The notes: generated by a model not told the origin, from the letters alone. Counted from the stretch's first letter, positions 1-64,000 are shown. The stretch: 64,000 bases of DNA from Candidatus Heimdallarchaeota archaeon (GCA_016839945.1 JAEOTE010000027.1:9015-73014), one strand, 5' to 3'. A program made the numbers and translations.

Positions 1-430
1 CAGTTGATTCATACCTAGCATTAACATCATTTACATATACAGAACACCACTCATGCACTCTTGGACGAGACAAAGTAGGTTCTGAATCTATTTGAATGAG
101 AATTGTGTCTCCAGATTTTAATTTCTTGTCTCCTTCCGAAACATGAAAATTATCAGTTTTTTCAAAGTCATCTATTTTCCATCTTACCTTTTTGTCCTCG
201 TTAATCGATTGATGATAATCAAGAGCATTCAAAAAAGCGTTAGTGATATTCATTGTATCTGGAACAAAAATTGTTTCAATTAAATCTCCAGGTTGTACTG
301 TTTGATTAGGACTAATTTGATTTGATGGAGCAGAATTATCTAACATAGCAGCTCCAATTGATGCATTAAATAAGGTTAAATTGAAGAACAATAAAACTGA
401 CAATATACCAAAGATTCTTTTTTTATTCAT
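1..430 (-). CDS. Secreted or membrane-anchored protein of unknown function; 3' part lies beyond the left window edge
   Basis: Hand translation of the minus strand gives ATG at 430-428, then MNKKRIFGILSVLLFFNLTLFNASIGAAMLDNSAPS... (basic N-terminus plus hydrophobic core, signal-peptide-like). The frame stays open to base 1. It is absent from the ORF track only because it is truncated. Confidence 0.5.
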   Translation of the reverse strand, partial: MNKKRIFGILSVLLFFNLTLFNASIGAAMLDNSAPSNQISPNQTVQPGDLIETIFVPDTMNITNAFLNALDYHQSINEDKKVRWKIDDFEKTDNFHVSEGDKKLKSGDTILIQIDSEPTLSRPRVHEWCSVYVNDVNARYEST

Positions 431-513
431 ATTGACCCCTATTTCTTTTATGTATTCTCGTTCTATCGTTCATTAACACACATTTTTAATGTTTTTGGTT
501 TAAACTAATCATA

Positions 514-1230
514 TTATTCTATAGTGAAATAAAGTCTCTTGTTATTCTTCCCTCTATTTTCAGATTTTAGAGGCTTAAATACGCCTATTTCTTTTGTATT
601 TGCAACATGTACTCCTCCATCAGCTTGTTTGTCAACATCTTTTATTTCTACTATTCTTATTATCTTCACGCTTTCAGGTATTAGATTGACCTTAGTACGA
701 ATTAAATCTGGATCCTTGAGAGCTTCTTCTCTTTCCATAAAGGAAATTGAAACATCATAACCTTCTTCAATAATCCTTTTCATTTCTTCTTCGATTTCTT
801 GAACACGATCTTGTCTTAAATGATCAATTTCAAAGTCAACTCTGCTTTTTTCAGGAGTTATATTCCCGCCAGTAACTACCGAATTGTATTTCTTGTAAAG
901 CAATGAAGAAATCGAATGAAGAGCTGTGTGCATTTTCATTTGACTATAACGGTTTTCCCAATCAATTTTGCATTTTACCTTCTCACCCAACAGACTACTT
1001 GATGGAGGGGGTAAAAGCAGATGAAGGACTTTACCTTTACTGAAGATTACTTCTTTTACATTATAATTTTGACTTTGAGATGTAGTTAAAACACCTGTAT
1101 CACTCTGTAAACCTCCCCCTCGGTATGAAAAAGCTGTTTTATCAAGGATAACAGCATCTTCTTCAACTGCAATTATCTCAGCTTCAAATTCTTTAATATA
1201 AGAATCAGTTTGAAAAAGTAATTCTGTCAT
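514..1230 (-). CDS. alaX: AlaX-type alanyl-tRNA editing protein (AlaX-M size class)
   Basis: 'FSYRGGGLQSDTG' and 'HTALH' (HxxxH) motifs of the Ala/Thr-tRNA synthetase editing domain. C-terminal 'QADGGVHV' sits where the CxxxH motif is expected. ATG at 1230 (MTELLF...) is preferred to the TTG at 1242 used by the track. Confidence 0.75.
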   Translation of the reverse strand: MTELLFQTDSYIKEFEAEIIAVEEDAVILDKTAFSYRGGGLQSDTGVLTTSQSQNYNVKEVIFSKGKVLHLLLPPPSSSLLGEKVKCKIDWENRYSQMKMHTALHSISSLLYKKYNSVVTGGNITPEKSRVDFEIDHLRQDRVQEIEEEMKRIIEEGYDVSISFMEREEALKDPDLIRTKVNLIPESVKIIRIVEIKDVDKQADGGVHVANTKEIGVFKPLKSENRGKNNKRLYFTIE

Positions 1231-1281
1231 GATTTTATGCAAAAATAGAGATAAAAAAACCTTGTGGATTGGAATTAAAGA

Positions 1282-2781
1282 TCATTTAAGTGTTTTGAAT
1301 ACCTTACCTTCATTGTGACACAAAAGCTCAATCGCATGTCTCCCTGAGTAGATTACAGTCTGAACGCCACCTGTTGTCATAGCCCACTGTCCAGTCATAT
1401 AGAAACAGTCCAACCCAGGAAGCTCTTTTTCAACACTTGCATAAAATGTTTTTGAACTAGGGAGGAATCCCATATACGCTCCTTTTTGATTAAGTGTATA
1501 TCTCCAAAAAGTATATGGAGTTGCAACATCTGTAACCTCGATCTTCTTTGATATTCCTGGGTATCTCTTTTCTAACCATTTTATTACTTGGTCTACTAGT
1601 TTGTTTTTTTCTTCATTATACCTTTTCTTATCCTTACTTAACTCAAACCAATATTCCCACTCAGTTTCAAAATCTACTTGAATAACAGTTTTTCCTTCAG
1701 GAGCAAAAGAAGGACTATAATTGAAAAAACGAATCATTGTTAGAAACTTATCTTCATTTGCTACTTGTACAGGATTTGGAGTTTTAAAAAAAGTCATCCA
1801 GACTTCGTCTTTAAATTCCATATCTACTCCAAAACTTATGCAAACAAAAGGCTCTACAACCTTCCAATTTTTATATCTGTTTTTGATTTTTTCATTAACA
1901 TACTTGCCTTCAAGCATGTTAAATATAACATTATAACCATCTATTGCAGAGATAACAAAATCTGAATTGAAAGCACTTCCATCTTCTAGGATAACGCCAA
2001 CTGCTTTGTCATCTTTGACTAGAATGTCATCTACTTGTGATCGATATTTAATCGTACCTCCCAACTCTAAAAACCTATTTTCTAGCTTCTTAACAAAATC
2101 AAAAGAACCTTTTTTTAGAACTCCTAATTGTTTTTGATATACAAAACTTAAAATCATCCATAGAAATGCTACTGGCACTTCAGGTAGGAACATATTAAGC
2201 AAAAGCTCCCTAAACATTGGATCTTTTATTTTTTCTACATAATCCTTTACTTCCATCAAAGATTTTCCAAGAAAATATCTGAGTGATTTTCTATTTTGCC
2301 AAAATTCAACAATCCAATCTTTAGTTTTCATAAGTTCCATGGGTTTTTTGAAGCCAAATTCACTGATATCTGATTTTGCCATCCCTCGAATTCCCTTAAT
2401 AAAGTGTTTGATAATTCTTTTATCCTTAGGAAAAAGTGAGAGTAAATCATTCTGAAATTTATCTAAATCAGCGGAAATATCTATAGATCTTTGGCTTGTT
2501 TCATCAATATATCGAGCATATACTTCTAAGCCCACATATTCAGCTTTATGAGCACCCACTTCTTCAAATATCCTATAGAGAGAAAGGCCAGGCTTATATC
2601 CTGCTATGAAATGAATTCCACCATCAATTAAGTATTGTTTCCTTCTCCAACATGCAGCTAAACCACCTGGAACAGGATTTCTTTCAAAAATAGTCACATT
2701 GTAATCATTCATTAAAGCATAGATTCCGGTTGACAATCCACCTAATCCCCCTCCAATAACTATAATTGATCTCTTGCTCAT
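1282..2781 (-). CDS. FAD/NAD(P)-dependent oxidoreductase, phytoene-desaturase (CrtI)-like family; substrate unknown
   Basis: N-terminal dinucleotide-binding motif 'IIVIGGGLGGLSTG...VTIFE'. The roughly 500 aa length and C-terminal 'GQWAMTTGGVQTVIYSG' block are typical of the amine-oxidase/CrtI fold. Confidence 0.7.
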   Translation of the reverse strand: MSKRSIIVIGGGLGGLSTGIYALMNDYNVTIFERNPVPGGLAACWRRKQYLIDGGIHFIAGYKPGLSLYRIFEEVGAHKAEYVGLEVYARYIDETSQRSIDISADLDKFQNDLLSLFPKDKRIIKHFIKGIRGMAKSDISEFGFKKPMELMKTKDWIVEFWQNRKSLRYFLGKSLMEVKDYVEKIKDPMFRELLLNMFLPEVPVAFLWMILSFVYQKQLGVLKKGSFDFVKKLENRFLELGGTIKYRSQVDDILVKDDKAVGVILEDGSAFNSDFVISAIDGYNVIFNMLEGKYVNEKIKNRYKNWKVVEPFVCISFGVDMEFKDEVWMTFFKTPNPVQVANEDKFLTMIRFFNYSPSFAPEGKTVIQVDFETEWEYWFELSKDKKRYNEEKNKLVDQVIKWLEKRYPGISKKIEVTDVATPYTFWRYTLNQKGAYMGFLPSSKTFYASVEKELPGLDCFYMTGQWAMTTGGVQTVIYSGRHAIELLCHNEGKVFKTLK

Positions 2782-2822
2782 TTTTTCACTCTAGTAAATA
2801 ATGACTTTCAACTTAATAATTC

Positions 2823-4589
2823 TTATTCACTGATAATTGGATTTATTATTTGAAGATTATCTACATCGATCAGACCATGATCTGTTATTTTTAAGTGGGG
2901 AATAACTGGGAGAGCTATAAAAGCTAAAGCCATGAAAGGTTCGGAGATTGATGGTTTCAATTCATCTAATGATTTAGTTAAAATCTTAAATTGTCCTACA
3001 ACCTCTTTAAGTGGAAGAGAGCTCATGATACCTGCAAAATCTAATTGTAAAAGAGTTGTTTTCTCAGGAGTCACAATCACTTGACCGCCTTGAGATTCTT
3101 TTAGTTGCTTAATTGCAGCCAAGATTAAGTTATAGTCAGTTCCTGTGCAAATAAGCTGATGACTATCATGAGCAACAGTACTGGCAATAGCTGAGTTTTT
3201 TAGACCTAATCCCTTAACAAAACCTTTCCCAACTTTTTTCTCTTTTGTATGTCTATTTACCACAAAAACAGGCAGAATATCTTTTTCAATATCAGGAAGC
3301 AAAACTCCATCTTTGACATTAACTGTATGTTGAATTTTCTCTGTAATAAGAGAGTTCTCCTGTATACCAATTACTCTAACAACAACTTTCTCTTTATCTG
3401 ACTTTATAACAAGATCATCAAACGAAGGTGTTTCTAGATTTGCCAGTGTATTGAAAATAAAACTAGGATATTCAGCTCTTTCCACTGGAATAATTAATTC
3501 TCCATTTCGAAAGATGATTTTACCATTAGATATCACTAGAGAAATATCAAAATCATACAGATTATTGACTACAACGATATCAGCTTTTTTTCCAGGAGCA
3601 ATACCTCCTATTTGATTTTGAAGTCCAAGGTGTGTAGCTGTATTAATAGTCATCATCTGTAAAGCTTCTATTGGTTTGATGTCCAAATTTATCATTTTCT
3701 TATATGAATAATCTAGATGTCCTTTTTCAAAAAGATCGATTGGATTTCTGTCATCAGAAGCAATTAATAGGTGTCTTGAATCTATTTTATTCAAATCCAG
3801 TTTTGAAAGAATATTTTGTAAATCTTTTGCAAAAGATCCTTCCCTTAATTGAAGCTTCATACCCAAACGTAATTTTTCTAGTGCTTCATCAACTGATGTT
3901 GCTTCATGGTCAGAACTAATACCTGCAGCGATATAAGTCTGTAATTCCTTTCCACTTAGAAGAGGAGCATGACCTTCAATCATTTTTCCTGCTTCTTTAG
4001 CAGAATTGATTTTATTGACTACATCACCAAATCCATTTATTACTCCCGGATAATTCATCATTTCAGCTAGAGCAAAGATTTCCTTTTGTTTTATTAGTTC
4101 ACTAATTTCTTCAGCTGATAGAACAGCTCCTGATGTTTCAAAACCTGGTAATGAAGGAACACAAGAAGGAAGCTCAATTAGAAAGGTAATAGGAGATTTT
4201 GATGCTTCAGAAATCAATAATTCCAATCCTTTCTTTCCAGTTATATTTACTAATTCATGTGGATCAATTACAACTGTGGTAGTCCCATGTGGTATAACAG
4301 CTTTAGCAAATTCTGTTAATGTTAACATTGATGATTCTATATGTATATGAGATTCAATCAGTCCAGGACAAATAATACTTCCAGAAACATCAATAACCTC
4401 AGTTTCTGTATCCTCAAAATCTATACTTAATAATCCTACATGTACTATTCTTCCTTTGGTTATAACAACATCAGCTTTAATGAGTTCTCTAGTATAGACA
4501 TTGACAACTTCCCCTCCACTAAGAATTATGTCTGCTTTTATCTTTCCAGAAGCAGCATTGATTATCTCATGTGTATCCAAATCTACCAC
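2823..4589 (-). CDS. ade: Adenine deaminase
   Basis: Amidohydrolase HxH motif 'PGLIESHIHIESS', N-terminal 'ADVVITKGRIVHVG' and 'SDDRNP'. The roughly 590 aa two-domain length is characteristic of adenine deaminase. GTG start. Confidence 0.85.
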   Translation of the reverse strand: MVDLDTHEIINAASGKIKADIILSGGEVVNVYTRELIKADVVITKGRIVHVGLLSIDFEDTETEVIDVSGSIICPGLIESHIHIESSMLTLTEFAKAVIPHGTTTVVIDPHELVNITGKKGLELLISEASKSPITFLIELPSCVPSLPGFETSGAVLSAEEISELIKQKEIFALAEMMNYPGVINGFGDVVNKINSAKEAGKMIEGHAPLLSGKELQTYIAAGISSDHEATSVDEALEKLRLGMKLQLREGSFAKDLQNILSKLDLNKIDSRHLLIASDDRNPIDLFEKGHLDYSYKKMINLDIKPIEALQMMTINTATHLGLQNQIGGIAPGKKADIVVVNNLYDFDISLVISNGKIIFRNGELIIPVERAEYPSFIFNTLANLETPSFDDLVIKSDKEKVVVRVIGIQENSLITEKIQHTVNVKDGVLLPDIEKDILPVFVVNRHTKEKKVGKGFVKGLGLKNSAIASTVAHDSHQLICTGTDYNLILAAIKQLKESQGGQVIVTPEKTTLLQLDFAGIMSSLPLKEVVGQFKILTKSLDELKPSISEPFMALAFIALPVIPHLKITDHGLIDVDNLQIINPIISE

Positions 4590-4653
4590 ACATTAGACTA
4601 ATTAACTTAAGATAAAAAGGTTAGGGATAAACTAATGCAGAGATTGAGGAAGG

Positions 4654-4664
4654 TTTTTATTAAA
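4654..4664 (+). promoter_or_regulatory. Candidate archaeal TATA box for the DegV gene at 4690
   Basis: 'tttttattaaa' lies about 26-36 nt upstream of the start codon. The AT-rich background makes this weak evidence. Confidence 0.25.
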
Positions 4665-4689
4665 CTCTAGCGGATATTTTACTGATAGT

Positions 4690-5550
4690 TTGAAAATCAA
4701 AGTTGTTTCAGATTCTGCAATGGATTTACCAATGGAAATTATAAAAAAGAACAATGTTTCAGTAGTTGCTCATATTGTTCACTTTGAAGATGAAGAAATG
4801 AAAATAGGAATAGAGATATCGGTAAAAGATTACTACAAAAAAATGAAGGAAATGAAAGAAATTCCAAAAAATGCTCCTCCTACTCCTCAAGATTTTTATG
4901 ATGTCTTTCAAGCATGTTTTGAAGAGGAGAAATCAGAACATATTGTCTATGTTGGAGTTTCAGAGAAACTATCATCAACTGTAAATGTTGCTAGAATTGC
5001 ATCAAGGAAATTCGAAAAAGGAATAACAATTTTTAATACAGAATCAGCTTCTGGAGTAGAAGGATTAATGGTTCTAGCAATTACTAAACTTCTGAAGAAA
5101 GGAAAATCATTAACCGAGATCTTGGAATTTATGGAGAAATTAAAAGAAGAATATATCTTGAGTGTTGGTTTCCATACCTTAGAGAATGTTCACAAATCTG
5201 GAAGACTAAAATCAAAATTTATTCTCAATCTTACCAAAATTATGGGAATAAAACCAATCGCTATTATGGAGTTACCTGGAGTTCTGAAATCAACATTACC
5301 CGGTTTTTTCACAGAGAAATCAATGGAAAAAAGAATAATCAAAACTGTAATGAAAAAAGCAAAAAGAGATAGAACATATGATATGGTAATTTCTCATGTA
5401 GAAAACTCAAAAGGCTCCCAAAGAATAGCAAAAAAAATAATAAAAAATCTGAACATAAAAGAACATTATACTACAGAAGCATCTCCAGTTGTAGGAACAA
5501 ATACAGGAGAAGGAACAATCATAGTATCACTTCTACCATCAATTAAGTAA
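4690..5550 (+). CDS. DegV family (fatty-acid-binding, FakB-like) protein
   Basis: 'KIKVVSDSAMDLP' N-terminus, 'VGVSEKLSSTVNVARIA' and 'NTESASGVEGLMV' blocks follow the DegV pattern. TTG start as in the track. Confidence 0.8.
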   Translation: MKIKVVSDSAMDLPMEIIKKNNVSVVAHIVHFEDEEMKIGIEISVKDYYKKMKEMKEIPKNAPPTPQDFYDVFQACFEEEKSEHIVYVGVSEKLSSTVNVARIASRKFEKGITIFNTESASGVEGLMVLAITKLLKKGKSLTEILEFMEKLKEEYILSVGFHTLENVHKSGRLKSKFILNLTKIMGIKPIAIMELPGVLKSTLPGFFTEKSMEKRIIKTVMKKAKRDRTYDMVISHVENSKGSQRIAKKIIKNLNIKEHYTTEASPVVGTNTGEGTIIVSLLPSIK

Positions 5551-5573
5551 TCATAAAAAAAAATTAATAAGAA

Positions 5574-6416
5574 CTACTTCTTTCGATTTTCTAGAAAAAC
5601 ATTAATTCTCTTTGCTATCTCTTCTTCTTTTCCTTCATGAACTCTATGCATTTGTGTTTTAATTTGATTTACTTCTGATTCTTTGAGTACTAAAAACTTT
5701 TGAGCTTTTTCTGGTCCAATAAAATGGTCTTTTTCAGAAACGAACATTTGAATTGGTATATCAATTTCACTCTGTCTCCCTCTTATATCAAATGGATGAA
5801 TAAATTCAACAACAAACCTTCTTAGACTCCAGTCATCATTTTTCTTCAATCTCTCTGCTGCCCAAGTCACATTTGCTGAATCACCTGTTCCTCTGATTTT
5901 TAAATAAAATCTATAGAGAGCAATAATCATTTTTTGAACAAAGGTCATTATAAATGTTGGAATCCAACCTAAGACTGGTAACCAGAAAGGAGTTCCATAA
6001 TGCTCTTGAGGACTGAAAACTATCAATGTATGAGGTTTAGGTCCTTCCCCATCTAGACAATATTGAAAACTTTGAGATCCTCCACTGCAACTTCCAAGAA
6101 TTATAAAATCCTTATCTTCAAAATTCAAATGCTTTATTAATATGGAAAGCTCAATGTTGTAATCATTTGGATTGAAATAACCTTTTTTGTGAGTAGTAAT
6201 AGTTTTTCCGAAACCTCTAGGTTCGTAAAGAGTAACATTGCTATAGTATTGCAAAGCTTTGGCTATATTTGTGAAGTTATCAATTGCACTAAGCCATCCA
6301 GGGATTAATATAATGTTACGATGAGAATATTTCTCGTTAATGCAAGGAAATTTAGCTATTCTTACCTGAAATTCTGGTTTCTCTTTAACTTTGACATATT
6401 CAATAGTTGGTTCCAT
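5574..6416 (-). CDS. Alpha/beta-fold hydrolase/acyltransferase with predicted Cys nucleophile (paralogue 1 of 4)
   Basis: 'LIPGWLS', 'EPRGFGKT', elbow 'LGSCSGG' (G-S-C-x-G), 'SEKDHF' and 'MHRVHEG' fit a Cys-Asp-His layout. Hydrophobic insert 'FWLPVLGWIPTFIMTFVQKMIIALYRFYL'. Paralogous to 13687-16324. Confidence 0.7.
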   Translation of the reverse strand: MEPTIEYVKVKEKPEFQVRIAKFPCINEKYSHRNIILIPGWLSAIDNFTNIAKALQYYSNVTLYEPRGFGKTITTHKKGYFNPNDYNIELSILIKHLNFEDKDFIILGSCSGGSQSFQYCLDGEGPKPHTLIVFSPQEHYGTPFWLPVLGWIPTFIMTFVQKMIIALYRFYLKIRGTGDSANVTWAAERLKKNDDWSLRRFVVEFIHPFDIRGRQSEIDIPIQMFVSEKDHFIGPEKAQKFLVLKESEVNQIKTQMHRVHEGKEEEIAKRINVFLENRKK

Positions 6417-6476
6417 TATACCAATTTGAAAATATATACATTTATCTGTTTCTGAAGAGAAAAAGAAAAAGAGAGA

Positions 6477-7148
6477 TTATTTGTCAGGATTCTCTTTGTG
6501 GCATAACCACCAATCTAAGCATTCAATACTTTCATCAGCAAGACGTTCTTTTGCTGTCTCAACATCACTTGCAGGAGGTATTATTACATGGTCTCCAAAA
6601 AGCTCGTTGTCAGGCCAATTTGCAGGCATGGCAACATCATATTTAGTAGCTACTTTCAAACCCTTAATCATTCTTAGAATCTCTTTCATATTACGACCAA
6701 GTTCTGAAGGATAGTAGAGAATAGCTCTAACAATTCCTTTAGGATCAAGAATAAAAACAGCTCTAACTGTATTGGATGATTTTGGATGGATCATCCCTAA
6801 TCTTTTTGCTATCTCTCCATGATCTGCAATTATTGGGAATTTTATTTCTTCACCAATGTTCTCTTTAATCCAATCAACCCATTTAATGTGACTAAAAACT
6901 TGATCAATGCTTAATCCAAGAAGTTCAACATTCATTGATTTAAATTCATCGTAATGTTTCTGAAAAGAAACAAATTCAGTTGTACATACTGGAGTATAAT
7001 CTGCAGGATGACTGAATAGAATAAGCCAATGTCCTGTGTAATCTCCTGGCAATTTCTTCATTCCATGAGTGGTTTGTACAACCATTTTTGGAAATGGAGT
7101 GCCTATTAGTGGGATTTTTCCTGTTTCTTCATATTCTTTTTGAGTCAA
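6477..7148 (-). CDS. Peroxiredoxin (archaeal Prx6-like thiol peroxidase)
   Basis: Peroxidatic-Cys motif '[15 protein letters not shown]' and 'IPLIGTPFP' N-terminus. The C-terminal 'CLDWWLC' Cys pair is as in archaeal Prx. TTG start immediately after an in-frame stop. Confidence 0.9.
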
Positions 7149-7318
7149 TTATATCACTAATCAAACGTTCAAAGAATCTTTTTAAATCTTTTATTTTTAC
7201 AAAAAATCTTACTGTAGTCTTTGTAATTATATTAAATACAGAAGGTTGTATAATATAGATATTATTCACGTTTTTAAAAGAAGAATCAATTCTTCTAAAA
7301 TTAGCAAGGTGTATTCCT

Positions 7319-7585
7319 ATGACATTTGAGGTAATAGATAAAATTTGTAATGAGCATAAAATGACAAAAATACCATTATTAAATTCAATAGAAATTAAAG
7401 GTGACAAAATTTTCTTATTTAAAGAGAAGCTTGATAGTGAGCTTCTGAAAACATACAAATATGACAAAATTACATCTAAGAAAGAACCTTTTACTATTGA
7501 AGATATTGATGGAGTTTTAGGAGAATTAAGAAATTACTTCAAAGAGAAGATGATTATATTCTATAAAAGTTCAAAAAAGATATAG
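7319..7585 (+). CDS. Small hypothetical protein (88 aa)
   Basis: ATG is preceded by 'aaggtg' 8 nt upstream. The translation has normal charged/hydrophobic composition, unlike the overlapping minus-strand ORF 7129-7467. Confidence 0.4.
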   Translation: MTFEVIDKICNEHKMTKIPLLNSIEIKGDKIFLFKEKLDSELLKTYKYDKITSKKEPFTIEDIDGVLGELRNYFKEKMIIFYKSSKKI

Positions 7586-7606
7586 TATCACAATTTTAAA
7601 TTGCAA

Positions 7607-8206
7607 TTAGTAAAAAACATCTTCTCCTTCTTTTGCAACTTCTTCTTCTCTAGCGATAATAGACCTTATCAGTCCATGAATAACATTAAATCTTGGAACT
7701 TTTTTCATGTATAATCGATAGGGGTAACCATAAGATTCTTGGAAGAGACTGTCTTTTTCATAAGAAGAGAGAAAGAAAGAGATTACAGCCATAATTGATA
7801 AAACATTAGATAATATTGAATTTATTAGAAAGATTAGAGAGAAGGATGCTATAATTATCCCTAGTGTTATTGGGTGTCTTACATAAGCAAAAATCATTAA
7901 ATTTTTGAATTTGTTAAGATTGGTTGTTCCTTTTCTTTTTATCCATCTTCTGTGTGATGTAAGAATACCTAATAGTATCATGATTATCGCTAACAGTGCC
8001 AGTGAAGCAGCTATTATTGTGTAGTATGGTAGTTCAGTATACTCACCTATTGTCTCAGGTAGACTCAGTGAGAGTATAATGAACAACAAACCTATAGCTT
8101 GGAAAGTTTCATATCGAATACTTTTGAAAACTGAATGAATGAACCACAATAAAGCTACAAGGGAGAGGAAACCAATAGCTATCCAAAACCACACTTCATC
8201 TATCAC
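7607..8206 (-). CDS. Polytopic membrane protein, isoprenylcysteine carboxyl / phospholipid methyltransferase-like (ICMT/PEMT family)
   Basis: About 5 hydrophobic helices. 'FAYVRHPITLG' (RHPxY-like) followed by 'SYEKDSLFQESYGYPYRLYMKKVPRF' matches the ICMT-family C-terminal EE..L...fG..Y..Y...vprf pattern. GTG start. Confidence 0.5.
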   Translation of the reverse strand: MIDEVWFWIAIGFLSLVALLWFIHSVFKSIRYETFQAIGLLFIILSLSLPETIGEYTELPYYTIIAASLALLAIIMILLGILTSHRRWIKRKGTTNLNKFKNLMIFAYVRHPITLGIIIASFSLIFLINSILSNVLSIMAVISFFLSSYEKDSLFQESYGYPYRLYMKKVPRFNVIHGLIRSIIAREEEVAKEGEDVFY

Positions 8207-8297
8207 AAGTGTATATTTGTATAGCTACTTATTGAATTTTTCTGCTATTAAAAATTCTTTTAAATGAAAGTATATCCATAATAACAGAGAATGGAAA

Positions 8298-9020
8298 ATG
8301 TCTTCAAAACAGAATGTAGGATTTCTACTAATTCATGGATTTACAGGAACTCACTACGAAATGCAACCTTTAGCTGATTTTCTTATAGAAAAAGGTTTTA
8401 CTGTAGAAAACATAACCTTACCAGGACATGAAACAACAGAAGAAGACCTAATTACTAAAAAATGGACAGAATTTACAGATTCTGCTCAAAAAGAGTTAGA
8501 CAGATTAAAAGAAAAATGCGAAAAGGTTTTTGTCTGTGGACTTTCAATGGGTGGTGCAATTACTTTATATCTAGGTGCAACAAATCCTGACATTAATGGC
8601 GCTATTCCTATGGCAGCTGTTTGCAAACCTCCTGATTGGAGAATGTATTTCTTAGCTATTCCATTTGTACATCATATTTATCCTAAGTATAGAAATACTG
8701 AAAGTGGTTGGGAGGATTTACAAGCTTTGGAAACTCACAAAAGCTATGAAAATTATCCTATTAAATCAGTTAGTCAGCTTTTTTGGATGATTAGAAAAGT
8801 AAAGAAACTAACGAAGAAAATAGAAATCCCAATTTTAGTAGTACACAGTAAGAAGGATCTAAGTGTTCCAAAAAAACAAGCTGAATGGATATTCAATAAT
8901 GTTCAATCTAAAGATAAAGAAATTGTAGAAATTGTCAAAGGAGGACATGTAATTCCTAAAGATGCAGGTAGGTTTCAGCTTTTTGAAGCTGTTGAGAAAT
9001 GGATAGAAAAAAGGATATAA
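8298..9020 (+). CDS. Alpha/beta hydrolase, carboxylesterase / monoacylglycerol-lipase-like
   Basis: 'FLLIHGFTGT' oxyanion region, canonical Ser elbow 'GLSMGG', and 'HSKKD' plus 'GGHV' acid/His region. Confidence 0.75.
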   Translation: MSSKQNVGFLLIHGFTGTHYEMQPLADFLIEKGFTVENITLPGHETTEEDLITKKWTEFTDSAQKELDRLKEKCEKVFVCGLSMGGAITLYLGATNPDINGAIPMAAVCKPPDWRMYFLAIPFVHHIYPKYRNTESGWEDLQALETHKSYENYPIKSVSQLFWMIRKVKKLTKKIEIPILVVHSKKDLSVPKKQAEWIFNNVQSKDKEIVEIVKGGHVIPKDAGRFQLFEAVEKWIEKRI

Positions 9021-9025
9021 TAAAA

Positions 9026-9877
9026 CTAAAAACTATTAACTGCTTCTTTTATTGCATCATAGCATTTGTCTAGGAGTAAATTCATTCTTTCTTGTTCAAC
9101 TTCATAAGGGAATTTAGGTAGATCAGATCTTTCTAACAATTCTTCCTTTGTTGTTTCATCAACCACTAAATCCTCTATTTTCTTTACTAGAAGCTCTAGA
9201 TACTTTTGCTGAATTTCTAGTTCTTCTTTATATGTTATTGGTCCATGTCCTGGAACTACTTTCTTTGGTGTTAAATAGATCATTTGTGTGTATGCATCAA
9301 TCCATAGATAAGGGTCTACTGTTGGATCTCCTCCATATGGGAACATCTCTGAAAAAAGTAAATCTCCTGCAATTATTACTTCATCTTTTGGAACATAAAC
9401 ATAACAACTTCCTTTGCAATGTCCATGAGTTTCGATAATCTCTACTTGTTCATCGTTTTCTTTTATAACATAATCTCCTACAAAGGTTTTAGTGGGTAGT
9501 GTAAGTTCCAAATCTTGCCATTTTTCCTTAAATTCAGGATTCTCCGAAAGAAAATTAGCTATTTTCTCTTCTGTCCAATTTTCTGCAAAATCTTTCTCCA
9601 TCATCTTTTGAGTATCAACTGTAGCGATGATTTCGCAATCCTTGAAAACTTGATTACCACAAATATGATCATAATGATAATGGGTTAAAACTAGATACTT
9701 GATAGGGACTCCCATGATTTTTTCAGCTGCATCTCTTGCATTCTTAGCAGAGATAGGATCTAATCCACTATCAACCATTATTCCAATGTTCTTTAATTTA
9801 ATAGAAGCCACATTACATCTAGTTTCTCCTTTTGTATGAGCCCAAACATTATCTGAAACTTGTTCAAGTTCAACCAT
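9026..9877 (-). CDS. Metallo-beta-lactamase-fold hydrolase
   Basis: 'LTHYHYDHICG' (HxHxDH) plus downstream 'THGHCKGS' and 'PGHGP' ligand motifs. ATG at 9877 is preferred to the TTG at 9886. Confidence 0.8.
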   Translation of the reverse strand: MVELEQVSDNVWAHTKGETRCNVASIKLKNIGIMVDSGLDPISAKNARDAAEKIMGVPIKYLVLTHYHYDHICGNQVFKDCEIIATVDTQKMMEKDFAENWTEEKIANFLSENPEFKEKWQDLELTLPTKTFVGDYVIKENDEQVEIIETHGHCKGSCYVYVPKDEVIIAGDLLFSEMFPYGGDPTVDPYLWIDAYTQMIYLTPKKVVPGHGPITYKEELEIQQKYLELLVKKIEDLVVDETTKEELLERSDLPKFPYEVEQERMNLLLDKCYDAIKEAVNSF

Positions 9878-10024
9878 TAAAATCAAAGAATGAATTTATT
9901 GGTTGAATAAATAGTTTTCTGAAAAATTATAAATTTCACAATTTCAACGAGAAACAACATATTGATTGATTTAGTATCATTTTATATATTGCAGAAAATT
10001 AAAAAAATAGAAGAACTAGTCAAA

Positions 10025-11512
10025 CTAGTTCAATTTAGATTTTTTCTTACGAATTCTAGTAACTACAAACAGGAAAATACAAGCACTAATTATCGTACTA
10101 AAGATTATGGTATATTCAGTAAGATTAAAGTCAATTTTAGCCAATTCAGGAACAATTGGAGGTTCTCCAAAATATTTGTAAAAAACATCATAGTCTGTTC
10201 CAGCACCTGCATAATCAGTCCAATCACTCCATGCTACATGAACAGTGCCATCAGAATTGATTGCAAGAGAAGGATTAACAGAAGAACTAGTACTTTCTGT
10301 GGAAATGACTTCGGTAATGGTCCAAGAGGAGGAGGAAGCATTCCAACTCTTGTAGAAAATATCTACATCTGTTCCAGCTCCAGCAAAATTTGTATAATCG
10401 TACCAGACTATATGCACGTCCCCTGCAGAATCGACAGCAAGAGAAGGACGCTCCGAAAGAGCTGTACTTTCTGTTGACACAACTTCTGTTATAGTCCAGG
10501 AGGAGGAAGAAGCGTCCCAGTGTTTGTAGAAGATATCCGTATCTATTCCAGCTCCAGCATAATCAGTTTCATCATACCAAGCTATGTGAACATTTCCAGA
10601 ACTATCGACAGCAAGAGAAGGATGATAAGAATGACCTGTACTTTCTGTTGACACAACTTCTGTTGTGGTCCAGGAGGAGGAGGAAGCATTCCATTGTTTG
10701 TAGAAAATATCAAAACTTGCCCCTGACCCATCCCACCACACTATATGGATATTACCAGAGGAGTCGATTGCAATTGAAGGATATACAGAATAACCTACAT
10801 TCCCTGAAGAAACGATTTCTGTTAAAGTCCACAAGGATAAGGAAGCATTCCAACTCTTGTAGAAAATATCATTATCTGTTCCAGCTCCAGCATAATCTGT
10901 TTGATCCTGCCATGCTATGTGTAAATTCCTAACAGAATCAGTGATGAGAGAAGGATTATAAGAGTAACCTGTACTCTCTGAAGAAACGATTTCTGCAGTG
11001 GTCCAGGAGGAGGAGGAAGCGTTCCATTGTTTGTAGAAAATATCAGAGTCTGTTCCACTCCCAGCATAATTAGTATAATCGTACCAGACTATATGCACGT
11101 CCCCTGCAGAATCGACAGCAAGAGAAGGACGGATAGAATCATTTATACTTTCTGTGGACACGACTTCTGTAATGGTCCAGGAGGAGGAAGAAGCGTCCCA
11201 GCGCTTATAGAAAATATCATCTATTATTCCACTTCCAGCATAATCAGTAGTATCCTGCCAAGCTATGTGTATATTTCCTGCATTGTCAACAGCAAGAGAG
11301 GAGGAACCAGAATAATCCGTACTTTCTGTGGAAACAACTTCTGTTATGCTCCATTTCCAAGTAGTTCTATCAAAAGAATTTATGTTGTAATGGCTATTTT
11401 TTTCCTCTACCAGTGCTTTTACATTATTTACATTCAGAGAAGAAGTGTTTATTAAAAATCCTATAAGAATAATACTTGAAATCATAAAAAATCTCATTTT
11501 TTTCTTTTTCAT
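10025..11512 (-). CDS. Cell-surface beta-propeller repeat protein (sialidase/BNR-like repeats) with signal peptide and C-terminal TM anchor
   Basis: 'MKKKKMRFFMISSIILIGFLI' signal. Seven repeats of consensus 'SSSSWTxTEVVSTESTxxSxxPSLAVDSxGxVHIxWxDxTDYAGAGTDxDIFYKxW'. C-terminal 'YTIIFSTIISACIFLFVV' followed by 'TRIRKKKSK'. Confidence 0.7.
   Translation of the reverse strand: MKKKKMRFFMISSIILIGFLINTSSLNVNNVKALVEEKNSHYNINSFDRTTWKWSITEVVSTESTDYSGSSSLAVDNAGNIHIAWQDTTDYAGSGIIDDIFYKRWDASSSSWTITEVVSTESINDSIRPSLAVDSAGDVHIVWYDYTNYAGSGTDSDIFYKQWNASSSSWTTAEIVSSESTGYSYNPSLITDSVRNLHIAWQDQTDYAGAGTDNDIFYKSWNASLSLWTLTEIVSSGNVGYSVYPSIAIDSSGNIHIVWWDGSGASFDIFYKQWNASSSSWTTTEVVSTESTGHSYHPSLAVDSSGNVHIAWYDETDYAGAGIDTDIFYKHWDASSSSWTITEVVSTESTALSERPSLAVDSAGDVHIVWYDYTNFAGAGTDVDIFYKSWNASSSSWTITEVISTESTSSSVNPSLAINSDGTVHVAWSDWTDYAGAGTDYDVFYKYFGEPPIVPELAKIDFNLTEYTIIFSTIISACIFLFVVTRIRKKKSKLN
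10172..11359 (-). repeat. Seven in-frame tandem coding repeats of about 174 nt (58 aa; one unit of 53 aa)
   Basis: The 'FYK' landmark recurs at residues 101, 159, 217, 270, 328, 386 and 444 of the 495-aa protein. Confidence 0.85.
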
Positions 11513-11706
11513 ATTATCAAACCTATTTCATTATCAATTTCGAACATATTTATACGAAATTTATGAATCATGAACATTAAGTGTAAAAAATAAAAACTTT
11601 TTCCAGTCTTTTATAAGCAATTAAATTTTTGAAACCTAAATTTCTTCAACTTAATAATGCAATTCTGAAGAAAATCCAGCTTATTAGATATAAAGAAAAA
11701 AGTCGT

Positions 11707-13647
11707 CTACAATTCATCTAGTAAATTGTAGATTTCTTCATCTATGTTATTCAATCTTTCTTCTAATTCTTCAATCAGTTTTCTTTTACCTTCCATCGTT
11801 TCAAACAGATTATTCATTCTTTCTACATATTTCGCTCTTGTTTTTCCTTCGTCTCCTTCACTTATTAAAACTTCAATAGAAGAGGTTATACGTTGATACT
11901 CCTGATCAATTCTATTTAGATTTGATTGTTCAGTGTTTATTTGCTCATCAATTTGTTTTTTCTCTTTTCTAATCTGTTTGATTTTCTTCAAAATATCAAC
12001 TTGTTTTTCTTTTAGTGTATCTAATTTCAAAAGGTCATCCAAGTAGTCATCAGAAATTGATGCTATTGAAACACTTTCAGATGTTTTTCTAAAGGTTGGA
12101 ATCTCTATCTTTGTAAGAGATTTAGGTTCTACATCTATTTTTGCTCTGAAATAGTTTGGAGTTTCTTTTGTATCAACTTTTATTTTCTTTTTATCTATTT
12201 CATAATCATACATTTTTGGAACTTCACAGATTACTGTTTTTTCCTCATCGCATTTATTGTCGATTTCCAATTTGTATTTTTTATTGTTAATATAGGTTTC
12301 AACATAGTATTGACCTGATAGAGATATACCTATTTTCTTTGACATAGATGTTTCTTCTTGTTTAACAACTATATCTTGTTCAACTAAATAAGGTACTATT
12401 TGTTTTTCTCCTTTTGGAACTCGCTTTAGCATAGCTTCTCCAGCATATTCACCTAAATCATAGATAGTTACTGGTCCTTCTTCCCATCCATAGCTGGTTA
12501 TGTTTTCTATTTCAATTGCTTTGAATGGATGAGTTGCATGTTGCTGTTGATTATAGATATTGATTGTTTCTTTTGGAATATCCATAGAATTAAGCAATAA
12601 CAAAGCTGATTCCCCTTTCTTAATTGATACAGGCTGTTTTAAGCTAAAGGAAACACTCTCTGTAGTAGTTATAATTTCAGCTGATTCTGCAGCTCCAACT
12701 GCATATTCATAAGGTTCCTCTTCCATATCCATATCAGCTACACTTGCAAAAGCTCTAGCTCGCTTTGCTTTCTTCATCGGTGCCCCTGCTACAGCAGCTG
12801 CCATTGGAGGTGGTGCAGCTCTTAAAGCTTCTTTATATTCTGCTTCAGGTGTCATTACACTTATTCCCATTTGTTTCGGTCTTTGAACAAAAGGACGATC
12901 GATAATCCAGGGTGAACTGATATCATATCTGAACGAGATTGGTAATCCAGTGATAAGTTTCATATTAGCATCTATCCAGTCTTGTTGTGAGTTATTTGTT
13001 ACTAAACTCCACAATTCGAAAACAGCGTTTTCTTTATCAAGTGAATAAATTCTATATGAAGATTGCCAAGCTGGAAGTTCTGTTAGATAAGAAACATTAA
13101 CTACTTTTTCTCCTTCTTCCGTAAAGGAAATTTTCAGATTTTTTACATCCTCTTTCTTACTTTTTACCAGTATTTCTAATTGATCTTCAAGCGTTTTTTG
13201 AAAGAATTCTTCAATTGGAACAACGTGTTTGATCTCATTTGAATCAAGGTGAAGAATTTGAGAATTTGCATCAACCAAAATAACTTCAAGTTTGGTTACT
13301 TCTTCACTTTCAGATTCTAGATATTGATAACCTACTAATTGTCCTTTTACAGTCTGTCCATCTTTAGTAGTTATATCAACTTTTGAGCCGGAAAGAACAT
13401 CTAGAATTGAAGTAAATGCTTCACCTTCGTAATCAATCTCAAGATCTTTCATAATATCAGTGTCAAATGCAATAGATGAAAGCAGAGCTTCCCCTTCAAT
13501 TTCTACTTTGAAGGTTTTAAGGAAATCATTTTGATTTTTAACTAGAACTGGAAATAACACTTCTTTTTCACTAAAAGAAGCATTGGATTTAAGCCATCCC
13601 ACACCCATCTTATATAATATTACCTCATTAACTTCAAAAACTACCAT
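11707..13647 (-). CDS. Large cytoplasmic protein: beta-rich body, Ala/Pro linker, C-terminal coiled coil (possibly DUF4139-like)
   Basis: Long clean ORF. 'LITGLPISFRYDISSPW' and the overall layout recall DUF4139 proteins (weak, by eye). The last 110 aa or so are heptad-like ('LKEKQVDILKKIKQIRKEKKQIDEQI...'). ATG at 13647. Confidence 0.5.
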   Translation of the reverse strand: MVVFEVNEVILYKMGVGWLKSNASFSEKEVLFPVLVKNQNDFLKTFKVEIEGEALLSSIAFDTDIMKDLEIDYEGEAFTSILDVLSGSKVDITTKDGQTVKGQLVGYQYLESESEEVTKLEVILVDANSQILHLDSNEIKHVVPIEEFFQKTLEDQLEILVKSKKEDVKNLKISFTEEGEKVVNVSYLTELPAWQSSYRIYSLDKENAVFELWSLVTNNSQQDWIDANMKLITGLPISFRYDISSPWIIDRPFVQRPKQMGISVMTPEAEYKEALRAAPPPMAAAVAGAPMKKAKRARAFASVADMDMEEEPYEYAVGAAESAEIITTTESVSFSLKQPVSIKKGESALLLLNSMDIPKETINIYNQQQHATHPFKAIEIENITSYGWEEGPVTIYDLGEYAGEAMLKRVPKGEKQIVPYLVEQDIVVKQEETSMSKKIGISLSGQYYVETYINNKKYKLEIDNKCDEEKTVICEVPKMYDYEIDKKKIKVDTKETPNYFRAKIDVEPKSLTKIEIPTFRKTSESVSIASISDDYLDDLLKLDTLKEKQVDILKKIKQIRKEKKQIDEQINTEQSNLNRIDQEYQRITSSIEVLISEGDEGKTRAKYVERMNNLFETMEGKRKLIEELEERLNNIDEEIYNLLDEL

Positions 13648-13686
13648 TATAATCAAAAATTAATATGCTTGGTTTGACTTAAAACC

Positions 13687-14550
13687 TTATTGTTGCGATT
13701 CTATTTTATTAACAAAATCTTCTACATACTTAGTAATTTTTGCTTCTTTACCAGCATAAACTCTATGTACATCTCCCATGTTGACTATTTCCGATTTGGG
13801 ATGGTAGTGAACAAATTTCATTGATTTTTCAGCTTTAATAAACCAATCACCTTCTCCATAGAAAATTATCTGAGGAACATCTAACTCTTTTTCTCTGCCT
13901 CTAATATCATAACCAAAAAAGAATTCAAAAAGAAAACGGAAGAGAGGATATAAATCGTTTTTAGTAAATTTATCTTTTGAGTACTTCAAATTTTTCATTT
14001 CATTTGGACTTTTAATTCTTAAATAGAGCATTAAGAAGAAGAAGATTATTTTATAAGCTAACCATAGAAGCGGCCAAGGTAAAAACCTTAACAACATAAA
14101 CCACCACTTTGTGTCGTTTTTCGCACTTGGACTTGCAGCTAAGAAAGCAATAGGTTTTGGACCAAGTTTTTCGAGGAAGTATAGGTAACCAATATTGATC
14201 CCTGAGCAACTTCCCCAAAGATAAAATTGAGAATCTTTTAAATCATAATGTTTGATTATCTTTGCAAGCTCTTCTATAATAAATTTAGGTTTGTAAATTC
14301 CTCTTTTGCGAGGACCATTTGATTTTCCATGCCCTCTTGGCTCATAAACAATTATACTAGCAAATTGTTGAAATTGTTGTACTAAAGGCATTATACCTTC
14401 AAAATTTCCTAACCAGCCAAGAATTATGAGTATAATTCTATCTTTGTATTTCTCATTTTTGCAAGGAAAGAATGCATGATGTATTCTAATAAGCGGTTTT
14501 TCTGAGACAACAATAAAATTATCATGCATTTTTGAAAGTTTATTTATCAT
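13687..14550 (-). CDS. Alpha/beta-fold hydrolase/acyltransferase with predicted Cys nucleophile (paralogue 2)
   Basis: 'ILGWLG', 'EPRGHGKS', elbow 'WGSCSGI', 'GEGDWF' and 'VHRVYAG'. Hydrophobic insert 'WWFMLLRFLPWPLLWLAYKIIFFFLMLYL'. Confidence 0.7.
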   Translation of the reverse strand: MINKLSKMHDNFIVVSEKPLIRIHHAFFPCKNEKYKDRIILIILGWLGNFEGIMPLVQQFQQFASIIVYEPRGHGKSNGPRKRGIYKPKFIIEELAKIIKHYDLKDSQFYLWGSCSGINIGYLYFLEKLGPKPIAFLAASPSAKNDTKWWFMLLRFLPWPLLWLAYKIIFFFLMLYLRIKSPNEMKNLKYSKDKFTKNDLYPLFRFLFEFFFGYDIRGREKELDVPQIIFYGEGDWFIKAEKSMKFVHYHPKSEIVNMGDVHRVYAGKEAKITKYVEDFVNKIESQQ

Positions 14551-14611
14551 ATAAATAAGTATATTGTAAGAAACATTAACGAATCATAATTTAATTAATT
14601 CTTAGATTTTA

Positions 14612-15451
14612 TTAATGCGATTCTATTCTTTCAATGAATTTCTCTACATATTCAGCGACTTTTTCTTCATTTCCAGCATAAACTCTATGTACATCACCCA
14701 TGTTTACAAGTTCTGAATCAGGATGATATTGAGCTAATTTCACAGAATTTTCAGGTTTAGTGAACCAATCACCTTCAGAGTATAAAATAATTTGAGGAAT
14801 ATCCAATTCCTCTTCTCTACCTCTAATATCATAATCATGTATGAATTCGAAAAGAAAACGAAATAAAGGATATAAATCCATATTAGCAATTCTGCCTTTT
14901 GATTTTTTTAGGTTTCTCTGTTCATCTGGATTTTTTATTCTTAAATAAACATTTAATGAGAAAAAAATAAACTTATAAGTTAGCCACAGAAGTGGATAGG
15001 GTAATATTTTAAGTATGTTAAACCACCATTTAGTGTTATTTTTATAATCGGGACTTGCAGCGAGAAAAGCTTTTGGTTTAGGACCAAGTTTTTCAATATG
15101 GTATAAATATCCAATTTCAATTCCAGCACAGCTCCCCCAAATATAAAATTGGGAATCTTTTAATTGATATTGTTCGATAATTTTAGCAAATTCCTCTGAT
15201 ATGATCGTAGGACCATAAATTCCTCTCTTATGCGGTTTACTTGATTTTCCATACCCTCTTGGATCATATGATATTATATTTGCAAATTGCTGAAATTGTT
15301 CTATTAATGGTAATATACCTTCAATGTTTCCCAGCCAACCAGGGATCATAACAATAAATCTATTTTTGTGCTTTTCTTCTTTACATTCGAAGAAAACATG
15401 ACGTAGTTTTATGAAAGGTTTTTCAGAAATGGTAATATAGTTTTCTTCCAT
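14612..15451 (-). CDS. Alpha/beta-fold hydrolase/acyltransferase with predicted Cys nucleophile (paralogue 3)
   Basis: 'IPGWLG', 'DPRGYGKS', elbow 'WGSCAGI', 'SEGDWF' and 'VHRVYAG'. It shares near-identical DNA stretches with paralogue 2. ATG at 15451. Confidence 0.7.
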   Translation of the reverse strand: MEENYITISEKPFIKLRHVFFECKEEKHKNRFIVMIPGWLGNIEGILPLIEQFQQFANIISYDPRGYGKSSKPHKRGIYGPTIISEEFAKIIEQYQLKDSQFYIWGSCAGIEIGYLYHIEKLGPKPKAFLAASPDYKNNTKWWFNILKILPYPLLWLTYKFIFFSLNVYLRIKNPDEQRNLKKSKGRIANMDLYPLFRFLFEFIHDYDIRGREEELDIPQIILYSEGDWFTKPENSVKLAQYHPDSELVNMGDVHRVYAGNEEKVAEYVEKFIERIESH

Positions 15452-15493
15452 CACATCTAATTCGTTTTATTTGTAATAAACTTATTCCATAAT

Positions 15494-16324
15494 TTATAAA
15501 GCTTGTAAATATTGATTAATATGATTTACAATATCATCTTCGTTTCCATCTATGAACCTATGAGCTTTACTATACTTTACAAGCTTTGATTTTGGATGGA
15601 ATTGTGCTAAGTTCTCTGATTCTTTGGGTTTTGAGAACCAATCTTTATCTGCATAGAATATTAATTGAGGGACTCCTATCCCATCCTCTTTTCCTCGTAT
15701 ATCATATTTATGTATAAATTCTAGGATAATTCTGGCTTGCACATAGAAATCTAGTTCATAAAATCTCTCCATTGAATAATCAAAATTTTTTATATCTTCT
15801 GGACTTTGTTTGTTCAAATACATCTTAAAAATGATTTTATATATTTTATAAGCAGCCCATAAGATGGGGTAGGGTAAATAATTTACAATGCTAAACCATC
15901 TAAAAGTATAATGTTTAGAAGCAGTACTCACAGCCAAGATAGCTTTAGGTTTTGGACCTTTATTGTCAATGCAATATTGATAAGCTATTTCTGCACCAAC
16001 ACAGCTCCCCCAAATAAAATATTCATCTTCTTTTAATTGATAATGTTTTACAATTTCAGAAAGATCATCTGCATAACAAATTGGTTTATACAATCCTCGT
16101 TTTCTTGGTCCTGAGGATTTACCAAATCCTCGTGGTTCAAACATAATTACATTCGAAATTTCTTGGAAGGCTTTAACTAAAGGCAATCTCCTATCAATAC
16201 TACTTAACCAACCAGGTATTAGAAGTATAGTTCTATTTTTGTATTCCTCATTAGTTGTAGGAAAAAAAGAATGTCTTAGGACTATTAGTGGTTTTTCTGA
16301 AACTGTTAGATATTTCTCTTCCAT
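15494..16324 (-). CDS. Alpha/beta-fold hydrolase/acyltransferase with predicted Cys nucleophile (paralogue 4)
   Basis: 'IPGWLS', 'EPRGFGKS', elbow 'WGSCVGA', 'ADKDWF' and 'AHRFIDG'. Confidence 0.7.
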   Translation of the reverse strand: MEEKYLTVSEKPLIVLRHSFFPTTNEEYKNRTILLIPGWLSSIDRRLPLVKAFQEISNVIMFEPRGFGKSSGPRKRGLYKPICYADDLSEIVKHYQLKEDEYFIWGSCVGAEIAYQYCIDNKGPKPKAILAVSTASKHYTFRWFSIVNYLPYPILWAAYKIYKIIFKMYLNKQSPEDIKNFDYSMERFYELDFYVQARIILEFIHKYDIRGKEDGIGVPQLIFYADKDWFSKPKESENLAQFHPKSKLVKYSKAHRFIDGNEDDIVNHINQYLQAL

Positions 16325-16431
16325 CCATTTGTGTGTAATATAGTTAATTAATAAATCATTCTTTCTAACTAACTGAAAATATAGCTGACAATAATATAAT
16401 AATATACGTTAAAAATTTTCTTTAAATTAAA

Positions 16432-16439
16432 TTTATATA
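16432..16439 (+). promoter_or_regulatory. Candidate TATA box for the DegV gene at 16464 (short or no leader)
   Basis: 'tttatata' is centred about 28 nt upstream of the ATG, in the 139-nt divergent spacer. The AT-rich background limits confidence. Confidence 0.3.
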
Positions 16440-16463
16440 TTACACAAGTTTATTTCTAATATT

Positions 16464-17333
16464 ATGAAAGTTAAAATCTTCACAGAAGTAACTACTTTTA
16501 TCCCTGATGAGTTAGCAAAAGAATACAATATAGATTTCGTAGAGTTTTCTTTGTTAATTGACGGAAAATCTTACAAAGAAAAATCAGAGATTAATAGAGA
16601 AGAATTCATCAACACCATGAATGAGATGGACCCTTATCCAACTTCAAGCATGGCAAATCCAAACGAATATTTGGAAGCTTTTCAGAAAGCTGAAAATGAA
16701 GGATATGAAGAAATTCTATATATTGGGATTACCACTAATCTTTCTCAATCTCAAAATTCAGCTAAAATTGCATCCAAACAGATTAAGAAGGCTAAAGTTA
16801 CTATATATGATAGTGAGATAATGGGTGCTTGTCAAGGAATCTTGGCTTTATCAGCTGCACATCTTTTTCAGAAAGGAAAATCAATGGATGAGGTCATTAA
16901 GCATCTTGATTCGATTAAAGAAATAACTTATGGTGCTGGATTATCCTCAAGTTTTGAAGTCTTATTTAAAACTGGTAGAGTTAAGAAAGGAGTAGCAATT
17001 TCAGCTATTTCCACAATTATGAGATTAAAACCTATGTATGAATTCAATTATGAGAAAGGAATAACAAGTTTGGGAGGAGGAAGAGGTTACAAAGGTGCAA
17101 TCAAAATCTTGATAGAAAATTTCCTTGAGAAAACAGATGAAAACTTGGACTACATTCTAATTATGGGTGATGTCATTAATCCTGATCTAATGAAAAAAGT
17201 AGAAGCAGAAATAAAGAAAATAAGAAAAATTAAGGAAACATTCTATTGGCCTGTAACAGCAATGGCTGCACATACTTTAGGAAAAGGTTGTGTTGTTGCT
17301 GTTATTGGTCCGTCATGGGAAGTAGAACTGTAA
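16464..17333 (+). CDS. DegV family (fatty-acid-binding) protein, second copy
   Basis: Same block structure as 4690-5550 ('IGITTNLSQSQNSAKIA', 'YDSEIMGACQGILAL', 'KGKSMDEVIKHL'). The N-terminal DS motif has diverged ('FTEVTTFIP'). Confidence 0.75.
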   Translation: MKVKIFTEVTTFIPDELAKEYNIDFVEFSLLIDGKSYKEKSEINREEFINTMNEMDPYPTSSMANPNEYLEAFQKAENEGYEEILYIGITTNLSQSQNSAKIASKQIKKAKVTIYDSEIMGACQGILALSAAHLFQKGKSMDEVIKHLDSIKEITYGAGLSSSFEVLFKTGRVKKGVAISAISTIMRLKPMYEFNYEKGITSLGGGRGYKGAIKILIENFLEKTDENLDYILIMGDVINPDLMKKVEAEIKKIRKIKETFYWPVTAMAAHTLGKGCVVAVIGPSWEVEL

Positions 17334-17338
17334 TTTAT

Positions 17339-18400
17339 TTAGCCTGAACCTTGGCTAAGTAAAATATTTCTTAATTCTAAAATATCATTTAATATAAGAT
17401 AAATTGCATTATCCAAAGAACGGAAAATATCACTTATTGAAACTATTAGCTTGAGATTCTTTCTCCTTTCTGCTTCATTAAATAAGGATTTCTTAATATT
17501 CAATTCCAATTCCTCCGCTCTTTCTATTGTAACAAAGAAGTATCTTGCAGTTGGATCATTTTCTCTCAATTCATCAATATTCTTGATATGCCTAGAAGTA
17601 GTTTCAGCATCTTCACATGAAGCCAGATAAATATAGTAATCCATTTCTCTAAAGAAGTCCTTTCCTGCAATTTCTTCGAGGTCAAATAATAGTGTTAAGA
17701 CTATTCTCATAAAATATGTGTCAATTCTTGTTATGTACTCGTTTCTATCCAACTGATAGATGAAATCTATATTTTGATACTGAAAAAGTGCTTGAATTAT
17801 AATATTATATGCGAGAGAATCTGAGGTTATAATACCTATTTTTGTTCTTCTGTTCAACAGATGTGAGATTTGTTGTATTGTGTTGAATCTTGATGCAATT
17901 TCTCGAACAATTTCTTCAATAGTTTTTGATCTGATTTGTTCATCAAGAATAACATTTTCAGTTAACGATTCACCTAGATACAATAACATTTCATCTGAAA
18001 TCTCTTGAACATCATCAAATTGTTGTAAGAAACCTTCAATTGTTGTATAAATTTGATTATGTCCAAATTTCACTTTTTGATCACATTGTTTGTCATAGAA
18101 GATTAATATTTGACACATTGCTGATTCATTATTGAAAAGAAGGCGTTGATCCTTTATTTGAGAATCAGGTTTTTTAAAAGATACAATTAACAGATGATAT
18201 AATGGAAAATGAGGTATTGGTAGAGGTCCATAGATTTCTAGGTGGGGGGAAGAAGCAGAAATCACTGGACTGTAAAAATTCCCAATTCCCATAATTTCCT
18301 CACTTGGTATATCAGGAATAGGTATTGAGCTACGTAAAGACATCCCAGCGTCATCTAAAACGAGTAAAGAGATGTAAGGTATGAATAAATTAGATGACAT
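17339..18400 (-). CDS. Hypothetical protein: longin/roadblock-like N-domain plus degenerate small-GTPase-like C-domain (by-eye inference)
   Basis: Clean 353-aa ORF. See the finding for the aligned segments; no canonical P-loop. Confidence 0.4.
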   Translation of the reverse strand: MSSNLFIPYISLLVLDDAGMSLRSSIPIPDIPSEEIMGIGNFYSPVISASSPHLEIYGPLPIPHFPLYHLLIVSFKKPDSQIKDQRLLFNNESAMCQILIFYDKQCDQKVKFGHNQIYTTIEGFLQQFDDVQEISDEMLLYLGESLTENVILDEQIRSKTIEEIVREIASRFNTIQQISHLLNRRTKIGIITSDSLAYNIIIQALFQYQNIDFIYQLDRNEYITRIDTYFMRIVLTLLFDLEEIAGKDFFREMDYYIYLASCEDAETTSRHIKNIDELRENDPTARYFFVTIERAEELELNIKKSLFNEAERRKNLKLIVSISDIFRSLDNAIYLILNDILELRNILLSQGSG

Positions 18401-18462
18401 TTCAATCAGATTACTAATATTTGTTGATTTATTAAGAATTACATGAAATAAAAATCATTTCC

Positions 18463-18969
18463 TTAAGGCTTATTGACAGCTTTATAATCTGCATAAATTT
18501 TTTCAAGCTCTACTCTTCTCTTATTGGGATTTCTTTCTATTAGTGCTTCTAGAAAACAGAATATTGAAAGAAGTCTACATAAGCGAATCAAATGATAGCC
18601 AATTTTAACGGATTCTACAATTATTGTATCTTCTGGAACCATAAACAAAATACTTTGTTCCCAATAAGTTGTATCAGTGAGAAAAACATTAACAGATAGT
18701 TCCATCGCAAAAGACATTCCAATTGCAATAACAATGAGAATCAATCTAATCCATCTTAAATCTGTTCTTCTTATTACCTTGATTCCTTCTAACCATTTAA
18801 CATCATGAGTTGTTACAATCAAAGTGCATGTTAAGAAAATCCAGAGAGGAGGTGATTCTGATAGATCAATCCAAGTTGAAACATAATCTTCAATGAGAAG
18901 AACAGGAGATAGTAAGCTAAGAAAGGCAATAACAAATGAAAGAAAGGAAAGCGACGATGATAATCTCAT
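18463..18969 (-). CDS. Small polytopic membrane protein (about 4 TM), unknown function
   Basis: Hydrophobic helices 'LSFLSFVIAFLSLLSPVLLI', 'LWIFLTCTLIVT' and 'LILIVIAIGMSFAM'. Co-directional with 17339-18400, 62 nt upstream of it. Confidence 0.5.
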   Translation of the reverse strand: MRLSSSLSFLSFVIAFLSLLSPVLLIEDYVSTWIDLSESPPLWIFLTCTLIVTTHDVKWLEGIKVIRRTDLRWIRLILIVIAIGMSFAMELSVNVFLTDTTYWEQSILFMVPEDTIIVESVKIGYHLIRLCRLLSIFCFLEALIERNPNKRRVELEKIYADYKAVNKP

Positions 18970-19075
18970 TATTCATGATAGTCTGGAAGAATTTATATAG
19001 TTTTGTTTTTACTTTCAAGTTTCATAAAGTCAATACTCCGCAAACTTATATACAAGAAAGAAAAAATTTTTCCAG

Positions 19076-20002
19076 ATGATTTCTGAACCTACTAGAAAGC
19101 ATATTACCAATGCTTCGTTATTTGCTGTATTATCGAAGATGGTGAGTATGGCAGTTGCTTTCTTCCAAACAGGTTCAGCCTTAGTCTATATCAATTTGGT
19201 TTTTGGAGTACTCTTCTATTTATCTGTGATATGGATAGGTTATGGATTGTGGTTATTTTATAAAGATGAAAATAATATAAAACTTCAATATGTGAGTTTG
19301 TTAGTGGCTATAGGAGGAATACTTGCTATCCCTATAGAGATTGTTAATCTTTTAGTTAAAACTGAAATAATAACAACAAATAATACTGGTACTATACTCT
19401 CTATGATATCGAAAAGTCTCCCAGCAATTGGTTTACTTGTAGGTTTTATTATATTGAAAAGTATTTTAGATTCATTTGTTCCTGCTAGAAGAAATATCTT
19501 CAAAGGGCAATTATCTTTACCTATTGGTTTTGCAATGACAGCAATTTATGTAATTGTATTAACTATTGTACCACTTGAAACAATGGTTATAGAAGTAGAT
19601 GGGCAGAATCAAATAAAAAGTGAGTATCTTTATCTTTACTATTTTGTTAGTTTTTTGGAAATGGGAATGATTGTAATGGTTGTATTAGGATTCTGGTATT
19701 TAAGAAAGACTTTTCTAATGTTGGATAAGGTACCAAAAGAGTATTTTGAAAGAAAAAAGCAAGTGGAAGAGTATCCAGCTCAAAGATCTTATCCTGGAAC
19801 ATTTACAAGATTTTCTAGAACTCGAAGTCCAATAGTTCCCCCCTCAGCTGCTAAGAGTGAACCGGAAATTATTGATACCACGAGTAGTTCTGAGGTTATT
19901 TCTAAGAAAAAAATGTTTTGCGTTAAATGTGGTCTTGAACTTGAAGAAGATGCAGCTTTTTGTGCAAATTGCGGAGAAAAGAATCCATATTTAATAAAAT
20001 AG
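19076..20002 (+). CDS. Polytopic membrane protein with C-terminal cytoplasmic zinc ribbon
   Basis: About 6 hydrophobic helices, then a Pro/Ser-rich linker and 'CVKCGLELEEDAAFCANCG' (CxxC-x10-CxxC). Confidence 0.6.
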   Translation: MISEPTRKHITNASLFAVLSKMVSMAVAFFQTGSALVYINLVFGVLFYLSVIWIGYGLWLFYKDENNIKLQYVSLLVAIGGILAIPIEIVNLLVKTEIITTNNTGTILSMISKSLPAIGLLVGFIILKSILDSFVPARRNIFKGQLSLPIGFAMTAIYVIVLTIVPLETMVIEVDGQNQIKSEYLYLYYFVSFLEMGMIVMVVLGFWYLRKTFLMLDKVPKEYFERKKQVEEYPAQRSYPGTFTRFSRTRSPIVPPSAAKSEPEIIDTTSSSEVISKKKMFCVKCGLELEEDAAFCANCGEKNPYLIK

Positions 20003-20725
20003 GTGAGGATGATGAAAGTTTCTGAGGATGTTGCAAAGCATTTGTTTTACACAACTTGGGTTCTAATGGTACTCCAAATGCTTAAAGTTCTAAATACAAC
20101 ATTTCTAGGAATTTATGTCCCTCTTTTAGTAAATATTGTAGACGTTGCATTTGATTGTGCACTTATTCTCTTAGCAATAGGGATCATGCGTTTAGGAAAA
20201 GAAATAGAGAACATCAAGAAATGGATAGTGTCTAGTATTGCACTAATAATCGCAGGAGGAGTTGATATAATTACTTTAATTCTTTCATACAGCTTTCCTA
20301 ATGAATCTTGGATTTTGGCTCCTTTCTTATACATAAGACTAGCTTTACTTATCTTTTATCTTGTTGCTTTACCTATTGCTTTTGCTTATATTAAATTCCA
20401 TATAGATGATTTAGAAGAGATGAATATAATTCCAAGAAAAGGTAGATTTTTCATTCCAGCTGGTTATTTACTACAAATCTATCCTTATCTTATTCCTTGG
20501 ATTGGAGATTATATGAATCCAAAAATTTTACCTCCAATAGTATCAAATCTTGGATTATTCTTCATACTTATCTCAGCATTTCTAATTATAGTAGGTTTTC
20601 TAGAACTAACAGTTGTTGTAAAAATGATACTAAAAGGATATACAGGTGAGGAATTTATTAAAAACGAAATTCAATTTTCTGCTGAAGAAACTATCGACCA
20701 AAAAATAGAAGGTGATGAGAATTAA
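20003..20725 (+). CDS. Polytopic membrane protein, paralogous layout to 19076 and 20712
   Basis: Starts directly after the upstream stop; 'aggtgagg' suggests the ATG at 20009/20012 may be the real start. About 6 TM helices. Confidence 0.55.
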   Translation: MRMMKVSEDVAKHLFYTTWVLMVLQMLKVLNTTFLGIYVPLLVNIVDVAFDCALILLAIGIMRLGKEIENIKKWIVSSIALIIAGGVDIITLILSYSFPNESWILAPFLYIRLALLIFYLVALPIAFAYIKFHIDDLEEMNIIPRKGRFFIPAGYLLQIYPYLIPWIGDYMNPKILPPIVSNLGLFFILISAFLIIVGFLELTVVVKMILKGYTGEEFIKNEIQFSAEETIDQKIEGDEN

Positions 20726-21395
20726 TAGACTTCAAGTATCAAAATTATTTACAAGTGGAACTATGATGGTGTTTGTATTTTATGTAATATTAGCAATTTT
20801 TTCAGTTGGATTACGTAATACAAGTTTACCAGGTTTAACTGCTATTCAATTACTCTTTCTTCCTATAATTATTGGAATTGCAGGAATTGGATATGGAGCA
20901 TATCATCTCAGTTTTGACGAAAAAGAACCTTGGAAAAGTGGTAAAATAATCTTCTATATTATTACAATAGGAATAATATCTTTACTATTTGGTCAAATTG
21001 GATTAATTATAGCTGGATATGATGATGTGCAAGAGGTTGCTATACGTCCAGATTTTGTAATTGTAGGAAATGTCTTAATGATACTATCCTGCCTAGTTCT
21101 TGCAGTTAGTTTCTTTTTCTTGCATAAGCAGCTACGTGAGATGTATTTCAAAAAAATCTTCATTAAGATTCCGAATTGGTTCACAGTATTTTCTTACCTC
21201 TTACAAGCAGTTGCATATATTTTATTCTTTACCGCTTATTTCACTACTCAAGGGAATACACAAACAATTTTGGATGCTATTGGCATTGGAACTGCTGTAG
21301 TTGCTTTAATATTCCTATTAGTAGGTTTTATTCCAATCAACATATCTTTTAGAACATATTCACATTTAGTAGAGGATGAAGAATTACGAAAATAA
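20712..21395 (+). CDS. Polytopic membrane protein, paralogous layout to 19076 and 20003
   Basis: The start overlaps the upstream stop by 14 nt. About 6 TM helices. Shares the 'G..(K/D)E..' loop after TM2 and a 'F(Y/F)L(R/H)K' motif with its neighbours. Confidence 0.55.
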   Translation: MMRINRLQVSKLFTSGTMMVFVFYVILAIFSVGLRNTSLPGLTAIQLLFLPIIIGIAGIGYGAYHLSFDEKEPWKSGKIIFYIITIGIISLLFGQIGLIIAGYDDVQEVAIRPDFVIVGNVLMILSCLVLAVSFFFLHKQLREMYFKKIFIKIPNWFTVFSYLLQAVAYILFFTAYFTTQGNTQTILDAIGIGTAVVALIFLLVGFIPINISFRTYSHLVEDEELRK

Positions 21396-21400
21396 GAAAA

Positions 21401-22270
21401 TTATTTTTGAGATGAAAGAAGAGCATGTGATGTCTGGATTAAATCGTTGATTTTTCTTTCTATATGTTCAGGATTTGATAATATTGCAAAGGAAACTTGA
21501 AAATTAGTTGCTCCTTCTGTTAAAAAGATAATTTCGGTTAGAGAATTAGCAATTTCATTGAGTTTCTCTGTTTCATCATCCTTTAAAATAGCTAGAAAAG
21601 ATACAAAAATATCTGTATCTCTTTTAGTTTTTAGGTAATCAACAGTTTTCTTCATTTTGTTAACTTGATGTAGGTCTAAAGGTTCGAAAATAAAAAGAAA
21701 ACCTTCTGCTAGCTCAAACAATAAAGGAGCTAAAGAAACCAGATCTCTTTTGTAATCAATTATCGACATTTGGCATGAAAAAACATCATTTCCAATCGTC
21801 TTTTCAAAATTGATTGGTTCATACCCTCCCATAAATTGATAATCAGTCTGAGCTCCTTCTTTTGAAAAATACTTATCTATAACTTTCTGAACAAGAAAAT
21901 TATCTCCATAAACAGATATTTTCACTTTAGGTTGTTCATCTGTTACTAATCTGACAGGGGAAGTATCCTTTGTTACTTCACTTTTTTGTGTTTGAACTTT
22001 TGAAAAGCTATCCGGTTCAGTGTTTTGATGCCAATTTATGAAATTATTCTTGATTTCCTCTTTTGCATCTATAACTAATTCAGGTGTTATAGAAACCTTT
22101 TTCTCATAAATAGACAGCCCATAAGCCATTGGTAGTGTTTTTATGAAATTAGATAAGGCAGTCGAATCAATATCTATTATAGATGAGAGAATATCTAAAT
22201 CCCAGACATTCTTTTTTTCTATTAAAGACAACAAATGCTCTGCTAACGATTTTTCTTTTTCCATGCTCAT
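21401..22270 (-). CDS. Hypothetical protein: winged-helix-like N-domain plus degenerate small-GTPase-like (pseudo-GTPase) C-domain
   Basis: The C-terminal 175 aa or so align by eye, block for block, with the GTPase at 36402, but G1/G3/G4/G5 are non-canonical (see finding). Confidence 0.45.
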   Translation of the reverse strand: MSMEKEKSLAEHLLSLIEKKNVWDLDILSSIIDIDSTALSNFIKTLPMAYGLSIYEKKVSITPELVIDAKEEIKNNFINWHQNTEPDSFSKVQTQKSEVTKDTSPVRLVTDEQPKVKISVYGDNFLVQKVIDKYFSKEGAQTDYQFMGGYEPINFEKTIGNDVFSCQMSIIDYKRDLVSLAPLLFELAEGFLFIFEPLDLHQVNKMKKTVDYLKTKRDTDIFVSFLAILKDDETEKLNEIANSLTEIIFLTEGATNFQVSFAILSNPEHIERKINDLIQTSHALLSSQK

Positions 22271-22372
22271 TACACTATCTGTTTTTTATAGTTTAAAATA
22301 TTTTCTTAAGTTTGTTAATTGCATTAAAGTTTTAAAGATATACTAGTTGTAATTTTAAGCAACGGTGGAAAA

Positions 22373-23317
22373 ATGGTTCTTTTTGCAGACTTTCAATGGT
22401 GGACATATATTGCTCTGTTTGGTGCAGGACTAGTCAGTGGGGCAGTTTCACCTACTTTTGGCATAGGAGGGGGTCTTTTGAATGTCCCTATCTTGCTACT
22501 TGGATTTTCTTACCTTTTAGGTAGTGATCCTGGAAGCACTGCTACAGCTACCTCTCTAGGAGTAATTTTATTTACAGCATTGAGTGGTTCAATTTCTTAC
22601 ATTAGAGAAAGAAGAATTGATTTTCGAATTGCCTTAACGTTCATGATTTTTGCAATTCCTGGAGCTGTTTCTGGAGGTTTATTCTCAAATTGGTTGAAGG
22701 AACAAAACTATGAGACTGATGTATTTCAAATTATATTTGCATGCACAATGATAGTTATCGCAATTTACAAAATAACAACAATCTTTCTTCAACGGAGAAA
22801 GAAGAAAAAAGATCTTATTTCTGAAGATGATGAGTGCATGGAGTTAGAATGTGATGAAGAGCAACAAAATAAGCCTTTGTGGAAACAAACTGTGTTATAC
22901 CGCGATTTTGAAGATAAAAGAGGTATAAAATTTACATACAAAGCTAAACTAATCCCAGGTATTTTCATAGCATCCGTAGGAGGTTTTATTGGAGCAACTC
23001 TAGGGCTTGGTGGTGGTATTATCTATGTTCCTATTCTAACTATGGCTCTTGGTATTCCTGCAGCGATTGCAACAGCAACGTCAACGTTTACCATTTTATT
23101 TGCTACACCTTTTGCAGTTGGTATTAGATCAATTGATAATATAATACGTTGGGATATTGTCTTCTGCATGGCAGCTGGAACTGTCATTACAGCTAATATA
23201 GTACCTAGGTTTCTCCACAAAATTAAATCCGAATTTATCTTAACAGGTTTTTGGGTGATTGCTATAGGGGCAGCAATTAGACTTTTAATTAAAGTTTTAA
23301 CTGAAGCCAATATCTAA
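22373..23317 (+). CDS. TauE/SafE (DUF81) family anion exporter
   Basis: Duplicated 'GIGGGLLNVPIL' / 'GLGGGIIYVPIL' motifs and 8 hydrophobic helices or so. A central charged loop contains 'CMELECDEE'. 'ggtgga' SD. Confidence 0.8.
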   Translation: MVLFADFQWWTYIALFGAGLVSGAVSPTFGIGGGLLNVPILLLGFSYLLGSDPGSTATATSLGVILFTALSGSISYIRERRIDFRIALTFMIFAIPGAVSGGLFSNWLKEQNYETDVFQIIFACTMIVIAIYKITTIFLQRRKKKKDLISEDDECMELECDEEQQNKPLWKQTVLYRDFEDKRGIKFTYKAKLIPGIFIASVGGFIGATLGLGGGIIYVPILTMALGIPAAIATATSTFTILFATPFAVGIRSIDNIIRWDIVFCMAAGTVITANIVPRFLHKIKSEFILTGFWVIAIGAAIRLLIKVLTEANI

Positions 23318-24637
23318 TCATTTAATGATAGCTCTAATCCTGTAACCCTTTTTCAACACATCAGGAATAGGGATAGGTTGTCCTTTTTCATCATAAACCA
23401 TTGTTACTTGGCAATGAAAATTGTTTTCCACAACTGAACGTTTCTTGTCTTCTTTCATTTCCATCATAAAGAATGATTTTGACCCTTGTCTATACAATTC
23501 TGGAGACTTAAACTCTATATTAGACCATCTTTCTTCTATTATGTTCAGAATTTTACTACTAGCATAGCCATCACCATATGGATTACCAAACTCTTCAAAT
23601 TTATTCATAAAATCCTCATTTGTTAATGTTTGATTCAAAATTTGAATAATCTCCTTCTCATCAACCTTTACTAGAAAGTTTATCTTTGATTCTACAGTTT
23701 CAGGTCTTTCTGTATTAGGTCTGATTGTAATGCAAGGTTTCTTAAGAATAGAAGCTTCTTCTTGTAAGCCACCTGAATCAGTCAAAATTATTTTACATCT
23801 ATCATCTTTCATTAATCTCAGAATAGATAAATAATCAATAGATGTGTAGATATGTATCTTCTTATTCTCTTGAAGCTTATCATAAAGATTAAACTCATTC
23901 AATTGTTTTTCTGTTCTAGGATGCATCAGGAAGATTATTGGCATTTGAATGAAATTTGATAAAGCATTTGAAATTTCTTTGAGATTTTGTTTGTTATCTA
24001 CATTCGATACTCGATGAATTGTACATATGATAAATTCCTCATTTATTTCATCTAGTATTTCTTTTGCTTTAGGTGTGTGTTGTTCAAAAATATTATCACC
24101 ATATAGTCTTATGGAATCAACGATGGTGTTACCAGTAAAATAAATTCTTTCAGGGTCTAAACCTTCATAAAGTAAATTAGTTATTGCTCGTTGAGATGGA
24201 ACAAATAGAAGCGAAGAGATACTATCTACTAGCTTCCTATTAATCTCTTCTGGCATTGTGTTATCATAAGAACGTAATCCTGCTTCAATATGTCCAAAAG
24301 GAATGTTATTTTGAATACTAGCAAGGCAAGCTGCAACTACACTATTAGTATCCCCCACTGCTAAAACAATACTTGGTTGTGTTTTTTTTAATTCATCTCC
24401 AAGTTTACTAATCATTTCTCCTAATTGTACACTCTTATTCTCTGATTGAATATCTAGATTAATATTTGGTGAAGGTAAAGCTAAGGAATCAAAAAACTGT
24501 TTTGACATTTCTTGACTATAATGTTGTCCTGTGTGAATGATATATATTTGAAGATCACGAACTTTTGCTTCATTTATAATAGGAGCCATTTTTATTATTT
24601 CAGGTCTTGTTCCAACCACTAAAGCTATAGAACCCAT
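23318..24637 (-). CDS. wecB: UDP-N-acetylglucosamine 2-epimerase (non-hydrolysing) with a C-terminal extension of about 80 aa
   Basis: 'VVGTRPEIIKMAPI', 'HIEAGLRS' and 'TDSGGLQEEA' motifs. ATG at 24637. Abuts the convergent TauE gene with no spacer. Confidence 0.85.
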   Translation of the reverse strand: MGSIALVVGTRPEIIKMAPIINEAKVRDLQIYIIHTGQHYSQEMSKQFFDSLALPSPNINLDIQSENKSVQLGEMISKLGDELKKTQPSIVLAVGDTNSVVAACLASIQNNIPFGHIEAGLRSYDNTMPEEINRKLVDSISSLLFVPSQRAITNLLYEGLDPERIYFTGNTIVDSIRLYGDNIFEQHTPKAKEILDEINEEFIICTIHRVSNVDNKQNLKEISNALSNFIQMPIIFLMHPRTEKQLNEFNLYDKLQENKKIHIYTSIDYLSILRLMKDDRCKIILTDSGGLQEEASILKKPCITIRPNTERPETVESKINFLVKVDEKEIIQILNQTLTNEDFMNKFEEFGNPYGDGYASSKILNIIEERWSNIEFKSPELYRQGSKSFFMMEMKEDKKRSVVENNFHCQVTMVYDEKGQPIPIPDVLKKGYRIRAIIK

Positions 24638-24692
24638 CAATACTTTGTTACCACAAAGGAGAATATAAATCTTAGTGATTTATTAGTTGAAT

Positions 24693-25775
24693 CTAAGAAA
24701 TAAGATAAAAGTTCTTTTCCAAAATTTCAAGTAAATATTCTATTTGTTCTTCTGTTGGTAGTTGATTTGCTTCAAAATCCTTCAGAAAATCATCAATTTG
24801 TACTAGAATTGTTTTAGCAGTTTTTTCAAGTAATTTGCTTGATATTTTTGTTTGGATAATCATAATTATCTTATCACTTGCATAAAACGATAATGTAGAT
24901 GTTGTCGTTTTTAATTCTTTAAACTGCTCTTCACTTGTTGTAGCTACATAATCTGAAACGAAATGAAATAATCCTGATAAATATCCTGAGGCAGCAACGA
25001 TTTTCTCTTCGAAAGAAATTCTCATACTTCTTAATGGTGAGTATCCTAAGAGAGGATTACCTTCTCTATCAACAAGTAATATTGTTTCTATGCCATGTGA
25101 CATCGATTGACTTTGATAAATTGATACAACTGAAACTACTAAAAATGTATAAATAACATCTACAATCTCAAAATATTCCAAATTATTCTCTACTAATCTT
25201 CGTCTAATTGTAACAATGAATGCAAATCCAATTAACATCAAAATTATAAAGAGGGTAACATCTCTTTTCAGTTTTAATCTTCTTTTCCTAGAGATTTTTG
25301 CGAGTTTCATATATCTTACATATACTCCTATAAAGAGAAAAGCACTTATTAAAATACAAAAACCATAAATGAAGCTGTAGATATCAGTGTAAATCACATT
25401 ATAGATTGAAATTGTTAAAGTTTTGAATTCTAAGAGATTAGCTTCTAAAGGTATCAAAACGAAATATAGTACAAAAACTCCAAAAATTGCTGTAACAATT
25501 CGACTTGCTCTAGAAGGTAAAATCATTGATTGTTCCAAACATGCACCAAACAGAATTATTAAGGATAAAGATTGAAAAATTTGTAATAATCTGTATAATG
25601 TTGCAGTTTCATAAGTATACTCAAGAGCATCTATTATTATGAAAATTCCATAACTACTGAGAAATAAGGACCAATTAAGGTAAAATGGATTTTGCCTTCT
25701 TCTTCCCCAATATAGTGTAAGGATTCCTCCCATAATCAACGAAACAGCGAGAATATATTTGATGAATATTTCCAT
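24693..25775 (-). CDS. Membrane protein (about 7 TM) with cytoplasmic roadblock/LC7(MglB)-like C-terminal domain
   Basis: The N-terminal 230 aa are hydrophobic helices. The C-terminal 'ILLVDREGNPLLGYS...IVAASGYLSGLFHFVSDYV...FKELKTTTSTLSFYASDKIIMIIQTK' follows the roadblock alpha-beta pattern. ATG at 25775. Confidence 0.5.
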   Translation of the reverse strand: MEIFIKYILAVSLIMGGILTLYWGRRRQNPFYLNWSLFLSSYGIFIIIDALEYTYETATLYRLLQIFQSLSLIILFGACLEQSMILPSRASRIVTAIFGVFVLYFVLIPLEANLLEFKTLTISIYNVIYTDIYSFIYGFCILISAFLFIGVYVRYMKLAKISRKRRLKLKRDVTLFIILMLIGFAFIVTIRRRLVENNLEYFEIVDVIYTFLVVSVVSIYQSQSMSHGIETILLVDREGNPLLGYSPLRSMRISFEEKIVAASGYLSGLFHFVSDYVATTSEEQFKELKTTTSTLSFYASDKIIMIIQTKISSKLLEKTAKTILVQIDDFLKDFEANQLPTEEQIEYLLEILEKNFYLIS

Positions 25776-25866
25776 GTTTAACCCCAATTGTTAACCATAC
25801 CCTAACAAGAAATATATCCTTTGATTCCTTAAAAAATTTCCTAGTACCTTGAAAGATAAAATTTCA

Positions 25867-27531
25867 CTATTTAGTATCTTTATCTTCTTCGAATTCAGCT
25901 TTAGGATCCCAAATTTTACTTACTTTTTTTGTCTTTCTGATATTGAAGAATATGTACACTGAAGCTGAACCTCCCATCAAAATACCTATTATCCAGAAAG
26001 ATGCTGAAAATCGACGAGGTTTGATTTTGACATAAAGATTTGCTTCGCTAACATCAGTCACCCAATCCTTTCCATCGAAAACTGCTACTTTAAGGTAATA
26101 TGAACCAGCTTTCACATTTGTAAGATTCCAAGTATATGTGTTATATCCTGTTATGTTTGATGCTAAAACTGTCCAATTCCAACCATTCTCTGATATTAGA
26201 ACTGTACTATTTAATGGATCATTATCTTCGTCATCCATTGCCCAACTGAAATCATAAGTATCATTGTAAGATATTGATCGCGAAGGGTTGGTAATCTTAA
26301 CAGCAGGCAGATTGTTTGAATAGGTAAGGTGAGGTTCAGTTGCCATATAAACTAGAGCTGGAAAAACTATTTCACAGTTTGAAATAATCCTATCTCCTGG
26401 AGGGTTATAATAATCAAAATATGAACCTGTCCATAATGTTTCATAGCTCTCTATAGTTATAGGTACTATATCATAAGCATAATAGCAATAATCATTCCAA
26501 GTCCCTGAAGCTTCGTAACCACCTATTTCAGACCAAGCTGGAAAACCAGTTATTGATTTAAGTTCATCTATGATGGATTGAAATTCTGCAGCATCTTTCG
26601 CAGGGAGAGAGCTGTTATGACCCCAAGGTGCAATAATCGCTTCAATACCGCTATGAAGACTAACTGCAAAATTTATGAAATGAGTTTTAAGAAAATCTCT
26701 CACAATCCTTGTTTCAATCTCGCTAAATGGATATTCTCCTCTATAAAGATCATTAATTTTGTCTGTTGAAGCTCCTCCAGAAACATTCCAATAAGCGCCA
26801 TAGTTTCTGTTTAAATCCACTCCTCCAGGTCTATCTTCTCCTGTAGTACCATCTGCATCTATATGAGTTGCATTTATTTCTGCCATGCTTGAAGTCTCAT
26901 TCCAGAAGTAAACTTCTTCATATTCATCATCCAATCTAGTATCATTATCATCATCAATAGGATGAAGGTTTTTCCTTTGTTCAGGGAATATATGCATTAT
27001 AGACACACCATCAGGATTAAGCATTGGGATAACATAAAGTTCAGTAGTTGTGAGCAAATCTTCATATTCTCCATTTTGAAAAGAATAAACTAATTTATCA
27101 ATAAAATACAAGGAATCCTCGACTGAAATCAATTCTCGAGCATGATGAGCTGCATCAACATAGAATTCAGTCTTTGTTTTTGTTACTGATTCTTGTGTAA
27201 TTCTTACACACCAGATATCTCTATCGTGGTATGTTTTACCTAATGAAAAAACTTCAATAATTTCAGGGAAAGAACTATTAAGATTCTGGAGTTTATCTGT
27301 TAGCTCATCATAATTATGATAAGGACCTAAAGACTCTCCCCAAAAAACCACATCATCACTAGGAATGCTACTAGGAGCTCCTAGCAATTCATCCCAAATC
27401 CAAACATAAGTATCACCATTTTGTTTTCTAATAGGGTATTGAGCTGAAGAAGAAGTTGTTACTTGAAAAAACTGATAATTGATAAGTAGAAAAATAAACA
27501 TAAGAGTGTATAAGAAACTCCTTTTTCTCAT
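25867..27531 (-). CDS. Secreted M14-family zinc carboxypeptidase with C-terminal Ig-like domain and TM anchor
   Basis: Signal 'FLYTLMFIFLLINYQFF'. 'AAHHARELIS' (HxxE), 'DLNRNYG' and 'SLHSG' zinc/substrate motifs. C-terminal 'FWIIGILMGGSASVYIFF' anchor. Confidence 0.8.
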   Translation of the reverse strand: MRKRSFLYTLMFIFLLINYQFFQVTTSSSAQYPIRKQNGDTYVWIWDELLGAPSSIPSDDVVFWGESLGPYHNYDELTDKLQNLNSSFPEIIEVFSLGKTYHDRDIWCVRITQESVTKTKTEFYVDAAHHARELISVEDSLYFIDKLVYSFQNGEYEDLLTTTELYVIPMLNPDGVSIMHIFPEQRKNLHPIDDDNDTRLDDEYEEVYFWNETSSMAEINATHIDADGTTGEDRPGGVDLNRNYGAYWNVSGGASTDKINDLYRGEYPFSEIETRIVRDFLKTHFINFAVSLHSGIEAIIAPWGHNSSLPAKDAAEFQSIIDELKSITGFPAWSEIGGYEASGTWNDYCYYAYDIVPITIESYETLWTGSYFDYYNPPGDRIISNCEIVFPALVYMATEPHLTYSNNLPAVKITNPSRSISYNDTYDFSWAMDDEDNDPLNSTVLISENGWNWTVLASNITGYNTYTWNLTNVKAGSYYLKVAVFDGKDWVTDVSEANLYVKIKPRRFSASFWIIGILMGGSASVYIFFNIRKTKKVSKIWDPKAEFEEDKDTK

Positions 27532-27674
27532 CGATTCTATTTTATCGTTAATATTAATAAATCTCTCCCTTTAATTCATAACAACAAAATTAGTAAAAAT
27601 GATTTTTAGCTAAAGCCAAATGCTTATAAATCGCTTGTGCGTAGTTGTGCCTAAACCGTAACGAAGTGAAAGTT

Positions 27675-27914
27675 ATGTCAGATTACGATATTGCAATTGA
27701 AATCGATGCTCGTGGTAGCTTCTGTCCAGGACCAATGATGGAACTCATTAAAGCCATCAGACAAGCTGAAGTTGGAGAATATTTATCTCTTCTAAGTTCT
27801 GATGAAGGGACTAGAAATGATGTTCCAGCTTGGATAAATAAAGCTAAACATGAACTTTTGGAAATCATCAATGAAGATGGTCACGATAGATACATTGTAA
27901 AGAAACTACATTGA
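27675..27914 (+). CDS. tusA: TusA-like sulfur carrier protein
   Basis: 'ARGSFCPGPMMELIKAI' (CPxP active-site motif) and about 79 aa. ATG at 27675 is preferred over the upstream TTG of the track. Confidence 0.8.
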   Translation: MSDYDIAIEIDARGSFCPGPMMELIKAIRQAEVGEYLSLLSSDEGTRNDVPAWINKAKHELLEIINEDGHDRYIVKKLH

Positions 27915-27923
27915 GGTCTCAGG

Positions 27924-29066
27924 ATGAAGAAAGTTGTTATACTTGGTGGTGGATTTTCAGGGATATCAGTAGCTAATAAATTAGCTATGAAAACTAAAAG
28001 AAAGGACGTAGGAATCGTTCTTATTGAACCTAGAGATCATTTGGTATATGAACCACAATTATTATTCTGGGCTTTTAAAAACTATCCTCTATCTAAATTT
28101 ACTAAACCTGTCACCAAAGTGCTAAATCCTCGAGTAACTTGGATTCAAACTAAAGCAACAAAGATTGATGATACTCAGAGAGCTGTTGAATTATCTAATG
28201 GTGAAACAATCTACTATGATTACTTAATTATTGCAACTGGTGCAAGCATGGAAGAGGATAAAATAGGAGCAACACATGATGATAATGTTCATCACTTCTA
28301 TCTTCCTAAAGCAACTGAAGAACTTCAAAAGTCTTTAAGTAACTTTGAGGGAGGAACAATACTAATCTCCCCAACAACTATACCTTTTAAGTGTCCTCCT
28401 GCTCCAAATGAGTTTGCTTTCCTTTTAGACAACTACCTTAGGAAGAGAGGAATCAGAGATAAAACAAAGATAAAATTTCTATATCCACTTCTACGAGCTT
28501 ACCCAGTACCTTCTGTTGCTGAAAAAATTCAAGAATTATATGAAAAACGTGGAATTGAATTTGTTGAATTTTTCAATTTTGAAAGTGTAGATAAAGATAA
28601 CAAAAAAGTAATATCTTTAGAAGGAGATGAATTCGAATACGATATGTTAGTTTTGGTACCTCCTCATGAGGGTCAAGAAGTGATAAAGAATTCCGGGTTA
28701 GGTGACAGAGAAGGATTTGTACATACTGATAGATTTACACTTAAGGTTAAAGAGAAAGAAAATATTTATGCTATTGGTGATTGTACTGATTTACCTGTAT
28801 CAAAATCAGGAGCTGTATCACACTTCTCTTCTGGTACTCTAGTAAAAAACATTCTCTCCGAAATTAAAGGTAAATCTGCGAATCATAAATACAATGGCAA
28901 AACCATATGCTTTGTAGTAACCTCATTCCGAAGATCTCTATTATTAGATTTTAGTTACAATTATCCTCCAAGAAGATATGGGATACATAACTCGTTCATT
29001 TACGGTTTATTCAAAAAAGTGTTCAAAATAGCATTCTTTCAAGTTTTAGTGAAAGGCTATATGTAG
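27924..29066 (+). CDS. FAD-dependent pyridine nucleotide-disulfide oxidoreductase, sulfide:quinone oxidoreductase (SQR)-like
   Basis: 'KKVVILGGGFSGISVA' FAD motif, 'IPFKCPPAPNEF' (conserved SQR-type Cys), 'IYAIGDCTD', and a later Cys in 'KTICFVV'. Confidence 0.7.
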   Translation: MKKVVILGGGFSGISVANKLAMKTKRKDVGIVLIEPRDHLVYEPQLLFWAFKNYPLSKFTKPVTKVLNPRVTWIQTKATKIDDTQRAVELSNGETIYYDYLIIATGASMEEDKIGATHDDNVHHFYLPKATEELQKSLSNFEGGTILISPTTIPFKCPPAPNEFAFLLDNYLRKRGIRDKTKIKFLYPLLRAYPVPSVAEKIQELYEKRGIEFVEFFNFESVDKDNKKVISLEGDEFEYDMLVLVPPHEGQEVIKNSGLGDREGFVHTDRFTLKVKEKENIYAIGDCTDLPVSKSGAVSHFSSGTLVKNILSEIKGKSANHKYNGKTICFVVTSFRRSLLLDFSYNYPPRRYGIHNSFIYGLFKKVFKIAFFQVLVKGYM

Positions 29067-29076
29067 GTGAAAAAAA

Positions 29077-29316
29077 ATGTCAAATATAAAAATAGCAAAA
29101 ACTCTAGATGCAAGAAACTTGAGTTGTCCCCTCCCTATTCTTAAGACAAAAAAAGCAATAGCTGAAATTGGAATAGGTGACTTTTTAGAAATTTTAGCAA
29201 CTGATCCCGGATCAGAATCAGATTTTCAAGCTTGGACTAAATCTACAGGTCATGAGCTTGCAGATCACTCTCAAGATGGTGGGATTTATCGTTATATAAT
29301 TAAAAGAACAAAATAG
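29077..29316 (+). CDS. tusA: TusA-like sulfur carrier protein, second copy
   Basis: 'ARNLSCPLPILKTKKAI' CPxP motif, 79 aa, 'aggtga' SD. Confidence 0.8.
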   Translation: MSNIKIAKTLDARNLSCPLPILKTKKAIAEIGIGDFLEILATDPGSESDFQAWTKSTGHELADHSQDGGIYRYIIKRTK

Positions 29317-29326
29317 AGGTATTGAA

Positions 29327-29800
29327 ATGTCTGAAAAAAAGAAAAGAATCGCAATAATAGCTTCTAAAGCTGATATTCCTGGAGCTTATCCTCCCTTATT
29401 ATTAGCTACAACAGCAGCTGCAATGGACTATGAAGTAAGTATATTTTTCACATTTTTCGGTTTAAATCTACTGAAAAAAAAGAAATTGAAGAAAGTAAAA
29501 ATAACACCTGCTGGTGAAACTGCAATGCCAATGCCAATTCCTCAAGTCGTTGGTATGTTACCTGGAATGACAGCAATGGCAACCAAAATGATGAAAAGCT
29601 GGATGAAAAAGGCAAATGTAGCAACTCTTCAAGAGTTAATGGACATAGCAATTGAATCAGGTGTTGAGCTTATAGCTTGTGAAATGACAAAATCAGTAAT
29701 GCGAATAAAGGATAAACAGCTTATCGATGGGTGTACACCTGGAGGAGCTGCAACTTTCTTAGAATATGCATCTGAAGCAGAAATAACACTCTTTATCTAG
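29327..29800 (+). CDS. DsrE/DsrF-like family protein (long form)
   Basis: 'RIAIIASKADIPGAYPPLLLATTAAAMDYEVSIFFTFFGLNLL' and 'GVELIACEMT' follow the DsrE/F-like pattern, with a Met-rich insert. Confidence 0.7.
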   Translation: MSEKKKRIAIIASKADIPGAYPPLLLATTAAAMDYEVSIFFTFFGLNLLKKKKLKKVKITPAGETAMPMPIPQVVGMLPGMTAMATKMMKSWMKKANVATLQELMDIAIESGVELIACEMTKSVMRIKDKQLIDGCTPGGAATFLEYASEAEITLFI

Positions 29801-29808
29801 GTGATTTT

Positions 29809-30177
29809 TTGACACAAAAAGTTCTCATTATGGTCACTTTTGGGGAAGATTATCCTGATAGACTAGAACCCCCACTTCATTTGGCAACCTTAGCTTCTAC
29901 TCTTGATGCTGAAGTACAGATGGTGTATACTGCTAGCGGTGGTTTATTGCTTAAAAAAGGAAATGCTGAAAGAATCATCCCGATGGAAGGGAAAGAACCA
30001 TACATTGAGCATGTTAGACAAGTGAAGGAATTTGGTGTAAAAATCTTTGTTTGTACTCCAACTTTAGAAAGATATGGATTAACTAGAGCCGATTTCATTG
30101 ATGAAGTTGATGACATAGTTGGAGGAATGTACGCAATTACTGAAGCACTTGATTCTGATGTAACTTTTACATTCTGA
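29809..30177 (+). CDS. DsrE family sulfur-relay protein (about 120 aa form)
   Basis: 'KVLIMVTFGEDYPDRLEPPLHLA' and 'GVKIFVCTPTLERYGL' (conserved Cys). TTG start with 'aggtga' SD. Confidence 0.7.
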   Translation: MTQKVLIMVTFGEDYPDRLEPPLHLATLASTLDAEVQMVYTASGGLLLKKGNAERIIPMEGKEPYIEHVRQVKEFGVKIFVCTPTLERYGLTRADFIDEVDDIVGGMYAITEALDSDVTFTF

Positions 30178-30187
30178 TGTGAAGAAA

Positions 30188-30595
30188 ATGACTTTTTCTC
30201 TTTCTTCCTTTGAATCGGATGATTTAACTTGTTTTGATATTCTAAAGGTTTATTATGCTCTTACAAATATTGAGTTAGAGATACTATCTGCAGTTCATAT
30301 AAATCAACCTATAGATATTAAGGGAATTACTGAAATAATCCCAAAAGATAGGACTACAATTTCAAGATCAATTAAGAGATTGATGAGTATTGGTTTTGCA
30401 AAGCAAGATAGAATTTGTTTAGAAAAGGGAGGTTACAAATATCTTTACTCAACTCTATCAATAAAGGAAATTAGAGAAAAAACCACTAAATTAATTGAAA
30501 GGATAAACAATAGAATGATTAGTGCTATATCTCAATTAACTGAAGAGAAATGTATACAGATTTACAAGGAAATAGAAGAAAAATATCCCAAATAA
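30188..30595 (+). CDS. Winged-helix (MarR/TrmB-like) transcriptional regulator
   Basis: 'ILSAVHINQPIDIKGITEIIPKDRTTISRSIKRLMSIGFAKQD' is an HTH plus wing pattern. Directly follows the sulfur cluster (GTG at 30179 or ATG at 30188). Confidence 0.6.
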   Translation: MTFSLSSFESDDLTCFDILKVYYALTNIELEILSAVHINQPIDIKGITEIIPKDRTTISRSIKRLMSIGFAKQDRICLEKGGYKYLYSTLSIKEIREKTTKLIERINNRMISAISQLTEEKCIQIYKEIEEKYPK

Positions 30596-30657
30596 TAAAT
30601 TCAGAACTAAAAGACTAATTTGTTATTTTTCATTTTAATCATTTATGCTTATTCAAA

Positions 30658-31554
30658 TTAGGTATAAAAGAGGGATAAGGATTTAACTAATTGAGCATGA
30701 AATTTATTTCTTCTTGAGAACGGAATATCTAATTGATATCTTTTTGTGAATAGTTTTTGGAGTTCTTTATGCTCATCATAATATTTTCCAATTACCCAGT
30801 TTGCATGTTCTTTGAGAAGTTTTTCATACTCTTCTCTGACTATTAAATATATATACCAATCTAGATATTTTTCCTCTTCTTCTGCAATTTTTGTTATTTT
30901 TGATTGTAGATTGCTTATTTTTACTTTATCTAAATATACTTCTTCTTTTGAGAAAAAGTAGAGTAAATTATGTACTAAGAATTTATTACAATTTTCATCA
31001 GAATAGCTTATTAAGGAAAAATCATATGAAGCTTCGAAGGGTATAGCTTTATCAACAAGACTTACTAAATCTATTAAATCTTTAAGTTCTAAATCAGGTT
31101 GAACTATTACACGCGGTTCTATCATAGCAGCAACAATCAGTTCTCTAAGTGTTTTCATTTCTATTTTATCTAGTATTTCATTTTTCGATCTTCGAAAAGC
31201 ATCTTCTTCTAACAATCCAGGTTCTTCGTTTATATCATCAAACAATTTTGTATGAGTTAAAGGTGAGGAATAGAAATTAAGTGAATTGAAGTTGTATTCT
31301 TCAGAAGGAATGATTAGACTATGTGACAGAGCTTTTGGTCTCCCATATTGATCAAATCCGTCACTTCTAACTAGTTTCACAATGATATTTCCTGATTCAT
31401 GAGTATATTTTGAAACATATTTAAGATGAGGATGTTCCTTTGTTGAAAGTTCTGGCATAAAAACAATAGAATCTTTGGATAATTCTTCAGGTAAATCAGA
31501 TAGAAAGATATGATAACCCACATTATCGTCTCTTCTTGCTATAACTTGGAACAT
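30658..31554 (-). CDS. Hypothetical protein (298 aa)
   Basis: Clean ORF with ATG start and no motif I can assign. The N-terminal beta-rich segment 'GNIIVKLVRSDGFDQYGRPKALSHSLIIP' is only vaguely longin/DENN-like. Confidence 0.45.
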   Translation of the reverse strand: MFQVIARRDDNVGYHIFLSDLPEELSKDSIVFMPELSTKEHPHLKYVSKYTHESGNIIVKLVRSDGFDQYGRPKALSHSLIIPSEEYNFNSLNFYSSPLTHTKLFDDINEEPGLLEEDAFRRSKNEILDKIEMKTLRELIVAAMIEPRVIVQPDLELKDLIDLVSLVDKAIPFEASYDFSLISYSDENCNKFLVHNLLYFFSKEEVYLDKVKISNLQSKITKIAEEEEKYLDWYIYLIVREEYEKLLKEHANWVIGKYYDEHKELQKLFTKRYQLDIPFSRRNKFHAQLVKSLSLFYT

Positions 31555-31654
31555 CTATGTCTACTTAAGTTTAGTACAAATTTAATTTTTGTGATATTAT
31601 TTTCATTAAAGTAGTTTCAAAATATTCTTAAGTATTGATTGGAAAAAATATTCA

Positions 31655-32686
31655 ATGTCTGAAAATCCACAACTCTCTGAATTGCTACTAAGAATTGAAG
31701 ATTTAATAATAGAAAATAAAACAAATGATGCTATAAAAATCCTTGAAGAAAGACTATTAGAATTCGAAGATTGTTCAGAAATTTTTAACGCATTGGGTGA
31801 GTTATACTTGATGGAGAACAATGCAAATACTGCATTAAGATATTTGAACAGAGCACTAGAATTAACCCCGGAAGATTTGGATACTTTAGAGCTTCTTGGG
31901 GATGCTTACAATTCAATAGAAGAATACAATCAAGCCAAAATCTCATGGATTAAAGTCATTGAAATAGACTCACGAAAATACAAAATCTGGCAAAAGTTAG
32001 GAGTGTTGTACTATGAAACTGGAGAGTACGTAAATGCAAATCAAGCTCTATCCAAATTTTTAGAATTCGAAGAAGATGCAGAAATTTATAGCTTATTAGC
32101 TACAATCTTCCAAAAGATGGGAAATGAAATAGAGTGTTGGAACAACCTGATGAAAGCTGAAGAAATTGATCCCACTAATGACAGAATACTTGTCCAAATA
32201 GGTCAAACATATTTTGAGCTTGATAATTTTGATAGGGCTGTTGAATACTTAATCAAAGCTTCAGAAGCTAATCCATCCAACTTGTCTGCTTGGTTTCAAC
32301 TAGGAAAATCTTATACAGAAAAACAAAGTTTCGTACAAGCAATAGAGTCATTCTATAAAGTTATAGAAATTGATCCTGATAATGTGCTTGGATACTATAA
32401 CTTAGCAAAAATTTACGCTGCTGATGCAAAAATCGAAGACGCTATCAAGTATTATAAAGAATGTTTGAACCATGATCCTTCTTTTGAAGATGCTTCATTA
32501 TCCTTAGCTTCCCTTTATTGGGCTTCAAAAGAATTTGAAAGTGCATTATCATTGCTCCAAGAAGCTCTTCGATACAATGAAAGTAGTCAGATATTTCGTT
32601 TGATAGGGGACATATTTGAAGAGCTGGGAGAGATAGAAAAAGCTCAGAACAGCTGGGAAAGAGCATCAAAATTAGAAGAGGGATAG
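31655..32686 (+). CDS. Tetratricopeptide (TPR) repeat protein
   Basis: About 8 successive 34-aa units with the W/L-G-Y-A-F-A-P pattern (e.g. 'AWFQLGKSYTEKQSFVQAIESFYKVIEIDPDN'). Confidence 0.85.
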   Translation: MSENPQLSELLLRIEDLIIENKTNDAIKILEERLLEFEDCSEIFNALGELYLMENNANTALRYLNRALELTPEDLDTLELLGDAYNSIEEYNQAKISWIKVIEIDSRKYKIWQKLGVLYYETGEYVNANQALSKFLEFEEDAEIYSLLATIFQKMGNEIECWNNLMKAEEIDPTNDRILVQIGQTYFELDNFDRAVEYLIKASEANPSNLSAWFQLGKSYTEKQSFVQAIESFYKVIEIDPDNVLGYYNLAKIYAADAKIEDAIKYYKECLNHDPSFEDASLSLASLYWASKEFESALSLLQEALRYNESSQIFRLIGDIFEELGEIEKAQNSWERASKLEEG

Positions 32687-32739
32687 CTATTTTACGTGGA
32701 GCAGTTATTGAATTTACTCAAGAACTAAATGGAACCTAT

Positions 32740-33096
32740 ATGCTTTTTCTTGAGATAATTAAACCTTCTAATATTCAAATAGGAAATAAAGAAATTTTGC
32801 TTGAAAATGGATTCTATATCTATGTCGGAAGCGCTTTTGGAGGAGGGGGATTGTCATCCAGAATTCATAGGCACCTTCGAAGAGAAAAAAAATTACATTG
32901 GCACATTGATCAAATCACTTCAAAGGACATATGTCAATTTCATGGTGTAGCTGTTTTCCCAAATGAAAAATCTGAATGTGAAATATCTAATTCATTATCT
33001 AGAACTAACAAGATAAGACCAATCAAAGATTTTGGTAGTAGTGATTGTACACAGAGATGTATTAGTCACTTCTTTTTTGTGGAACCTGAATCTTAA
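32740..33096 (+). CDS. DUF123 / GIY-YIG-like nuclease domain protein
   Basis: 'GFYIYVGSAFGGGGLSSRIHRHLRREKKLHWHIDQI' matches the DUF123 core (G.Y.YvGSA...Rl.RH...K..WHID). Confidence 0.7.
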   Translation: MLFLEIIKPSNIQIGNKEILLENGFYIYVGSAFGGGGLSSRIHRHLRREKKLHWHIDQITSKDICQFHGVAVFPNEKSECEISNSLSRTNKIRPIKDFGSSDCTQRCISHFFFVEPES

Positions 33097-33117
33097 ACTA
33101 TGTGCTAGAGAGACTTC

Positions 33118-34221
33118 TCAAGCAAGTAGATGTTTATTTCCTAGGTTTACGTTCTTCAAATGTTTCTTTGCAACTCTAAAACAGCTTTCTGCTTGTTCTC
33201 TAGATGTCAAAAGCATATCAGTAAATTCAAAGTGAGGATAGAAACCTAATAATGAATAAGGAATATTTTCATTTATGGATGCAATGAAAGATGCAATATT
33301 TTCTACTTCTTCTTCATCTATATAACCTGGAACTAAGAGAGTTGTTGCATTCAATACAGGAAGCTCAAGTCGTCTTTCAAAAAATGTTTCTCCTACATAT
33401 CTGAAATTCTCCAGAACCGGTTTATTATCTACACTTGTTAGAGCTTTGTGAATGTTGGTATCCCAAGCCTTCAAATCAAATTTTATATTTCCTCCAGAAA
33501 GTAGTGATAATTCAGCAGCTTTTTCAACATATTTTTGCTTTCCAAAACCATTCCACTCCCAACATATTCTAGCAATTCTCTTTTGTTCTTTTGCTACTTC
33601 AATTATCCTTTCAGAAGTATGTATAGCGAAAGGAAAATGTGGTTCTGGAGAACCTCCAAAATAGCATACACAAGTTATGCTTTTGTTTGTTTTATAAACA
33701 TCAACTAATCTATTTGTAGAGACTTTAGCTCCAACTTTGATATTCTTATGATTCTGATTCTGACAAAATAAACAATCAAAGGAGCAACCGTAAAAGAAGA
33801 TTGAAAGATTATGATGTCCATACTCTTTTCCCTTTTTTGCAGCATATTCAGGAAAACCTGCTCCTGTTCCTGCTGGACAGAACCAAGCTGCACAACAATT
33901 ACAGGGGAGGGGGTCAAGATAAAAATCTAAGATACCTTGATCGCTGCTAGGCAAAGAAATGAATTTTCCATCTTTATTATATCGTAATCCACAGAAGCTT
34001 TTTTCGTTAAATCCTATTCCACACATATGATTACATAGTGCGCAGTTTGTATCAACACTATGTGGGGCAACAATTGGTAAATTCATCCTTTCTCTTGCTT
34101 TTTTATGAGCAATAGAAATATATTCACCTGTTTTTTCCGGTTCTTTTCTTAGACAATCTTTGCATACTTCTAAAGTGTCAGCAATAAGACTTTCATTCCC
34201 ACAAACTGCACAATTCTGCAT
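33118..34221 (-). CDS. Radical SAM enzyme, PflA / AmmeMemoRadiSam-like activase family
   Basis: 'YGCSFDCLFCQN' (Cx3Cx2C), N-terminal Cys ribbon 'CAVCG...CKDC', and an extra Cys-rich segment 'CALCNHMCG...CGL' plus 'PCNCCAAWFCPAG'. ATG at 34221 (MQNCAVCG) is preferred to 34263. Confidence 0.75.
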   Translation of the reverse strand: MQNCAVCGNESLIADTLEVCKDCLRKEPEKTGEYISIAHKKARERMNLPIVAPHSVDTNCALCNHMCGIGFNEKSFCGLRYNKDGKFISLPSSDQGILDFYLDPLPCNCCAAWFCPAGTGAGFPEYAAKKGKEYGHHNLSIFFYGCSFDCLFCQNQNHKNIKVGAKVSTNRLVDVYKTNKSITCVCYFGGSPEPHFPFAIHTSERIIEVAKEQKRIARICWEWNGFGKQKYVEKAAELSLLSGGNIKFDLKAWDTNIHKALTSVDNKPVLENFRYVGETFFERRLELPVLNATTLLVPGYIDEEEVENIASFIASINENIPYSLLGFYPHFEFTDMLLTSREQAESCFRVAKKHLKNVNLGNKHLLA

Positions 34222-34334
34222 TTTTTTACTTCGTTCAGAGAGAAAGAACATCTGAAGAAACATAGAAATTCTACTTTGTTAATGTTGCGATTACTTTGAG
34301 AAAATTTATTTACTAGCACTTCAATCAACTTATT

Positions 34335-34730
34335 ATGGCTCACACAGTTGTAGTTATTATACTAAACATCGTTTTCCTCTACATTTCTGCAGCTATTCTC
34401 TGTTCAATAATGTTTAGAAGAGATGCTAAGAAATGGAGCTGGCTTAACCTAATAATAGCAGGAATCTGTACTTTGGTTTGGGTATTCGCTCTGAATCTCC
34501 CATTAGGTAGTGCAGCTATAATTACATTCGGAATTATCTTCTTCCTGATTTGTTGGGGACTATGGGTATTAGTAGGCGGTATTTCAGAGAGAAGATCTGT
34601 ATATGCAGCAGCAGGTACTCTAGTAATCTGGTTTCTGATAAGTTGGGTTTTTATGGTAATAATGACCCTTTTCCAAATAACATACTTCTCAGTTGCAGAA
34701 TTTCCAACCTTAATACCATGGTTACCATAA
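34335..34730 (+). CDS. Small 4-TM membrane protein
   Basis: Four clear hydrophobic helices, which the overlapping minus-strand ORF 34379-34768 lacks. Confidence 0.55.
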   Translation: MAHTVVVIILNIVFLYISAAILCSIMFRRDAKKWSWLNLIIAGICTLVWVFALNLPLGSAAIITFGIIFFLICWGLWVLVGGISERRSVYAAAGTLVIWFLISWVFMVIMTLFQITYFSVAEFPTLIPWLP

Positions 34731-34739
34731 ACGGCTAAA

Positions 34740-36110
34740 TTAGGAGAAAAAGAGAACGAAATCTTCAAAATTCAATGGATAGGATAATCTATTTTCTATC
34801 CCTTTTTCTTCTGCATAGTTACTGATTATAACTCTTTTATTTGCACATAGTTTTGAAACTAAGAAAATTGCATTTTTAAAATAAACATGATTTACTAAAC
34901 ATTCAATATGATTAATTTCTTCTATTTTCTTTATGTTCAACTTTGATTTCCAATCTTCACATGGTCCCCCACAATAATATCTAATTGGACATTCCTTACA
35001 TTCTAAAGTAAATATATCTTTTGATTTTTTAAATTCAGTAATGTTGTTAGAAAATAATCCTTCAGACATTGAACCTATCTTATATTTCTCAATACCAATT
35101 AATCCAGAGCATGGATAAAAATTCATATCTGGGCTAATGGCAATTTCATTCTTTCCTGCTAAACATCTTTTATAATATCTCTTTCTAGAGATTATTCTGT
35201 CAATGAATCTAGCGAGATAATCAGATGAACCAAGTTTATAAAGAAAATCTAGTAATTCCTCTTCATTTAATGATAGAAGTTTCTCTATTAGTTTTACTAG
35301 TTCAAGTTTAAAATCCGAAACTGATTTTTCTGTCCATGGTATTTTGGAATTTGGTGTAACTCTAACAGGTCTCATTGAAACATAATTGAATGATTTCATA
35401 TAAGTTGAATAAGTGCTGAAGAGATTAATCATTTTAGAATTTAAAGGTATAATGCAATGCTTTACAACTGTTGCATCAAATCTTGAAATATTTTTTAGTA
35501 CAGTTTCAATCTGTTCTTTATTTTCAAGATCTAGTGATACATTGACATAACCATATTCATTGATGAAATCCACAAATTCATCTGACAAACTCATTAAATT
35601 TGTTGAAGCAGGAAAGAGATAGAAATCAAAATTATATTCTTTTTTAATCTGATTAACATACCGTTCTACTTCTTTGAATAATGAAAAGTCTAATGTAATT
35701 TCACTTGTGAAAAACATAGAAACTGCTAAAGGTGTAGTTGAATTTAGTTTGTTCTTATAATCTGCAAAATAACTGATTGTACGTTGTATATCAATCAGTG
35801 ATATTCTTTCAAAATCTATATGATGATAATCTCTTGAATAACAGTACCAACAATCTAAATTACACTCGAATGTTGGATTGATGACTATGTGTTTAATATC
35901 TTCTTTTAATTCCTTAATATCAATTACAAGCTCTTTTGTCTGTTTGAAAAAATTGTATTTCTTCAATTGATCAATATTTGAAAGTAGACTATCATCTTCT
36001 AAATCCTTAACAAACCAAAACATCTGAGAGTATGGATCTAAGATAAAAAATTGATCATTAATTTCATACAAATACATATCATCTGAGGATTTGATCATAT
36101 CAATCAGCAT
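34740..36110 (-). CDS. Radical SAM / SPASM-domain peptide- or protein-modifying maturase
   Basis: 'NPTFECNLDCWYCYS' (Cx3Cx2C) and C-terminal 'CKECPIRYYCGGPC' (Cx2Cx5Cx3C), preceded by 'CLAGKNEIAISPDMNFYPCSG'. This is the SPASM twin auxiliary-cluster signature. Confidence 0.8.
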   Translation of the reverse strand: MLIDMIKSSDDMYLYEINDQFFILDPYSQMFWFVKDLEDDSLLSNIDQLKKYNFFKQTKELVIDIKELKEDIKHIVINPTFECNLDCWYCYSRDYHHIDFERISLIDIQRTISYFADYKNKLNSTTPLAVSMFFTSEITLDFSLFKEVERYVNQIKKEYNFDFYLFPASTNLMSLSDEFVDFINEYGYVNVSLDLENKEQIETVLKNISRFDATVVKHCIIPLNSKMINLFSTYSTYMKSFNYVSMRPVRVTPNSKIPWTEKSVSDFKLELVKLIEKLLSLNEEELLDFLYKLGSSDYLARFIDRIISRKRYYKRCLAGKNEIAISPDMNFYPCSGLIGIEKYKIGSMSEGLFSNNITEFKKSKDIFTLECKECPIRYYCGGPCEDWKSKLNIKKIEEINHIECLVNHVYFKNAIFLVSKLCANKRVIISNYAEEKGIENRLSYPLNFEDFVLFFS

Positions 36111-36289
36111 GTTGATTCTGATTCAAGTCTTTCTTCATCATCTTGTAAAAACACAGCAACCTTCTCTAGCGCATCATCTTTTTTTTGAAATTTTCCAATA
36201 ATTTTGTTATCTCTAGTGTCTTTAACAACCCACCAGTTTTCTTCGTCTTTATAGATTTCAAAATCACCACAGGTTTCCTTATCTGACAT
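36104..36289 (-). CDS. 61-aa acidic protein, YegP/DUF1508-like repeat; candidate substrate or partner of the SPASM maturase
   Basis: 'GDFEIYKDEENWWVVKDTRDNKIIGKFQKKDDALEKV' resembles one YegP repeat. The stop overlaps the maturase ATG (ACATGCTGA). ATG at 36289 is preferred to the TTG at 36304. Confidence 0.5.
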   Translation of the reverse strand: MSDKETCGDFEIYKDEENWWVVKDTRDNKIIGKFQKKDDALEKVAVFLQDDEERLESESTC

Positions 36290-36401
36290 AGTATCTATCG
36301 TCAAATAAACGAATTGCTATAAATGGTTTTCTTTCAAACTTCTTGATTAAATGAGACCAACAAAAAAACTATAAGTTAGAAAAATAGTGTCATGATACAC
36401 A

Positions 36402-36923
36402 ATGACTGAACGTAATTACAAAATCTCGCTTTGTGGTAATCCAGGAGTGGGAAAAACATCACTTGCTATGAGACGAGCTCAAAATTCATTCCCAGAGTCT
36501 CATCAACCAACCCTAGGTTCTAACTTTTTTATTTGGAATACACAGATTGATGCAAAGGACTTAAGACTCATAATAGCTGATTCAGGCTCTCAAGAAAGGT
36601 TTTACTCCATTCTCCCTAAATATTTTCAAGGTTCATTTGCAGCTGCTATTGTTTATGATATAACAGACAAAGAAAGTTTTGAAAGACTTGATTTTTGGAT
36701 AGAAAAACTGAAAGATAGTGTAGGAGATATACCATTCATTATTGTTGGTAATAAATTAGATCTTGAAATGGATAGGGTGATCTCAAAAGAAGACGGAGAA
36801 AAATTTGCAGAAGGATTAGGTGCAGAATTCTTCGAAGTTTCAGCAATGAAGAAAACAAACTTGAGTCAAATGTTTACAAATTTAGCACGAACAGTCATTG
36901 ATCAAGATAAAGATACTGAATGA
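36402..36923 (+). CDS. Ras/Rab-like small GTPase
   Basis: G1 'GNPGVGKTS', G2 region 'QPTLGSNF', G3 'DSGSQERF' (atypical), G4 'GNKLD', G5 'SAMK'. 173 aa, with no C-terminal Cys. Confidence 0.85.
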   Translation: MTERNYKISLCGNPGVGKTSLAMRRAQNSFPESHQPTLGSNFFIWNTQIDAKDLRLIIADSGSQERFYSILPKYFQGSFAAAIVYDITDKESFERLDFWIEKLKDSVGDIPFIIVGNKLDLEMDRVISKEDGEKFAEGLGAEFFEVSAMKKTNLSQMFTNLARTVIDQDKDTE

Positions 36924-36956
36924 GATTAAATTTTACTAATTTGAGGAGAATCAAAG

Positions 36957-38177
36957 ATGGAAGAGCTTGAAAAAATGGAAAATCTCTCTACTAACTTACT
37001 TATTACAAGTATCCCATTTGTTGAAGCTGATTTAGGACTTTTCACAACTGTAATTATGACAGGAGATGAAGTAACACAAGATGTTTCAACAATTATGCAA
37101 CTAGAAGAAGCTAAAGAGAGTATTAACATTCTAGATGAGTTTCCTGATAAAGAAATTATTTTCAAATCTTCAAAATATGAGTTTATAGATACATCTGAAG
37201 ATAAAAGAAAAACACCTAGCCTCTATATTATTAAACAAGATTACAATGAGATTTCTTTACTAAACATCATAGTTAGTCCAATTTCTGAGCTAAATATAAC
37301 AAAAACTTCTGAGGTAATTGATTACATAGCTCAATCAACAGCTGGTGTTTTTAGAAGAACTGATACATTAAGAAACAATGACAGTTTATCTGAAGAAGAA
37401 CAACAAGATGAGTTGAGAAAGAACCTTCGAGATCTAGTTGAATTTTACCAATGGCAGATATTAAGTGAAGAGAGTCTTCAGAAGAGCACTGAACAAGGTG
37501 TTCAGGCTCCGATGATAACTAATTCCCTATTACTAAAAGCAGAGATTATCAGAGATCAAGTTCAATGTATGGGGGGTTGTGGTAAGACTTTTAGCAAAGA
37601 AACAGCTCCAGCAGGAGTTCAATGTGAGTGTGGAGGAGAAATTGTGATTACACCACCTTCATTAAATTTAGCAAAAGTTTCTTATGTTTACCCAGAAGGA
37701 TTGAAAGAAATAATTAACAATGAAAATGCTATAACTCCCGAGAGCTTATTGATGTATACTAAAGAATCCATTATGTCTCCTAAATTATTAACCTCATTAA
37801 ACCAACTTTCTTCTTTGAAATTTCATGATTTTATCTCAATACCATCAATGATAGGATATAAATCTAAACTTACTAATGATCTTATTAATGTTCATCTGAA
37901 TTATTTTCTAAGTAGTGAGGATGAGATTTATATTTTCACTTGTACAACTGACACTAGATATAGCGATCAGAGACTTGTTTCTGCAGTATCTTTACCAGTC
38001 ATTATGAGAGCGTTTCAGTCAAATTTCCAAGGAGAAAATAACTGGAAAGAGGTTATACAAAGATCTGAATTAAAGGATTGGATAACTACTCCATTTGTGA
38101 AAATAAAAACATTGAATCAATTCTCATCTTTATCAGATATCTTGGCACTTGAAATTAGGAGTGATAGCAATGAGTGA
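36957..38177 (+). CDS. Hypothetical 406-aa protein with internal 4-Cys zinc ribbon, co-operonic with the GTPase
   Basis: 'gaggag' SD, 33 nt after the GTPase stop. Contains 'CMGGCGKTFSKETAPAGVQCECGG'. No other recognisable motif. Confidence 0.6.
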   Translation: MEELEKMENLSTNLLITSIPFVEADLGLFTTVIMTGDEVTQDVSTIMQLEEAKESINILDEFPDKEIIFKSSKYEFIDTSEDKRKTPSLYIIKQDYNEISLLNIIVSPISELNITKTSEVIDYIAQSTAGVFRRTDTLRNNDSLSEEEQQDELRKNLRDLVEFYQWQILSEESLQKSTEQGVQAPMITNSLLLKAEIIRDQVQCMGGCGKTFSKETAPAGVQCECGGEIVITPPSLNLAKVSYVYPEGLKEIINNENAITPESLLMYTKESIMSPKLLTSLNQLSSLKFHDFISIPSMIGYKSKLTNDLINVHLNYFLSSEDEIYIFTCTTDTRYSDQRLVSAVSLPVIMRAFQSNFQGENNWKEVIQRSELKDWITTPFVKIKTLNQFSSLSDILALEIRSDSNE

Positions 38178-39459
38178 TGAAATTAAAGAATCACAGTCCT
38201 TCTTTTATTCCCCAAAAGATGTTGTTGATGTAGTAAGTGAGTTTCAAAAACTCTTTTCTAAACTGGAATCAAATATCAAGCATTTCATTGTATCTCAACC
38301 AACATTCTTAATTGAATTGAGGAGAAAAATTAAAACAGAAATAGGGTTTCTATCACCACAAAAGAAAGATATGGCTTTGGCTATTTTTGGTATAATCGTT
38401 ACAGAAGATATAATAAAGAAATATGACCCTATCTTCTTTGCTGAGGATATCTCAGCTTTGATGGATGCTACAGATAAGAAAACATCATGTACAGATGATG
38501 AATTTATTGGATTGTTAACATCATTCCTGAATACTCTAAAAACAGTTACTCATTCAATCACTATAATAATAAACAACTTCATATCGTTGAAAAGCTTAAA
38601 CCTTGAGGATAGAATAACAAGACAGATTCTTATACAAAGGCATTTTTCAACTGCTTTAACAGAAGCTAACCTCTGCTTTGAAGTTGGAGAATTTAAAATA
38701 GATTTACGTTTCATTATTTCCATATTTGCACATATTATAGAAAAACTATTAGAAGAAAATGAAGTTATTGAAAAAGCAAAATCTGCTGGTATGATATATG
38801 AAGGGATAATTAAAACATACCCATTGAAAGAGGGTGAAGATATTCTCTATGATATAATCAATATTAATATAATTGAGTCCTATTATGATTTGATTTCTCA
38901 AGCTTTCGAATCAAAGATTCAGAAAAGACTAGAAGTAGCTCATGAACAGCAAGTTGAAATTCAAAGAGAATTTCAAAGATCATCAGAACAACAAACAGAT
39001 CAAGGTAGAATAGAACAAATTTTGGCTTCTATTGAGCAAGCACTTTATGAAGTAATGAAAATTCAAAGAGAAATGACAGAAGCTAAACGTCAAAACCTAG
39101 AGAAAAACATTGAGAAAGTTATGCGAAGATTAGCTATTGAAGAGTTTGGTGTTCAAGATATAGCTGATCAACAAAAGTATATGCAATATGTCTTAGATAC
39201 TTGGTTTAGTATATTCGAGGAATACCCACAAATGTGTTTACCTCTAATCGATGTAAAACAGTATACCAAATTTGTTTCAGATCCTGTTGAATATATTGAA
39301 GAAAATAAACAAACGATAATACAGCAACTTCAATTTAAGATAAGAAGGCATACTACAGGTGAAAGATTCACTCCAGGTAATTTGGCTAATGCTTTTTCCC
39401 ATATAATTTATGAAATAACTACAAATTCTTCAGTACTAACTCTAACTTTTGATAAATAA
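38170..39459 (+). CDS. Hypothetical 429-aa helical/coiled-coil protein, translationally coupled to 36957-38177
   Basis: The ATG at 38170 overlaps the upstream stop (ATGAGTGA) and is preceded by 'ggag'. Central coiled-coil-like 'HEQQVEIQREFQRSSEQQTDQGRIEQILASIEQALYEVMKIQREM'. Confidence 0.6.
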   Translation: MSDEIKESQSFFYSPKDVVDVVSEFQKLFSKLESNIKHFIVSQPTFLIELRRKIKTEIGFLSPQKKDMALAIFGIIVTEDIIKKYDPIFFAEDISALMDATDKKTSCTDDEFIGLLTSFLNTLKTVTHSITIIINNFISLKSLNLEDRITRQILIQRHFSTALTEANLCFEVGEFKIDLRFIISIFAHIIEKLLEENEVIEKAKSAGMIYEGIIKTYPLKEGEDILYDIININIIESYYDLISQAFESKIQKRLEVAHEQQVEIQREFQRSSEQQTDQGRIEQILASIEQALYEVMKIQREMTEAKRQNLEKNIEKVMRRLAIEEFGVQDIADQQKYMQYVLDTWFSIFEEYPQMCLPLIDVKQYTKFVSDPVEYIEENKQTIIQQLQFKIRRHTTGERFTPGNLANAFSHIIYEITTNSSVLTLTFDK

Positions 39460-39593
39460 GAATAACTCCCTCCTACGCATTTGGTAATACTGCTTCAAGA
39501 AAAAATACTTAAAAAAACTTCGATTGAAGAAGAAACTGCCTAGACAACAAAAAAAAGAATAAATTTTTATCATAGAAAGAAACTGACTTCTTG

Positions 39594-40436
39594 ATGAGTG
39601 AAGAAATTGAATTTAAAGAAATGAAAGATTTTGGTGAATACGACATTCTAGAGGACATTCAAAAAGATGCTTGGGGAATGCCTGCAAGAGAGTTAGTCCC
39701 CAAAAGGTTAATGTATGCCACACTCAAAAGTGGGGGGGTAGTTATTGGTGCTTACAAGGGAGAAGAGATTATAGGTTATTGCTGGGGTTGGGTCGGAAAA
39801 AAAGAAAAAAACGAATTTTTCATTTACTCTCATCACAATGCTGTAAGAAAAGAGTACCAGAACAGTAGTATTGGATACAATTTGAAATTAAAACAAAGAG
39901 AATGGGCTCTAGATCATGGTTATGAACAAATAAACTGGACATTTGATCCACTTCAATCTAAAAACTGTTACTTGAATTTTCACAAATTGGGAGTAGTTTG
40001 CAATTCTTACAATACAAAATATTGGGGAGACATGCATGACAATCTCAATAGAGGTATTGATACAGATCGTTTCTACTGTAATTGGATCTTGAATTCTCAA
40101 AATGTTCAAAAACATATCAAACAAGATTTTACTGATTACAGCAAGCTAAGTTTACATCGAAAGTATCATACCATTGAAACGGAAATGGAAGACGCTTTTG
40201 TTTGTGTCAGAAAGATAAAACTTGAACTTGAATTACCAATACTGTTTGCTAGAACTCCTCCTAATTTTCAAGAAATATTAGAAAACAATATAGAATTAAT
40301 TAAAGATTGGAGAGAGAAAACTAGAGAAGTTTTTACAACATATTTTCAAAATGGTTACAAAGTTGTAGATTTTGTTATCAGGAAAATTCCAGAAGTAGTA
40401 GATTGTTTCCACGTATTGAAAAAAAATGAGGATTAG
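39594..40436 (+). CDS. GNAT-superfamily acyltransferase-like protein
   Basis: 'VIGAYKGEEIIGYCWGWVG', 'VRKEYQNSSIGYNLKLKQREWALDHGYEQINWTFDPLQSKNCYLNFHKLGV' is an acyl-CoA N-acyltransferase-like core. Confidence 0.55.
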   Translation: MSEEIEFKEMKDFGEYDILEDIQKDAWGMPARELVPKRLMYATLKSGGVVIGAYKGEEIIGYCWGWVGKKEKNEFFIYSHHNAVRKEYQNSSIGYNLKLKQREWALDHGYEQINWTFDPLQSKNCYLNFHKLGVVCNSYNTKYWGDMHDNLNRGIDTDRFYCNWILNSQNVQKHIKQDFTDYSKLSLHRKYHTIETEMEDAFVCVRKIKLELELPILFARTPPNFQEILENNIELIKDWREKTREVFTTYFQNGYKVVDFVIRKIPEVVDCFHVLKKNED

Positions 40437-40492
40437 TACAAATATATATAGTGAATTATTGTTTATTATGCAAATACATACATGGTGTTAAA

Positions 40493-41599
40493 ATGAAGAT
40501 AGATAAAATTGGGATATTCCTTGTTAAAATGGAGTTAAAACACCCTTTCAGAACAAGCTTTGGAGTTACAAAAGAACGAGATGTATTATTAGTCAGTCTG
40601 CACTCGGGAGATAAAACTGGGTGGGGAGAATGTGTAGCAGAACATGGACCATGGTATAGTGAAGAGACAATTACATCATGTAAACACACAATCACAGAAT
40701 ATATTATTCCTTGGATAAAGAAAGCTAAATTTGACCACCCCAAAGAATTTCCAAGTATTGTTCAAAAAATCAAAGGGAACCATATGGCTAAAGCATGTGT
40801 TGAAGATGCGATTTGGGATTTATATGGTAAATTAGAAGAAAAAACTCTCAGAGAATTAATTAAGGGAGAGAAAAAAACGATCCCTTCGGGAATATCTTTA
40901 GGTATTCAACAGGATTTTGAAACATTATTAAAGAAAATTCAAAATGCAATTGAGCAAAAATACAAAAGAATTAAGATAAAAATCGAACCAGGTTGGGATG
41001 TTGAAATAGTTAGAAAAATTAGGGATAAGTATTCTGATTTACCATTAATGGTTGATGCTAACAGTGCTTACAGATTAAAAGATGAGGATGTCTTCTTAGC
41101 CCTAGACAAATATGATTTAATGATGATAGAACAACCTCTCCAAAGTTATGATATTATGGATCATGTCAAACTGCAGAAGAAACTAAGCACTCCACTTTGT
41201 TTAGATGAATCAATAAAATCTGTTGATGACGCCAGAGTAGCAATTGAGTATGATGCATGTAAAATCATAAATGTAAAACCTGCAAGAGTAGGAGGAATAA
41301 CTGAAACATTGAAAATTCACGAATTAGCTGATTTACTTAAAATACCTTTATGGTGTGGAGGTATGCTAGAAACTGGAATAGGTAGAGCAAAAAATGTTGC
41401 AGTAGCTAGTTTGTCAACATTTACGTTACCAAATGACATTAGTGAAAGTGCAAGATATTATACAAATTATCTAATAGATCCAATTTTTGAATTAACAGAG
41501 AATGGAACACTAGATGTACCATCTAAACTTCCAGGAATTGGAGTTTCAATTAAGAATGAAGCAATAGAAAGAAACCTAAAAGAGAAATTAGAATTGTAA
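40493..41599 (+). CDS. Enolase-superfamily enzyme, o-succinylbenzoate synthase / N-acylamino-acid racemase (OSBS/NSAR) subgroup
   Basis: 'KRIKIKIEPGWD' (KxK), metal ligands in 'MVDANSAY', 'MIEQPL' and 'CLDESI', and a second Lys in 'INVKPARVGG'. The ATG at 40493 has a 'ggtg' SD. Confidence 0.8.
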   Translation: MKIDKIGIFLVKMELKHPFRTSFGVTKERDVLLVSLHSGDKTGWGECVAEHGPWYSEETITSCKHTITEYIIPWIKKAKFDHPKEFPSIVQKIKGNHMAKACVEDAIWDLYGKLEEKTLRELIKGEKKTIPSGISLGIQQDFETLLKKIQNAIEQKYKRIKIKIEPGWDVEIVRKIRDKYSDLPLMVDANSAYRLKDEDVFLALDKYDLMMIEQPLQSYDIMDHVKLQKKLSTPLCLDESIKSVDDARVAIEYDACKIINVKPARVGGITETLKIHELADLLKIPLWCGGMLETGIGRAKNVAVASLSTFTLPNDISESARYYTNYLIDPIFELTENGTLDVPSKLPGIGVSIKNEAIERNLKEKLEL

Positions 41600-41615
41600 A
41601 TATCAAGTTTTTCTT

Positions 41616-42623
41616 TTATACTTCTAATGGAGATATTGTCCAAAAAATAGCTTCTAACATCTTCGATTTAAAATCATATGTAGTTGTGAAACTTGCTGAA
41701 AAGAATGGCATTCCAGCAATATAACGTTGAAGTCCTGTGAAAAATTTTGCATAAGAAGTGCTTGCTTTTTCAATGTTATCTGGTAGAGAAACTACAAGTG
41801 CAATTTTCAGATTTGACTTCAAATTTGAAAGTAAATCAAATATTGGTTTGTATTTTTTAGTACCTACATCTACTAAGAATATCAAAGCTTCTTGGGAATT
41901 TATGAAATCTTCATCTGCATGAGTATCTCTTCTGAAATTAAAAGAATAGTTTGCAGTTTTAATCAATGCTTTATTTTCATCATAATTAGTTTCTTTATAG
42001 GGAAGTGATGAAAGAAAAGAGGAGTAATAGGTTTTTACTAAACTTATGTATTCTTTTGGATAGATAATTGCAAGATTTTTTCGCTTTATTCTCTTTTTCG
42101 AAGCTTCTTTAACAACTAAGAAATCTATGATTTGCTCAGACAGAGTACTTGCTTGTTGAGAGCTAAGTAAATTTGTTACAATTTTATTATATGATTTTAT
42201 GATATCGCCTAAGAAAGTTTTGTTAATTTCTTCAATTTTATAGACATTATGAAATTTATAAATCAGAATTTTTGCCAGTTCTTCGCGAAAAGCATCTATT
42301 TTTGATACCATTTCAGGTACTAACATTAGGATTAATCCTAGTGTTTTCTTCTTCATCCTTTTATCTTTCATTTTCTTATCTTCAACAATAAAAGAAAAAG
42401 CATATTGAACAAAACCAGAAGAAAAAGCAAAAGGAAATGGTCCAAATAATTCTGAAGGTAAATCATCAAGTGTTATCATACCTTGAAACACTAGAGAATA
42501 AGTTATTGATCCAGAAAATTGGAATTTCTCAATTACTGTTTCATCAAACTCAACATTTTTGTCTACTACCATGTTTACGAGACTAGGTCCAACATCTTCT
42601 AGTTTGAACAAACAAATAAGCAT
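41616..42623 (-). CDS. Hypothetical protein: longin/roadblock-like N-domain plus degenerate small-GTPase-like C-domain (paralogous layout to 17339-18400)
   Basis: See finding. 'ICLFKLEDVGPSL...ELFGPFPFAF...YAFSFIVEDKK', then 'NLAIIYPKEYISLVKTYY...EALIFLVDVG...KIALVVSLPD...PFFSASF'. Confidence 0.4.
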   Translation of the reverse strand: MLICLFKLEDVGPSLVNMVVDKNVEFDETVIEKFQFSGSITYSLVFQGMITLDDLPSELFGPFPFAFSSGFVQYAFSFIVEDKKMKDKRMKKKTLGLILMLVPEMVSKIDAFREELAKILIYKFHNVYKIEEINKTFLGDIIKSYNKIVTNLLSSQQASTLSEQIIDFLVVKEASKKRIKRKNLAIIYPKEYISLVKTYYSSFLSSLPYKETNYDENKALIKTANYSFNFRRDTHADEDFINSQEALIFLVDVGTKKYKPIFDLLSNLKSNLKIALVVSLPDNIEKASTSYAKFFTGLQRYIAGMPFFSASFTTTYDFKSKMLEAIFWTISPLEV

Positions 42624-42662
42624 GTTTTTAGTAATGCAGATTCACTTTAAAATCTATTGTTG

Positions 42663-43178
42663 TTATGATAAAAGCTGGGAGATGAGAGAAATTACTTCTT
42701 CTTCATTCTTAGCTTCATAAATCACATCTAATCTTTTATTGTCAATCTTTTCTCCTGCTAATTTGTCAGACCAACCACCTGATGTAGAAATTGATATTAT
42801 TTTTTTATTCATTTGCCATGCAAATGCTATTTCAGAAAGAGTTCCTGCTCCTCCACCAATTGAAATTACGATATCAGAGGATGCAATTATTATCTGATTT
42901 CTTGAATAAGACATACCTGTAGCTATTTTTATGTCTATGTAAGGATTCGTTGAAGAAGTATCTAAAGAAGGGAGGATACCAACAGTCATACCTTCTTTAT
43001 AATTTGATGATTCTTTTGCTCCTTTACATATTGAACTCATAACTCCCCCTAAACCTCCGCACAAAATTCTATAATCATTATCAATTAATAATTGTCCTAG
43101 TTTCTCTGTCATTTTACTTAGATCTGAATTTTCTGCTATATCTCCAAAACCTATAACAGCAACTTGTACTTTTACCAT
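42663..43178 (-). CDS. LOG / TIGR00725-family Rossmann-fold protein (lysine-decarboxylase-like)
   Basis: 'VAVIGFGD', 'ILCGGLGGVMSSICKGA' and 'ISIGGGAGTLSEIAFAW' (PGGxGTxxE-like motif). Confidence 0.75.
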   Translation of the reverse strand: MVKVQVAVIGFGDIAENSDLSKMTEKLGQLLIDNDYRILCGGLGGVMSSICKGAKESSNYKEGMTVGILPSLDTSSTNPYIDIKIATGMSYSRNQIIIASSDIVISIGGGAGTLSEIAFAWQMNKKIISISTSGGWSDKLAGEKIDNKRLDVIYEAKNEEEVISLISQLLS

Positions 43179-43218
43179 AAATGAAATTAAAAGTTAAAGG
43201 TAAAAAATATATCTGAAA

Positions 43219-45798
43219 TTAAGACTCTTCTTTATGCATTTTACTAATATGCATTTTTAATCCACGAGAAGATTTGAATGATTTATCACAATTTGGGCAT
43301 TCAAAACTTAGTTCTTCCTCAGGTTCTTCCTTAACTTCTATCTTAGGTTCTTTAATTTCCTCAGTAACTTCTTCTTTAACTTCCTCTACTACTTCTTCTT
43401 CAGCTTCTTCAGTGACTTCATCCTTAGCTGCTTCTTCAATTTCTTCCTTAACTATATACAATCGACCATCTAAAAGTTCTATACGAGCTGAAATTTCTTC
43501 CTTAAGAATCATATCATAGATTATTTTTTCTGTTTTTTCAATTGGGTGACCAATCCTTTCAGCAAATAATTCTAGTGGAATAGATCCAACTTTTGAAAGA
43601 CTAACAATATATTTTCTTTTTGTCATCTCATATTCAATAGTTTCAGGAATTGTTCTTCCTTCAAGTGTTTCTAATAATTGCTCGTAAGTTCCATCTTTGT
43701 ATGTTTTAAGTATGTTTTGAACAATAGTTTTGAATGAATCACTAGCATGTAAATCTGATAGCTGAGTAATAAAATCTTCAATTGTTTTCATTGAATCGCA
43801 CATAATTAGAGAGATACCAACAGAAAAACCATCAAACATAGATAAAAATAGAATAATTCTTTCTAATAATTGATTATTAGATTCTTCTTTTTCAGCTTCT
43901 GAACCATATATCTTAACTAATACCCTAGTAACAAGATTTTGTAATTCAACATCTGTTACTGCAAAAACGTTCACAAGTCTTCTGAGTTTGTTTTCTAAGT
44001 AGATATCATCTGTTTCCATATATTTCAAGATGAAACTTTCAACAGTGAATTTTGCAACTAATAATGAACTTTTTACAACTAAAGCAGCTGTTCTAACATT
44101 TTGATAGAATTCTTTCTCTTCTTTTGTATTAATTGTAGCTTCTAATAACTCTTCTAATCTTTCTGTGTAAAAATCTGGTTTATGAGCTGAGAGATAAGTA
44201 ATTATTGTGGCTATTTTCTCTTCAGGATTTCTTTCTCTCAATGTGAATAGCTTCTTCATCATCATTTGATATATTTTGTCTATCAAGAATGGGTTGTTAT
44301 GTAAAGAGAGTAAATCAGAAAATACAACTTCAACTCCTGCAGCATCAGAAGCAATAGCTCTGTCTATAAATGAAGATATAATGTGTTCATCAACATCCAG
44401 AGAATCTAAATCTTCCAACTCAAACTGTGTTATTTGTTCAATTCCTGGTAGAGCAAATTGATTATCTCCTTTGGAGAGTACAATTTCACTAGGTTCGATT
44501 TGATCTTTTGGTGGAGGTGTTGGAATAGATGTTGTTTCTGTATCTATAACTTCCATCTCAAATTCATCTGTAAGAGATTCAACTTCACCTTCAGTGTCTT
44601 CAATTAATATAGTTGGTTCATCACTTTTTTCCTCTTCCACTTCTGGTTGGGTTTCTTCAACCAAAAACGTTCTAACTTCTTCTGCTACTTCATCAATAGT
44701 ATGTAGTACTTCTTCTTGTTCTTCTTCTTTCTTAGATTCTCTTGCTCTGAAAAGATTTACAAGTTTTTCTCTTAACCCTTCTATAGCTTTTCTAGGCTCT
44801 ACTTGGATTGTTTCTAATGAAAGATCAATTGATTTTAGCAATGTATCAAGAAATTCCGTAGATTTTTGATTTTCTGAAGTTAAATTCTCAACAATTACTG
44901 TTATTCCAGATTCTCTTAGTTTTGGAACAAGATCCATGTTTTTCTCATCAATTATTACAGTATCAACTGATTCTTCCATGAGACTTACAAGGTTTTCAAG
45001 GCTAGGTTCAAATTCGGATTTTTGTAAGATGTTTTGTTCTAGTTGAGTAATTTCATTTCCAGGCCAAAAAGGTGATACAAAAGCAATTTCACCAGATGTT
45101 TTTTGCAAAACATCTCTGAATGCTGAGGATTGTAAAACAACAAACATTGATACAATGTCTGTTGGTATAATTATAACTCCAGAAGCTGACACAATCCTTT
45201 TTGTTGCTTCATTGCAGACTTTCATCTTATCAATTGCTTCTAAATCTATTATTCCTGTAATTTCAACATCATTTTGTTCTTTGGTTTTATTATTATTTTT
45301 TGCATTTGTTTTTTTCAATTCTAACTCATTAGAAACAAGGAATTGACGAACAGGAACTTCAACATCTCCTTCTTTGATATGAAGAATCCTGGTTTCTTCA
45401 AAAAGTGGGAAAATAAACTCATCCTCAAAAATTGCTTTTGAAATTTGTTTCCACGCAGTTAGATAGTCTTTTGTCTCTGGTTTAACATTTGTTGCATACT
45501 TCGATATTAAATAATTCAAAGTAGATAGATGAAGTGGATTGTAAAATTCAAAAAATTGACCAAGAGTTTCAAAAACTGCTAAAGAATCCATACTCTGTTT
45601 TGCAATAATCTCAATTACATTAGTAAACTCTAAACTATAGTTTAGGATTTTGGATGGATCAGCGTGGTGAATCTGAAAGTCCAGAGAGTTATTAGTTATG
45701 ATCGAAAAGGGAATAATTTCTTTGTTTAGTATTTCCTCAAGGAAGGGACTTACTCTACACCCCACGCAGATTATTGCTATTTCTTGTTCTGATGACAT
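43219..45798 (-). CDS. 859-aa multidomain protein: degenerate CofD-like N-domain, acidic linkers, helical region, PCI-like winged helix, C-terminal classical C2H2 zinc finger
   Basis: 'FECPNCDKSFKSSRGLKMHISKMH' fits Cx2Cx3Fx5Lx2Hx4H. 'VIIIPTDIVSMFVVLQSSAFRDVLQKTSGEIAFVSPFWPG' parallels the CofD '[12 protein letters not shown]..........VVAVSPIIG' block. 'IPLELFAERIGHPIEKTEKIIYDMILKEEISARIELLDGRLYIV' is PCI-WH-like. Confidence 0.5.
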   Translation of the reverse strand: MSSEQEIAIICVGCRVSPFLEEILNKEIIPFSIITNNSLDFQIHHADPSKILNYSLEFTNVIEIIAKQSMDSLAVFETLGQFFEFYNPLHLSTLNYLISKYATNVKPETKDYLTAWKQISKAIFEDEFIFPLFEETRILHIKEGDVEVPVRQFLVSNELELKKTNAKNNNKTKEQNDVEITGIIDLEAIDKMKVCNEATKRIVSASGVIIIPTDIVSMFVVLQSSAFRDVLQKTSGEIAFVSPFWPGNEITQLEQNILQKSEFEPSLENLVSLMEESVDTVIIDEKNMDLVPKLRESGITVIVENLTSENQKSTEFLDTLLKSIDLSLETIQVEPRKAIEGLREKLVNLFRARESKKEEEQEEVLHTIDEVAEEVRTFLVEETQPEVEEEKSDEPTILIEDTEGEVESLTDEFEMEVIDTETTSIPTPPPKDQIEPSEIVLSKGDNQFALPGIEQITQFELEDLDSLDVDEHIISSFIDRAIASDAAGVEVVFSDLLSLHNNPFLIDKIYQMMMKKLFTLRERNPEEKIATIITYLSAHKPDFYTERLEELLEATINTKEEKEFYQNVRTAALVVKSSLLVAKFTVESFILKYMETDDIYLENKLRRLVNVFAVTDVELQNLVTRVLVKIYGSEAEKEESNNQLLERIILFLSMFDGFSVGISLIMCDSMKTIEDFITQLSDLHASDSFKTIVQNILKTYKDGTYEQLLETLEGRTIPETIEYEMTKRKYIVSLSKVGSIPLELFAERIGHPIEKTEKIIYDMILKEEISARIELLDGRLYIVKEEIEEAAKDEVTEEAEEEVVEEVKEEVTEEIKEPKIEVKEEPEEELSFECPNCDKSFKSSRGLKMHISKMHKEES

Positions 45799-46031
45799 TA
45801 ATTAGACACCAAATATGGATTCTGCGGATAGTTCACCTATCGAATATACACATGACTATGTGAGAATTGCATTCATAAACGTTGTCATGGGTTACATAGG
45901 CATCCTTTCAAACTAGAACCCTTTTACACTTACAAAAGTTCATTTCTTTATAAACTAAAACTATTAAATAAAATCATAACTTTGAGAAAATATACTCAAT
46001 TAGAAGCAAAAATAACGATTTTTTACTAATA

Positions 46032-48794
46032 CTAGATGAAATGCTGACTTACAATTCTTTTTTTTGTCTCTTGAATTTTATCAACTAGTGGTTTATTTTC
46101 ATCTTTTGAGAAGATATCCCAAAAGAAAATCATCTCTTGCTCAATCCAATGATAAATTTTTTCTGCTTGAACAAAATCTGTTTTGTTTACATAAATTTCT
46201 GCTTTATCTCTTAGAAGCTCAACTAACAAAATAGGATCTACTATCCACTCATAATGTTTGATTAAATTATCTAACAGCTCTGATTTGGACATTTTGATTG
46301 TTTTTTGAATTTTAGAAGGAATTTGGTCAAAGCTTTCATGTAATAATTGACTTGCAGTTACGAAGAAGTAATTCCAAGTGTGTTCAGGATAGTGGAAGAT
46401 ATCTTTTCTTTCTTTTAATGTTGCAATAATCCAATCAAGCATTTGCGAAGCAGAATCATATTCTTTTAGTGAAATCAAATGTTTTGAAACATGAAGATAG
46501 ATTAGAAAACCTGAATCTTTTATTTCTCTTTCTTTGCAAATTTCAAAAAGTGTAGTCATTTTAGGTATCTTCTTTAGCATAAGAATGAAAAGCTCTAAGC
46601 TCTTTTCCCAATCTTTGTATTCACAAAGTTCGCAAAAATCATTGATTGTAGCTAGTATATGTTCCTTTTTCTCAATTTTGTCATCTGGATAGATTTTCTC
46701 AATAATATCTGTTAAGAGTGAATATTTCTTATTCTCGAATTTTTCAGAATTTAATTTCAACTCTTTTAACAAATTTTTAGTTACCTTATCTTTAGATATT
46801 ACAGAAGCAATTATTTTGAAGTATATACTCTCTAGGATTTTTTCCTTATTATCCAGTTTTAGAGCTATTTCGTGTAATTTTTGATTTAGTTCTTTTTTTT
46901 GTACAATTTCATCATTTTGTAATGATAGAAATTCGCCTTTAAGTTGTAACCATGCAAACTGATAGAAGTAATCCCACCAAAATCTGTTATCTCCTATTTT
47001 TAGAAAAACATTAATCATATTTTTGAAAAATTCAGATAGTTCAGCATTACTTACTGAAATCCCGTAAGCATGTCTTAATAAGTTAGTTAGAGGGAATATA
47101 TCATCTTCATTTCGTAAAGATAAATCGAAAATTGTTATTGGATCACTCCGAAAAAGTTGAAGAAAACCATCATTACGAACAAAATGATATTGTTTTTTTA
47201 AAGTTAAAGCAGAACTAAGTAACTTTGATTTTAGTATTTTGAAGTTCTTATCTTGGTTAAAATACTTAAATAAATTCAATTCTGGTGGTTGTTTGGGGAA
47301 GTATATGGTTGCTTCAGCTGCTGGACAATTTACTGCTCTTTGTATTTCTAAAAGAACAGCTTCTACATCCTCAAAATTGCTAATCTTTTGATCTTGATCT
47401 TTGGTTAATATACCAATAACAGAATAATAAGGTGATAGTGTTGAGTGTAGAGATTGAGATACGTTCTTCTCTATTTTAAAATCTTCTTTCATTAAAACAT
47501 GAATAGTTTCCTCAGCAATTTTTAACTTTAAAACAAAAAAGCATTTTTCTTCTTCTTCTGTCAACCCTTCAATTTTTAATTTCTTCTCTTCTACACTTGT
47601 TTTAGCAGCTTTTTCTAGAATTCTCATAAAATGTGAATAAGAAGTTGCAGGATAACTGTTAATGGGAGAATATAAAACATTCAGAAGCCATTTTGTTGTA
47701 GAACTGTTTTCATAGATTTCAATTGATTTAATTAAAAATGGATCAAATAAGGCATCAAATGGCATATAATAAAAGATCAAACTTGTGATTTCTGTTTTTT
47801 TGAACTGTAATAAAGGTAGAATTTTCTCATATTTCTTCTCTTTTACATATTGAATTGCTTTATTCATAATCTCATTTGATTTCTCAAAGTCATTAATATC
47901 ATAAAACGCATCTACAAGTTTCTGGCATAAGAAGAGATATTTTTCTTCATCCATCCAACGAGCAGTTTGAAGTATTAAATCAGCAAAACCATGGAGGATT
48001 TCAGGCTCTGTTAGCATGAGAGATTTTGCAAAAAGTGTATCCAAATTAAGTATTATATCCCCAAAAAGGTGAGTAGCTGTAGCTAGTTGATTTAAAACTG
48101 AACTAATATCATCTTTTACTTCTTTTAATCTTGATTCTTTGTAAGAAAGACTGATAGAGCCCATAACTGTTAGAAGATAAACTATAATCATAAAAAATGA
48201 AGTGAGATCTTGGGGATCTTCTTTTATTTGCTCAAACCAGTGTAAAGTTGCATCAAATCCTCTGGCATAATCGTCTAGCTCCCAATAGGATCTTGCTTTC
48301 AATTCACATATTACTCTTGAATTTTCTTCGTTTATATCAGAGTGTTTACTAATCTCTCTAATTTCCTTTAAAGTATCTTTAAATTTCCTAGCTCTAAATT
48401 TTTCAAATGCTAATTGAACTCTAATCCCTATTTCAATTTCATTAATTTTTAATTTCCGAGCGAGTTTTAAACTAAGATTAAGATTCGGTAAAGAATCTTC
48501 ATTTCTATAATTGGATATTTGTGCTCTAAGCAAATGAGCTTTCATTTTGGTAAAATCATCTTTCCACTGGTTAGATAAGTTAAATAAGATATCACAAATC
48601 TCTTCCGATCTTTTATAATCACTATTATTTAGAAAATCTTGCCCCTTTAGAGCTAAATCTATAACAAGTTTTTCGTTATCATTTGTGAAATCAAATGTAT
48701 ATTTCTTAGCAAGTTTCTTTAAATCTTCCACACTATAAAGTTCTTTGTTTTTTTTATCCTTCCCCCTCTTTTTATTACCAGTGTGAGTAGACAA
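46032..48794 (-). CDS. 920-aa all-helical repeat protein (TPR/HEAT-like), unknown function
   Basis: Uninterrupted ORF with a basic N-terminus 'STHTGNKKRGKDKKNK' and recurrent helix-pair periodicity. TTG start; no in-frame ATG nearby. Confidence 0.5.
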   Translation of the reverse strand: MSTHTGNKKRGKDKKNKELYSVEDLKKLAKKYTFDFTNDNEKLVIDLALKGQDFLNNSDYKRSEEICDILFNLSNQWKDDFTKMKAHLLRAQISNYRNEDSLPNLNLSLKLARKLKINEIEIGIRVQLAFEKFRARKFKDTLKEIREISKHSDINEENSRVICELKARSYWELDDYARGFDATLHWFEQIKEDPQDLTSFFMIIVYLLTVMGSISLSYKESRLKEVKDDISSVLNQLATATHLFGDIILNLDTLFAKSLMLTEPEILHGFADLILQTARWMDEEKYLFLCQKLVDAFYDINDFEKSNEIMNKAIQYVKEKKYEKILPLLQFKKTEITSLIFYYMPFDALFDPFLIKSIEIYENSSTTKWLLNVLYSPINSYPATSYSHFMRILEKAAKTSVEEKKLKIEGLTEEEEKCFFVLKLKIAEETIHVLMKEDFKIEKNVSQSLHSTLSPYYSVIGILTKDQDQKISNFEDVEAVLLEIQRAVNCPAAEATIYFPKQPPELNLFKYFNQDKNFKILKSKLLSSALTLKKQYHFVRNDGFLQLFRSDPITIFDLSLRNEDDIFPLTNLLRHAYGISVSNAELSEFFKNMINVFLKIGDNRFWWDYFYQFAWLQLKGEFLSLQNDEIVQKKELNQKLHEIALKLDNKEKILESIYFKIIASVISKDKVTKNLLKELKLNSEKFENKKYSLLTDIIEKIYPDDKIEKKEHILATINDFCELCEYKDWEKSLELFILMLKKIPKMTTLFEICKEREIKDSGFLIYLHVSKHLISLKEYDSASQMLDWIIATLKERKDIFHYPEHTWNYFFVTASQLLHESFDQIPSKIQKTIKMSKSELLDNLIKHYEWIVDPILLVELLRDKAEIYVNKTDFVQAEKIYHWIEQEMIFFWDIFSKDENKPLVDKIQETKKRIVSQHFI

Positions 48795-49022
48795 TCTAAT
48801 TCTAACCTTTTTAAACGATTATCATCTTTGAAGTCGATATATCAAGCTTTTGCTTCAACAAAATTTCTACTGCGAAAAAACTTCACGTAGATGTTTCAGT
48901 GCGTAAATTGAGTAATCACAACTTACAGACCAACCTGTTTCTTTTCCATTATTTCTTTATTTCTTTTAGTTTCCACAAAAGTTTTTAAATTTAACAACGT
49001 TAATTGTAGATAAGGTGGATTT

Positions 49023-49934
49023 ATGGGGATAAATTCAGGGGAAAGCGAAAAAGATCTGGAAATCGAGCTAATTGAGAGTTTAATAGATAATAGTTTGTAT
49101 GATGAAGCTTTATCTTTCTTAGATAGATTATTTAAAAAATATCAAGATGAGTACTTTATCTACCTTAGAGGGAGAGTTTTTTATCTGACAGGAAAATTCC
49201 GTCAAGCTATAGAGGAATTAACTACAGTTATAACACAGGATTCAGACTTCTGGGAAGCTTATCAATTATTAGGAGAGATATATAGATCTACAAATCAACC
49301 AGAATTAGCTGAAAGTTATTACTTTAAAGCTACTTCACTTAATCCTAGAGCTTATCAATCCTGGTTAGGAAGAGGGAAGCTTGCTATTCAGCGAGGGGAG
49401 CATCAAATAGCTGTTCTAAGTTTCGAAACATATTTGAGGATACAAGAAGAAGATTCGGAAGTTTGGAGATTATTAGGCAAAGCATACAAAGATATGGAAA
49501 ATTATACTTCTGCTATTGATGCATACAATGAAGCAATAGAACTTTCTCCTACAGACCAAGAAATCTATGAAGAGATGGGAGATTTATACTTAGTAATGGG
49601 TAGAGCAGATTTAGCTAAAGAGAGATATTTACAAGGTTTGCAAGTTGAAGTGACAACTAGACCTGTTAATAAGGAGCTCTACATTAAGTTGTCGAAGTTA
49701 TATATAGAAGAAAGACAACACCAAAGAGCATTCAATCTATGCAATGAACTCTTAGCTTTACAAAAAGATGAGCCTGATGCTCTATTTGTATCTGGAATTG
49801 CATTAGTTCGCATGGGACAAAAATACGAAGGTACTAGAAGAATAAAAACCGCGTATGAGATAATTCATAAAGACGAGTATAAAGAATTCCTTGATAAGCT
49901 AGAAGCTGAAATTTATGGACCAAAATATGCATAA
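49023..49934 (+). CDS. TPR repeat protein
   Basis: 'aaggtgga' SD. Repeated 34-aa TPR units (e.g. 'VWRLLGKAYKDMENYTSAIDAYNEAIELSPTD'). Confidence 0.85.
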   Translation: MGINSGESEKDLEIELIESLIDNSLYDEALSFLDRLFKKYQDEYFIYLRGRVFYLTGKFRQAIEELTTVITQDSDFWEAYQLLGEIYRSTNQPELAESYYFKATSLNPRAYQSWLGRGKLAIQRGEHQIAVLSFETYLRIQEEDSEVWRLLGKAYKDMENYTSAIDAYNEAIELSPTDQEIYEEMGDLYLVMGRADLAKERYLQGLQVEVTTRPVNKELYIKLSKLYIEERQHQRAFNLCNELLALQKDEPDALFVSGIALVRMGQKYEGTRRIKTAYEIIHKDEYKEFLDKLEAEIYGPKYA

Positions 49935-49981
49935 ATGCTTAGTGAACAAATTATAATTAGAACTATAATATTGTGAAACAG

Positions 49982-50734
49982 ATGTCACAATCTAACAAAG
50001 AAACTGAATTTTTTCTAAAAATAACGGAAGAGAATTTAGCACGCTACTGCTTTCTTGTATGGGATTTTTTTACATTTCCTGAATTTGTAAAACTTGAATT
50101 AATTGAGAATACTCTTCGTTCAACTTATGAACAATATACTTTTCTTTATGGTCCTCCTAAGGAAATAATACTAGAGAATTTTAATCCTAAAGGAGAACTA
50201 ATCTTGTCTTTCGACGCTGAATGGATACCTTATATAGAGAAATATTTTACAGATTTTAATTTGCTAGTTCAGGTGGAAGAAGAGACTAAATTCAACACAT
50301 TCTTATGCATGCAATTAAGTAAAGATCAATTCAAACCTAAAGAAAATTATATTTCAAGTGAAATAACTGAAAATGATAGAAGAAGGATGCATTACAAAAG
50401 ACAACTGCATCTTTCACGCGGTTTTGGGGGTGTAGGTATTTTTGAAAATGATACACTTGTAGGATGTGGATTTGCTCCTCATGTGGTACAAAATGAGAAT
50501 TTCTCATTTGCAATAGTTAGAGACATATGGGTTAAGCCTGATAGAAGAAACAAAGGTTTTGGATATGATTTGAGTTCTAAAATTTGTGAAGTGTCATTCA
50601 AAAAGGGAGTGGAAACGATATTTCTGTGGGTAGAAGAAAGAAACTATCCTGCAGTGAAAATCTATGAAAAATTAGGTTTTCAAACAATGGACAAATCTAT
50701 ATCAGTTGTATGTATAAAGAAGAAAAAGAAATAA
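49982..50734 (+). CDS. GNAT family N-acetyltransferase
   Basis: C-terminal 'IWVKPDRRNKGFGYDLSSKICE...VEERNYPAVKIYEKLGFQ' is the acetyl-CoA-binding motif A/B. Start is ATG 49982 or GTG 49973. Confidence 0.75.
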   Translation: MSQSNKETEFFLKITEENLARYCFLVWDFFTFPEFVKLELIENTLRSTYEQYTFLYGPPKEIILENFNPKGELILSFDAEWIPYIEKYFTDFNLLVQVEEETKFNTFLCMQLSKDQFKPKENYISSEITENDRRRMHYKRQLHLSRGFGGVGIFENDTLVGCGFAPHVVQNENFSFAIVRDIWVKPDRRNKGFGYDLSSKICEVSFKKGVETIFLWVEERNYPAVKIYEKLGFQTMDKSISVVCIKKKKK

Positions 50735-50756
50735 ATTGAAAAAATAAAATAGATTT

Positions 50757-51290
50757 ATGTGGTTCATTGGTGGAACAGAAATTAAGCTCATTCAAGGTGA
50801 TATTACTAATTCAGAAACAGATGCTATTGTTAATGCAGCTAATACTGGGCTTATTTTAGGAGCAGGCGTTGCAGGAGCTATTAAGAAAAAGGGAGGTCCA
50901 GCTATTCAAGAGAAGTGTATCGAAATTGGTCCTATTGAACTAGGAGACGCAGTAGCAACTACTGGAGGTAATCTTATTGCAAAATTTGTAATTCATGCAG
51001 CTTCTATGCATTTAGGAGGAAAAACTAATGAACAATCGTTAAAATATTCAATCTGGAATAGTCTAAGGGTAGGTAATGAAATAAACTTACAATCGATTGC
51101 ATTTCCAGCGATAGGAACAGGTATAGCAGGTTTTCCTTTAGATAAATGTGCAGAAATCATGCTAGAAGTATTTAACAATTACTTAAAATCAGAAGATCAC
51201 GTCTATATTTCGATCGAAGTAGTTCTTTTTTCAGAGAAGGACTACAATACTTTCAAAGATATTTTTACTAAATATTTAAATAAATTATAG
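50757..51290 (+). CDS. Macro domain protein (ADP-ribose binding / O-acetyl-ADP-ribose deacetylase-like)
   Basis: 'LIQGDITNSETDAIVNAANTGLILGAGVAGAI', 'IHAAS' and 'SIAFPAIGTGIAGFP' motifs. Confidence 0.85.
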   Translation: MWFIGGTEIKLIQGDITNSETDAIVNAANTGLILGAGVAGAIKKKGGPAIQEKCIEIGPIELGDAVATTGGNLIAKFVIHAASMHLGGKTNEQSLKYSIWNSLRVGNEINLQSIAFPAIGTGIAGFPLDKCAEIMLEVFNNYLKSEDHVYISIEVVLFSEKDYNTFKDIFTKYLNKL

Positions 51291-51599
51291 ACCAATAAAT
51301 TTTCTAAATTGCTTTTCTAAATCTTTTTTATCTACAGGTGTGTTTACATCCGAAACAACAATAATTGGAGTTTCTTCTTCTATTCTATAAACATCTATTG
51401 TATCTTGTATTTCTTCTGCAGTAGATGCAGAGATTATTATTAGAGAGTATTTCTCTTCGATTGCTTTTTCTAGAATCTCTAAAGCTTCTGATGCATTGGA
51501 AACCTCTTTACCTTCAACACCTATTAATTGAAATCCACGTACTGTTTCCCTTGCTCCTAGAACAAAAGCTCTTTTTGAAGAACCTAACATCTCTTCCAT
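51285..51599 (-). CDS. atpF: A-type ATP synthase subunit F
   Basis: About 104 aa with the 'AFVLGARETVRGFQLIGVEG' pattern of A/V-ATPase F subunits. The 3' end overlaps the convergent macro gene by 6 nt. Confidence 0.75.
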   Translation of the reverse strand: MEEMLGSSKRAFVLGARETVRGFQLIGVEGKEVSNASEALEILEKAIEEKYSLIIISASTAEEIQDTIDVYRIEEETPIIVVSDVNTPVDKKDLEKQFRKFIGL

Positions 51600-51719
51600 T
51601 AACTAGAATTACAGGTTAATGGTTTAAAGTTTTAGCTTTTGTCTCCTAATCTGATTAATGAACAACACATTCTTTGGGAAACAGTAAAGTACTTATTACG
51701 TTATTATTTATTTATCAAA

Positions 51720-53516
51720 ATGACTCTCATAGAAGAAAGTGCTCGTATTGTTTCAATAAAAGGGTCTACTGTACAGGCAAAAGGTCTTTCTTCTTATAGA
51801 ATGGGAGAAATAACATATGTGGGAGAAGAGAGGCTTATTGGTGAAGTTATTGCCATTGTGCATGATACAGCTACAGTTCAAGTTTATGAACCTCTTGAAG
51901 GATTAAGGATTAATGATCCTTTATATCCCACTGGAAAATCTCTTTCTGCTGAACTTGGTCCTGGTTTATTATCTAATATTTTTGATGGAATACAAAGACC
52001 TCTTGATAATATAAAAAACATCTCTGGTTCAGGATTTATTGAGAGAGGGATTCAAACAAATGCTCTTGATAGACAACAAAAATGGGTATTTGAACCTAGA
52101 AAAGAATTAAAGAAGGGAGAAATCATCAAAGAAGGAGATGTTTTAGGAAAAGTCAAAGAAACAGAATCTATCACTAGCAGTGTGTTAATTCCTCCAGGTA
52201 AAAGTGGAGAGCTTGTTGAGATTATGGAAAAAGGTGAATATACCGTCTCTGATACAGTTGCTGTTTATAAAAATAAATCCGGATCAAAAGCAGAATTAAC
52301 AATGATGCATGAATGGCCTGTTAGAATTGCTAGACCTTACTTAAACAAACTTCCTGTTAGTGGTCCATTAATTACAGGACAAAGGATAGTAGATATGTTC
52401 TTTCCAATATCAAAGGGGGGAACAGCAGCAATTCCAGGAGGTTTTGGTACTGGAAAAACTGTTCTTCAACACCAGCTATCAAAATGGAGTGATGCTAATG
52501 TTGTTATTTACATAGGTTGTGGAGAGAGAGGTAATGAAATGACAGATGTACTTCGAGAATTTCCAAAATTAATTGATCCACACACAAACAATCCTCTTAT
52601 GGATAGAACATTGCTTATAGCAAATGTTTCCAATATGCCAGTTGCAGCAAGGGAAGCTTCAATTTACATGGGGATAACAATGGCTGAATACTATAGAGAT
52701 CAAGGCTACAATGTACTTTTAACAGCTGATAGCACATCACGTTGGGCCGAAGCTCTTCGTGAAATATCAGGACAATTAGAAGAGATGCCAGTTGAATCTG
52801 GTTATCCAGCATATTTAGGAGCTCGATTAGCTAATTTTTACGAAAGAGCTGGTCAAGTAGTTGCATTGGGATCTCCTTATAGAGAAGGCTCAATAAATAT
52901 AACAGCAGCAGTTTCTCCACCAGGTGGAGATTTTAGTGAACCAGTTACAGCTAATACAAAGAGATTTGTCAAAACATTCTGGGGATTAGATCCTGCATTA
53001 GCAAATAGGAAGCATTTTCCATCAATTAACTGGCAAAATAGTTATTCAGGATATATAGAAGAAATAGAAGAATGGGCGTTAGAGACAGGGTTAATGGATT
53101 GGGGGAGATATAGACAAGAGATGCTCAAGATTTTGCAGAAAGATAATGAGTTAGAACATATAGTGGAACTGATAGGATCCAAAGCACTTCCAGCTGATGA
53201 ACAACTAATTATCTTAATTGCTGATATCATTAAGGAAGGATTCTTACAGCAGAACGCATTTCATCCTATTGATACATTTTGTTCGATAGAAAAACAAATG
53301 AAAATGATGAATCTAATTCTATTATTCCACGAACGGGCTAATATTCTAATAAAGAATGGATGCCCTATTTCTCTTATCAATTCATTAAGAACCGTTCAGA
53401 TACTGAAAATGATGAAGGAAGAAATTAGAAATGAAGACTTAACTCAACTTAACAAAATTGAAGATCATATAATTTTTGATATGGAAGAACTAGGATCCAA
53501 ATATGGATACAAGTAG
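51720..53516 (+). CDS. atpA: A-type ATP synthase catalytic subunit A
   Basis: Walker A '[10 protein letters not shown]', '[12 protein letters not shown]' and '[16 protein letters not shown]'. 598 aa from the ATG at 51720, so no intein. The upstream extension in the track looks non-coding. Confidence 0.95.
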
Positions 53517-53524
53517 GGATTAAG

Positions 53525-54910
53525 ATGGCTAGAATAACAGTAAAAGGTGTTGCAGAAATTCGAGGACCTTTAATCATTATTGAAGGTATTTCTGGTATTC
53601 AAATGGGTGAATATTTAGAAGTGAGATTAAATGAACAATCCACTCGAAAAGGGAGAGTTCTAGCTATTGAGGAAGAGAAAGTCATTATCTTACTCTATCA
53701 AGGAACATATGAAATTGAGAAAGACGAAATAGAAACAGAGTTCTTCGGAAGAACAATGCAATTATTTGTTTCAGAAGATATGATTGGCAGAACTTTCAAT
53801 TCCCTAGGTGAACCTTTGGATGGGCTTCCTGCTATATATTCAGATGAATTTAGAGATGTGAATGGAGCTCCAATAAATCCAACATCTAGAATTTATCCGA
53901 GAAACTATATTGAAACAGGAATATCATCAATTGATTTAATGAATACTTTAGTTCGAGGACAAAAAATTCCAATTTTTACTGGAGCAGGTCTTCCCAATAA
54001 TCAACTTATAGGCCAAATAATAAAGCAAGCAAGAATAGCTGAAGAAATTGAAGGAGAAAAATTTGCTATTGTTTTTGGGGCAATGGGTTTAACTATGGAT
54101 GACTATATTTACTTCCAAAGATTATTCAAAGAAACAGGCACTTTGGATAAAGTTGTTATGTTTACAAATCTTGCTAGTGATTCAGCTGCTGAGGGATTAT
54201 TGACTCCGAAAGTTGCTCTAACTACAGCTGAATACTTAGCTTTTGACTGTGATTATCATGTTCTAGCTATTTTATCAGATATAACAAATTATTGTCAAGC
54301 ACTAAGAGAAGTGTCTGTGGCATTAGAAACAGTTCCTGCAAGGAAAGGATTTCCAGGTTATATGTACAGTGATCTAGCTTCTATATACGAAAGATCGGGA
54401 ATAATGGAAGGGTCTAAAGGAAGTGTGACATTGATTGCTAATTTAACTATGCCAAATGATGATATAACTCATCCAGTTCCTGATTTAACGGGCTATATTA
54501 CAGAAGGTCAGATAATTTTAGACAGGTCACTACATAATAGAAGCATTTACCCCCCAATAGATGTTTTAGAATCATTATCACGATTAATGAAAGATGGAAT
54601 TGGAGAAGGCTCTACTAGGGAAGATCATCCTTCTTTAAGCAATCAGCTATATTCTGCTTATGCTGAAGGATTAGACAAAAGAAAATTAGCGGAGGTTATA
54701 GGAAGAAAAGAACTTAATAGAAGGGATCAGATTTTTCTGGATTTTGCAGATAAATTTGAGGAAATAATGGTGAATCAAGGTGATGTTCATAGAACAATGG
54801 AAGATTCATTAGATAAAGGTTGGAAGTTACTTACTTTGCTTCCAAAAGTAGAACTAACAAAAGTTTCAGAGAGTGAGATGACAAAATATTGTCCAGAAGA
54901 GGAGGATTAG
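53525..54910 (+). CDS. atpB: A-type ATP synthase subunit B
   Basis: 'GISSIDLMNTLVRGQKIPIF', 'SDITNYCQALREVS' and 'PARKGFPGYMYSDLASIYER' motifs. Confidence 0.95.
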   Translation: MARITVKGVAEIRGPLIIIEGISGIQMGEYLEVRLNEQSTRKGRVLAIEEEKVIILLYQGTYEIEKDEIETEFFGRTMQLFVSEDMIGRTFNSLGEPLDGLPAIYSDEFRDVNGAPINPTSRIYPRNYIETGISSIDLMNTLVRGQKIPIFTGAGLPNNQLIGQIIKQARIAEEIEGEKFAIVFGAMGLTMDDYIYFQRLFKETGTLDKVVMFTNLASDSAAEGLLTPKVALTTAEYLAFDCDYHVLAILSDITNYCQALREVSVALETVPARKGFPGYMYSDLASIYERSGIMEGSKGSVTLIANLTMPNDDITHPVPDLTGYITEGQIILDRSLHNRSIYPPIDVLESLSRLMKDGIGEGSTREDHPSLSNQLYSAYAEGLDKRKLAEVIGRKELNRRDQIFLDFADKFEEIMVNQGDVHRTMEDSLDKGWKLLTLLPKVELTKVSESEMTKYCPEEED

Positions 54911-54913
54911 GAT

Positions 54914-55546
54914 ATGAGAGAAGCAATTACTGTACCACCTACTAGGGATAATTTATTGAAATATAAGAAGAAACTACAATTGGTTGAAAGAGCATATGAT
55001 CTCTTAAGAGAGAAATATGAAGCCCTTCTAATGAAATTGCACATAATAACAGCTGAAGCTTCAACTTTACATGAAAAAATGGAAAAAAGCTTAAGCGAAT
55101 CCTATATGGAATATATTAAAACAGAATCAGAATTAGGAAGAGAGATGATCAATGTTTTCAGTGAAACTGTTCCTAAAGAAATAGCATTAGAAACGAGACC
55201 ACTTGAATATATGGGTGTTTTGTATAGTGATTTAACTATTGAACATGTCCCAGAACCTTCTTATGGATTTTTTGGGATCTCAAGTCTTTTATGGGTAACT
55301 GCAAGACGATTTAGAGAAACATTCGATTTTATTGTTCAATTAGCAGAAATAGAAACCCTAGCTTACAGGATAATGAGCGATCTTCAATCAATTCAACTGA
55401 ATCTGAATGCTTTGGATAAAGTATACAGAGTAAGATTTGGAAATATTGTTAAGCATATAGAAGATGTATTAGAATCTTATGAATTAGAGAACATTTATAC
55501 GATAAAGAAACTTAAACAAAAGATGGAAAGTAAGAAACGAAAATGA
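54914..55546 (+). CDS. atpD: A-type ATP synthase subunit D (central stalk)
   Basis: 'PPTRDNLLKYKKKLQLVERAYDLLREKYEALL' N-terminal signature, about 210 aa, 'ggagga' SD. Confidence 0.85.
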   Translation: MREAITVPPTRDNLLKYKKKLQLVERAYDLLREKYEALLMKLHIITAEASTLHEKMEKSLSESYMEYIKTESELGREMINVFSETVPKEIALETRPLEYMGVLYSDLTIEHVPEPSYGFFGISSLLWVTARRFRETFDFIVQLAEIETLAYRIMSDLQSIQLNLNALDKVYRVRFGNIVKHIEDVLESYELENIYTIKKLKQKMESKKRK

Positions 55547-55547
55547 G

Positions 55548-55985
55548 GTGACAACAATCAGAAAAGCTTTAGTTGCAATCAGTGATTTTGAAAGCGGTTC
55601 AAACTTAATCGCTAGTATTATTGATTTCTTTGACGATTGGGTCACTGAAATTCACTTACTCAATGTCGTTGATTCTGAAACTCTTGAGCATCTAGCAGCT
55701 TTTAGAAATATAGGAAAAGAAGAAGTCGCAGAGAGTACAAAAACAGAGTATGAAAGTATTTTACAGAAACTTGAGAATAGTTTCGAAAACTCTCATTTAC
55801 TTATTACATATGAGATAAGAGAAGGTATTGTTGCAGAATCTATTATCAATGCATCAAAACAAGAAGATGTTGATTTCATCGTAATGGGTACTAAAAGAGA
55901 AAGAATCTCAAAAAGATTATTGAAGAACCATGTTAGATATGTTATAGAGTTATCAGAAATACCCGTACTTCTCTTCCCAGTCTGA
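55548..55985 (+). CDS. Universal stress protein (UspA) family, embedded in the ATP synthase operon
   Basis: 'KALVAISDFESG...', 'VDFIVMGTKRERISKRLLKNHVRYVIELSEIPVLLFP'. The usual G-x2-G-x9-G(S/T) ATP motif looks degenerate. GTG start 1 nt after the atpD stop. Confidence 0.7.
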   Translation: MTTIRKALVAISDFESGSNLIASIIDFFDDWVTEIHLLNVVDSETLEHLAAFRNIGKEEVAESTKTEYESILQKLENSFENSHLLITYEIREGIVAESIINASKQEDVDFIVMGTKRERISKRLLKNHVRYVIELSEIPVLLFPV

Positions 55986-55995
55986 AGGTGGTAAC

Positions 55996-56631
55996 ATGAA
56001 AGATAAAGATAAATCTGAAGACGAAGAATATACAAAAAATCTAAATCAGCTAATTAAAAAAATCAAAGCTGAAGCTGAAAAGGAAACAAAGAAGATTAGA
56101 GAAGAAGTTAAAATTCAACTAGAAAGTTTTGAAAAAGAAACTCAAAAAGAGGTAGATGAGATTAAAGAGAGTGAATTGGAAAAAGAAGTATCTAGATTTG
56201 AGTATATTAAAAAAAGAGCTGAAAGTGATTATCAACAAAGAGCAAAAAGAATTATAATCCAAACTAAAGAATCACTTATAGACGAAGTTTTTGAGAAAAT
56301 AGAAAAAGAATTGATAAATTTTAGATCAAAATCTGGCTATAGAAAATATATTGAAGAAAAATTATATTCCACAAGTAAGAATATTAAAGATAAAAAAATG
56401 AAGTTATTAATCGATAAAAAAGATGATAAACTCATAAAAGAGATTGTAACAGCTTTTAACAAAAAAGCTGATAAAAATTATATTATTGAGATTTCAAAAA
56501 AAGGTACAAATGGTGGTTTTGTTATCACTGATGAAAATGAGAGAATAAAAATTGATTTCACAATTGAAAATCTGTTAATAGTAAGTAAAGAAACGATTAG
56601 AACAAAGATTAGTGAATTATTGTTTGATTAG
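55996..56631 (+). CDS. atpE: A-type ATP synthase subunit E (peripheral stalk)
   Basis: Long charged N-terminal helix 'LIKKIKAEAEKETKKIREE', C-terminal 'GGFVITDENERIKIDFTIENLL...ISELLF', 'aaggtgg' SD. Confidence 0.85.
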   Translation: MKDKDKSEDEEYTKNLNQLIKKIKAEAEKETKKIREEVKIQLESFEKETQKEVDEIKESELEKEVSRFEYIKKRAESDYQQRAKRIIIQTKESLIDEVFEKIEKELINFRSKSGYRKYIEEKLYSTSKNIKDKKMKLLIDKKDDKLIKEIVTAFNKKADKNYIIEISKKGTNGGFVITDENERIKIDFTIENLLIVSKETIRTKISELLFD

Positions 56632-56641
56632 GTGATTAAGA

Positions 56642-58666
56642 ATGAGTCTGTTTCCACAGCCAATGTTAGAAACAACAATTATAACCCCTATTGAAGATTT
56701 TCCTAGGGTTGTTGTTAATTTAGCGGAAACAGAAAAATTTATGCCAAAAGAAATAACTTCTATTGAAGAAGTGGAAGAATTCTACCATTCTTCTAAACTA
56801 GATAGTATTAGACAAATTGAAGCATCATATAATGATTTATTTAAACTAATGCCAGAACCCAAGGAGAAACTTGGTCTTAAGATATCAAGGGCGTTTAAAA
56901 AACAACCCTTAATCGAACCTATTTTTACAAAATGGGAGGATATAGAAAAAATAGAAAACAAAATCAGAGATGAGATTAATAACCTTAAACTTCGATTAAA
57001 GGAGTTAAGAGAACAATTCACCTCAAAAGAAGAGAAGTTCGAATTAAATGAGCTATTAGTAAAAGGATATAGATTATTGGATACAGAACAACCTTATGAG
57101 GTAGGAGCAAACGAAAGAACACTGATAGGGATACTTACAACATCTAAAATTGAGGATGCTGAGGAATTTATTAAGGAAGTTGAAAAAAGTGAAGTGATTC
57201 CTCTTATTCAGAACAAATTTATGATCTTTGCTCAAGATAAAAAAGGATCCATTTCAAAACTCATCAAGAGTCTTTCTACAGTAAGATGGTTCGAACATGA
57301 ATATAAAGGACCTATTCATTTGAATAAAATTGAACTAAGCGACGAAATCGAAAAGGCTTCTAAGCTTTTGCAAGAAGAGATAAAAGGTCTTGATAATGAA
57401 ATAAACGAGTTTGCAATAAACAATAAGGAAAGAATTTTAGCTCTAAAACTATCTATTGATAGTTATAGTCATTTCCTTCGGATTTATGTTTCAGCAAAAA
57501 AAACTAAGAAAACGATAATTTTCCAAGGATGGGTTGCACAAAAAAGCAAAAAGATTATACTTAAACAATTAACTAAACTTAAAGAAACAATTTGCATTTT
57601 TAATGAACCAGAAGAAGAAATGAAGAATATTCCTGTTGTATCATCAAGAAATCCAATTACTAGAGCTTTTCAATCAATAGTTGGATTGTATGGATTACCT
57701 TCCTCCAAAGAGGTTGATCCTACTATCTTCTTTATATTCACTTTTAGTATATTTTTTGGAATTATGTTTGGAGATGCTGGCCATGGTTTAATTCTAATGG
57801 TCTTAGGATTGCTTGGAATACTTGCTAGAGGATTGAAGAGAAATGTTCGTCAGATGTTTGTTTTAGTTTTCGCAGTTGGTTTCTCTTCCTTCATTTTTGG
57901 AGCATTTATTTTTGGAGAAGCATTTGGTTTTCATCTCGATGAAATGCTAGGGATTCATTCATTATTTGGTCTTGAATATCCAATTTTAAGTCCAATTCAT
58001 AAGTTGACAGAAGTATTCAATATTACTCTACTTATAGGTTCAATTCACATAGTTTTAGGCTTAATTTTAAGGATGGTGAATCAGATAAGGCATAAAGAAT
58101 ATGAGGAATTATTAAAAGAAACATGGGCTCAAATATTCTTGTATGCTGCAATTTTATATTTTTTGAGTTCTTTAGGCATTATTGATTTTGGAATTGATCC
58201 AAGCAATATTGCAATAGTTGGTCTTGTTTCAGTATCGATAGGGGTAGGTTTGGCTTTATTCGGTCAAGGAATAGCAAGTATCTTCCTAAAAGAGAAAGGT
58301 AAAGACATTCTGAGGAGTTTCTTAGGAGGGATAGGGAACGGATTGTTGAATCTATTAGAATCATTTAGTACTTTTATTAGTAATACCATATCTTATGGAA
58401 GAATGCTTGCTATGTTAGTCGCTCATGTAGTTTTTCTAAGTGTCATTAATGAATTAGCTGCAATGTCAGGTTTTATTGTATGGCAAATTCTTATTTTGAT
58501 AATAGGCAATATTTTTGTGTTAATTTTGGAGGGGTTGCTCGTGTTTGTTCAAACTTTAAGATTACATTTCTATGAATTTTTCAGTAAATTCTATGAGGGA
58601 AGTGGAATACAACACAAACCAATCTTCGTTTTCAATAAAAAAATGGATTTGAGTAAATATGGTTGA
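56642..58666 (+). CDS. atpI: A-type ATP synthase subunit I (a-subunit homologue)
   Basis: About 330 aa soluble coiled N-half, then about 7 TM helices, with 'ISYGRMLAMLVAH' (conserved Arg) and 'LRLHFYEFFSKFYEG'. Confidence 0.9.
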   Translation: MSLFPQPMLETTIITPIEDFPRVVVNLAETEKFMPKEITSIEEVEEFYHSSKLDSIRQIEASYNDLFKLMPEPKEKLGLKISRAFKKQPLIEPIFTKWEDIEKIENKIRDEINNLKLRLKELREQFTSKEEKFELNELLVKGYRLLDTEQPYEVGANERTLIGILTTSKIEDAEEFIKEVEKSEVIPLIQNKFMIFAQDKKGSISKLIKSLSTVRWFEHEYKGPIHLNKIELSDEIEKASKLLQEEIKGLDNEINEFAINNKERILALKLSIDSYSHFLRIYVSAKKTKKTIIFQGWVAQKSKKIILKQLTKLKETICIFNEPEEEMKNIPVVSSRNPITRAFQSIVGLYGLPSSKEVDPTIFFIFTFSIFFGIMFGDAGHGLILMVLGLLGILARGLKRNVRQMFVLVFAVGFSSFIFGAFIFGEAFGFHLDEMLGIHSLFGLEYPILSPIHKLTEVFNITLLIGSIHIVLGLILRMVNQIRHKEYEELLKETWAQIFLYAAILYFLSSLGIIDFGIDPSNIAIVGLVSVSIGVGLALFGQGIASIFLKEKGKDILRSFLGGIGNGLLNLLESFSTFISNTISYGRMLAMLVAHVVFLSVINELAAMSGFIVWQILILIIGNIFVLILEGLLVFVQTLRLHFYEFFSKFYEGSGIQHKPIFVFNKKMDLSKYG

Positions 58667-59126
58667 TAGTCTACTACTAGGAATAATTGGAATAGCAGGA
58701 ACTATGATAACAATATTAGGTGCAGGAATACCTTTAGCGAAAGGTGTACAAGCAGCTGCAGCAGCGGTTGCTGAAAAACAAAAACTGAATATCTTCATTT
58801 TGATCTATCTAGCGCTTGCAGAAGCTTTAGCTATCTATGGTCTTCTCATAGCTTTTGTAATGTTCACGAAAATAAGTGGTCCTCTCCAAGGTACAGGAGA
58901 ATTCACTGTTATCCATGGATATATCTACATTGGAGCAATGTTTGTTATGGTTGTTTCCAATCTTGGTGCAGCAATTACACTCTCCAAGGGTGAACCTGCA
59001 GCAATTGGTTCAATAACAGCTAATTCAGAAGTTTTCACTCCCAACCTAATATATCTAGCACTTGGAGAGGCGTTAGCTATTTATGGATTACTTATAGCTT
59101 TTATACTTCTGAGCTTAGTTCCATAG
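58659..59126 (+). CDS. atpK: A-type ATP synthase proteolipid subunit K (c), internally duplicated 4-helix form
   Basis: Two hairpins, each ending in 'YLAL(A/G)EALAIYGLLIAF' with the carboxylate Glu. The start overlaps the atpI stop by 8 nt. Confidence 0.9.
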   Translation: MVDSLLLGIIGIAGTMITILGAGIPLAKGVQAAAAAVAEKQKLNIFILIYLALAEALAIYGLLIAFVMFTKISGPLQGTGEFTVIHGYIYIGAMFVMVVSNLGAAITLSKGEPAAIGSITANSEVFTPNLIYLALGEALAIYGLLIAFILLSLVP

Positions 59127-59134
59127 TTTAAAAA

Positions 59135-60190
59135 TTAAACCAAGTTAATTATTAGCTCCCTGGTTTTTTCTACGGGGAACTTATATTCTTTTAAATATAG
59201 TAATTTCGTTAAATCTTGGATTTGTGTTTCATAATTCTTTAAATAACAAAGTAAGCTTAAAATCCCAAAATCGTTATGAAATGCCTTAGTCATTAATTCT
59301 AGCTCATTTGCGTTTATCCCAATCTCAATGTGTAGAAACATTTTATCTTTTTCATAAAGTTCTATTCCTTTTGTTATTTTATCTAGGGATAACGTTTTGA
59401 GAATTTCCAAATCCGATCTTAAATCACGAGCTTCCATCATTTTTTTTATTTGGATTTTGTATGGAAATTCTTCAGGAATAGGTAAAAGTTGAAGAGCTTC
59501 ATTAACATCAACTTCAACAAAATCTGCTTTTAAAATCACTAGTAGTAAGTTCTTCAAAAGCTCTTGCTTTACAAAAAAAAGTGCACCTTCTCTTTGATTT
59601 TTTTTCAATTTTCCAGCTTTATCAAGCATTTGTTTAAGATAAAAACTTTCAATAGCAAATTCAAATGGCCAAATATCACCAACTTTGCTATAAAGCTGTT
59701 CTGCAACTTCTATTTCTTTTTGGTATTCAGATTCTTTTAATGTCTCAACAAGTGCTGCTAAATCCTCACTCTGAAGGAGTCGGGCTATAAAAGAGGTTCT
59801 TCCCAACAACTCTTGTCCCCGAAGATTAATGACTTCTTTTAAATCTATTTCAGCTCTAGAATATAGATAACGTATTAATCGTTGGATATTAAGAGTTTCA
59901 AACTTTGTTGTATAAGATTCTAAGAATTCTTTTCCCCATTTAGGGGAATTTCGCAGAATGAAAATATATTGGTCTATTAGTTTTGATGTCAGAAGTTTTT
60001 CTATTTCATGGGATTTGTAGGATGGATGATCTTTTAATTTCTCACCGATGTCTATTACTTTCAGTTCATTGATGAAATCTTCATAAGGTTTATTTATTAA
60101 GTTGTCCCAGTCTTCTTTAGTTAGAAGCTTCGCATATTGTCCCCTAATATAACTCGTTAATAAAGCTATATCTGGTGAAATATTTGACAT
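59135..60190 (-). CDS. atpC: A-type ATP synthase subunit C (eukaryotic d homologue)
   Basis: About 351 aa and all-helical. 'LTSYIRGQYAKLLTKEDWDNLI' N-terminus and the tripartite helical repeat are typical of AtpC. ATG at 60190. Confidence 0.8.
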   Translation of the reverse strand: MSNISPDIALLTSYIRGQYAKLLTKEDWDNLINKPYEDFINELKVIDIGEKLKDHPSYKSHEIEKLLTSKLIDQYIFILRNSPKWGKEFLESYTTKFETLNIQRLIRYLYSRAEIDLKEVINLRGQELLGRTSFIARLLQSEDLAALVETLKESEYQKEIEVAEQLYSKVGDIWPFEFAIESFYLKQMLDKAGKLKKNQREGALFFVKQELLKNLLLVILKADFVEVDVNEALQLLPIPEEFPYKIQIKKMMEARDLRSDLEILKTLSLDKITKGIELYEKDKMFLHIEIGINANELELMTKAFHNDFGILSLLCYLKNYETQIQDLTKLLYLKEYKFPVEKTRELIINLV

Positions 60191-60510
60191 CAAAAGAACA
60201 AGAGATAATTGAACAAATAAAGCTTGCTGAACAACAAGCAGAAAAACGCATTAAAGACTCCAAAAATGAAGCACATTTCCTGCTTGAAAAGGCTCAAAGC
60301 GATAGAATCAGAAGATTTGAGAGTGCAAAAAGTGATGCAAGAGAAATTCTCAAGAAAAAAATTGAGGAAGCTAAAGATACATCACAATATGAGCACTTAA
60401 TCCAAGAAGCTGAAACTAATGCTAATCTTTTGAGAGAAAAAACTAAGAACAAGATCGAGAAAGTTGCTAAAGAGATTACAGATTATATACTTGAAATTGG
60501 TAAGAGGTAA
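60175..60510 (+). CDS. atpH: A-type ATP synthase subunit H (peripheral stalk, eukaryotic G homologue)
   Basis: 111-aa charged single-helix protein with 'IIEQIKLAEQQAEKRIKDSKNEAHFLLEKAQ'. Only non-ATG starts are available (GTG 60175 or TTG 60184). Confidence 0.7.
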   Translation: MKYLTSKEQEIIEQIKLAEQQAEKRIKDSKNEAHFLLEKAQSDRIRRFESAKSDAREILKKKIEEAKDTSQYEHLIQEAETNANLLREKTKNKIEKVAKEITDYILEIGKR

Positions 60511-60512
60511 AA

Positions 60513-61265
60513 TTATTCTTCTTCTACAAAATCCAATTCCTCAAATTCAAGATCATCAAATTCTGTCTCATCAAACTCTATTTCTTCTAACTGATCTTCC
60601 TTTTGTGCATCTTCTTTAAGATCTTCTATGTGATCTAAAATCATATCATGAAGTTCTGAAAATTCATCTGCAATGAAAAGTGTATCCAATTCACCCTCAT
60701 CCGAGTATCCCCAAGCAACTCCAAAACAAGAAATCTTTAACATTTCAGCAACAATCACATCATTTGGAAGATCACCTATTAGAACACTTCTGGAGATTGA
60801 ATCAGCATCAAAGTTATCTGTTATAAGAGCTAATTTATCCTCACCAGATAGAGTCATATCGAAGGGATTGCTTTTCCCAAAGAGTTTTTTCAAAACTTTG
60901 TCAGAGTATTCTTTGTTCGCCATTGTAGGATTCTGTGTAACAATTACCAAAATTAAATTATCTATTTTCCTTATCTTCTCTAATGTTTCTTTCGCTTGAG
61001 GAACTAATTGTATTTTCTCGAGAAATATTTCTTCTTGAAGTTTTTGCAATTTCCTCTTGTTTAAAAGGAGTTTTATTGGATTTACAGGATACTTAAAGAA
61101 CATGTCCATACTCATTCTTTTCCTTGAAGCATCTTTGTACATCTGAATAATTTGTATTTTTGAGAATTCTTTACCAAAAGCTTTTTTGAAAACAGCTTGT
61201 GTAATAGTTATTGTGTCTACAACAGTCCCACCAAAATCAAAAAAAATAGGGATTGATTTTTCCAT
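60513..61265 (-). CDS. HAD-superfamily hydrolase-like protein with acidic C-terminal tail
   Basis: Motif I region 'IFFDFGGTVVDT', motif II 'VIVTQN', and motif III/IV 'K...VLIGDLPNDV'. The tail is 'EEIEFDETEFDDLEFEELDFVEEE'. Confidence 0.65.
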   Translation of the reverse strand: MEKSIPIFFDFGGTVVDTITITQAVFKKAFGKEFSKIQIIQMYKDASRKRMSMDMFFKYPVNPIKLLLNKRKLQKLQEEIFLEKIQLVPQAKETLEKIRKIDNLILVIVTQNPTMANKEYSDKVLKKLFGKSNPFDMTLSGEDKLALITDNFDADSISRSVLIGDLPNDVIVAEMLKISCFGVAWGYSDEGELDTLFIADEFSELHDMILDHIEDLKEDAQKEDQLEEIEFDETEFDDLEFEELDFVEEE

Positions 61266-61338
61266 TTCATCACTTCATCTACATAGTTATGCATAAAAAA
61301 AAGAAAGAGGTTTTAATTTGTTGCTATGAAAGCTAATT

Positions 61339-62307
61339 TCATCTTCTTCTTCGTCTTCGAGTTTCTCTGTATCTGGTCTTTAATCCTAGTTGCAATGTTC
61401 TTGCTGCAAAAACAAGACCTGCAATTGCTGCAAAAATACCAAAATAGAAGAAAATTTGTTGAACTGCTAGGTATATTCCGGCTAATCCAATAGCACCAAA
61501 TAAGAAAGATAACACACCTACTTGTATCCAATAAGATGTTTCTCTTGGTATTTGGGTTATTACTGTTCGACCAGTTGCACCATCAAGTATAGCAGTTTGC
61601 TTTTTACCTGAAAATTCGAATTCTAGAAAATAGAAGGGTATATGCAATAGATAGACACCTTTTACTTCAGGTTGATCTCTAACTTCTTGGATTTGGGCTA
61701 ATTCTTTAAGCATCAAACCTTTATGTATTTCTCTCATTGAATTTATTGCTTCTGCTTTTGCTTGTTCAAGATCAAAAACACTTGGAGACACATCTGCTCT
61801 TACTTTTTCAGCTTCAAGTGCTTGGAAATATACTTTTCCTCTAGTTGAGATCTCAAAATTGAGAAGTTCATTATTTATTTCTTCAGCTGCATAAATGATA
61901 AATTCTCTTTCATCATCAAAGACTCCTTGTTCAGGTTTTGGATGAAAATCTATGTTTCTGTAACCAGATTTATAACGGAAGCTATAAGTTGCATATTCAC
62001 CTACACCTGAATATTCTGTACGAAGATGAACTGTAACTATGAAGTAAGGTATAAACTTCAAGTCTAGTTTTGATATTTTAAGTGATTTATGCAGATCTTC
62101 TGGTGTTCCTGGATGCTTGAGGATATCTCCTACAAGCTCTGTTCTGATTTGTTCCGCATCATACATCACAGGTAACATATAATGTTCAATTAATTCTTTG
62201 ACTTTCTTCAATTCACTTGTAACACTGCAATATGGACATGTAACATGAGTCTGAGTGTCTTCCATTTCAAGTGGAGCTGCACAATTTGGGCACATTATAC
62301 TTTTCAT
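61339..62307 (-). CDS. Zinc-ribbon protein with two C-terminal TM helices and poly-Arg tail (paralogue B)
   Basis: 'CPNCAAPLE...CPYCS' and C-terminal 'YWIQVGVLSFLFGAIGLAGIYLAV...FGIFAAIAGLVFAA', then 'RRRRRR'. The ATG at 62307 has a GGAGGT SD with a 7-nt spacer. Confidence 0.6.
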   Translation of the reverse strand: MKSIMCPNCAAPLEMEDTQTHVTCPYCSVTSELKKVKELIEHYMLPVMYDAEQIRTELVGDILKHPGTPEDLHKSLKISKLDLKFIPYFIVTVHLRTEYSGVGEYATYSFRYKSGYRNIDFHPKPEQGVFDDEREFIIYAAEEINNELLNFEISTRGKVYFQALEAEKVRADVSPSVFDLEQAKAEAINSMREIHKGLMLKELAQIQEVRDQPEVKGVYLLHIPFYFLEFEFSGKKQTAILDGATGRTVITQIPRETSYWIQVGVLSFLFGAIGLAGIYLAVQQIFFYFGIFAAIAGLVFAARTLQLGLKTRYRETRRRRRR

Positions 62308-62311
62308 TTTT

Positions 62312-63298
62312 TTAACCTCCATGTACACTCATAGGCTTAAACGTATTCTTCAGCGTAAAGAACCCTATAACAGCAGCTACAATTCCAGCAATTATTGGTA
62401 CGGCTACTTGATCACCGAAGAAATAGCTTACGGCTCCTCCACCACCTAGGAAGAGGAATGATAGCGTAAGGAAAATAACTCTGAATCTTGTTGTAACAGG
62501 AATTTCTCCTAAAATTACACTTCCAGTACTTCCAAGAATTGCTATTCTGTATGTTTCATCTTTAAAGATATATTCGACTTGCCAAACTGGAGCATGCACG
62601 AAGTATGTTCCAGTATATGATATTTGAGTAGCACAATCAAAGACTTTAGTACAAGCTTTTTCAGCTCGAGATCTGTGATCATCAAAAACTATTGTTTTGC
62701 CTAGTTGATTCGCAGCTTCTAAGGATATTTCTGAAGATAAATAATCAAATTCCTTTTCAGTACCTGTTAAACGATCATAATTAAAAGGCACTGCTCTTGA
62801 GAAAGTAGCTCTAACAAGATCCTTCACTTTGTCGTAACCGTAAATTGAGCTACCTCTTCTCCCAAGAAGAACGTCTACTCTTTTTTCATTGATTTCATTA
62901 TCAACAGGTCTATAAACCGTAACATGTTCAGTCACCGTTCTTCTGTTCTTTCCTGTACCAACTGTTCGAGTTTTTGTTTCAGAATACCTTAGATAACCTA
63001 CAAAATGAGTATATGCATCAGTATTAACACACCAAAACGGAGTTAAGATCGGACTTACTTTTGTTATTTTATAGCCTCTGATTCCTCGTAGATATCCTTT
63101 TTTTCTGATGAAATTCTTCACAATATCATGTACTTGTTTCTGATTGATTGTATTTTCGAGTATATAGTGGTTTTCGAATTTACTTCCATCTGATAAAACC
63201 GCTTGACCACAAGATACACAGTTGAAAATCTTGTCCTCTGGATTTATTTCCAGTGGAGAATTACAATAAGGACATTGAAATTTTGTTAATTCACTCAT
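62312..63298 (-). CDS. Zinc-ribbon protein with two C-terminal TM helices (paralogue A)
   Basis: 'CPYCNSPLE...CVSCG' and C-terminal 'FRVIFLTLSFLFLGGGGAVSYFF...IIAGIVAAVIGFFTL'. ATG at 63298 is preferred to the TTG at 63316. Confidence 0.6.
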   Translation of the reverse strand: MSELTKFQCPYCNSPLEINPEDKIFNCVSCGQAVLSDGSKFENHYILENTINQKQVHDIVKNFIRKKGYLRGIRGYKITKVSPILTPFWCVNTDAYTHFVGYLRYSETKTRTVGTGKNRRTVTEHVTVYRPVDNEINEKRVDVLLGRRGSSIYGYDKVKDLVRATFSRAVPFNYDRLTGTEKEFDYLSSEISLEAANQLGKTIVFDDHRSRAEKACTKVFDCATQISYTGTYFVHAPVWQVEYIFKDETYRIAILGSTGSVILGEIPVTTRFRVIFLTLSFLFLGGGGAVSYFFGDQVAVPIIAGIVAAVIGFFTLKNTFKPMSVHGG

Positions 63299-63380
63299 TA
63301 AAGATACAATATTCAAAGGGTAATATAAGATTTCGGCAACTGTCCATTGATTTCAGAGAGAAGTGATTGAAAGAGCTTGT

Positions 63381-64000
63381 TTATTTCTTTTTTTTCATTT
63401 TGTTGATATTAGTTGTAACAACATCAACTAGTTGTGTTAGTTTTTTGTATAATGGATCATCTTCAGGAAAAATATAATCTCCCTTGATTCCTAATTCCAT
63501 TATGGTTGAAGAAAGTGGAAGAGAATCTAGAAAATCAATTTTATCCGGTTTGTACATCTCTATTATCTCGTTTTTCCATGATTCTAATAGCTTTTGACTC
63601 TCAGCTTTGAGCTTTGGAGGAAGTTGATTAAAAACAAAAAAATTCAAAGAAGTCATTGCCAGTTTTTTGTAAATAGAACTTAGCATTTGTTTAGCACCAG
63701 CAAAACTAAATGTAGATGGTCTCATCACAAATATTCTAGCATCAGCAATAGCAGCTGCATTTACTGATTCCATTCTATAACCAGGAGCACAATCATACAC
63801 AATATATCTGAAACCTAATCTAAAGAGAAATTTTGTCATTTCATGCAAAGCAAAGAAAGAAAACTGTTGTATTCCTTCCAATAAAGATAACAATCCTTCG
63901 CCATATTCTACATTCTCCCTTGCAACAATCAAGTAAAGATTGGGATTATCAGTTTCAATGATTACATCCTCACTTACTTGTTTTTTACCTAAAAGAACGT
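63381..64000 (-). CDS. ParA/MinD-family P-loop ATPase, 5' end beyond the right window edge
   Basis: 'FRYIVYDCAPGYRMESVNAAAIADARIFVMRPSTFSFAGAKQML' is the ParA/MinD Walker B and partner region. The minus-strand frame stays open from 63932 to base 64000 (...VLLGKKQVSEDVIIETDNPNLYLIVARE...). Confidence 0.65.
   Translation of the reverse strand, partial: VLLGKKQVSEDVIIETDNPNLYLIVARENVEYGEGLLSLLEGIQQFSFFALHEMTKFLFRLGFRYIVYDCAPGYRMESVNAAAIADARIFVMRPSTFSFAGAKQMLSSIYKKLAMTSLNFFVFNQLPPKLKAESQKLLESWKNEIIEMYKPDKIDFLDSLPLSSTIMELGIKGDYIFPEDDPLYKKLTQLVDVVTTNINKMKKKK

Follow-up and report, generated by a model that had tools for sequence, protein, structure and literature searches.

The two genes downstream of a Rab-like small-GTPase gene in a 64-kb stretch of heimdallarchaeal DNA (the window) form an Asgard-specific, translationally coupled pair. 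Their products, here called A and B, represent families outside all described ones, and the pair is found next to genes of small GTPases more often than expected by chance. That A-B is a GTPase partner of a new kind is credible but unproven, and this role is treated as putative here. The genomes of Asgard archaea contain dozens of genes for eukaryote-like small GTPases, and to our knowledge next to nothing has been established about their switching or about the processes under their control. Because there are now two soluble proteins, conserved from one Asgard class to the next, whose genes are repeatedly linked with those for Rab-like GTPases, the question of regulation becomes testable and a candidate can be cloned. 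If the GTPase link is true, A-B extends the small-GTPase field by a new architecture of a regulator or effector and is relevant to the origin of Rab regulation before eukaryotes. If it is false, A-B remains a well-delimited, Asgard-specific protein pair.

Gene arrangement in the window

The three open reading frames lie where an earlier sequence-only reading had placed them and have the lengths given there (Table 1). Re-reading also bore out the 33-nt spacer with its GAGGAG, which is found 8 nt 5' of the ATG of the A gene, and the overlap of the A stop codon with the ATG of B. All three proteins are predicted to be soluble and to have no transmembrane segments, and there is no other Ras-like reading frame in the window. 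Scans for sigma-70 promoters and intrinsic terminators gave the same counts as shuffled sequence, these bacterial-type models being uninformative for an archaeon. The description as a tight three-gene operon holds for the strain of the window and those most closely related to it, where the GTPase and A genes are 32-33 nt apart, but not for most other Heimdall species with their spacers of 52-158 nt. In most of the latter, A and B overlap by 0-11 nt.

Table 1. Features of the GTPase-A-B region and its downstream neighbours (positions in the window)
Feature	Position	Strand	Remarks
Rab-like small GTPase, 173 aa	36402..36923	+	Pfam Ras; soluble, no prenylation Cys
Atypical G3/switch II, D60-S-G-S-Q-E65	36579..36596	+	canonical sequence is DTAGQE
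Spacer, 33 nt, GAGGAG Shine-Dalgarno-like before gene A	36924..36956	+	read from sequence
Protein A, 406 aa	36957..38177	+	new Asgard family; two alpha/beta domains, long linking helices, inserted zinc ribbon
A, N-terminal alpha/beta domain, residues ~10-140	36984..37376	+	beta-beta-alpha-beta-beta-beta-alpha (DSSP of AF2 model)
A, C-terminal alpha/beta domain, residues ~186-368	37512..38060	+	DSSP of AF2 model
A, Cys4 zinc ribbon C204-x3-C208-x14-C223-x-C225	37566..37637	+	insert in first hairpin of C-terminal domain
A/B overlap, ATGAGTGA	38170..38177	+	translational coupling
Protein B, 429 aa counted from ATG	38170..39459	+	new Asgard family, all-helical, soluble
GNAT acetyltransferase	39591-40436	+	Pfam; co-directional with A-B
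Enolase-superfamily MR/MLE enzyme	40451-41599	+	Pfam; co-directional with A-B
X335, 335 aa, very conserved, no family match	41616..42623	-	Pfam, PDB negative

The small GTPase

By its Pfam Ras match (6.9e-43, residues 7-166) and its motifs, the 173-aa protein has a Ras-superfamily G domain. G1 (GNPGVGKT), the switch I/G2 threonine T37, the catalytic glutamine, G4 (NKLD), and G5 (SAM) can all be read, and the closest relatives in the PDB are Rab21, Ypt6, Rab35, and Rab1. It thus shares the Ras fold, G1, the G2 threonine, the catalytic glutamine, G4, and G5 with the eukaryotic Rab family, while the RabF motifs are only partly kept. Unlike the Rabs, it has no prenylation cysteine and the glycine of its DxxG motif is replaced. 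The protein ends with IDQDKDTE, its sole cysteine is C11, and a C-terminal prenylation cysteine (CC, CxC, or CAAX) is found neither here nor at the end of any orthologue. G1, G4, G5, and the absence of a lipidation cysteine, all noted before, are therefore confirmed.

In the canonical G3 motif, DxxGQ, the glycine contacts the gamma-phosphate. The window GTPase has a serine at this position and a glycine at the residue before (D60-S-G-S-Q64). The same DSGSQE switch II is common to all 20 distinct GTPase orthologues of the Heimdallarchaeaceae (20/20), which are 55-62% identical across the family, whereas L031-clade and Kariarchaeaceae GTPases have the canonical WDTAGQE. The earlier description of the GTPase did not include the DSGSQE switch II.

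A conserved gene pair in Asgard archaea

In 11/11 independent Asgard contexts the genes of A and B are direct neighbours on the same strand, and their reading frames overlap or almost abut. These contexts span the Heimdallarchaeaceae (26 GTDB species), Kariarchaeaceae, Hodarchaeales, and further lineages including Jord-, Odin-, Thor-, and Loki-labelled bins and 'Asgardarchaeia'. The junction from A to B measures -17 to +2 nt in nine of the 11, the others being +16 nt (L039) and +64 nt (L038). Homologues of A were found by hmmsearch at 1.8e-13 to 1.8e-68, and in the four contexts tested by hhalign the genes upstream of B homologues are A homologues with probabilities of 98-99.9%. Of 1.84 billion representatives, only 36 (clusters at 50% identity) matched the profile of B; all named ones are from Asgard archaea, and this search found no eukaryotic sequence homologue. 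A metagenome search with a narrower B alignment led to one locus, L040. The residual evolutionary rates of A and B covary (0.47-0.65). B is under strong purifying selection. Its identity is 47-61% over most of the Heimdallarchaeaceae, with the most divergent lineage at 36-37%. The module proposed by the sequence-only reading has to be redrawn accordingly: the conserved unit is A-B, to which the GTPase is adjoined in some lineages.

Structure and family placement of A and B

The AF2 model of A (pLDDT 75, pTM 0.80; pLDDT 85-91 over residues 290-400) comprises two alpha/beta domains. The C-terminal domain has the order beta-beta-(ribbon)-alpha-alpha-beta-beta-beta-alpha-alpha according to DSSP. 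Longin folds consist of a 5-stranded sheet in the order beta-beta-alpha-beta-beta-beta-alpha-alpha, and the roadblock fold (Robl_LC7, ~100-160 aa) of alpha-beta-beta-alpha-beta-beta-beta. In the model, both domains of A follow the element order of longin, roadblock, or PAS domains, but the fold match is not significant. In the PDB, Foldseek found nothing at E<=0.001 for A; its non-significant matches (E>=0.004, TM<=0.21) are to PAS dimers and to Fuzzy/Inturned, and the top TM-scores belong to the tri-longin Rab-GEF subunits 7q3e_B and 9rs9_B at a probability of ~0.2. G130 and R134 (in GVFRRT), P296, and W375 are invariant across the A family. Neither an internal duplication of A nor homology of A to X335 was detected by hhalign (probability at most 2.5%).

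The internal ribbon reported for A is present, but its spacing is CMGGCGK-x12-CECGG (C204, C208, C223, C225) and not x13. Its cysteines are ~90% conserved across Asgard archaea. In the L002/L029/L030 lineage the insert is wholly missing, and the ribbon is therefore dispensable. An ArfGAP zinc finger has the pattern CxxC-x16-CxxC-x4-R and is followed by a helical core. As such a finger the ribbon of A was rejected because of its spacing (C-x3-C-x14-C-x-C), the lack of an ArfGap match in Pfam, and the dispensability of the insert.

B is helical throughout (20 helices, AF2 pLDDT 82). The earlier characterisation as helical/coiled-coil thus stands for the helices, while coiled-coil-like character is restricted to the poorly predicted residues ~247-326. 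Y217, P218, and D228 are invariant in the family, and D93, D178, R180, and G327 are ~90% conserved. The best Foldseek matches of the model have E-values of 0.35 in the PDB and 0.1 in BFVD, so that nothing was found at E<=0.001. Recurrent matches to the isoprenoid-synthase fold were discarded (probability <=0.12), there being no Asp-rich motif conserved family-wide. As for A, hhalign detected neither an internal duplication in B nor homology between B and X335 (probability at most 2.5%).

The sequence-only reading could place neither partner in a known family, and the searches agree with this. Pfam, NCBIfam, PADLOC, and PDB sequence profiles gave no family match for A, and Pfam, NCBIfam, and PDB profiles none for B, for which PADLOC gave a weak, probably compositional match to PD-T4-6; the Pfam, NCBIfam, and PADLOC scans covered all family members. 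Foldseek on the AF2 models (PDB for both proteins, BFVD for B only) was negative as well. The only Pfam matches among A family members are generic zinc-ribbon families on the insert. Even with the threshold relaxed to E<=1, no Robl_LC7 (PF03259) turned up in the 16 and 26 family members scanned, and no roadblock structure matched the models significantly in Foldseek, in line with the statement that the partners are not MglB-sized roadblocks. Likewise, neither TBC, Sec7, and DENN, for which no signature had been claimed, nor Vps9, Cdc25 RasGEF, and RhoGAP/RasGAP were matched by A or B in Pfam or in the PDB by Foldseek at E<=0.001. Strong matches to unrelated families also did not emerge from the profile and structure searches.

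Genomic association of A-B with small-GTPase genes

Wherever a locus of the 26 GTDB Heimdallarchaeota species is long enough to show it, the order GTPase, A, B is conserved, as a check of the gene order proposed earlier revealed. However, the neighbourhood of ~13 kb is wholly syntenic in the Heimdallarchaeaceae, and conservation of the trio there therefore says little alone. The trio recurs with unrelated flanks in a second, distant clade (L031, L040), where the GTPase gene overlaps A by 8-35 nt. In Kariarchaeaceae a divergently transcribed Ras-family GTPase adjoins A-B; the identity of its GTPase domain to the window GTPase is 41.6%, and both have an LPK[FY]FQ motif. An Arf-like GTPase is found two genes from A-B in Hodarchaeales, and L040 has another GTPase, also Arf-like, ahead of the trio. 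These two Arf-like neighbours were considered as orthologues and rejected, as they share only weak G-domain similarity. Every GTPase gene in the examined flanks is within two genes of A-B. The genome of MKD1 contains 74 small-GTPase-related sequences (PMC10933270), from which we estimated a background of ~1.9% of genes. At this background, three immediate GTPase neighbours in 9 contexts correspond to a binomial P of ~0.004, with the limit that a common descent of the three groups with an adjacent GTPase is possible, so that they may not be independent trials.

A and B might nevertheless form a conserved Asgard heterodimer whose function is unrelated to small GTPases, which would then be neighbours by descent or by chance in GTPase-rich genomes. 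This is the strongest competitor, although we regard it as rather unlikely. In five of the 11 contexts (Jord, Odin, Loki-labelled, 'Asgardarchaeia', and L034) there is no GTPase within ~6 genes of A-B, and in another one the contig ends at the A gene. A GTPase overlooked in the 795-nt gap 5' of A in the Jordarchaeia locus was rejected, as this gap holds no such reading frame. In addition, the residual rates of the GTPase are not correlated with those of A (-0.04 to 0.11) and covary little with those of B (0.04-0.40), synteny in the Heimdallarchaeaceae extends beyond the trio, and A and B have no significant fold match to GTPase-regulator families. Against a mere neighbourhood speak the GTPase adjoining A-B in three differently flanked groups, with overlapping frames in L031/L040, the binomial estimate, and the closeness of all GTPases in the flanks.

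We tentatively prefer, at somewhat less than even chances, that A and B together are the partner complex of a dedicated Rab-like GTPase and control its nucleotide state. Most likely, A and B would form an obligate soluble heterodimer that is co-expressed with the GTPase in Heimdallarchaeaceae and at least one other clade. The two longin/roadblock-like domains of A could provide a GTPase-binding platform, which the helical B would complete. The complex might then control the nucleotide state, exchange-factor activity being somewhat likelier than GAP activity, and would resemble the longin/roadblock platforms that small GTPases have in eukaryotes and bacteria. The unusual DSGSQE switch II may make the Heimdall GTPase dependent on a partner like A-B.

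Comparison with known GTPase systems

MglB is a roadblock homodimer of ~160 aa (Pfam Robl_LC7). The MglA/MglB system (with RomR-RomX; Myxococcus, Thermus) resembles the trio in that a Ras-like GTPase is co-transcribed with a regulatory alpha/beta platform protein. A differs from MglB by its 406 aa and two domains, by the absence of Robl_LC7, and by the lack of a significant Foldseek match to MglB/LAMTOR, and a counterpart of B is missing from that system. The ArvA-ArvB-ArvC operon of Euryarchaeota (Haloferax volcanii HVO_3014-3012) combines an Arf/Sar-like GTPase, ArvA, with ArvB (DUF2073, SepF-like) and ArvC (DUF2072); in 93% of the genomes with ArvA, ArvB follows immediately after it, and ArvB/ArvC have been proposed, but not shown, to be GEF and GAP (PMC10927574). 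Both this operon and the trio comprise an archaeal small GTPase and two conserved partners, one of which has a zinc ribbon. In contrast to Arv, the window GTPase is Rab-like, A-B often occurs without a GTPase, and neither DUF2073 nor DUF2072 was matched in Pfam by A, by B, or by homologues of the two.

The eukaryotic complexes Mon1-Ccz1, Fuzzy-Inturned/CPLANE, and BLOC-3 are heterodimers of multi-longin subunits that act on Rab GTPases. The model of A has domains with longin-like element order, two instead of the three in tri-longin Rab GEFs, and B is all-helical and not a longin. The similarity of A to Fuzzy/Inturned is not significant (E 0.05-0.2, probability 0.15-0.21, TM 0.20), and neither A nor B matches the Mon1, Ccz1, Fuzzy, or Inturned families in Pfam. 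FLCN-FNIP, C9orf72-SMCR8, and GATOR1 are further heterodimeric longin-based regulators of small GTPases, and FLCN/SMCR8-type longins have been reported in Heimdallarchaeia (PMC12290439). A does not have their GP motif before beta-2; an invariant N-terminal GP is present in X335. Pfam, Foldseek, and hhalign gave no sequence or fold match of A or B to Longin-DENN GAP complexes. A far-reaching reading would be that A-B represents an Asgard-wide class of heterodimeric Rab-GTPase regulators, built from a di-longin-like zinc-ribbon subunit and a helical subunit and being a relative or analogue of the eukaryotic longin heterodimers. A-B would then be either a prokaryotic relative too diverged to be recognised or an independent analogue of the longin-based Rab GEF/GAP heterodimers and may work with the GP-motif protein X335 in Heimdallarchaeaceae. 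We consider this class assignment improbable.

Slightly less probable still is that A-B is an effector, such as a scaffold, tether, or remodelling factor, which is recruited by the GTP-bound GTPase and is neither GEF nor GAP. The genomic linkage would be the same as for a complex controlling the nucleotide state, B is large, helical, and strongly conserved, and the pair persists where the adjacent GTPase gene is missing. In addition, the homologue P0073 is fused to a coiled-coil-like extension of ~480 aa, which is more typical of scaffolds. On the other hand, the proteins known to share operons with small GTPases of prokaryotes mostly regulate them or have been proposed to do so (MglB, ArvB/C; PMC10927574), the domains of A show the element order of GTPase-platform folds, and the proteins have no membrane- or cytoskeleton-binding feature and no transmembrane segment. 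Control of the nucleotide state remains the preferred function of A-B.

Downstream neighbours

In Heimdallarchaeaceae the order A-B-GNAT-MLE is invariant. The spacer between B and GNAT is 2-13 nt in 12 related loci, which is tighter than that between the GTPase and A, and GNAT and MR/MLE are possibly on the same transcript as A-B in these relatives. It is nevertheless very unlikely that A-B belongs with these enzymes (the MR/MLE enzyme being N-acyl-amino-acid racemase-like) to a metabolic operon. Outside Heimdallarchaeaceae, none of the contexts has GNAT or MR/MLE beside A-B (0/10), the spacer in the window is 131 nt long and AT-rich, and the residual rate correlation is negative for B-GNAT (-0.26 to -0.47) but positive for GNAT-MLE (0.34-0.50). 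A mobile or defence-type two-gene cassette is the least probable explanation and is disfavoured. In its favour, the family is sparse (36 clusters at 50% identity) and patchy with neighbours varying between lineages, transposase fragments are found upstream of the L031 trio, and B has a weak PADLOC match to PD-T4-6 (E 2.6e-4) over its low-confidence helical stretch. Against it, this match is short and probably compositional, domains typical of defence systems, such as nucleases, ATPases, or toxins, are missing from A and B, the position of the pair is stable and its divergence vertical-looking in 26 Heimdall species, and B is under strong purifying selection.

X335 has no match in Pfam or among PDB sequences and is absent from the vicinity of A-B in lineages beyond the Heimdallarchaeaceae. 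Its mean column identity over 13 species is 75%, and its N-terminus reads LFKLEDxGP. The residual distance correlation of X335 is 0.63-0.70 with A and 0.70-0.76 with B, and X335 is a possible functional associate of A-B in Heimdallarchaeaceae.

The three genes and their products

The sequence-only reading had described a tight operon of a small GTPase, a protein with an internal ribbon (A), and a helical/coiled-coil protein (B), and the three open reading frames lie where it had placed them (Table). The first encodes a member of the Ras superfamily, whose nearest solved relatives are Rab21, Ypt6, Rab35, and Rab1. Its G1 (GNPGVGKT), G4 (NKLD), and G5 (SAM) motifs and the absence of a C-terminal cysteine for lipidation were read correctly, and T37 is present in switch I. 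The G3 motif is DSGSQE versus DTAGQE, with the DxxG glycine changed to serine and the residue before it being glycine, and this motif is common to 20/20 distinct Heimdallarchaeaceae GTPase orthologues. In Ras, the DxxG glycine touches the γ-phosphate and allows the switch II transition. Because this glycine is replaced by serine, switching of the GTPase may be unusual.

Coordinates of features in the window and, where a locus is named, in other contigs
Feature	Position	Strand	Remarks
Radical-SAM/SPASM gene	34740-36110	-	peptide-maturase-like; resembles SCIFF/ranthipeptide-type models, scores under cut-offs
66-aa ORF	36104-36304	-	overlaps radical-SAM/SPASM gene; whole pair 34740-36304
GTPase, 173 aa	36402-36923	+	ORF; Pfam Ras, 6.9e-43
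A, 406 aa	36957-38177	+	ORF
B, 429 aa from ATG	38170-39459	+	ORF
GNAT acetyltransferase and MR/MLE enolase-superfamily enzyme	39591-41599	+	N-acyl-amino-acid racemase-like pair; Pfam
X335, 335 aa	41616-42623	-	13-species alignment, mean column identity 75%
LDcluster4 (SLOG/LOG-like) gene	42663-43178	-	
859-aa protein	43219-45798	-	PCI domain and C-terminal C2H2 zinc finger
P0073, locus L031	6001-8430		B homologue fused to ~480-aa N-terminal extension
584/588-aa proteins, locus L033	753-4402	-	each with N-terminal Rab-like G domain and ~400-aa tail; divergent from A-B
LDcluster4 gene, locus L036	7326-8878	-	
Four-gene, two-GTPase arrangement, locus L040	2263-6489		metagenome contig Ga0114931_10005997; clade distant from window

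The 33-nt spacer with GAGGAG ahead of A and the overlap of the A stop with the B ATG (ATGAGTGA) are directly visible in the sequence, and none of the three proteins contains a transmembrane segment. Neither A nor B has a Pfam, NCBIfam, or PADLOC match, and searching PDB sequences with the two family profiles returned nothing. When the members of the broad family alignments were scanned individually (E<=1), the only consistent matches were generic zinc-ribbon families on the insert of A. The ribbon had been recognised before, but its spacing is x12 and not x13. It is missing in one Heimdall lineage (L002/L029/L030) and is therefore dispensable.

The AlphaFold2 model of A (pLDDT 75, pTM 0.80) has three parts: an N-terminal domain of the order β-β-α-β-β-β-α, two long helices, and a C-terminal domain which they connect to it. 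The second domain repeats the element order of the first, and the Cys4 ribbon is inserted into its first hairpin. This order is common to longin, roadblock, and PAS-like folds. Foldseek found nothing in the PDB at E<=0.001; the top matches above this threshold were PAS dimers, while by TM-score (0.20, probability ~0.2) chains from tri-longin Rab GEFs, Fuzzy/Inturned, came out highest. The likeness to the tri-longin GEFs is confined to the element order and such non-significant matches, and we regard it as a lead and not as a match. Family-wide invariants of A are G130 and R134 (motif GVFRRT), P296, and W375. In its model (pLDDT 82, 20 helices, N-terminal half very confident), B is helical along its whole length and not mainly coiled coil; it has no structural match in the PDB (best E 0.35) or BFVD. 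Y217, P218, and D228 are invariant throughout the B family, and D93, D178, R180 (motif DLRF), and G327 are conserved at about 90%. The ~480-aa extension of the B homologue P0073 has a weak, repetitive OPA1_C match and is probably coiled coil.

Distribution and gene contexts of A and B

The B profile found 36 matches in total among 1.84 billion representative proteins. All named matches are from Asgard archaea (Heimdallarchaeota, Kariarchaeaceae, Hodarchaeales, Jordarchaeia, Thorarchaeota, Odinarchaeota, and 'Asgardarchaeia'), and the A profile contributed one further, Lokiarchaeota-labelled member. Eukaryotic or bacterial homologues were not detected in these profile searches. A and B each represent a new, soluble, Asgard-specific family, and together they make up a hitherto undescribed pair whose genes are always coupled.

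In the 26 GTDB Heimdallarchaeaceae species, the order GTPase, A, B is kept in every sufficiently long locus. The whole neighbourhood is kept as well, with flanks on both sides, and conservation of the trio is therefore uninformative by itself. Outside this family we compared the loci of distant A and B homologues, and the gene 5' of B is an A homologue in every context (hhalign probability 98-99.9% for the four tested; hmmsearch 1.8e-13 to 1.8e-68), and a B homologue (probability 100%) lies 3' of A in the Loki-labelled locus. The pair is present in 11/11 contexts, and thus A-B and not the trio is the conserved unit.

Linkage of the pair to GTPases is recurrent, not universal. In L031, which has unrelated flanks, a Ras protein of 181 aa (33% identical to the window GTPase) directly precedes A and B-like genes on the same strand, and the genes overlap. 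L040, of the same clade with different flanks, encodes an Arf-like protein (336 aa), an adjacent Ras protein (171 aa), A, and B on the same strand, A overlapping the Ras gene by 8 nt and B following after 2 nt. In Kariarchaeaceae (L033), two Rab-like GTPases of 584/588 aa are adjacent upstream of A-B; the G domain of the 584-aa protein is 41.6% identical to the window GTPase, and both contain LPK[FY]FQ. The tails of these GTPases are acidic, Pro-rich, repeat-containing, and probably disordered. In Hodarchaeales (L036) an Arf-like GTPase is two genes off; by eye, its C-terminal extension looks like a roadblock/longin domain. A-B has no GTPase nearby in Jordarchaeia, Odinarchaeota, the Loki-labelled locus, L034, and 'Asgardarchaeia', where a roadblock protein is encoded two genes upstream, and the Thorarchaeota contig ends at the A gene. 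The MKD1 genome contains 74 small-GTPase-related sequences (PMC10933270), from which we estimate that ~1.9% of genes encode small GTPases. At this rate, a GTPase as immediate neighbour in 3/9 fully visible contexts has a binomial P of ~0.004, although the three may be non-independent. A-B is enriched beside Ras-family GTPase genes in several lineages.

Rate covariation

Covariation was assessed with a crude mirror-tree of the Heimdall species having all compared genes (13-17 by gene set), in which the mean of the other families was subtracted from the pairwise distances and the residuals were compared by Pearson correlation; the method is weak, the distances being non-independent and A close to saturation. 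The residual correlations of A-B (0.47-0.65), A-X335 (0.63-0.70), and B-X335 (0.70-0.76) support A-B, together with the downstream protein X335, as a functional unit. Those of GTPase-A (-0.04 to 0.11) and GTPase-B (0.04 to 0.40) give no support to co-evolution of the GTPase with A-B in these species. A function of the pair independent of GTPases would fit these latter values and the contexts with no GTPase nearby, while the enrichment speaks against it; we consider it less likely than not.

X335 has no Pfam or PDB match; its N-terminus LFKLEDxGP, R89, and R113 are invariant. GP-motif longins (FLCN/SMCR8-type GAP longins) have been reported in Heimdallarchaeia (PMC12290439), and at the level of the motif X335, but not A, appears similar to them. 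X335 may be a third component beside A-B, or a GAP candidate.

Possible function of the pair

We infer a heterodimer of A and B, which would be the partner of a Rab-like GTPase, with the two longin-like domains of the A model as the likely binding platform. In organisation, the nearest analogue of the trio is the ArvA-ArvB-ArvC operon of Euryarchaeota, in which the GTPase has two putative GEF and GAP proteins as partners, one of them containing a zinc ribbon (PMC10927574). A and B are neither DUF2073 nor DUF2072. They are also unlike MglB, TBC, Sec7, DENN, and Vps9 in sequence or fold tests. Judged by MglB, ArvB/C, and eukaryotic longin complexes as analogues, the pair is somewhat more likely to act as a regulator (GEF or GAP) than as an effector; for the latter role the same GTPase linkage could speak, but we hold it to be improbable. 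The original observation stands, and the proposal of an undescribed regulator/effector pair is supported in part: the new pair is real and its GTPase linkage recurrent, and the connection to the GTPase is credible but unproven. A-B extends the theme of small GTPases with operon-encoded partners.

The Heimdallarchaeaceae neighbourhood

Downstream of the trio, the conserved flank consists of GNAT and MR/MLE, then X335 and the PCI-domain protein on the opposite strand. The tightness ascribed to the trio holds for the spacers of the window but not for most relatives. The GTPase-to-A junction is 33 nt in the window and 52-158 nt in most species; A and B overlap by 8 nt in the window and by 0 to 11 nt in relatives, the genes abutting where the value is 0; and B-to-GNAT is 131 nt in the window and 2-13 nt in 12 loci. 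In roughly half of the related species, GNAT begins so close to B that A-B-GNAT-MLE may be one transcription unit. That A-B belongs to a GNAT/MLE metabolic operon is nevertheless very improbable, since the residual correlation of B-GNAT is -0.32 to -0.45, that of GNAT-MLE being 0.34-0.45, which argues against a metabolic link. A defence or mobile cassette is likewise very improbable.

IS630-like transposase fragments lie upstream of the L031 trio. The conserved upstream flank is divergent and comprises the radical-SAM/SPASM gene and an ORF of 60-66 aa, found 5' of the GTPase in Heimdallarchaeaceae loci reaching far enough; the two are a candidate RiPP precursor/maturase pair. PCI domains are a hallmark of subunits of the eukaryotic proteasome lid, CSN, and eIF3, and the position of the 859-aa PCI protein is kept in Heimdallarchaeaceae. 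An LDcluster4 gene is found near A-B twice, in the window and in L036; it is present in many Heimdallarchaeaceae loci and adjoins the Arf-like GTPase in Hodarchaeales, and its proximity may be coincidental. The G+C content of the window is about 31%. Its close relatives are all labelled Heimdallarchaeota save one bin, 'Candidatus Thorarchaeota archaeon QM1B.68' (L017, JBHLQZ010000207.1), whose GTPase, A, and B are 87-91% identical to those of the window and whose label is probably wrong.
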